A stretch of DNA of 28,299 bases, taken from Parcubacteria group bacterium CG2_30_45_37 (GTDB lineage Bacteria; Patescibacteriota; Patescibacteriia; Patescibacteriales; GWC2-42-12). The notes under the pieces were generated by a model. It saw only the letters and a list, made by a program, of their open reading frames with translations, ran no database searches and had not been told where the DNA came from. Of this stretch, positions 1-28,299 are shown piece after piece (position 1 is the first letter of the stretch; each line of letters begins with the position of its first letter). The stretch lies in assembly GCA_001873515.1 (NCBI GenBank), contig MNZH01000004.1, positions 1 through 28,299 of the forward strand, given 5' to 3'. The position numbers and the translations under genes are program-made.

Positions 1-68
1 ATGGCTCGGGTAGCAACGGTCTTATGACGGTTGGCGGAAATTGCGCCACGAAATAAAAATCAATTTCG

Positions 69-2294
69 TTATTTTATATACCCGCAATCCTTATTGGAGC
101 ATTTAACTTCGCCCTTTTTAGCGTCTTCGATTAATAAAGCGTCGCAGTCCGGGCATTTTTCCCCGGTGGGTTTGCCCCAGAAAGCGGTTTTACAATCCGG
201 GTATTGGTTGCAGGCGTAAAAGATGCCGCGGCGGCTGCGCTTTTGCACGACCTCGCCTTTGCCGCAAACCGGGCATTTGATGCCGGTACCATTACTCGCG
301 CCATTAATATTTTTTAAATTTTTGCATTTAGGATAGCCGGTGCAGGCGAGAAACGGTCCAAATTTACCGACTTTAATCGCCATGGCCGAGCCGCATTTTT
401 CGCAAACTTCGGCTTTGTATTTTTCTTTGAGTCCGGTAATTTCTTCGGAGTCGGCCTGGCCGTTTTTGTCCCGGTTCGTCCCGGTCATTGATTTTATGTT
501 TTTACAGTCAGGGAAAGCGCTACAAGCCAAGAATTTCCCGTAGCGGCCGGTTTTAACCACCATGGCGGCGCCGCATTTGTCGCAAACTTCGGTTGATTTT
601 TCTTCTGGCATAATGTCTTTTTTATTAATTACTTCGTATTTATTTTCCAAATTAGCGTGAAACGGCTCATAAAATTCTCTAATAATCGGCTGCCACTTAA
701 CCTCGCCGTCGGCGATTGAATCCAGGTCGTTTTCTAATTTGGCCGTAAACTGGAAATCCACTATTTTAGGGAAGTGCTCAATTAATAAGTCAATAACCAC
801 AAAAGCAATCTCGGTCGGAGCCAGGCGTTTATTTTCGTCGCGCTGGACGTAGTTTCTAACGATTATAGTGTTAATAGTCGGAGCGTAGGTAGAAGGCCGG
901 CCGATGCCGTATTTTTCCAGCTCTTTAACTAAGCCGGCGTCCGAATATCGGGCCGGCGGCTTGGTAAAATGCTGTTCCGGTTTTAATTCTTTAAGTTCAA
1001 GCTTTTCTTTTATTTTTAATTCCGGTAAATCAATCTCCTGGCTTTTTTCCGGGTAGATTTTAAGGTAGCCATCAAATTTTAAAATTTGGCCGTTGGCGCG
1101 GAATTGGTATGAGGTGCCTGCCGCGTCAACATCAACGATCGTGACGTCAACGATAGCTTCCGGCATTTGGCTGGCCAAGGCTCTTTGCCAGATTAATTTA
1201 TATAATTTATTCTGGCTAGGGTTTAAACTGCTGGCCGCTGATTCCGGCGCGCGCGCGGCTTCGGCTGGCCGGATGGCTTCGTGCGCTTCCTGCGCGCCTT
1301 TGGCTTTAGTTTTAAAGCGGCGCGGCGTTTTAAGCGCGTAGTCGGCGTCTAAATTAGCGGTTAAATATTCGGCTGCCTCGCCTAAGAATTTATCCGCTAA
1401 ATTAAGCGAATCGGTCCGCATGTAAGTAATAAAGCCCATTTCATAAAGCTGCTGCGCTACCACCATGGTTTGTTTGGCCGAGTAGCCGAGCCAGCGGTTG
1501 GCGGTCTGTTGCAGGCTGGAAGTAGTGAAGGGTTTGGGCGGCTGCTTTTTAGTCTGCTTTTTTTCCAATCCGGCGACCGCGTACTCGGCGCCGTTCAACG
1601 CGGAAAGGATTTTTTCCGCCTGCTCCTTATTTTTAATCTCCAGCTTGTCAATAGTTTTACCGCCGATTTTATTTAAGCGGGCGGCGAAAGGCTGTTTTCT
1701 TTCAGCCGCGAGCCGGGCGGTTACGCTCCAGTATTCTTCTACTTTGAAATTTTTTATCTCCCGCTCCCGTTCCACGATTAAGCGCACGGCCACGGACTGG
1801 ACCCGGCCGGCCGACAGTCCTTTCGCCACTTTTTTCCACAAGAAAGGCGACAGCTCGTAGCCGACCAGGCGATCCAGGATTCTTCTGGCCTGCTGGGCGT
1901 CAACCAGTCTCATATCTATTCTTCGGGGACGCTCCAGGGCCGCTAAAATCGCCTGCTTGGTTATCTCGTGAAAAACAATCCGCTCGGCCCGTTCCCGATT
2001 AATTTTTAGGGCCTCAGCCAGATGCCAGGCGATGGCTTCTCCTTCGCGGTCCTCGTCAGTGGCCAGCACGACAATTTCTGATTTTTTAGCCAAAGCCTGA
2101 AGCTTTTTCAGATTTTTTTTAGCTTTGGGCGGCACCACGTAAGTAGGCTCAAAGCCATGCTCAATATCAATGCCCATCTGACTCACGGGCAAATCGCGCA
2201 CGTGGCCGAAAGATGATTCTATCTTAAAATCAGAACCTAAAAATCTAGCGATGGTTTTAGCTTTGGTGGGGGATTCAACGATGACTAGTTTCAT
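69..2294 (-). CDS. topA: DNA topoisomerase I (type IA) with C-terminal zinc ribbons
   Basis: TOPRIM start MKLVIVESPTKAK, ATDEDREGEAIAWH, SAGRVQS, ITYMRTDS (catalytic Tyr), four Cys-rich Zn ribbons. Start set at ATG 2294 rather than the ORF-track start, which overlaps dprA. Confidence 0.97.
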   Translation of the reverse strand: MKLVIVESPTKAKTIARFLGSDFKIESSFGHVRDLPVSQMGIDIEHGFEPTYVVPPKAKKNLKKLQALAKKSEIVVLATDEDREGEAIAWHLAEALKINRERAERIVFHEITKQAILAALERPRRIDMRLVDAQQARRILDRLVGYELSPFLWKKVAKGLSAGRVQSVAVRLIVEREREIKNFKVEEYWSVTARLAAERKQPFAARLNKIGGKTIDKLEIKNKEQAEKILSALNGAEYAVAGLEKKQTKKQPPKPFTTSSLQQTANRWLGYSAKQTMVVAQQLYEMGFITYMRTDSLNLADKFLGEAAEYLTANLDADYALKTPRRFKTKAKGAQEAHEAIRPAEAARAPESAASSLNPSQNKLYKLIWQRALASQMPEAIVDVTIVDVDAAGTSYQFRANGQILKFDGYLKIYPEKSQEIDLPELKIKEKLELKELKPEQHFTKPPARYSDAGLVKELEKYGIGRPSTYAPTINTIIVRNYVQRDENKRLAPTEIAFVVIDLLIEHFPKIVDFQFTAKLENDLDSIADGEVKWQPIIREFYEPFHANLENKYEVINKKDIMPEEKSTEVCDKCGAAMVVKTGRYGKFLACSAFPDCKNIKSMTGTNRDKNGQADSEEITGLKEKYKAEVCEKCGSAMAIKVGKFGPFLACTGYPKCKNLKNINGASNGTGIKCPVCGKGEVVQKRSRRGIFYACNQYPDCKTAFWGKPTGEKCPDCDALLIEDAKKGEVKCSNKDCGYIK

Positions 2295-2301
2295 AAAAAA
2301 A

Positions 2302-3393
2302 TTATCTGGCCAGCACATAATTCATGCCGCCAAGATTTTTGACGATTCCTTTCATTTCCATAAGGGTAAGTGTACTATTTATAATCGAGGTGTCAAGTTT
2401 TGTCAAATTAACGAGCTCGTCAACATGCACCGGCTCGTAAGACAATTGTTTAAAAATTAATTCTTCTTCCGGCGATTCCGGAATAATCTTTTTATTTTCA
2501 ATGTAGTTGGCCGCGTCCATTAAATTAAGGTTTTCAATAATGTCTTGGGCGCGGGTAACCGGCTTTGCGCCCATTTTTATCAAGCGGTTGGCGCCCTCGG
2601 AAACCGGGGAGTAAATACTGCCGGGCACGGCGAAAACTTCGCGGTTTTGCTCTAAGGCATGCATAGCTGTAATGAGCGCGCCTGATTTTTCACCGGCCTC
2701 AATTACCAAAGTGGCGCTGGACAGGCCGGAAATCAGCCGATTTCTTTGGGGAAAGTGGTGTTTTAGGGGCAGAGTGCCAATCGGATATTCAGACATAACT
2801 AATCCGTCCGAGTTAATAATTTTGTCCGCCAGATAGCGGTTCTGCGCCGGATAAATATTTTGCCGATCCAGGCCAGAACCCAAAACCGCGATAGCCTTGC
2901 CGCCGGCTTCCAGCGCGATCGAGTGCGCCAAAGCGTCTATACCTAAAGCCAGACCGCTTACAATGGTTAAATTATTAAACGCCAACTCACGGACAAGTTT
3001 TTCCGTTACCTGCCGGCCGTAAGAGCTGAATTTTCTGGTGCCCACTACTGCCAGGAGAAAGCCGCTAAAAGCCTCAATTTGCCCCTGATAGTATAAGATA
3101 AAAGGCGGAGCGTAAATTTGTTTTAAGAGTTTAGGATAAGCCGGATCGTCAATGGTTAAGACTTTGATTTTTTCCCTGGCCAAATCTTCAATTAATTTAT
3201 CCGGCTCAATTTGCCGTCTAAAAATTATAAATTCCTCGGCGGTTTTTTCATCAAGGCCGGCCGCCAGCATTTCTTTGGCCGTGGCGCTAAAAGCGCTGGC
3301 CATATCGGGGAAATAGTTTTTTAGCCTTTTAAATTTAACCGGGCCGAATTTATAAAACTGGCTAAAAGCCAGCCAGTATTTTAGGTCGTCCAT
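2302..3393 (-). CDS. dprA: DNA-processing protein DprA/Smf
   Basis: AVVGTRK, IVSGLALGID, VLGSG, FPQRNRLISGLS, VIEAGEKSGALIT, EVFAVPG and a C-terminal winged helix; classical dprA-topA synteny. Confidence 0.96.
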   Translation of the reverse strand: MDDLKYWLAFSQFYKFGPVKFKRLKNYFPDMASAFSATAKEMLAAGLDEKTAEEFIIFRRQIEPDKLIEDLAREKIKVLTIDDPAYPKLLKQIYAPPFILYYQGQIEAFSGFLLAVVGTRKFSSYGRQVTEKLVRELAFNNLTIVSGLALGIDALAHSIALEAGGKAIAVLGSGLDRQNIYPAQNRYLADKIINSDGLVMSEYPIGTLPLKHHFPQRNRLISGLSSATLVIEAGEKSGALITAMHALEQNREVFAVPGSIYSPVSEGANRLIKMGAKPVTRAQDIIENLNLMDAANYIENKKIIPESPEEELIFKQLSYEPVHVDELVNLTKLDTSIINSTLTLMEMKGIVKNLGGMNYVLAR

Positions 3394-3448
3394 AATTAAT
3401 CATTTAAAATTAGCTATTTTAAATAATATCCGACAAGGCGCATTGGCC

Positions 3449-3477
3449 TTGACAGAGAAAAAATAATATGATAATAT
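3449..3477 (+). promoter_or_regulatory. sigma70-type promoter (P1), divergent from dprA
   Basis: TTGACA (3449-3454), 17 nt spacer, TG-n-TAATAT (extended -10, 3472-3477); no protein-coding ORF downstream on + strand. Confidence 0.7.
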
Positions 3478-3484
3478 ATTATAT

Positions 3485-3617
3485 TAAATTTAGTAGTCAT
3501 CGTAGCGTTCAGGCTGTTACTTGCTTAAGGGCATAATTTATTAGATAGTTTTCCTCCTTGACTATTTATGAATCATGAATTCCTTCTAAGCAAGTAGCAT
3601 CTTGGACGCTATTTTTT
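3485..3617 (+). ncRNA. Putative structured small RNA 1 (long rod, internal bubble, UUCCUCCUU apical loop); family unknown
   Basis: 3503-3531 pairs with 3582-3611 (28 bp, 4 G-U, one mismatch, one bulge); 9 bp apical stem 3542-3550/3560-3568; followed by T6 (3612-3617); promoter P1 upstream. Confidence 0.65.
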
Positions 3618-3644
3618 GACAATTGTTGTTTTTAATAATAACAT
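3616..3644 (+). promoter_or_regulatory. sigma70-type promoter (P2)
   Basis: TTGACA (3616-3621), 17 nt spacer, TAACAT (3639-3644). Confidence 0.6.
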
Positions 3645-3650
3645 ATTTTA

Positions 3651-3813
3651 TACAGACCTGATAGTATTCGCGATTCTGCCTAGGAGTGATGAAGGTTAAA
3701 CCTCCCTCCTGGTTTGGCCGGAGTCTTAAATTGGAATTATTTCCGCGCTTCTAGGTGGAATTGCGGATATTATCTTATAAAAAAGAGAGTTGGCTCAAGC
3801 CAACTCTCTTTTT
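3651..3813 (+). ncRNA. Putative structured small RNA 2 (29 bp uninterrupted duplex topped by a multi-hairpin head); family unknown
   Basis: 3660-3688 pairs with 3746-3774 with no mismatch and 7 G-U pairs, which would be A-C mismatches on the minus strand; promoter P2 upstream, terminator 3780-3813 downstream. Confidence 0.7.
3780..3813. terminator. Bidirectional intrinsic terminator overlapping the pth stop codon
   Basis: Perfect 15 bp inverted repeat AAAAAGAGAGTTGGC-TCAA-GCCAACTCTCTTTTT with A/T tracts on both sides. Confidence 0.9.
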
Positions 3814-4301
3814 ATTTGAGTAATTAATTTTTTAATTGCTTTCAGTTCGCTGACGCCAAATTTTTGCAAAACAAATTTGTCAGCCGGAATTTTTTCTAAA
3901 GTCGGGGTTTTAATGCCGATTCTCAAGCGCTTAAAATTTTTGGTATTAAGCCGGTCGATGATGGACTGGACGCCCTTATGGCCGGCGCTTCTGGAAGCAA
4001 CCGAAAATTTATACTTGCCCAAAGGAATATCCAGGTCATCGTGAATGACGGTCAAATTTTCCGGTTGTAATTTATAGTACGCCAGCGCGGCCGCGATCGC
4101 CTGACCGGAGTCGTTCATGAAAGTTTGCGGTTTCAGTAAGATAAAATCAGCGTTTTTGGCGACCGCGGCTTTAAATTTTTTACTATTTGCCCACTTCAGA
4201 CCAAATTCTTCGGCCAAAGCGTCAAGGGCCATAAAGCCGACATTATGGCGAGTGGTTTCATGTTGTTGCCCAGGGTTCCCTAGGCCGGCGATGATAGGCA
4301 T
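3795..4301 (-). CDS. pth: Peptidyl-tRNA hydrolase
   Basis: GLGNPG, TRHNVGF, KPQTFMNDSG, VIHDDLD, RLRIGI motifs. Confidence 0.96.
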   Translation of the reverse strand: MPIIAGLGNPGQQHETTRHNVGFMALDALAEEFGLKWANSKKFKAAVAKNADFILLKPQTFMNDSGQAIAAALAYYKLQPENLTVIHDDLDIPLGKYKFSVASRSAGHKGVQSIIDRLNTKNFKRLRIGIKTPTLEKIPADKFVLQKFGVSELKAIKKLITQIKRELA

Positions 4302-4302
4302 A

Positions 4303-5733
4303 TTAGTTTCGGCGCAGTCCAGGCACGTTTTTATTTTTGGCTATTTTAATGGTAAGCGGCGTGCCCAGAAAGCCGTAAGTTTCACGCAGGCGGTTTTCCA
4401 GAAAGCGGACATAGGAGAAGTGCAAGTCTTCTTTAACGCCGATTTTAAGTTCGAAAATCGGCGGATTGTCGCCGACTTGAGTGAATTCGCGCAGGCGCGG
4501 ATGCCTAACGCCCCGACCTTTGGCCGGGCGGTGAATTTTAACCACGCGGGCCAGGAAATGCGCCAGTTGCGAATCGCTTAACTCTAGCTTTCTTTGTTCG
4601 CCAATTTGTAAAATTAAATCAAAGATTTTTTTTACTTTCTCTCCGGTTTCAGCGGAGATGAATTGGATGGGCGCGAATTTAGCGAAGGGCAGCTTGCCGT
4701 AAATGTAGTCGGCGTATTTTTTAGTGTCGCGCTTGGCGATTTTATCCCATTTGTTGGCGATAAAGATAAAGCTTTTTTTGGCGTTGACGATTTCTTCAAC
4801 CAGCTTGGCGTCTTGATGGGTGAGCGGCTGGCTGATGTCCATAACTAATAAGGCCAGGTCGCTTTTCCCCAGAGCGGCTAATGATTTGGCAATGCCGAAT
4901 TTTTCCAAACCTTTAGTTTTGGCGCCGCGCCGGGAAATACCGGCCGTATCAATCAGTTTGATGGGCTGGTCCTGATAAGTTATGTCCGTATGTTGGGGTT
5001 CGCGGGTGGTATGCGGAATTGGGCTCGTGATTACCCGCTTATAACCTAAAAGCGAATTTAACAGGCTGGATTTGCCCACGTTGGGCTGGCCGATGATGGC
5101 AACTCGCAACTCGCAGCTCGCAGCTCGCAACTCTTTTTTATCCTCGTCTTTTTTTTGAGTTGCGAGTTGCGAGTTGCGAGTTATGAGTTTTTTGACGATA
5201 ACATCCAATAAATCGCCGGTGCCAGAGCCATTGGCCGCGGAAACCGGCTGGGGGTCGCCGAAGGATAATTTATAGAACTCGGACAAGTTCAAGCGGTCTT
5301 TGGGCGAGTCAACCTTGTTAACCGCTAAAATAATTTTTTTTGGATTAACGCTTTTTTTGATTAAGAGCGCCATTTGCCGGTCAGCCGGCAGCAAGCCGGT
5401 CTTATTGTCCGCTAAAAATATAACCAAGTCAGCCGCTTTTAAATATTTTTTAGCCTGCGCCTGCACTTTATCAGTAATGTCGCTTTCGGCTTCAGCCTGG
5501 CCGAGCAGATGTTTTAAGTCAATAATGCCGCCGGTGTCCACCAATTCAAATTCTCGGCCAAGCCAAACCACCCGGCCAAAATTGCTGTCGCGGGTCGTGC
5601 CGGCGATGTCGGATACCAAGGCCTGGCGTTTTTCCACTAAGCAATTAAACAACGTTGATTTGCCCACGTTGGTCCGACCGAAAATAACGACGAGGGGGAG
5701 GAGGGTATTTTCTTTTTCTTTTGTGTCTGTCAT
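4303..5733 (-). CDS. der: Ribosome biogenesis GTPase Der/EngA
   Basis: Two tandem G domains (GRTNVGKST/DTGG/NKVD and GQPNVGKSS/DTAG/NKWD) and a KH-like C-terminus. Confidence 0.97.
   Translation of the reverse strand: MTDTKEKENTLLPLVVIFGRTNVGKSTLFNCLVEKRQALVSDIAGTTRDSNFGRVVWLGREFELVDTGGIIDLKHLLGQAEAESDITDKVQAQAKKYLKAADLVIFLADNKTGLLPADRQMALLIKKSVNPKKIILAVNKVDSPKDRLNLSEFYKLSFGDPQPVSAANGSGTGDLLDVIVKKLITRNSQLATQKKDEDKKELRAASCELRVAIIGQPNVGKSSLLNSLLGYKRVITSPIPHTTREPQHTDITYQDQPIKLIDTAGISRRGAKTKGLEKFGIAKSLAALGKSDLALLVMDISQPLTHQDAKLVEEIVNAKKSFIFIANKWDKIAKRDTKKYADYIYGKLPFAKFAPIQFISAETGEKVKKIFDLILQIGEQRKLELSDSQLAHFLARVVKIHRPAKGRGVRHPRLREFTQVGDNPPIFELKIGVKEDLHFSYVRFLENRLRETYGFLGTPLTIKIAKNKNVPGLRRN
5099..5189. 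repeat. Inverted pair of heptamer tandem arrays inside der
   Basis: (GCARCTC)x5 at 5099-5133 and (GAGTTGC)x3+GAGTTAT+GAGTT at 5157-5189, encoding part of the GD1-GD2 linker. Confidence 0.9.
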
Positions 5734-5744
5734 AAAAAATTATT

Positions 5745-5889
5745 TGTCATTGCGAGCGACCGAAGGGAGCGCGGCAATCTCACGTACTATTTGTTAAATT
5801 AATAGATTGTTCTAACTAAAAAAGGTTTATTCCGTTAAACTGTTTGTGAGATTGCTTCGTCGCCCGAGTACGGGTTCCTCGCAATGACA
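5745..5889. repeat. REP/RPE-like palindromic element, TGTCATTGCGAG family (copy 1)
   Basis: Terminal IR TGTCATTGCGAG/CTCGCAATGACA, internal IR GCAATCTC/GAGATTGC, 66 bp spacer; second copy at 25101-25193. Confidence 0.9.
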
Positions 5890-5891
5890 GC

Positions 5892-7340
5892 TTATTGCGC
5901 CGGATTGGCCGCTCCGGAATGGGTGGCGTCCGCGTCTTCGCCTAACAGCAGAATAAAGTCAGGTTGAGCCGGATTTTGTTCTTTGGCCAACTCTTTGGCC
6001 ATTTCCTCCATCAGCCACTCAGGCAGGCCCAGGGCGACGTTGGCGCCGGTTTTATTTTTTAAAACCTCCAGCGCCTGGATTTTGGCGCCATAGGTTAAAT
6101 CATAGATAACGGATTTTTGAAAATTTTTCTGGCTGAAGTTGCCCACGCGGATGATGTCAAAGCCGTATTTTTCCAAATCCAGGGCCGCCCGGCTGGCCAG
6201 GCCGTTAATCCAGGTGCCGTTCCTGACTTCAACCGAAGCTTTCTGGCTTATTACCGCCCGCTTGTCCGAGCTCGGCGCCTGCTCAAAAATGTTATTAACC
6301 AGATATTGGATTTCAGAAAAGTTGCCACTGCGGGGGGCTAGCAGGTAGGCGCCGTCCAGACCGGTCAAATTAACTAACAGGCCGCTTGGGTTATTATCTA
6401 GCACGCGATTAATGATATTTTGGCTGCTTAAGTCTTTAACCATACCCCAAAGCTTAACGATTTCCCAAATTTTAAAATTGGTCTGGTAATTGTCGCTGAT
6501 GTCGCCGATGATTTTAGAAATCAGGCCGGGCCGGAACAACAGGTTAGTGGACAAGAGTTTTTCTTTAACCGCCTCCAAAACTTTTTGCTGCCGCTTGCTA
6601 CGGGCGAAATCCGAGCCTTCTGTGCCCAGAGCGTGCCGCGAGCGAACGTATTTCAGGGCCAGTTGGCCGCTCATCACCTGTTCGCCTTTGTCTAGGTGCA
6701 AATGCTCCCAACGTTCATCCCAGGGAGCGTCTTCCGAACCCAGAATCGGATATTGATAATCGTCCAAAGTATTTTCCACGTTGATTTCAATGCCGCCCAA
6801 GTCGTCAATTATTTTGGTAAAGCCGGTAAAATCAACGGTCAGGTAATAATCAATCGGGATTTCCAAAATATCGCTCACCGCCTGACTGACAGATAAGCCG
6901 CCTGAACCAGGAGTTTTGGCTTCAGCATAAGCGTTGATGCTATTGATTCTCTGCCAGCTCAGGTTTTCAATCGGCACGGACAAGTCGCGGGGAACGGAGA
7001 CCAGCGCGGCCTTTTTTTCTTCGGGCAGAAGGCTCACCAGCATAATGGTGTCGGTCAAATAAGCGCCGTCATGGCCTCGGCCGCCGATGCCCAAAAGCAG
7101 AAGATTGATCCGGCCGCGGTCCTCGCCCTTTAATTCGGCGTCCGCGCTTTCCACCAGATGTTTAAGCTGGCTCAAAAAGGGCAGGCGGTCGTACCAAGCG
7201 GTTGGCTCACCGGTTGGTTTATTGCCCATGGAAAAAATGCCATAAACAATAATTAGAAACATAAAAACATAAGCCAGCGCCCTAACCGGTTTGGTCTTGG
7301 GCGGTTTTGGCTGGGAATTTAACAAATTAATATTATCCAT
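5892..7340 (-). CDS. LCP (LytR-CpsA-Psr) family glycopolymer transferase with C-terminal LytR_C domain
   Basis: N-terminal TM helix; INLLLLG, TDTIMLVS, VSVPRDL, RINSINA, YVRSRH, SDFARSKRQQ; C-terminal VEVRNGTWINGLA. Confidence 0.93.
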   Translation of the reverse strand: MDNINLLNSQPKPPKTKPVRALAYVFMFLIIVYGIFSMGNKPTGEPTAWYDRLPFLSQLKHLVESADAELKGEDRGRINLLLLGIGGRGHDGAYLTDTIMLVSLLPEEKKAALVSVPRDLSVPIENLSWQRINSINAYAEAKTPGSGGLSVSQAVSDILEIPIDYYLTVDFTGFTKIIDDLGGIEINVENTLDDYQYPILGSEDAPWDERWEHLHLDKGEQVMSGQLALKYVRSRHALGTEGSDFARSKRQQKVLEAVKEKLLSTNLLFRPGLISKIIGDISDNYQTNFKIWEIVKLWGMVKDLSSQNIINRVLDNNPSGLLVNLTGLDGAYLLAPRSGNFSEIQYLVNNIFEQAPSSDKRAVISQKASVEVRNGTWINGLASRAALDLEKYGFDIIRVGNFSQKNFQKSVIYDLTYGAKIQALEVLKNKTGANVALGLPEWLMEEMAKELAKEQNPAQPDFILLLGEDADATHSGAANPAQ

Positions 7341-7380
7341 ATTTATAATCTACAACTTATTTTTGAATAAGTCTAATTTC

Positions 7381-7416
7381 AATCCCCTTTGTCAAGGGAG
7401 GAGATTATGTTATAAT
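7381..7416 (+). promoter_or_regulatory. lepB promoter whose -35 lies in a CCCCTTTGTCAAGGG repeat
   Basis: TTGTCA (7389-7394), 16 nt spacer, TG-T-TATAAT (7411-7416); the -35 is inside a truncated copy of the repeat at 16000-16030 and 16627-16658. Confidence 0.6.
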
Positions 7417-7485
7417 AGTTTATGGACAAAATCTTAATTATATATCAAGCTGATTTGCGAGGTAAATCGGGCTTTTTATTCTTTT

Positions 7486-8049
7486 ATGATAAAAAACTTT
7501 TTTAGTTATGTGTTTGAATTGATCAAGGTGGTTTTAATTTCTCTGGCCATAATTATTCCCATCAGATATTATTTAATCCAGCCGTTTTACGTCAAGGGCG
7601 CTTCCATGGAGCCGAATTTTTACGACCGGGAATATTTAATCATTGACGAAATCAGTTATCGTTTTCATGAGCCGGCTCGCGGCGATATCGTGGTTTTCCG
7701 TTATCCGCGCAACCCGGAAGAATATTTTATCAAAAGAGTGATTGGCCTGCCGGGAGAAAAAGTGCAGATTAAGGATGGCGCGATTTATATCTACAACCAA
7801 GCGCAGCCAGACGGCCTTAAATTGGCGGAAGCCTATTTGCTGGCCGACACTTTGACTTATGGCTTGAGCGGCGCGGCCGTGGCTTTGGGCGATGGTGAAT
7901 ATTACGTCTTGGGAGATAACCGCAACGCCTCCAAAGATTCCCGAAGTTTCGGTCCAGTGGACAAAAAATTTATCACCGGACGGGTATTGCTGCGCGGCTG
8001 GCCGTTTAATAGGGTTGGCGTGTTTTCGGCGCCGGAATACAGTTATTAA
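7486..8049 (+). CDS. lepB: Signal peptidase I
   Basis: TM helix, GASMEP (catalytic Ser), FIKRVIGLPGE (catalytic Lys), GDNRNASKDSR. Confidence 0.96.
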   Translation: MIKNFFSYVFELIKVVLISLAIIIPIRYYLIQPFYVKGASMEPNFYDREYLIIDEISYRFHEPARGDIVVFRYPRNPEEYFIKRVIGLPGEKVQIKDGAIYIYNQAQPDGLKLAEAYLLADTLTYGLSGAAVALGDGEYYVLGDNRNASKDSRSFGPVDKKFITGRVLLRGWPFNRVGVFSAPEYSY

Positions 8050-8066
8050 AAATATAATTTTTTTAT

Positions 8067-9452
8067 ATGCCAAAAATGTTTAAGAAAAAAGAGGCGGAAG
8101 AAAAAATTTTTAAAGTTAAGCGCGGCAAATTTATTTCTCGTCTTAGGGGCATGAAAGATATTTTGCCGGACGAATACAAATATTGGAATTTAGTGATAAA
8201 AAAAGCTTCGGAGTTGTCCAAGGCTTATGGTTTTAGGCGCTTGGAAACTCCGATTTTAGAAAATCTAGAGCTTTACGAGCGTTCTAGCGGCCGGGCTTCG
8301 GACCTAGTCACCAAGGAAATGTTTTCTTTCGTAGATAAAAACGACGATAAAATCGCCCTGCGGCCGGAAGCCACGCCGGGCCTGGTTCGGGCTTACGTTG
8401 AACACGGCATGTTCAATCTGCCTCAACCGGTAAAATTGTTTTGGCTCGGCCCGGTCTTCCGCCATGACAAGCCCCAGGCCGGCCGCTTCCGCCAGTTCAG
8501 CCAATTCAACCTAGAGACCATCGGCGAACCCAGCCCGGTGGCCGATGCCGAGCTGATCGCTCTAACTTATTATTTTTTTAGCGAGCTGCAATTGGAAGTG
8601 GCGATTCAGATAAACAGCATCGGTTGCGCGCTTTGCCGCAAGGAATACTTGGTTAAACTGGATAATTTTTATAAAGAGCGCGGCCGGCGCGCCAAGCTCT
8701 GCCAGACTTGCAAAAAAAGATTAGCGAAAAACCCCTTGCGCTTGCTGGACTGCAAAGAAAAACAATGCCTGGAAATAGCCGGCGAAGCGCCGCAAATCGT
8801 GGACAGCTTGTGCGACGACTGCCGTAACCATTTTATAAAAGTCTTGGAATATTTGGACGGCTTGGACATTCCTTATAATTTGAACCCAACTTTGGTCAGG
8901 GGACTGGATTATTATAACCGCACGGTTTTTGAAATTTGGCCATCCTCCGCTGAAGCTACGGATGGTAAACCCGCCGAGGCGGAAGCGCTTAGAAATGAAC
9001 AGCCCAGACAAAACGCCTTGGGCGGCGGCGGCCGGTATGACGGTTTGGTTGAACATTCGGGCGGTCGGCCCACTGAAGCTTGCGGTTTTGCCATCGGCCT
9101 GGAAAGAGTGATTTTAAAAATCAAAGAGAAAAATATTCCGCTTAAGGATGAAGAAAAGGGTGATATCTTTCTGGCGCAACTGGGCGACCAGGCCAGAAGG
9201 AAAATTATGCTTTTATTTGAAGAACTGCGCAAGTCGGGCTTGAGCGTGCGCCAAGCGTTTACCAAAGACAGCCTAAAAGCGCAGTTGGAAGTGGCTAATA
9301 AAATGGGGGTGAAATATACTTTGATTTTGGGCCAGAAGGAGATTATGGACGGAACGATTTTAATCCGCGACATGGAGTCGGGCATTCAAGAGGTGATTGA
9401 TTATAAAAAAATCGCCGTTGAGCTGGAGAAGAGATTGAGTAACAATAAATAA
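8067..9452 (+). CDS. hisS: Histidine--tRNA ligase
   Basis: RGMKD, LRPEATPG, RHDKPQAGRFRQFSQ, LVRGLDYY, GGGGRYDG, GFAIGLER and an anticodon-binding domain. Confidence 0.97.
   Translation: MPKMFKKKEAEEKIFKVKRGKFISRLRGMKDILPDEYKYWNLVIKKASELSKAYGFRRLETPILENLELYERSSGRASDLVTKEMFSFVDKNDDKIALRPEATPGLVRAYVEHGMFNLPQPVKLFWLGPVFRHDKPQAGRFRQFSQFNLETIGEPSPVADAELIALTYYFFSELQLEVAIQINSIGCALCRKEYLVKLDNFYKERGRRAKLCQTCKKRLAKNPLRLLDCKEKQCLEIAGEAPQIVDSLCDDCRNHFIKVLEYLDGLDIPYNLNPTLVRGLDYYNRTVFEIWPSSAEATDGKPAEAEALRNEQPRQNALGGGGRYDGLVEHSGGRPTEACGFAIGLERVILKIKEKNIPLKDEEKGDIFLAQLGDQARRKIMLLFEELRKSGLSVRQAFTKDSLKAQLEVANKMGVKYTLILGQKEIMDGTILIRDMESGIQEVIDYKKIAVELEKRLSNNK
8940..8982. repeat. Short palindromic element inserted in frame in hisS
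   Basis: CCATCC-TCCGCTGAAGCTAC-GGATGG then CCGCC-GA-GGCGG; the 14 nt core matches 10/14 the core of the copy at 27174-27199. Confidence 0.7.
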
Positions 9453-9471
9453 CCTAAACTAAATAGAAAGC

Positions 9472-9477
9472 GAGGTG
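9472..9477 (+). promoter_or_regulatory. Shine-Dalgarno of rpsU
   Basis: GAGGTG, 5 nt before the GTG start. Confidence 0.75.
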
Positions 9478-9482
9478 GACCC

Positions 9483-9719
9483 GTGGCAGAGTTTAAAAGA
9501 AAAAAAGGCGAAAGCTTTGAAAGTTTTTTGAGGAGATTCAACAAAAAAATGCAACAAAGCGGCAAATTATATTTGGCCCGCCAGGTTCAACATGTTCAGC
9601 CGAAAATTAATAAGACGCAGCAGAAAAAACGCGCTTTGGTCGGCATGAAGCTAAAGTCAAAAAGAGAATATTTGAAAAAAATCGGCAAACTTAAAGAAGA
9701 GCCGAGAAAAAGATGGTAA
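9483..9719 (+). CDS. rpsU: 30S ribosomal protein bS21
   Basis: 78 aa, very basic, GESFESFLRRFNKK pattern typical of bS21; classical rpsU-yqeY order. Confidence 0.85.
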   Translation: MAEFKRKKGESFESFLRRFNKKMQQSGKLYLARQVQHVQPKINKTQQKKRALVGMKLKSKREYLKKIGKLKEEPRKRW

Positions 9720-9723
9720 GATA

Positions 9724-9758
9724 TAACAATTAACAGTTAACCATTAACTATTAACCTG
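9724..9758. repeat. Degenerate heptamer tandem array (TAACNNT)x5 abutting the yqeY start
   Basis: TAACAAT TAACAGT TAACCAT TAACTAT TAACCTG then ATG. Confidence 0.75.
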
Positions 9759-10208
9759 ATGAGCAGTCTTATAGAAAAAATAAATAGCGACCTGAAAGCG
9801 GCGATGATGGAAAAGCGCGCCGATGAGTTGTCGGCCTTAAGAATGCTGATTGCCGCCGCGCATAATAAAGAAATCAGTATTCGTGAAAAAGGCGCGGCTG
9901 AATTGTCCGACGAGCAGATTATTGAAGTGGTGGCCAGCGAAATTAAAAAACGTAAAGATTCCGTGGAAGCATATGTTGCTGGCGGCCGGCCGGAGCTGGC
10001 GGATAAAGAAACCACGGAAATAAAAATACTGCAAAAATATTTGCCGGCGCAGTTGTCTGATGGCGAGCTGGAGAAAATTGTTCAGGAAGTCGTGGCATCG
10101 GGCGCTGATAATTTCGGCAAAGTGATGGGTCAGGTGATGGCGCGCGTTAAAGGCAAAGCCGCTGGCGCTCGCGTCGGCGAGCTGGTGAAAAAGTTGTTGG
10201 TGAGATAG
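9759..10208 (+). CDS. yqeY: GatB/YqeY domain protein
   Basis: DLKAAM, LSALRML, KKRKDSVEAY..GGRPELA..E..EI.IL.KYLPAQLS, FGKVMG. Confidence 0.92.
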   Translation: MSSLIEKINSDLKAAMMEKRADELSALRMLIAAAHNKEISIREKGAAELSDEQIIEVVASEIKKRKDSVEAYVAGGRPELADKETTEIKILQKYLPAQLSDGELEKIVQEVVASGADNFGKVMGQVMARVKGKAAGARVGELVKKLLVR

Positions 10209-10221
10209 ATTGCTGCTTGGG

Positions 10222-10250
10222 TTGGATGGAAAAATAAATTAAGCTATAAT
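10222..10250 (+). promoter_or_regulatory. sigma70-type promoter of the hydrolase gene
   Basis: TTGGAT, 17 nt spacer, TATAAT; ATG at 10280. Confidence 0.6.
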
Positions 10251-10279
10251 TAAAGCATAATTATTTTTAATTATATTTT

Positions 10280-12032
10280 ATGAAGAGGAGGATTTTTTTC
10301 ACCCCGTGAAATAATTTTGCTTTTGAGCAAAATTCCCGTTTACGGGATTTCACGGGGTGAACCCCGTGAAATAATTTTGCCAAAGGCAAAATTAGCGCGG
10401 AGCGCTATTTCCTGGGGTAAATTTAGCCTGCCGATTTTGCTTTTGGCCTGGTTTTTTGTTTGGGGCGGGCCGGCCAAAGCGGCCGATGTCGTAATTACGG
10501 CTGACACGGTTTGGTCTAAAGGCGAGGTCAGAGTGATTGACGGCGACGAAGGTTTGGCGGTCATGCCGGGCGCGAAATTAACCATTGAAGCCGGCGTAAT
10601 TATCAAGCTGGCGCCGAACAATGCGATTATGGTAATGGGAGAATTAGATATTCAGGGCAGCGCGGTCGAACCGGTAATTATCACCTCGTTAAAGGACGAC
10701 AGCGCGGGCGGGGACACCAATGGAGACGGAAACAGCGCCGCGCCGGCACCGGGCGATTGGCACGGCATTTTCGCCAACAGCCCTGACGCGCGAATTGAGA
10801 TTGATTACGCGCGCATCAGCTACGGCGGAGGCTATTTTGACAACGAATCAGCTCTTTTGGCAATCAATCAGGCGGCTGAATTAAACTTGAGCCACAGCCA
10901 GATTGTTAATAATAAAGGCCTTATCGCAATTAACCAGGCCTTGGTTGCCAAGATAAACTACTCCAACATTTTCAATCCTGATTTTTGCCTTGACCAAGAT
11001 CCATTCGGCATGGAAATTCCCCTGACTTATTGCGGCGGGCCGACCGTGTTTTATAACGGCGCCACCGCGCTTGACGCGTCCAATAATTACTGGGGGCATG
11101 AGGCTGGGCCGACTTTGTTTGAGCAGATGAGCGGTCAGTCAGACATCAAGGGCACGGCCATTAGCGGCAATATCAATTATCAGCCGTTTTTGACTTCGCC
11201 TTGGTTAGCCGAGCCGGCGCCGGCCGAACCGGAGCCGGTGATTTTGATTCCGGGCATCTTAGGCAGCTGGAACATTTCCGGCCGCTGGCAGATTGACCCG
11301 ATTTTCCATACTTACGACAATCTAATGGAAGCTTTGATCGCGGCTGGCTACCGGGAAAGCAGTTTAGGCCAGGACCAGCCGACTTTATTTACTTTTCCTT
11401 ACGACTGGCGGGCCGACAATAACATCACGGCCGGACTGCTAAAAGAAAAAATCAGGCAGGTTAAAGAAATAACCGGCGCGGATAAGGTGGATTTGGTGGC
11501 CCACTCCATGGGCGGCCTGGTGGCGCGGTCGTATATTCAAGGCGACGGTTATCAGGATGACGTTGACCAAGTGATATTTTTAGGCACGCCGCATTTGGGA
11601 GCGGTGGAAAGTTATTTGAAGTATGAAGGGGCGTATTTTCAGAGTAATTTTGTGCCTTTGCAAAAATATCTATTCCAAGTTGAGGCCGCTACTCAAGGTT
11701 ATTTGGACTTAACTGATTACATTAGAGTTCAAGTTCCTACAGTTGAACAATTATTGCCTATTTACGATTACCTAAAAGACAAACAGCCGGACGACTCCTG
11801 GCAACTGCGACCCTACCCGTTAAATTATCCGCAAAATAATTATTTGGAACAATTAAACAGCCAAGCAAACACGGCTTTGTTGAATCAAAGAGTTGATATC
11901 ACTAATATTGTAAGCGATTTGGGCGCTGACAGCACCTTAAATTATCTTAAAGTAATCGCTGATCCGGATACAACCGACAATCAATGGCAGTCCGGCTACC
12001 CCGAAGATTTGGATAATAATTTAATAGATTAA
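10280..12032 (+). pseudogene. Secreted beta-helix + alpha/beta-hydrolase (PGAP1/LCAT-like lipase/acyltransferase) gene, frameshifted at 5' end and apparently truncated at 3' end
   Basis: Beta-helix-type N-region (LTIEAGVIIK, PVIITSLKDD..GGDTNGDG), hydrolase motifs PVILIPGILGS, FPYDWR, AHSMGG, LGTPHLG. Original signal peptide split by a repeat at 10301-10418. The ORF ends at the IS200 left end with no recognisable catalytic Asp/His region (GDGTV-like). Confidence 0.75.
10298..10418. repeat. Tandem pair of 58 bp branched palindromes (ACCCCGTGAAAT...ATTTCACGGGGT family)
   Basis: Units 10301-10358 and 10361-10418 share the first 20 nt; each has an outer stem and two inner hairpins. Related element at 17615-17707. 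Confidence 0.9.
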
Positions 12033-12632
12033 GAAATCCACCGGCGTAGCCGGTCGTCCACGGTTTCCTCTTGCGGACGAAGTCAGTTTGAACTATGGTA
12101 TAGGCATAATTCAGTAAAATAATTAAGCCTATGCCTCAAGACAAACTAAGTAAATACCGCCGGCAATCCCACGCCACCTACGATTGCCGCTACCACTTGG
12201 TCTGGGTAACAAAATATCGTTTTCGCGTCATTGACAAGGAAGTAGAAATAGCCTTGAAATGGGCGATTAAAGATATTTGCGACTGGAAAGATATCGAGAT
12301 TCTGGAAGGAGCGGTTAAAGCAGAACATATTCATCTGTATCTGCAAATCCCGCCAAAATACTCTATTTCCGACGTAATGAAATGGCTGAAAGGCAAAAGT
12401 TCGGAACGATTGCTGCAAAAATTTCCCGCTTTGGAAAAACAATATTGGGGCAGACATTTGTGGGCCAGAGGCTACTTTGTCTCTACCGTAGGCATCACAG
12501 ATGACATCATCAGACAGTACATCCAAAAACAGCGTGATGAAGAACTGCGGGAATTTGTCGGCAAGTGGAAACCTTAAAAGGACAAAGTCCGTGTCGAGAG
12601 TTTAATTCCACCGACAGGGTCGGTGGTAGTTT
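12030..12632 (+). mobile_element. IS200/IS605-family insertion sequence (tnpA only); ends approximate
   Basis: Y1 transposase flanked by related subterminal hairpins: CCACCGGC-GTA-GCCGGT (12038-12054) and CCACCGAC-AGG-GTCGGTGG (12608-12626); no tnpB. Confidence 0.85.
12131..12577 (+). CDS. tnpA: IS200/IS605 family transposase (HUH/Y1)
   Basis: YHLVWVTKYR, HUH motif EHIH, KGKSS, LWARGYFVSTVG, IRQYIQKQ (catalytic Tyr); appears intact. Confidence 0.96.
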   Translation: MPQDKLSKYRRQSHATYDCRYHLVWVTKYRFRVIDKEVEIALKWAIKDICDWKDIEILEGAVKAEHIHLYLQIPPKYSISDVMKWLKGKSSERLLQKFPALEKQYWGRHLWARGYFVSTVGITDDIIRQYIQKQRDEELREFVGKWKP

Positions 12633-12635
12633 AAA

Positions 12636-12662
12636 AGCAATGTGCAGTTTTTGCACATTGCT
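12636..12662. other. Perfect 11 bp inverted repeat between IS right end and NYN gene
   Basis: AGCAATGTGCA-GTTTT-TGCACATTGCT; function unknown. Confidence 0.6.
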
Positions 12663-12677
12663 AAATGAATATAAATT

Positions 12678-13211
12678 ATGATAAAATCCGAAAACAATTA
12701 TGCTTTTATAGATAGCCAAAATTTGAATTTGGGAATCAGAGAGCTTGGCTGGGCATTAGATTATAAAAAGTTCCGTATTTATTTAAAGGAAAAATATGGT
12801 GTAACTGCGGCTTATATGTTTATCGGTTATATTCCCGAAAATAGTGATATGTACGCCGCCTTGCAGAAATCCGGATTTATTTTAAAGTTTAAGCCGGTTT
12901 TGCCGAATAAAGATGGTTCACATAAAGGCAATATTGACGCTGATTTAGTTTTGCAGGCAATGATTGATTTTTTTGAAAATAAATTTGATAAGACAGTTAT
13001 TGTGACGAGCGACGGAGATTTTTATTCTTTGGTTAAATATATCTATGACCATGGCCGTCTTAAAGCGGTAATTAGTCCGCATCAGAAAACCTGCTCTACT
13101 TTATTAAAAAAAACTGCCAGAGAAAAAATTATTTTTATTGATAATTTAAGAAACAAACTTGAATATAAAAAAGCACCGCTTAAGGACGGAACCTTAAGAG
13201 GTGCTTTTTAA
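12678..13211 (+). CDS. NYN/LabA-DUF88 (PIN-like) domain protein, putative ribonuclease
   Basis: Acidic motifs FIDSQN, KGNIDADL, VTSDGDFYSL; visibly AT-richer than neighbouring core genes. Confidence 0.9.
   Translation: MIKSENNYAFIDSQNLNLGIRELGWALDYKKFRIYLKEKYGVTAAYMFIGYIPENSDMYAALQKSGFILKFKPVLPNKDGSHKGNIDADLVLQAMIDFFENKFDKTVIVTSDGDFYSLVKYIYDHGRLKAVISPHQKTCSTLLKKTAREKIIFIDNLRNKLEYKKAPLKDGTLRGAF
13168..13209. terminator. Probable bidirectional terminator overlapping the last codons of the NYN gene
   Basis: AAAAAGCACC..CTTAAGG-loop-CCTTAAG..GGTGCTTTTT. Confidence 0.7.
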
Positions 13212-13319
13212 TGTGTATTCTATTATTAGAATAGCAGATTTTTTATAAAAGTCAAGTAAAATTGATAAAAAGAGCGAATAATAGATAAAAATTATTGTTA
13301 ATTTATTGAAATAAATTCT

Positions 13320-13364
13320 GGATTCCCGCCGGAGTTTATCCGCCTCTGGCGGGCGGGAATGACA
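13320..13364. repeat. Half palindromic element, GGATTCCCGC...GCGGGAATGACA type, with nested CCGCC-TCT-GGCGG
   Basis: Resembles the right half (GAGATTGC...GCAATGACA) of the elements at 5745 and 25101; ends 10 nt before the next start codon. Confidence 0.65.
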
Positions 13365-13374
13365 GAGAAAATAT

Positions 13375-14313
13375 ATGTTTACCAAAAATTTTAAGCATTT
13401 AACTTATAAAGACGTGGGCATTGCCGGCGGCAAAGGGGCGAGTTTAGGCGAGATGACGCAGGTTGGCTTGCTGATTCCGCCCGGGTTCGTTGTTTTAGCG
13501 AGTGCGTTTGACAGATTTTTGGAAGAAACCGATTTAGAAATGGAAATTTCCTCGGCCTTAAAAAGGGTGAATTATAAGGACGTGAATTCGGTAGATAAGG
13601 CGTCAAACGTGATACGAGATTTAATTCATGATAAGGTTATGCCGGCCGACATAAAAAAAGAAATTTTAGCAGAATTTAAAAAATTGAAAGTCAAATTCGT
13701 GGCCGTGCGCTCGTCGGCTACGGCCGAAGATTCGTCGGTCGCTTCCTGGGCCGGCGAGCTAGAAACCTATTTAGATACGACTGAAAAAATGCTCGTGGAA
13801 AATGTAAGAAAATGCTGGTCGTCGTTGTTTACGCCTCGGGCAATTTTTTACCGGCAAGAAAAAGAGATGTTAAAAACCAAAGTTAGCGTAGCCGTGGTAA
13901 TTCAAGAGATGATAGCGTCGGAAATTTCCGGCATTGTTTTTACCGTGCATCCGGTAACCAAAAATAAAAATCAGATGATTATTGAAGCCGGCTGGGGGCT
14001 CGGGGAAGCAATAGTTTCCGGCCAGGTTACGCCGGACGCTTATATTATAGATAAACGAGATTTATCTATAATAGATATAAATATCGCTAAACAGGAAATG
14101 ATGATAATTAGAAAAGCCGGCGGCGGCATTAAACATGCGGCCGTTTCTAAAGCTAAATTAGAAAAACAGAAATTAAACGGCAAGCAGATTGTGGCGTTGG
14201 CGAGAATTTGCGCGCAGATTGAAAAACATTATAAAAAGCCGCAGGACATAGAATGGGCCATGGCCAAAGGAAAAATATATATAACACAGTCAAGGCCGAT
14301 TACGACGTTGTAG
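13375..14313 (+). CDS. Stand-alone PEP/pyruvate-binding (PPDK_N, ATP-grasp) domain of PEP synthase type
   Basis: GGKGASLGEM, PPGFV, AVRSSATAED, AGELETYL, VAVVIQEM, EAGWGLGEAIVSGQVTPD, PQDIEWA, QSRPIT; no phospho-His or TIM-barrel domain. Confidence 0.92.
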   Translation: MFTKNFKHLTYKDVGIAGGKGASLGEMTQVGLLIPPGFVVLASAFDRFLEETDLEMEISSALKRVNYKDVNSVDKASNVIRDLIHDKVMPADIKKEILAEFKKLKVKFVAVRSSATAEDSSVASWAGELETYLDTTEKMLVENVRKCWSSLFTPRAIFYRQEKEMLKTKVSVAVVIQEMIASEISGIVFTVHPVTKNKNQMIIEAGWGLGEAIVSGQVTPDAYIIDKRDLSIIDINIAKQEMMIIRKAGGGIKHAAVSKAKLEKQKLNGKQIVALARICAQIEKHYKKPQDIEWAMAKGKIYITQSRPITTL

Positions 14314-14329
14314 GCATGTAATGACAGCT

Positions 14330-14371
14330 GTATGCCAAAAGCATACGATTGTATAGTTAATAGCATACAAT
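14330..14371. promoter_or_regulatory. Candidate operator region upstream of the GHKL gene
   Basis: GTATGC-N5-GCATAC (14330-14346), ATTGTAT-N10-ATACAAT (14348-14371), GCATAC repeated 22 bp apart. Confidence 0.4.
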
Positions 14372-14404
14372 TTAATACCATTACCTAAATTTGTAATAAT
14401 CTAT

Positions 14405-15868
14405 ATGTTTAATAAAACCAATAAAATCAGAGTTACGGTGGACAAAAGCCATCTGTTTACCTTGGGCGAAAAAATGTACCGCGAAAGCATTGAGTTCGTG
14501 CGCGAGCTGGTCAATAACGCTTACGACGCTGACGCTACCGACGTTTTGGTTTTAATCGCGGACGATAAAATCGAGGTGGCCGATAACGGCGCCGGCATGA
14601 ATACTAAAGGGCTGGAACAGTTTTTTACCATTGGCTCGGAAGAAAAAAGGACGCACGGCGTCTCGCCCAAATTCGGCCGCAAGCGCATCGGCCAGTTCGG
14701 CATCGGCAAATTCTCGGCCTTGGCCTTAGCCGACGAATTTATTGTGGAAAGCGTCAGAGGAAAATACAAATATACCGTGGTGTTCAGCCGCGCTTCCTGG
14801 AAAAGCGACCAAAGCTGGGACCTGCCGATAAAAAAAGAAGAGGCCACCGCCTTAGACAAAGAAGGCACAAAAATAATTTTAAACCATTTGACGAAAAAAG
14901 TGAGCCTAGCCGAGGCGGAAAAATATTTAAGAGAATCGGTGCCGTTGCGCGCCAAAAAATTCAGCGTTTATTTAAACAATAAAAAGGTCAGCGCCCGGAC
15001 CGTGCCCGGCCGAATTATTCCGTTTAATATTAAAACTATGTACGGCTTGATCGAGGGAGAAGTTATCGTGGCCTTGGACGCGCGCGACGTTTTGGAACCG
15101 GGCATGGAATGCCGCGTCAAGCAGGTGTTGATTAAGCGCGATTTGTTCGGCGTTGAGCGCAAATATCATCATGGCCTTAATAAAATCACTGGCTCGGTCA
15201 ACGCTGATTTTTTGCCCTTGATTTCCGCGCGTACGGATTTTGTGATTGACAGTCCGGAATATAAATTGTTTTATCAGCTGATGCAAAAGCAGCTGGAGTC
15301 GGTGTTGGCAGATTTAAAAAAGCAAAGCGAGACTAAGAATTTTAAAAAAATCAATCAAGAACTGGCCGAGGTAATGAAGCAGATTAAAGACGCGCTAATA
15401 CTTAATCCGGATTTTGTGCCGGCCGGCCGAGCCGTGACGCGGCTTAAGCGGGCCGGACGGGCAGTCGGAGCTTTGGCCGGAGTTGATTTGGATAAAAGGG
15501 AAATAAAAAATAAAAATGAAACGGCTGTTAAAACTGAAAAATCAGAAAAGCCGGAAGCTCAACCTGAACCGAAAATTCAGGCTAAGCCGCTGGTGGTTAA
15601 AAAAATTAGATTGAAAAAATTAGGCATTTCCTGCGGCGTGGTTAGTCTGGGCGAGGACGGGCCGGAAGTATTGAGTCAAGGCAATTTGATTTATATCAAT
15701 CAGGACCATCCGCTTTACCAGAAATTTTATAAAAAACGGGAGCAGTTTATCCTTAATTTAATGCGCCTCATAACACAGGAAATTGTGCTCATGAAAAAAT
15801 CGCGCATCACGGCCGCCGAGGCCTTTAGCTGGCAAAGCAAGCTGTTACAGGACGCTTTAAGCAAATAA
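14405..15868 (+). CDS. Stand-alone GHKL (Hsp90/MutL/MORC-like) ATPase
   Basis: Bergerat-fold motifs RELVNNAYDA, DNGAGM, GQFGIGK, GTKI; S5-like second domain, predicted coiled coil, charged linker, C-terminal IYINQDHPLY; no nuclease motif recognised. Confidence 0.88.
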   Translation: MFNKTNKIRVTVDKSHLFTLGEKMYRESIEFVRELVNNAYDADATDVLVLIADDKIEVADNGAGMNTKGLEQFFTIGSEEKRTHGVSPKFGRKRIGQFGIGKFSALALADEFIVESVRGKYKYTVVFSRASWKSDQSWDLPIKKEEATALDKEGTKIILNHLTKKVSLAEAEKYLRESVPLRAKKFSVYLNNKKVSARTVPGRIIPFNIKTMYGLIEGEVIVALDARDVLEPGMECRVKQVLIKRDLFGVERKYHHGLNKITGSVNADFLPLISARTDFVIDSPEYKLFYQLMQKQLESVLADLKKQSETKNFKKINQELAEVMKQIKDALILNPDFVPAGRAVTRLKRAGRAVGALAGVDLDKREIKNKNETAVKTEKSEKPEAQPEPKIQAKPLVVKKIRLKKLGISCGVVSLGEDGPEVLSQGNLIYINQDHPLYQKFYKKREQFILNLMRLITQEIVLMKKSRITAAEAFSWQSKLLQDALSK

Positions 15869-15894
15869 AATTTTACCGAAGTCAGATTAACGAA

Positions 15895-15963
15895 GAAGTG
15901 GACGCGAATAAGGGGATAGTAAAGATTATAAGAAAAAAAGAGCGAAGAATAAATAAAATATAA
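15895..15963 (+). pseudogene. 3' remnant of a PEP-utilising enzyme mobile (phospho-His) domain gene
   Basis: Reads EVDANKGIVKIIRKKERRINKI*, matching the typical ..GD.VEVDA..G.V.I. C-terminus of that domain; no start codon or upstream homology. Confidence 0.65.
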
Positions 15964-15972
15964 TTTGGAAAT

Positions 15973-16030
15973 GGATTGCGGGTCGGGGCCGGGATGACAA
16001 AATCCCCTTAATTCCCCTTTACAAGGGGGA
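15973..16030. repeat. Two abutting short repeats: degenerate GGATT...GGATGACA half element and CCCCT..TCCCCTTTACAAGGGGG element
   Basis: 15973-15999 resembles 13320-13364; 16000-16030 resembles 16627-16658. Confidence 0.65.
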
Positions 16031-16037
16031 TAAAATT

Positions 16038-16625
16038 ATGCAAATCTTAAAAATAAACATAAATAAAATAACTCAAGAAAAGATTGATTTGATCGCGGGA
16101 TATTTAAAAAGCGGTAAAGTAATCGTTTATCCGACGGATACGGTTTACGGGCTAGGCTGCGACGCGCGCAACGCCGAAGCGATTAAGAAAATAAATAAAA
16201 TTAAAGGCGAAAAAGGCAATAAGCCGCTAATCGCCTTGATTAGTGATTTTCTAATGTTACGGCAGTATTGTTTTATTAACCAAGAGCCGGAGAAGTATTT
16301 AAAAGCAGTCTGGCCGGGGAAAGTGACGGTGATTTTAAAGCGCCGGCCGATTCTGCCCGATGAACTGACCGGCGGGCGAAATAGTCTGGCCGTCAGGTTG
16401 CCGAAAAATGATTTTTTAATTAAAATTATCAGTGAAGCCGGTTTACCGATTGTCTCTACCAGTTTAAATAAGAAAGGCGAAAAGCCTCTCTCGGAGGTAA
16501 AAAATTTAGAAAAATATTTTAAGTATTTGCCGGATTTGGCAATTGACGCGGGAACGTTGAAGGGCAAGCCGTCCAGGATAGTTGATTTAAGGGATATAAA
16601 AAATATTAAGATAATTAGGAAGTAA
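16038..16625 (+). CDS. tsaC: Threonylcarbamoyl-AMP synthase (Sua5/YrdC/TsaC)
   Basis: VIVYPTDTVYGLGCDA, INKIKG..NKPL, WPGKVTVIL, AVRLP, PIVSTSLN, PSRIVDL. Confidence 0.93.
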   Translation: MQILKININKITQEKIDLIAGYLKSGKVIVYPTDTVYGLGCDARNAEAIKKINKIKGEKGNKPLIALISDFLMLRQYCFINQEPEKYLKAVWPGKVTVILKRRPILPDELTGGRNSLAVRLPKNDFLIKIISEAGLPIVSTSLNKKGEKPLSEVKNLEKYFKYLPDLAIDAGTLKGKPSRIVDLRDIKNIKIIRK

Positions 16626-16626
16626 T

Positions 16627-16658
16627 AAAATCCCCCTGACCCCCTTTGTCAAGGGGGC
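16627..16658. repeat. CCCCCTGACCCCCTTTGTCAAGGGGG short palindromic repeat
   Basis: CCCCCTT-TGTC-AAGGGGG hairpin preceded by CCCCCT; related copies at 16000 and 7381. Confidence 0.75.
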
Positions 16659-16665
16659 ATAATTT

Positions 16666-17505
16666 ATGCTGATTGATACCCATGCCCATGTAAATTTTAA
16701 AGCCTTTCAGGCAGATGACGACGAAGTAATTCGGCGCTCTTTGGCGGCCGATACCTGGATGATTTTAGTTGGTTCGGAAGTAAAAACTTCCAAGCGCGCC
16801 TTAGAATACGCGAATAAGTATGAAAAGGGGGTTTACGCCGCGGTCGGCCTGCATCCCATGCATACGCGCGAGCAGAAAGTTGAAGGCGAAGATTATAATT
16901 TTATAACCCGCGAAGAAGAATTCAGCTATGACGTTTATGAGAAGCTGGCGCAGTTTAAAAAAGTCGTGGCCGTGGGCGAAATCGGTTTGGATTATTATCA
17001 TCTTGATTACGCGACCGACATGGCTGCTCTTAAGCGAAAACAAAAACAAATTTTTACCCGCCAGCTTGAGCTGGCAAAAAATTTAAAGCTGCCGGTGATT
17101 ATCCATTGCCGCCAGGCGCATGACGACATGCTGGAAATTTTAAAAGCTTTTAAAAAAGACCATAAAGACAGCTTGCCCAAGGACAAAGCCTGGGGCGTGA
17201 TGCATTGTTTTTCCGGCGACGAAGAATTGGCCTGGCAGTATTTTAAGCTGGGATTAAATATTTCTTTTACCGGTTTAATTACCTTTTCCGCGCAATGGGA
17301 TGATTTAATCCGGCGCCTGCCTAATGATAAATTCATGGTGGAGACCGATTGTCCTTATATGACGCCGGAACCATTTCGCGGCCGGCGCAACGAGCCGTTG
17401 TTCGTTAAAAAAGTGGCGGAGAGGATCGCGGAAATCAAGAATTTAAGCCTAGAAAAAATCTCTGAAATTACGACAAATAACGCTAAAATACTATTTAATA
17501 TTTAA
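16666..17505 (+). CDS. tatD: TatD family deoxyribonuclease
   Basis: IDTHAH, GLHP, AVGEIGLDY, IIHCRQA, HCFSG, ETDCPY. Confidence 0.95.
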   Translation: MLIDTHAHVNFKAFQADDDEVIRRSLAADTWMILVGSEVKTSKRALEYANKYEKGVYAAVGLHPMHTREQKVEGEDYNFITREEEFSYDVYEKLAQFKKVVAVGEIGLDYYHLDYATDMAALKRKQKQIFTRQLELAKNLKLPVIIHCRQAHDDMLEILKAFKKDHKDSLPKDKAWGVMHCFSGDEELAWQYFKLGLNISFTGLITFSAQWDDLIRRLPNDKFMVETDCPYMTPEPFRGRRNEPLFVKKVAERIAEIKNLSLEKISEITTNNAKILFNI

Positions 17506-17536
17506 TCAGCCCGGTAAATTAAAAATAAATTAAGCA

Positions 17537-17565
17537 TTGACTTTTAGTTTTATCCAGTATAAAAT
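17537..17565 (+). promoter_or_regulatory. sigma70-type promoter of the atp operon
   Basis: TTGACT, 17 nt spacer, TAAAAT. Confidence 0.7.
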
Positions 17566-17597
17566 AATGGTGGATAAGTTAGGCGGTTTATGGATAA
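17550..17597. promoter_or_regulatory. Three DnaA-box-like nonamers overlapping the atp promoter
   Basis: TTATCCAGT (+, 17550-17558, 7/9), TTATCCACC (-, 17569-17577, 8/9), TTATCCATA (-, 17589-17597, 8/9) versus TTATCCACA. Confidence 0.45.
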
Positions 17598-17614
17598 AAT
17601 TTAACATATTATGA

Positions 17615-17707
17615 ACTCCGTTAGAATTTGGCCAGTATATTTTTTTAGAAGCGCGAAGGATTAAATATTACTATAATGAGAAAACAAAATAAAGTTTCTA
17701 ACGGGGT
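17615..17707. repeat. ACTCCGTTAGAA...TTCTAACGGGGT palindromic element spanning the start of the first atp gene
   Basis: 12 bp terminal IR with one G-T pair; same ACYCCGT/ACGGGGT ends as 10301-10418. Confidence 0.8.
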
Positions 17708-17957
17708 AAAAAAACAAGCCTGGTGGCAGCCGGCGATATTAATGTTTTTCAGGCTGTCTGTCTGGATCGCGGTTCCGATAATTATCGCTTTATTCGTCGG
17801 TAAATGGCTGGATAAAAAATATCAGAGCGAGCCCTGGCTTTTTTTATTGTCAATCGGCCTGGCTTTTATTGTTTCGTTGTCAGGCTTAATTAAAAATACG
17901 ATTGCTGAATATAAAAAAATTGAAGAAGCCGAAAGAACCAAGATAAATAAAAAATAA
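17676..17957 (+). CDS. AtpZ/AtpI family membrane protein (ATP synthase gene 1)
   Basis: Two TM helices with GKWLDKKYQSEPW; first position in the atp operon. Confidence 0.85.
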   Translation: MRKQNKVSNGVKKQAWWQPAILMFFRLSVWIAVPIIIALFVGKWLDKKYQSEPWLFLLSIGLAFIVSLSGLIKNTIAEYKKIEEAERTKINKK

Positions 17958-17998
17958 ATTCGGATAAATTTTTACCCTGATTTTTTTGTTTTTCCATT

Positions 17999-18820
17999 AT
18001 GTCAGCCAACGCCAGCCAAATTACCAGCGAACATACCCTATACGCCGAACCCGTTTTGACCATCGGCGGATTTACGGCAACCAATTCTTTTCTTAATTCC
18101 TTGCTGGTAATTTTCATCGTCGCGATCTTCGCTTTATTTTTTAAATCAAAAATTAAGCCGGTGCCGCGGGGATTGCAGAACGGAGTTGAGGCGGCCATTG
18201 AGTCTCTTTTGGATGTTTTTGATTCGGTTACCGGTTCTAGAGAAAAAACTTTGAAATTTTTTCCGATAATTTTCAGTTTTTTTGTTTTTATTCTGCTTAA
18301 TAATTGGCTGGGGCTTTTGCCCGGAGTCGGTTCAATCGGCCAAATAGTTTCCGAACACGGCGAGAAAATTTTTGTGCCTTTATTCCGCGGCGGCACGGCT
18401 GATTTAAATACCACGTTGGCTTTAGCCAGCATCGGCCTGGCCGCCAGCCATATTTTCGGCGTTATTTTTGTCGGCTGGTGGCGCTATTTAAACAAGTTTA
18501 TCAACCTTAAGGCTTTAGCGGAAATTCCCGGAAAAATTTTTAAAGAACCAACGGTTTTAATTATCAATCCGATTAAATTTTTTGTCGGTTTGCTGGAAAT
18601 AATCAGCGAAATCGCCAAATTAGCCAGCCTGTCGTTCAGGCTTTTCGGCAATGTTTTCGCCGGCGAGGTTTTATTGGCCTCCATGTCCGCTATTTTGGCT
18701 TTTGGCCTGCCGATTCCGTTTATGTTTTTAGAAATTTTAGTCGGCTTGATTCAAGCCTTGATTTTTTCCATGCTGATTTTAACATATTTAACGGTCATGA
18801 CTGCCGCGGAAGAACATTAA
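17999..18820 (+). CDS. atpB: ATP synthase Fo subunit a
   Basis: PRGLQN, NNWLGLLPG, TADLNTT, SLSFRLFGNVFAGE (essential Arg), GLIQALIF. Confidence 0.97.
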   Translation: MSANASQITSEHTLYAEPVLTIGGFTATNSFLNSLLVIFIVAIFALFFKSKIKPVPRGLQNGVEAAIESLLDVFDSVTGSREKTLKFFPIIFSFFVFILLNNWLGLLPGVGSIGQIVSEHGEKIFVPLFRGGTADLNTTLALASIGLAASHIFGVIFVGWWRYLNKFINLKALAEIPGKIFKEPTVLIINPIKFFVGLLEIISEIAKLASLSFRLFGNVFAGEVLLASMSAILAFGLPIPFMFLEILVGLIQALIFSMLILTYLTVMTAAEEH

Positions 18821-18885
18821 AGCGTAAAATTAATTATTTATAATATAAATTTTTGAAGATGAGATTTGAATTTTGGCGAGCTTAA

Positions 18886-19140
<255 letters not shown>

Positions 19141-19165
19141 GTTAACGATTTAGTAATTTAGCGGA

Positions 19166-19192
19166 CTGTCCCGGGCGCGATGTTCGGGACAG
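19166..19192 (+). other. GC-rich hairpin between atpE and atpF (mRNA stabiliser or partial terminator)
   Basis: CTGTCCCGG-N9-TCGGGACAG, no T tract. Confidence 0.5.
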
Positions 19193-19225
19193 GGGCGAAA
19201 TTATTATTTTTTAAATTTATTATTT

Positions 19226-19714
19226 ATGGGCAGTTTAATAGATACATTTCATATTGATATCAGGCTATTAGCCGCCCAAGCGGTTAATTTTGCCATTGTT
19301 TTTTTAATTCTTTATTTTTTTATTTTTAAACCTTTGTCAAAAGTAATGGCGGACCGTTCGGCCAAAATCGCTAAAAGCTTGGCGGACGCCGAGGAGATTG
19401 ACAGAAAATTAGCTGAAGCGGAGAATAAATATAAAGTAAGGCTTGCCGAGGCCAAAAAGGAAGCCAATTTAATTTTAGATAAAGTCAACCGTCAAGCCGA
19501 AGAAAACAAGCAGGCGATGATAATTCGGGCCAAAGAAGAAATCGGACAGATAATTAACCAAGAAAAGCAAAAAATGCAGGTAGAAAAGGCGGCCACGCTT
19601 AAAGAAATTAAAAAAGAAACAGCAGGCTTGGTAATCGCGGCCGTGGAAAAAGTTTTGGGCGAAAAAATGGACGGGAAAAAAGACGGAGAGATGATTAAGC
19701 AGATGATAAAATAA
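19226..19714 (+). CDS. atpF: ATP synthase Fo subunit b
   Basis: N-terminal TM (AQAVNFAIVFLILYFFIFKP) and long charged helix. Confidence 0.95.
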   Translation: MGSLIDTFHIDIRLLAAQAVNFAIVFLILYFFIFKPLSKVMADRSAKIAKSLADAEEIDRKLAEAENKYKVRLAEAKKEANLILDKVNRQAEENKQAMIIRAKEEIGQIINQEKQKMQVEKAATLKEIKKETAGLVIAAVEKVLGEKMDGKKDGEMIKQMIK

Positions 19715-20115
19715 TGAAAATTACGGCTAAACAATTCGCCTTGAGCTTGTATGAAGCGGTAACGGGAAAACCGGCCGCTCAAGTTAAGAGCGTGATAAAA
19801 AAATTCGTTGAACTTTTAGCTGAGAAAAACATGTTGAGTCTGGCGGATAAAATCGTTGCCCAGTTTGTAAAAATATGGAATGAGAAGCGCGGCATCGTGG
19901 AGACGGAAGTAGTGAGCGCCAACAACCTTAATAAAGAAACAATTAAATTATTAAAAAATTATATTATTAAATTATCAGGCGTTAAAGAGGTTGTAGTGGA
20001 TGTGAAAGCGAATAAAGGTTTATTAAGCGGAGTGATAATACGATATGGCGATAGAGTCTTGGACGGCAGCCTTAAGACGCGGTTAGAGGAATTAAAAAGC
20101 GAGTTAATTAAATAA
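19714..20115 (+). CDS. atpH: ATP synthase F1 subunit delta (short form)
   Basis: Operon position; C-terminal [18 protein letters not shown]. Confidence 0.9.
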
Positions 20116-20131
20116 TTTTAGAATTTATTAT

Positions 20132-21661
20132 ATGTCTACCAAAGATTTTATTATTGAACAATTAAAAGAGCAAATCGCCGATTTTAAAGTTAAAGCCAAG
20201 CAAGAAACCGTGGGCCGGGTGATTGAAGTCGGCGACGGTATCGCCAGAATTGAAGGCGTTTCCGATGTCATGATGTCGGAGATGCTTGAATTTAAGACTT
20301 CTAAGGGCTCGGTCTATGGCGTGGCTTTGAATTTAGAAGAAGATCGCGTTGGCGCCATAATTTTAGGCGATTATCTCGGAATTAAACAAGGCGACGAAGT
20401 AAAATGCTTAAAAAGAATTTTGGAGGCGCCGGTAGGCGAAAGCTTGGTCGGCCGGGTAGTTAACCCGCTAGGCGAGCCGCTTGACGGCAAAGGCGAAATC
20501 GCGGCCGTGAAACATTATCCGGTGGAAAAAATCGCTCCGGGCGTAATTACCCGCGAATCGGTTAAACAGCCGGTGCAGACCGGCATTAAAGTCATTGACG
20601 CGATTATTCCGATCGGCCGCGGCCAGCGCGAATTGATTATCGGCGACCGCCAAATCGGCAAAAGCGCCATCGCTATTGATACGATTATCAACCAGAAAGG
20701 CCAAAAGATGAAATGCGTTTATGTGGCGATCGGCCAAAAAGAATCAAAGGTGGCCGGCCTGGTGGCCAAACTGGAACAGTGCGGCGCCATGGAATATACC
20801 ATCGTGGTTTTGGCCGGCGCTTCGGACCCGGCGTCGCTACTCTACATCGCGCCTTACGCCGGCTGCGCCATGGCCGAATATTTTTTAGATAAAGGCGAAG
20901 ATGTTTTAATCGTTTACGATGATTTGTCAAAACACGCGGTGTCTTATCGTGAAATTTCCCTGCTGTTGCGCCGGCCGCCCGGGCGTGAAGCTTATCCGGG
21001 CGATATCTTTTATCTGCATTCCCGCCTCCTGGAACGCGCTTGCAAATTAAATAAGGATTTTGGCGGCGGCTCGATTACGGCTTTACCAATTATTGAAACC
21101 CAGGCCGGCGACATGTCGGCCTATATTCCGACCAATGTTATTTCCATTACCGACGGGCAGATTTATTTAATGCCGGAATTATTTTATCAGGGTAGCCGCC
21201 CGGCCGTGGACGCCGGCCTGTCGGTGTCGCGCGTGGGCTCAAGCGCCCAGATTAAGGCCATGAAAAAAGTGGCCGGCAAAATGAAGCTGGAAGCCGCCCA
21301 ATTCCGGGAATTGGCCGCTTTCGTCCAATTTGGCTCGGACTTGGACAAAGACACCAAGGCCAAGCTGGAACGCGGCAAGAGGCTTTCCGAAATCTTTAAG
21401 CAGGGCCAATATAGCCCGGTGCCGGCGGCTAATCAGGTGCTGATTTTTTACGCTTTAATTAACGGCTTGGCCGACGACGTGCCGGTGGAAAAAATTTCCG
21501 ACTTTGAAACGGGGTTGTTTAAATACGCGGCTGTCTCTGGCGCGAAAATTTTAAAAGAAATCAGTGAGAAGCAGGATCTTAATGATGAGCTGGAAAAGAA
21601 GATGAAGGAGCTGATAAATGACTATAAAGATAGCGAAATATGGCTTCGTCAAGAGACATAA
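20132..21661 (+). CDS. atpA: ATP synthase F1 subunit alpha
   Basis: [47 protein letters not shown]. Confidence 0.98.
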
Positions 21662-22599
21662 AAAACAGAATCAAATCCATCGGCAACACCAAAAAAATTA
21701 CCCGCGCCATGGAAATGGTGTCGGCCGCTAAAATGCGCAAAGCCATTGAAGCGGTACTTAAAACCCGGTCTTACGCCAATTTAAGCTGGTCAACGGTTTT
21801 AAATTTGGCCAAAGCCGGCAATGGTCAGAACGGCCAGGCTTTGCATCCTTTGCTGATTAAAAGAAAACCGGCCGAGAAGGTGGCGCTGATTTTGATTACC
21901 TCTAATCGCGGGCTCTGCGGCGGCTTTAATTCGGCCATAGTAAAAAAAGCCGTTGAATCAATCAAGCGGCACCAGGCGAGCAGCCACGAATTTATTTTAA
22001 TCGGTAAAAAAGGGGCGGCCGCGCATAAAAATTTTGGTTTTGAGGTAGCGGCCGATTTTCCTAAACTGGATTATATTAACGAGGTTAAGGAAGTCGTGCC
22101 GGCGGCGCGCCTGGTGATTAACGATTATTTGGCCGGCAGATACGATAAAGTTATGGTGGCTTACACCGATTATGTTAACGCGGCCAAGCAGATTCCCCGG
22201 GTCAAGCAGCTTTTACCCATTGAAATCGATGAAACGGAAAAATATCTGGGCATTGTCGGCCAAGATACCAGACTGGGCGCGGGCCAAGAGTTTGTGGCGG
22301 AAAAAGAAAAACAGCACCTAACCCACGGCGAATTTATTTATGAATACACTTTTGAACCCAGCCCGGCAGAAGTTTTGGATGAAATGCTGCCGCGCTTGAT
22401 TGAAATTCAGCTTTATCAGGCTTTGTTGGAGTCCAACGCCTCCGAGCATTCGGCGCGCATGACCGCCATGCACCAGGCCACGGAAGCGGCCGGCGACATG
22501 GTAGGCGAATTGACGCTGTCATTTAACAAAGCCCGGCAAGCCAGCATCACTTTGGAGATTGCCGAAATTAGCGCGGGCGCGAACGCGTTGGCGGAGTAA
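21640..22599 (+). CDS. atpG: ATP synthase F1 subunit gamma
   Basis: [44 protein letters not shown]. Confidence 0.97.
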
Positions 22600-22620
22600 A
22601 AATATTCATTATTCAATTAA

Positions 22621-24009
<1,389 letters not shown>

Positions 24010-24022
24010 AAAATTTATATTT

Positions 24023-24460
24023 ATGACTGACAAATACATCCAATTTGAAATTGTCACGCCCGAACGTGTCGTGTTTAAAGAGGAGATAAGCCAGATTACT
24101 CTGCCCACTAAAATGGGTGAGATTACGGTTCTGCCCAACCATATTCCTTTGGTTTCGGCGTTACTGCCGGGCGTGGTTCATGCTAAAAAAACAAATGGCG
24201 AAGATGAAATTATTTCCATTTCCGGCGGCTTTTTGGAGGTCTTAAAAGATAAAGTGGTAATTTTGGCGGACACAGCCGAACGCGCCGAAGAGTTAGATGT
24301 ATCACGGCTGGAAGCGGCCAGGCAGCGCGCCGAGGAGTTAAAAGAAAAAGCGCGCCGAGGAGAAAAGGTTAATTTCGCCGAAGTTAACGCCGCGATTGAG
24401 CGCGAGCTGGCCAGGATCAAGGCGGTTAAAAGATGGAGGAAATTGAAAAATATAGAATAA
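24023..24460 (+). CDS. atpC: ATP synthase F1 subunit epsilon
   Basis: EIVTPER, GEITVLPNHIP, SGGFLEV, ILADTAE and C-terminal helices; start moved to ATG 24023. Confidence 0.96.
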   Translation: MTDKYIQFEIVTPERVVFKEEISQITLPTKMGEITVLPNHIPLVSALLPGVVHAKKTNGEDEIISISGGFLEVLKDKVVILADTAERAEELDVSRLEAARQRAEELKEKARRGEKVNFAEVNAAIERELARIKAVKRWRKLKNIE

Positions 24461-24477
24461 AAAAATAATAAAACAAT

Positions 24478-24909
24478 ATGGAAAATTCAGATATTAAAAA
24501 CATTAATAAACTTATGGAGACTAACATGGAGAAAATTAAAGAAATCGCAAGGAGTAATTTTTTAATTTGGAATCAAGCTCTCAAGACCGGTGATCAAAAG
24601 AAAGTGGCTGAACTTTACGCGGAGGGTGCGACTTTCTTGCCGACTGTTTCGGGTGAGTTTAAAAAAGGCCGGAGCGGAGCAGAGGAATATTTTAAGCATT
24701 TTCTTGAAAAAAATCCTACCGGCGAGATTGTTGATGACGAAGTTCAAATTCTTGGGTCTGATATTTATTTGCACTCAGGAATGTACAATTTTGAATTGGG
24801 GCCTGATGATAAGAGAGATATTGTTAAGGCTAGATTTTCTTATGTTGTTAAATTAAAGGAAGATGGCAGTTTTGAAATTTTGCACCACCATTCATCAATC
24901 AAGCCGTAA
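24478..24909 (+). CDS. NTF2/SnoaL-like (SgcJ/EcaC, CaMKII association-domain-like) protein
   Basis: WNQAL..GD...VAELYA..ATFLPTVS, ARFSYV, ILHHHSS; AT-rich; true start could be a downstream ATG. Confidence 0.8.
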   Translation: MENSDIKNINKLMETNMEKIKEIARSNFLIWNQALKTGDQKKVAELYAEGATFLPTVSGEFKKGRSGAEEYFKHFLEKNPTGEIVDDEVQILGSDIYLHSGMYNFELGPDDKRDIVKARFSYVVKLKEDGSFEILHHHSSIKP

Positions 24910-25012
24910 CAAAAATATTACATAATAATAGATTTTCCATATTTAGCGACCTATCTTTTGCTTAGTCGTTTTTTATTAAAAATTAGGCCAAATTTAAGCC
25001 AAATTTAAAGAC

Positions 25013-25041
25013 TTGACAATTGTTTTAAGGACGGCTAAAAT
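25013..25041 (+). promoter_or_regulatory. sigma70-type promoter of groESL
   Basis: TTGACA, 17 nt spacer, TAAAAT. Confidence 0.85.
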
Positions 25042-25053
25042 ACAATATATAGA

Positions 25054-25080
25054 TTAGCGCTTGAATTAAGAGAGTGCTAA
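25054..25080. promoter_or_regulatory. CIRCE element (HrcA operator)
   Basis: TTAGCGCTT-N9-GAGTGCTAA versus consensus TTAGCACTC-N9-GAGTGCTAA, just downstream of the groESL promoter. Confidence 0.9.
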
Positions 25081-25100
25081 AAAAAAATAATTAATTTTAC

Positions 25101-25193
25101 TGTCATTGCGAGGAGCGTCAGCGACGCGGCAATCTCCGGTAAATCGCTACGAACCTGAGATTGCTTCGCTCCTTTCAGTCGCTCGCAATGACA
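25101..25193. repeat. REP/RPE-like palindromic element, TGTCATTGCGAG family (copy 2), in the groES 5' UTR
   Basis: Same terminal and internal IRs as 5745-5889, with a 20 bp spacer. Confidence 0.9.
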
Positions 25194-25205
25194 AACTTGT
25201 ATTTT

Positions 25206-25496
25206 ATGAAATTAAAACCTTTGCATGACCACTTAGTGGTTAAGCCGATCACCGAAGATGAAGTTACAAAATCCGGCATAGTTCTGCCTGATACCGTAGA
25301 CAAAGAAAAGCCGGAAAAAGGCGAAGTCGTGGCCGTGGGCCAGGGCAAGCTCCTGGAAAACGGCCAGCGCGCGCCCATGAGCGTTAAAGTCGGGGACAAA
25401 GTTATGTTTAAGAAATATTCTCCGGACGAAATAAAAGTTGACGGCGTGGAATATTTGATAATTTCCGAAAGCGATATTTTGGGGATTTTAGAATAA
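25206..25496 (+). CDS. groES: Co-chaperonin GroES
   Basis: MKLKPLHDHLVV, TKSGIVLPD, GEVVAVGQG, VKVGDKV; start at ATG 25206 (the longer ORF reads through the repeat). Confidence 0.97.
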   Translation: MKLKPLHDHLVVKPITEDEVTKSGIVLPDTVDKEKPEKGEVVAVGQGKLLENGQRAPMSVKVGDKVMFKKYSPDEIKVDGVEYLIISESDILGILE

Positions 25497-27173
<1,677 letters not shown>

Positions 27174-27176
<3 letters not shown>

Positions 27177-27199
27177 TCCTTCGCCAAGGCTACGGACTA
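27174..27199. repeat. Short palindromic element overlapping the groEL stop
   Basis: TAGTCC-TTCGCCAAGGCTAC-GGACTA; same architecture as 8940-8965. Confidence 0.7.
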
Positions 27200-27216
27200 T
27201 AAAATATTAAATTTAA

Positions 27217-27255
27217 GACACTCGGTTTCAATGGACACCGGGTGCCTTTTGTTTT
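27217..27255 (+). terminator. Probable intrinsic terminator of groESL
   Basis: CACTCGGT-N10-ACCGGGTG stem followed by CCTTTTGTTTT. Confidence 0.65.
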
Positions 27256-27266
27256 ATAATAACAGC

Positions 27267-28299
27267 ATGGAACTTACCAATCGTCCAATTAAAATAAACA
27301 TCACCAGCGCCACGGTTTTTAAAATCGTCGCGATTTTGCTGTTGTTTTATTTTTTGTACTTAATCAGCGACATCTTAATTCTGTTTTTCGTTTCTTTGGT
27401 ATTCTCCAGCGCTCTTGACCCTTGGGTGGACAAGCTGAAGCAGAAAGGCATCCCTCGTTCGCTGAGCGTTTTGGTGATTTATTTAATTTTTTTCGCGGTT
27501 TTGGGCGCGGCCATTTATTTGATAACGCCGGTAATTGTTAAAGAAATCAACGGCATCTCCGCCAACTCTTCGCATTATTTTGATTTAGTTTTTTCAAAAT
27601 TCAGCAGTTTGCAGGACTACTCTTTGAGATACGGCCTATTGGATAATGTCGCCGGTTCGTTTGATATTTTTACCGGCTATCTGGAGACTACGGCCTCGGG
27701 CGTGTTTTTTACCTTGTTCACCATTTTCGGCGGCATCTTTTCCTTCGCCTTGATTTTAGTTTTAACTTTTTATATGGTGGTGGAAGAGAGCGCCATAAAA
27801 AAGCTGATTTGGTCGCTGGCGCCGGCCAAACACCAAGCCTATCTGATGCATTTGGTCAACCGCCTGCAATTGAAAATGGGCTACTGGCCGCGCGGCCAGC
27901 TGATTATCGCTTTGTCTTTGGCTGTCATGTCCTATATCGGCCTGGAAATTTTGGGCGTTAATTACGCCGCGGTGTTGGCGATTTTAGTCGGCCTGTTTTC
28001 TTTCATTCCTTACATGGGAGCGATTTTCGGCGCCATCCCGGCCGTGTTTATCGCTTTCACAGAGTCTAGCGTCTTGGCGGTTTTGTCCGTAATTTTGTTT
28101 TATATCATCCATTTTATTGAAGGCAATTTTCTTCAGCCCAAAGTCATGCAGAAAGCGGTGGGCTTAAACCCGATTATCAGCATCCTGGCCATACTGGCCG
28201 GGTTTAAATTGGCCGGCATCTTCGGCGCGGTTTTGTCCATCCCGGTTTCCACGGCTTTGGCGGTTTTCATTAAGGACGTATTTGCGGGCCGGGAGGCAA
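27267..28299 (+). CDS. AI-2E (PerM/UPF0118) family transporter, 3' end outside window
   Basis: Missing from the ORF track because there is no stop. Hand translation: MELTNRPIKINITSATVFKIVAILLL.., ALDPWVDKLKQKGIPR, RGQL, FIPYMG, LEGNFLQPKVMQKAVGLNP, GAVLSIP. Confidence 0.9.
   Translation, partial: MELTNRPIKINITSATVFKIVAILLLFYFLYLISDILILFFVSLVFSSALDPWVDKLKQKGIPRSLSVLVIYLIFFAVLGAAIYLITPVIVKEINGISANSSHYFDLVFSKFSSLQDYSLRYGLLDNVAGSFDIFTGYLETTASGVFFTLFTIFGGIFSFALILVLTFYMVVEESAIKKLIWSLAPAKHQAYLMHLVNRLQLKMGYWPRGQLIIALSLAVMSYIGLEILGVNYAAVLAILVGLFSFIPYMGAIFGAIPAVFIAFTESSVLAVLSVILFYIIHFIEGNFLQPKVMQKAVGLNPIISILAILAGFKLAGIFGAVLSIPVSTALAVFIKDVFAGREA

Follow-up and report, generated by a model that had tools for sequence, protein, structure and literature searches.

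A conserved pair of small RNA genes beside pth in Patescibacteria with loops that copy the anti-Shine-Dalgarno core

In this study, we describe a real and conserved pair of small RNA genes in a Patescibacteria genome (Parcubacteria group bacterium CG2_30_45_37) which, judged from their sequence, probably act by pairing of the anti-Shine-Dalgarno (anti-SD) type; a 6S-like function is not supported. We are highly confident that these are two + strand RNA genes, probably paralogous, that each has its own strong sigma-70 promoter and terminator, and that they represent an undescribed Patescibacteria family usually adjoining pth. The predicted transcripts are about 130 nt (RNA1) and about 125-160 nt (RNA2) long. 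Both lie in the 400-nt gap between dprA and pth (3394-3794 of the window, by which we mean the whole stretch of 28,299 nt that was analysed), with topA past dprA and der past pth as outer neighbours (Table 1). Each is present once in the host genome, which measures 0.62 Mb, is 82% complete and derives from groundwater or aquifer metagenomes; DNA of this genome is also present in many groundwater and aquifer DNA runs, and no RNA run was among those listed as containing it. The ORF table of the window lists no + strand ORF downstream of the two elements, which bears out the first-pass annotation in its statement that there is no + strand gene here for a riboswitch to control.

Table 1. Features of the dprA-pth interval (positions in the window)
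Feature	Position	Strand	Basis or remark
dprA	2302-3393	-	ORF table
Promoter P1 of RNA1, TTGACA-N17-TAATAT, TG-extended	3449-3477	+	promoter scan, 10/12 matches
RNA1 transcript, inferred ends	3485-3618	+	leader of about 17 nt, rod 3502-3613, U tract 3611-3618
RNA1 5' half of helix common with RNA2, UUGCUUAAGG	3521-3530	+	partner CUUCUAAGCA at 3584-3593
RNA1 apical loop core UUCCUCCUU	3551-3559	+	unpaired in MFE and consensus folds
Promoter P2 of RNA2, TTGACA-N17-TAACAT	3616-3644	+	promoter scan, 10/12 matches
RNA2, 5' end inferred	3651-3774	+	closing helix, three-way junction, hairpins A and B
RNA2 closing helix, 29 bp	3660-3688/3746-3774	+	arm pairing
RNA2 helix common with RNA1, CUGCCUAGGA	3676-3685	+	partner CUUCUAGGUG at 3748-3757
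RNA2 hairpin A, 9 bp	3694-3719	+	fold
RNA2 hairpin A loop core CCCUCCU, anti-SD-identical	3704-3710	+	conserved in 28 sequences
RNA2 hairpin B, 5 bp	3732-3745	+	fold
Bidirectional intrinsic terminator, 15 bp hairpin between an A and a U tract	3780-3813	both	fold, sequence, ORF table
pth	3795-4301	-	ORF table

Both genes carry recognizable transcription signals. The two + strand TTGACA-N17-TAnnnT elements proposed earlier do start at 3449 and 3616, and each matches 10 of 12 consensus positions. Upstream of RNA1, TTGAC(A/T) together with a -10 box of the TGnTAATAT type is found in at least 22 of 28 related loci. For RNA2, the full TTGACA-N17-TAACAT is kept in family-level relatives, and the TAACAT box stays 10-20 nt ahead of the rod across the order. 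The ends of RNA1 were taken from the positions of its promoter and of the U tract that forms its 3′ side (UAUUUUUU); this tract, which the -35 box of P2 overlaps, probably serves as the RNA1 terminator. The rods of two relatives are separated by just 11 and 30 nt, so that RNA2 is probably co-transcribed with RNA1 there. Behind RNA2, the hairpin at 3780-3813 encloses the pth stop codon (3795-3797) and can therefore terminate both convergent transcripts, RNA2 on the + strand and pth on the - strand; a hairpin followed by a U tract also stands after RNA2 in most relatives. Thus, each RNA is indeed followed by a T tract or terminator, as had been noted. In three loci, a tRNA gene in the same direction comes next.

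Structurally, the long duplexes of the first-pass annotation were recovered in full, the first (3503-3531/3582-3611) with 28 pairs and two single-base interruptions and the second with 29 uninterrupted pairs, and the count of 11 G-U pairs among the 57 was exact (four in the first duplex, seven in the second). RNA1 forms a 112-nt rod that is almost wholly paired, and RNA2 without its terminator comprises 115 nt, built as one 29 bp helix and a three-way junction. Folding of both strands, one of the checks originally suggested, came out far better on the + strand: -48.9 kcal/mol (z -8.3) vs -28.2 kcal/mol (z -3.0) for RNA1 (3485-3617), and -81.4 kcal/mol (z -10.5) vs -55.7 kcal/mol (z -5.6) for RNA2 with its terminator (3651-3813).

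Comparison with relatives argues for selection on these structures as RNA. A BLAST search of the dprA-pth gap against 60 relatives found both elements at 70-91% identity, with order and orientation preserved, and the RNA elements occupy the space between dprA and pth at nearly every locus of the relatives. MAFFT alignments of 19 RNA1 and 28 RNA2 sequences were built that were not fitted to any structure, and they revealed conserved pairing with heavy compensatory change, which affects 22 of 35 pairs in RNA1 and 26 of 39 in RNA2; none of 500 shuffles of either RNA reached the observed values on any measure. Cells of the alignment were paired in 95.8% (RNA1) and 95.5% (RNA2) of cases, compared with 35-53% when the partners were slid by one to three columns. 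The G-U pairs are kept as G-U or G-C in relatives, their - strand equivalent being A-C. In line with this strand bias, covariance model R1 scores 114 bits on the + and 36 bits on the - strand at RNA1, and model R2 scores 114.6 bits on the + strand at RNA2; across the order, the two models give 110-125 bits on the + strand vs about 30-50 bits at the same places on the opposite strand. Covariation, conserved promoters and terminators, single copy and strand-biased model scores together uphold the original view that a + strand RNA is under selection here, and not a DNA palindrome or mobile inverted repeat.

Against this background, it is hardly credible that the locus is anything other than a + strand RNA, that is, a DNA palindrome, a - strand feature, a small protein gene or a divergent signal recognition particle (SRP) RNA. 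On the - strand, the loops read AAGGAGGAA and AGGAGGG, which could suggest AGGAGG as the SD of a small - strand ORF or, alternatively, GGA loops for a CsrA-type protein; RNA2 holds a frame of 21-22 codons; and no SRP RNA was found in 26 relatives. What decides the matter for us is that the conserved G-U pairs would be A-C on the - strand, that the covariance models score that strand 70-90 bits lower, that the element is single copy, and that Ffh and FtsY, the proteins to bind an SRP RNA, were not found. As to the individual candidates, a - strand SD with a small ORF was rejected on finding no start codon at SD distance and much weaker - strand model scores. Of 28 relatives, 6 lack the RNA2 coding frame, and others have it in a shifted or truncated form. 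A repeat or mobile element is ruled out by the single copy.

SRP RNA itself, which had not been recognized here on first reading, was rejected because its models (RF00169 and RF01854) find nothing in the region, the genome or the relatives and because Ffh and FtsY are not encoded. The host genome has no DTAGR/TKLDG signature and no tblastn match with E. coli Ffh, while the TrmD control was found at 7e-59; the Ffh M domain (SRP_SPB) was detected in 0/26 genomes and the SRP54 GTPase in 0/5 and 0/121, and the SecY control in 5/5. Furthermore, the apical loops of the RNAs have 8-13 nt and are C/U-rich, and are not GNRA as in SRP helix 8. ARAGORN finds neither a tRNA nor a tmRNA in the region, in agreement with the initial assessment. 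Rfam 15 yielded no matches at gathering score over the whole window, and permissive searches returned terminator-driven noise only (STnc370, GibS and miRNA models), far below gathering scores. The proposed cmscan check thus assigns neither RNA to an Rfam 15 family, and the novelty stands.

The first-pass annotation described the two RNAs as sharing architecture and size but not sequence, of which the part on sequence did not hold. Common to both are the loop core CCUCCU, a helix of the form UUGCYUARG / CUUCUARGCA, of which UUGC and GCAAG are invariant among the 19 RNA1 sequences, and AUAG...CUAU ends; in addition, each model cross-matches the loci of the other RNA (R1 at RNA2 loci and R2 at RNA1 loci) with 26-33 bits. 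A plain pairwise alignment of RNA1 with RNA2 is not significant (z 1.6). We therefore regard RNA1 and RNA2 as probable paralogues, which would have arisen by tandem duplication in the ancestor of the order, on the strength of the helix motif and loop common to both and of the model cross-matches, and not of the pairwise alignment.

Within the order, R1 matches 85 and R2 matches 82 of 151 genomes, each with one copy per genome, and RNA1 always lies immediately upstream of RNA2. Some lineages have only one of the two: one family (f4) carries RNA1 in 11/11 and RNA2 in 0/11 genomes, another (f7) carries RNA2 in 9/9 and RNA1 in 0/9, and one genus (g8) has lost the RNA1 rod and kept the P1 promoter. 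With a broader model (R3), built from 36 sequences, RNA2-like genes (119-146 nt) were recovered from 59 of the 151 genomes that sample the class and, beyond it, from 12 of 150 genomes belonging to other classes of the phylum. These genes nearly always adjoin pth, are usually convergent with it and often adjoin dprA or topA, and a TTGACA promoter precedes the RNA gene in 10 of 11 loci examined from other orders. Second copies, in tandem or nearby, occur in other lineages too (G174, G237). Distant members retain the closing helix of 25-30 bp, the three-way junction and a short helix P2, together with GAAA on the 5′ and AGUA on the 3′ side of the loop hairpin; from the sequence, we take GAAA opposite AGUA to be the loop-E or bulged-G consensus, typically a protein-binding module. 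Homologues in other orders and classes have likewise retained the CCUCC / CCCUCCU loop.

Rod-like and single-copy, with a strong sigma-70 promoter and the look of abundant transcripts, these RNAs invite comparison with 6S RNA (RF00013), and a minimal 6S-like decoy was among the options first put forward, in which the long helix and the junction would imitate an open promoter and thereby sequester the sigma-70 holoenzyme. Such a role would be in keeping with the length of the closing helix, the strong promoter, the single copy and the wide conservation; the RNA2 junction with its 3′-side hairpin loosely recalls the 6S bubble, and RF00013 detects no 6S RNA in the genome, leaving the niche open. 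Nevertheless, we consider this function quite improbable. No 6S match was obtained in 3380-3830, searched with permissive filters and E values up to 10, nor genome-wide with RF00013 at E up to 1, a search to which control genomes respond. In length, the RNAs reach 112-145 nt vs about 180 nt for 6S. 6S RNA is a rod of about 150-200 nt in which two long helices flank a large, open bubble at the centre, an arrangement that the RNAs here do not have: the interruptions of RNA1 span 1-4 nt only, without a bubble, and the three-way junction of RNA2 comes without a second long helix. In addition, the conserved part is the hairpin loop and not bubble strands, and, given families with only RNA1 or only RNA2, it is the shared loop and not the junction that is the common denominator.

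This loop is the only invariant single-stranded feature of the RNAs, the stems covarying around it. In RNA1, UUCCUCCUU is identical in 19/19 aligned homologues; in RNA2, C55, C58 and U60 are invariant and the other positions at least 90% conserved among the 28 sequences. The CCUCC of both loops is unpaired in all folds. The 3′ tail of 16S rRNA reads GAUCACCUCCUUUCU in three family members and in 20 of 21 further RNA-bearing genomes, and its anti-SD core is letter-identical to the CCUCCUU of the RNA1 and the CCUCCU of the RNA2 loop; since the 16S genes of the relatives end in this sequence, the loops copy the anti-SD core. The likeness ends with the core: the 16S tail is a free 3′ end on the 30S platform, whereas the small RNAs, themselves free molecules, present the motif within a hairpin loop that is closed and 8-13 nt long, and the GAUCA upstream in the tail is absent from the RNA loops.

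The host genome is SD-poor, at about 5% of genes. GGAG or GAGG precedes 5.5% of 508 crudely called host genes, and in a first pass an SD-type motif was found at 4.8% vs a background of 3.3%; the same crude script applied to 22 E. coli genes returned 18% for GGAG/GAGG, and 36% vs 6.9% with AGGA included. Textbook AAGGAGG boxes do occur in a minority of mostly small ORFs, and GGAGG in about 2% of ORFs. For Parcubacteria at large, about half of the 16S genes have been reported to be without a detectable anti-SD motif (PMC9297842).

Our leading explanation, which we hold tentatively and with slightly less than even confidence, is that of trans-acting RNAs whose loop would recognize GGAGG-type sequences by pairing, in competition with the 3′ tail of 16S rRNA. 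The loop would act as a seed, pairing in trans with such Shine-Dalgarno-like sequences. In a mostly non-SD genome, the RNA and the 16S tail would then contend for the few mRNAs that are SD-led, and the translation of these mRNAs may thereby be lowered or timed. The long helix would confer nuclease resistance and keep the loop exposed, and two copies with near-consensus promoters would supply the high dose needed against ribosomes.

In other bacteria, it is an established mechanism that sibling sRNAs encoded in tandem block ribosome binding sites through C/U-rich seeds in their loops (LhrC, RsaE/RoxS, CcsR/alpha-r14 and the csRNAs). Comparable attributes are seen here: with conserved promoters and terminators and no conserved reading frame, each gene appears to be an independent non-coding unit, and both RNAs expose in hairpin loops a C/U-rich motif complementary to GGAGG. 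Homology to cuckoo/alpha-r14, LhrC, RsaE/RoxS or csRNA was not detected, no such Rfam family matching at E up to 10. The closest likeness is with the cuckoo/alpha-r14 RNAs (CcsR1-4 of Rhodobacter, NfeR1 of rhizobia), whose loops carry a conserved anti-SD motif of the CCUCCUCCC type and pair with ribosome binding sites; they are small RNAs too, often tandem siblings, with their own promoters or in short arrays. Those RNAs belong to Alphaproteobacteria, that is, SD-using genomes, and form short hairpins of about 10 bp, whereas the RNAs described here are closed by a helix of 28-29 bp, with a three-way junction in the case of RNA2, and show phylum-wide synteny with pth in an SD-poor host. LhrC1-5 of Listeria, RsaE/RoxS of Firmicutes and the streptococcal csRNAs, similarly sibling or tandem sRNAs with C/U-rich single-stranded loops, use seeds such as UCCC, CCCC and anti-SD plus anti-AUG, and repress translation by covering the SD, with no need for Hfq. 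They are unrelated to our RNAs in sequence and structure, are under stress or regulon control, and do not extend beyond a genus or family, unlike the class- to phylum-level, housekeeping-like conservation of the present family.

Several observations sit less easily with seed pairing. A search of the own genome for complements of the loops identified no convincing start-site target; the best extended match, which complements the RNA1 loop perfectly over 16 nt, falls within an ORF of 660 aa and not at a start codon, and the SD of the rpsU leader (GAGGUG) pairs better with the 16S tail than with either loop. Conservation as deep as the phylum, in fixed synteny, is what one would sooner expect of a housekeeping RNA than of a regulator of a few accessory mRNAs. 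Few sRNAs that act by base pairing contain a perfect helix of 28-29 bp, and RNase III would accept such a helix as a substrate. A protein partner would account equally well for an invariant loop, and, taken together, the deep conservation, the fixed synteny and the loop-E-like module fit equally well with a housekeeping role, either as a decoy for an anti-SD-binding protein or as a helper of 16S 3′-end formation.

As a protein decoy, the loop would copy the single-stranded 16S 3′ tail, bind a protein that recognizes this tail, and titrate or deliver it; candidate partners are bS21, bS18, bS6, bS1, a 3′-end processing nuclease or an rRNA-cleaving toxin. bS21, bS18 and bS6 sequester the anti-SD in Bacteroidia, and the present genome, SD-poor with its anti-SD kept, resembles Bacteroidia with a protein-bound anti-SD. 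Consistent with such a decoy, the loop is invariant phylum-wide while the rest drifts, conservation is housekeeping-like in a single-copy gene, and the loop hairpin of other orders stands on the conserved GAAA / AGUA internal loop, presumably of the loop-E kind. Era, the best-known anti-SD-binding protein, was rejected as the loop partner in this lineage, the era model matching only Der GTPase domains in the five genomes searched, in line with PMC12641178, and its lack weighs against this possibility, which we regard as doubtful.

Improbable, in our estimation, is a role in ribosome biogenesis, by which the loop would pair with the SD-like UAGGGAG of the 16S precursor and free or mask the tail during 3′-end maturation. 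This UAGGGAG comes directly after the 3′ end of the mature 16S and is able to fold back on the anti-SD; of the 24 genomes read (from the family, the class and other classes), 21 conserve CCUCCUUUCUAGGGAG (or UAAGGAG) at the 3′ boundary of 16S. The conserved trailer motif, the ability of the loop (CUCCU or CUCCCU) to pair with it, and deep, housekeeping-like conservation are all compatible with such a helper. To these may be added the absence of Era and, more broadly, a phylum that lacks many 30S assembly factors, CPR having about half of the usual ribosome biogenesis factors (PMC12641178). On the other hand, the trailer variants (AGGGAG vs AAGGAG) showed no co-variation with the loop sequence, and one genome (G242) without an intact anti-SD and without the trailer motif has kept the RNA. 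Moreover, the 16S end of Bacillus is trailed by a similar AAGGA, which makes the motif not special to the phylum.

Very improbable, and the most far-reaching of the ribosome-linked alternatives, is that the RNA belongs to the core components associated with the ribosome, as an anti-SD copy that stands by itself and docks on the small subunit or on an anti-SD-binding protein. It would supply or withhold SD recognition in trans and so select the rare SD-led mRNAs, or it would replace 30S maturation factors such as Era. The SD-led mRNAs would then be largely accessory, the backbone genes of the phylum having given up the SD. Seed pairing in competition with the 16S tail remains our preferred, tentative reading.

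Patescibacteria make up a large share of bacterial diversity and have very small genomes, and to our knowledge almost no regulatory RNAs have been described from them. The RNA family reported here is absent from Rfam 15 and undescribed; a full-text literature search on CPR/Patescibacteria RNAs and Shine-Dalgarno found no published description of a pth-linked RNA with an anti-SD loop. With its position fixed from order to phylum, it is therefore a candidate core RNA of the Patescibacteria. Its covariance models would allow annotation in thousands of metagenome-assembled genomes, and the RNA is a concrete molecule that is testable in the few cultivated Patescibacteria. Its one invariant feature copies the mRNA-docking sequence of the ribosome in genomes that scarcely use that signal, and the finding thus bears on how translation initiation is organized and controlled in Patescibacteria.

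In the window, the RNA1 promoter P1 overlaps back to back with the sole promoter-like site of dprA (3449-3500), and because of this overlap P1, if strong, could interfere with dprA transcription. At the other end of the tandem pair, the spot immediately downstream of RNA2 varies between lineages: one genus carries an insertion there, an ORF of approximately 105 aa on the RNA strand bearing a strong GAGGAGG box, further lineages carry different ORFs led by a Shine-Dalgarno (SD) sequence, and in three lineages the place is taken by a tRNA gene. Among RNA2-like genes from other orders and classes (L063-L093), conserved GAAA on the 5′ side and AGUA on the 3′ side frame the loop hairpin; they sit between its stem and a covarying 3 bp helix. 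By sequence, these flanks would fit the loop-E/bulged-G consensus; the window's own order has UGAA and GGAG at this position.

Within the whole genome of the organism, the RNA1 loop together with its 3′ flank has a perfect complement of 16 nt, UAGUCAAGGAGGAAAA, which is not at a start codon. A chance match is unlikely, at roughly 5e-4 by naive estimate.

The same genome is SD-poor, with GGAG or GAGG upstream of only ~5% of crudely called genes, and the canonical anti-SD tail is retained in the 16S of relatives. Textbook AAGGAGG boxes are few and stand mostly before small ORFs, often Cys-rich or secreted, which may be accessory or foreign genes. In most genomes read, UAGGGAG or UAAGGAG lies immediately 3′ of the mature 16S end (…CACCUCCUUUCU), a trailer that could fold back on the anti-SD within the 16S precursor. 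In one RNA-bearing genome, G242 (L112), the 16S tail is mutated to CACCUCAUUU, and no such trailer follows it.

Locations of the features discussed; C, contigs of the organism's whole genome; L, loci read from relatives
Feature	Location	Strand	Remark
dprA promoter-like site	-35 3500-3495, -10 3478-3471	minus	promoter scan
Variable spot downstream of RNA2	L004 1808-2255, L006, L011, L014; also L025, L031, L058, L062; L022, L024, L046		
UAGUCAAGGAGGAAAA	C69, near 3499	minus	inside 660-aa ORF
AAGGAGG-led ORFs, examples	C36, C38, C44, C54, C63, C70		
16S 3′ ends read	L074 1540-1560; L075-L076; L095-L115		

The only matches of an era model, in the window (4594-5691) and in four relatives, were to Der and its two GTPase domains, and Era with its KH domain was not found in these 5 genomes of the family. 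This is in agreement with a published account of era loss, described there as class-specific (PMC12641178). The signal recognition particle (SRP) pathway was surveyed in the organism's genome and 146 other Patescibacteria genomes. Neither a covariance model match to SRP RNA nor, by domain model search, the Ffh M domain was recovered in any of 26 genomes, and the SRP54-type GTPase domain shared by Ffh and FtsY was found in none of the 121 genomes searched for it, most of these genomes being at least 90% complete. For the organism itself, a direct motif scan and tblastn likewise returned no SRP proteins. SecY and TrmD, the positive controls of the protein searches, were both recovered. These searches detect no SRP pathway in this genome or the 146 others; a phylum-wide loss of SRP, if real, would be remarkable.

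Follow-up and report, generated by a model that had tools for sequence, protein, structure and literature searches.

Two small structured RNAs, RNA1 and RNA2, are predicted in a 400-bp spacer between dprA (2302-3393, minus strand) and pth (3795-4301, minus strand) of a Patescibacteria genome, and each presents the core of the 16S anti-Shine-Dalgarno (anti-SD) sequence in an invariant apical loop. Judged from sequence, they appear to be two uncatalogued sRNA families that resemble anti-SD-loop sRNAs in design. The best available explanation, put forward tentatively, is that both are trans-acting anti-SD mimics whose loops base-pair with GGAGG sites in the few mRNAs of their hosts that are SD-led.

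The window (the whole stretch of DNA that was analysed) comprises 28,299 nt of contig MNZH01000004.1 from Parcubacteria group bacterium CG2_30_45_37, whose genome assembly measures 619 kb and is 82% complete; genomes of its relatives span 0.7-1.8 Mb. The spacer is flanked by topA past dprA and by der past pth, and it consists of two promoter-led structures, both on the forward strand:

3449-3477, forward strand: RNA1 promoter, TTGACA and TAATAT with a 17-nt spacer and a TG before the -10 box (sequence match)
3502-3613, forward strand: RNA1 rod, about 112 nt (fold and covariation; covariance-model match 3500-3617)
3551-3559, forward strand: RNA1 apical loop UUCCUCCUU, 9 nt, containing CCUCCUU (MFE fold and conservation)
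3612-3617, forward strand: U-tract 3' of the RNA1 rod, resembling an intrinsic terminator (read from the sequence)
3616-3644, forward strand: RNA2 promoter, TTGACA and TAACAT with a 17-nt spacer (sequence match)
3660-3774, forward strand: RNA2, Y-shaped, about 115 nt (fold and covariation)
3682-3686, forward strand: AGGAG, 5' strand of an RNA2 helix whose partner is CUUCU at 3748-3752 (covariation)
3703-3710, forward strand: RNA2 apical loop UCCCUCCU, 8 nt (MFE fold and conservation)
3780-3813, forward strand: terminator hairpin after RNA2 (predicted fold)

With predicted promoters and terminators of their own and no ORF, both RNAs have the in silico make-up of sRNA transcription units. Promoter elements similar in -35 and -10 (at least 9/12) precede 46/67 RNA1 homologues and a U-tract follows 26/67, while a ATAATAACATAT-like -10 box for RNA2 is conserved in most of the relatives' RNA1-RNA2 spacers. 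The RNA2 terminator looks bidirectional, since it overlaps the pth stop (ORF end 3795). RNA1 folds with an MFE of -51.7 kcal/mol (z -10.1 against dinucleotide shuffles), its loop closed by a stem of 8-9 bp. RNA2 combines a long closing helix, a CCUCC arm and a small second hairpin (about 3732-3745); with its terminator it reaches -82.1 kcal/mol (z -10.6 against dinucleotide shuffles), and the MFE fold closes its loop with the stem GGUUAAACC/GGUUUGGCC. At the DNA level the loop regions read TTCCTCCTT at 3551-3559 and ACCTCCCTCCT at 3700-3710, the latter including CTCCT at 3706-3710. The preliminary description placed these elements, as well as AGGAG (3682-3686) and a GAGGT in the rpsU leader (9472), at the correct positions. 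It also described CCUCC as apical in both RNAs, in agreement with the MFE loops and with the ensemble, where unpaired probabilities are at least 0.98 for the RNA1 loop bases and at least 0.99 for those of RNA2.

Homologues were collected by BLAST and with two covariance models (R2 for RNA1, R1 for RNA2), and in public records they occur in metagenome-assembled genomes under the labels Candidatus Falkowbacteria, Parcubacteria group or Patescibacteria group. The order dprA <- RNA1 -> RNA2 -> <- pth is retained at nearly all homologous loci. Among relatives, RNA1 and RNA2 are separated by -8 to 220 nt, and in the few genomes where they abut they may be co-transcribed. CCUCCUU is kept in 67/67 RNA1 homologues (23/23 in a smaller set); among RNA2 homologues, CCUCCU is kept in 66/66 and CCCUCCU in 65/66. 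No substitution in CCUCCU occurs in these 133 sequences, which come from 24 families of the 26 in the order. In each RNA, conservation reaches at least 97% in only 11 of about 120 columns, seven of which make up the loop heptamer. Conservation of CCUCC in homologous loops had been proposed beforehand as the check on its importance; the loops are invariant (67/67 and 66/66) on stems that vary, and the reverse pattern, variable loops on preserved stems, is absent.

The stems themselves evolve by compensation. In RNA1, 93.8% of stem cells are paired and 23/34 pairs show compensatory change; the corresponding values for RNA2 are 95.2% and 26/39. None of 500 shuffles reaches the observed value for either RNA, counts that are not probabilities because the homologues are mutually related. 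Controls in which partners were slid by 1-3 columns pair in only 35-50% (RNA1) and 36-53% (RNA2) of cells, and together with the many double changes they make the structures secure.

Because the genome is rich in small palindromes and the rods are near-palindromic, so that the reverse strand also scores weakly, the elements might instead be DNA palindromes, either pth terminators or protein-binding inverted repeats. This is highly improbable. G-U pairs far outnumber A-C mismatches (114:19 in RNA1 and 181:10 in RNA2, or 295 against 29 cells), and covariance-model scores of 117-119 bits on the forward strand fall to 23-40 bits on the reverse strand; these asymmetries identify the forward-strand RNA as the selected entity and led to rejection of the palindrome or terminator reading. 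Consensus promoters also point into the rods, and the invariant loops are asymmetric, with no palindromic partner.

The placement of the motif is unusual within the genome. Across both strands of the 619-kb genome, CCTCCT occurs at 140 sites, only five of which are situated in loops with a closing stem of seven or more uninterrupted pairs. Two of the five are RNA1 and RNA2, another is antisense to a pilin-gene leader and two fall in coding frames, so the three other loop sites were rejected as further CCUCC-loop hairpin genes. Rarity of loop-located CCTCCT, combined with a hexamer that is invariant in 133 homologues with covarying stems, excludes a chance origin.

Pairing of the loops within the locus was also considered. 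The preliminary description suggested that RNA1 CUCCU pairs with RNA2 AGGAG, or that RNA2 switches conformation by pairing 3682-3686 with 3706-3710. A self-contained switch or RNA1-RNA2 duplex of this kind, in cis or in trans, draws some encouragement from the 5-mer at the AGGAG position, which could pair with CUCCU 5/5 in 53/66 homologues. The same 5-mer, however, pairs with its helix partner 5/5 in 63/66 homologues and covaries with it: AGAAG, GGAAG and GAAAG variants come with compensating 3' strands, and outside the order GCGAG or ACGAG appears with a compensated 3' strand and the loop kept. In the ensemble, the loop has an unpaired probability of at least 0.98, and whole families possess only an RNA1-type or only an RNA2-type gene. 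AGGAG is a covarying helix strand rather than an unpaired SD-like element; neither the duplex nor the switch survives these observations as suggested, and the reading as a whole has very little probability.

The two RNAs are order-wide and largely order-restricted. In a sample of 151 genomes from the order, RNA1 is detected in 86, RNA2 in 83 and at least one of the two in 114; in 150 genomes sampled across the phylum outside the order, RNA1 is detected in none and RNA2 in three. Two of these three RNA2 homologues lie outside the class, converge on pth and keep UCCCUCCU, with the CUAGGAG helix changed to CUGCGAG or CUACGAG and its partners compensated. The covariance models of RNA1 and RNA2 weakly match each other's RNA, and around the loop arm both show the layout UGCyUArGrG ... 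CUUCUArG; by sequence, they are tandem paralogues. Families f4, f21 and f22 have an RNA1-type gene only and families f7, f12, f13 and f17 an RNA2-type gene only, with no room for a second RNA, and the CCUCC loop is kept in these single-paralogue families too. In family f11 the RNA2 model finds no match and the RNA1 model matches in 1/18 genomes. Inspection of two f11 genomes by hand, however, reveals at the same locus a rod of about 95 nt whose loop reads UUCCUCCU, together with a TTGACA promoter and the UUGCUUG/CAAGCA signature, indicating that the detected distribution is an underestimate.

The hosts make little use of SD-led initiation. In the source genome, GGAG, GAGG or AGGA occurs at -20 to -4 in 7.4% of long ORFs and in 6.4% of random windows, which bears out the preliminary description that almost no gene has an SD. 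Its corollary that general occlusion of ribosome-binding sites is unlikely likewise agrees with an SD-poor genome. The pattern GGAGG-N4-10-ATG is present 52 times and its reversed control 29 times; this ratio is low throughout, at about 1.2-5.5 across the order and mostly 1-3 across the phylum sample, an index whose scale is relative to these samples. The median excess of GGAGG-N4-10-ATG is 88 per Mb in genomes with a detected RNA and 47 per Mb in genomes with none detected, a contrast that is phylogenetically confounded and leans largely on two families. At the family level, the association between RNA presence and SD index is not significant (Spearman 0.28, p = 0.17).

A strong SD nevertheless marks a minority of genes in the source genome, namely those for DapB, Asd, a type IV pilin, a T4SS-type pilin, a glycosyltransferase and small hypothetical proteins. 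The leader GGGAGGUGA-N3-4-AUG precedes a pilin paralogue in 4/5 relatives from three families. The rpsU gene is SD-led across the order, most of 30 loci carrying the leader CUAGAAAGG-N-AGGUG. The source assembly contains no 16S gene, but the tail of the relatives' 16S keeps the canonical CACCUCCUUUCU, and the 3' end reads GGAUCACCUCCUUUCUAG in 25/29 of their 16S-bearing loci. The CCUCCUU of RNA1 is therefore a literal copy of the anti-SD core, and the earlier equation of CCUCCU with that core stands. The copy is confined to the SD-pairing part of the tail; the 3' UUCUAG is absent from the loops.

This combination (CCUCC kept in the 16S of relatives, SD-poor mRNAs and an rpsU with an extended SD) matches the regime of Bacteroidia. 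In Flavobacterium, bS21, bS18 and bS6 together hold the anti-SD, and the SD of rpsU mediates autoregulation of that gene (PMC7797042, PMC9976891, PMC13000453); an extended SD is a feature of rpsU in Flavobacteriales (PMC9976891, PMC13000453). The bS21 encoded in the window resembles solved bS21 chains weakly (best E 0.0097; Flavobacterium chain 7jil_z, E 0.25) and is too divergent to score signature residues such as Tyr54, which in the Bacteroidia-type system hold the tail together with bS18 and the C-terminal helix of bS6.

On the anti-SD-mimic sRNA reading, the functional element of each RNA would be its apical loop, CCUCCUU in RNA1 and CCCUCCU in RNA2, with the long covarying stems serving to hold the loop single-stranded and to stabilise the RNA. 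RNA1 and RNA2 would be transcribed separately and act in trans, their loops pairing with GGAGG-type sites (AAGGAGG, AGGAGGG) in the initiation regions of the SD-led minority. The resulting competition with the ribosomal anti-SD would lower or tune the translation or stability of the SD-led set. We infer the pairing, the direction of its effect and the identity of the targets. Base pairing with GGAGG is the best-supported reading because the heptamer coincides precisely with the stretch of the 16S tail that pairs with an SD, and because the genes have sRNA-like anatomy.

Individual targets are harder to single out. Predicted RNA1 duplexes of -12 kcal/mol or lower occur at 7.0% of start regions and 5.9% of random genome windows, a marginal difference, and the top scores in the genome-wide prediction trace to G/C-clamped palindromes, which are abundant, and to loop flanks that are not conserved. 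The rpsU mRNA had been named as a possible target through ACCUC pairing with the GAGGU of its leader (GAGGT at 9472-9476). That match amounts to just five pairs; with the 16S tail the leader has the potential for about 14 pairs, interrupted by a single bulged base, but with the RNA1 and RNA2 loops for only about 5-7. The leader thus appears tailored to the 16S tail, and rpsU, a weak candidate, was rejected as the specific target of the loops. Across the relatives compared, neither the rpsU nor the pilin leader shows conserved complementarity past the core of 5-7 nt. Pairing of the RNA2 loop with a conserved AGGGAG trailer after 16S was rejected, as it needs CUCCCU, which is not conserved beyond the close family.

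The rigidity of the loops bears on who reads them. C-to-U changes in the loop hexamer number zero in 133 sequences, though G-U wobble would tolerate them, and this is stricter than a few targets would need, being compatible either with many targets or with protein recognition. One protein-centred alternative is that the loops are decoys of the 16S tail that titrate a tail binder, such as a Bacteroidia-like bS21/bS18/bS6 pocket, free bS21 or a tail-processing nuclease. The identity of the RNA1 CCUCCUU to 16S positions 1535-1541 in relatives speaks for such a role, as do the intolerance of C-to-U change, the Bacteroidia-like triad of the lineage (anti-SD retained, SD rare, extended SD on rpsU) and the resemblance of two hairpins with one motif each to protein-sponge RNAs. 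The mimicry, however, ends after 7 nt, and the UUCUAG that is contacted by the Flavobacterium bS21/bS18/bS6 pocket at the 3' end of the 16S tail (PMC7797042) has no counterpart in the loops; the motif is also enclosed in a hairpin loop, not displayed at a free 3' end. A decoy role is regarded as unlikely.

The two modes of action could be joined in a broader proposal, also improbable as it stands, in which RNA1 and RNA2 are rRNA-tail mimics in a lineage-wide control of SD translation, in bacteria with ribosomes that mostly disregard the SD. Offering the anti-SD core in trans, they would delimit a small regulon of SD-led genes (bS21, pilins and other SD-led or foreign genes) and control access to it. 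The RNAs would either soak up SD-led mRNAs or compete with the 16S tail for the 30S platform pocket. If true, this would amount to a ribosome-level analogue of 6S RNA mimicry.

Likeness to the anti-SD might alternatively be coincidental, the RNAs being parts or regulators of an unrelated ribonucleoprotein whose C-rich loops bind a protein or make a tertiary contact. The genes are single-copy, order-wide and syntenic with strong consensus promoters, like those of housekeeping RNAs; an invariant loop on stems free to covary is a typical sign of protein recognition, and the linkage to pth persists in the two genomes outside the class. Known RNAs offer no counterpart. Over the entire window no Rfam 15 family attains its gathering score, and at E <= 10 the region 3380-3830 yields 23 weak matches that are terminator-driven noise and include no C-rich-loop sRNA family. 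Beyond such noise, the RNAs match none of 4227 Rfam families even at E <= 10, and they have neither a 6S-like central bubble nor an SRP helix-8 motif. 6S RNA was rejected specifically, as the genome contains no RF00013 match (E <= 10), relatives were negative too and the folds have only small internal loops; SRP RNA, small (4.5S) or large, was rejected as well, with no RF00169 or RF01854 match in the window, the genome or relatives and neither loop a GNRA. Two paralogues, moreover, independently keep the same hexamer, which is that of the 16S anti-SD. A coincidental likeness in an unrelated ribonucleoprotein is regarded as unlikely.

Patescibacteria (CPR) account for a large share of bacterial diversity and have tiny genomes with few known regulators; to our knowledge, almost no regulatory RNAs have been described in them. 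In the literature on CPR/Patescibacteria that deals with SD, anti-SD or ncRNA, no description of RNA1 or RNA2 was found. The locus adds two single-copy, syntenic, order-wide RNA families whose sole invariant element is the sequence with which the ribosome recognises mRNA. Their hosts have largely abandoned SD-led initiation but, like Bacteroidia, retain both the anti-SD and an SD-led rpsU. Should the loops act on SD-led mRNAs, they would point to a residual SD regulon with bS21 and a pilin as candidate members. If they are decoys for the 16S tail, they would represent a new way of tuning ribosome specificity. In either case, the covariance models can be used to annotate these RNAs.

Small RNAs that have C-rich or anti-SD loops in common without being related in sequence form an established kind. 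In Staphylococcus and Bacillus, RsaE/RoxS (RF01820), the UCCC-loop Rsa RNAs and the hairpins of RNAIII pair with SD regions through their loop motifs. RNA1 and RNA2, in both of which a C-rich motif lies in an unpaired loop and is conserved among homologues, share with these RNAs the C-rich hairpin loops and conservation at the level of an order. As in the RsaE/RoxS type, they are stand-alone genes with promoter and terminator, and more than one C-rich motif or paralogous copy is present. They differ in the absence of Rfam-detectable homology (E <= 10), in a host lineage that hardly uses SD, in loops that are exact anti-SD heptamers where the RsaE/RoxS type has UCCC or CCCC, and in their form as long rods of about 115 nt. 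The alpha-r14/NfeR1-type sRNAs of alpha-rhizobia carry repeated CCUCCUCCC anti-SD motifs in their loops. They resemble RNA1 and RNA2 in having a literal anti-SD motif in loops, repeated across hairpins or paralogues, but belong to another phylum, have another fold and serve hosts that use SD widely, homology in this case being judged by the Rfam scan alone. Since no Rfam homology is detected, RNA1 and RNA2 at most work like C-rich-loop sRNAs and are not members of their families.

At the sequence level, the host lineage resembles Bacteroidia in its translational regime, with the 16S anti-SD retained, mRNAs without SD and, among the few SD-led genes, an rpsU with extended SD; the Bacteroidia system as described has no anti-SD-loop sRNA part. 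RNA1 and RNA2 are unlike 6S RNA in length (about 115 nt against about 180 nt) and in lacking a central bubble. On the decoy reading only, however, they would share the concept of 6S: a conserved, strongly promoted, structured RNA that copies a functional sequence.

Weak Shine-Dalgarno (SD) use may be phylum-wide in Patescibacteria, since the ratio of GGAGG-N4-10-ATG matches to a reversed control, on a scale not set on an SD-rich genome, is ~1-3 in nearly all 150 genomes sampled. The highest ratio, ~6, belongs to a genome of the phylum sample (G267) that also carries an RNA2 homologue. Among the few conserved SD-led genes is one for a type IV pilin paralogue whose N-terminus reads MKKQxGFTLIELLVVIAIIGLLSTLAVVAL. 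Its strong leader, (G)GGAGGUGA-N3-4-AUG, is kept in four genomes from three families (loci L263, L265, L268 and L272, in relatives G088, G013, G047 and G006), and the pilin mRNA is a candidate target of the RNA1 and RNA2 apical loops. At several loci in relatives (L010, L102, L121, L122 and L123) the two small RNAs lie end to end or share a few bases, with a gap of -8 to +5 that leaves no room for a second promoter; RNA1 and RNA2 are probably a single transcript of ~240 nt at these loci.

Naive predictions of RNA1 targets in G000, the genome holding the window, are dominated by small G/C-clamped palindromes. The pattern CCCCC(U)UU-N2-8-AA(A)GGGGG gives 223 overlapping matches genome-wide, estimated to represent roughly 80-100 distinct loci, and a second palindrome, CCCUCUCCUU-N3-AAGGAGAGGG, has 18 further copies. 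Examples lie on the following contigs:

C50, 4716-4746: small G/C-clamped palindrome
C21, C26, C48, C63 and C70: small G/C-clamped palindromes
C8, C9, C44 and C78: further small G/C-clamped palindromes

These palindromes often end 8-12 nt upstream of a start codon, where their SD-like arm (AAGGGGG or AAGGAGAGGG) pairs with an anti-SD-like arm. The G000 sequence is itself broken by 11 short runs of N (8-91 bases each, 259 in total), representing either gaps in the assembly or masked sequence:

C4, C5, C11, C29, C41, C47, C54, C61, C62, C71 and C83: N runs

The run on C83 lies 35 nt away from a chance CCUCC hairpin.

Components of the signal recognition particle (SRP) were sought in G000, in relatives G034, G039, G044, G047 and G006, and in the phylum sample G156-G305. 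SRP RNA (RF00169) has no match in any of 61 genomes, and neither RF00169 nor RF01854 matches any of five near-complete genomes. Neither the Ffh M domain (PF02978) nor the SRP54-type GTPase (PF00448) exceeds its cut-off in five genomes of the order. Across the phylum sample, the 22.7-bit cut-off of PF00448 is reached in only 5 of 150 genomes, at no more than 25.9 bits and by short, N-terminal, P-loop-like matches only. A six-frame motif scan of G000 found no open reading frame combining GxxGxGKTT with DTAGR. Either the SRP pathway has truly been lost, or the first-pass filter used in these searches misses its components in this phylum.

Immediately 3' of the 16S end, relatives conserve UAGGGAG(A) (loci L061-L090), a trailer whose complementarity would allow five pairs with the anti-SD CUCCU in the precursor. 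Such an arrangement after 16S is common in other bacteria too. The 16S tail also has a potential pairing partner in the rpsU leader:

Window 9462-9482: rpsU leader, compared with loci L230-L259

Order-wide, this leader reads CUAGAAAGG-N-AGGUG, followed after 4-6 nt by a GUG or AUG start. Against the 16S tail CACCUCCUUUCUAG it could form ~14 pairs with one bulged base, a potential pairing that far exceeds ordinary SD length and extends to the last bases of 16S. The rpsU leader here resembles the situation in Flavobacteriales, the features echoed being the long-SD rpsU and bS21 autoregulation of that group.
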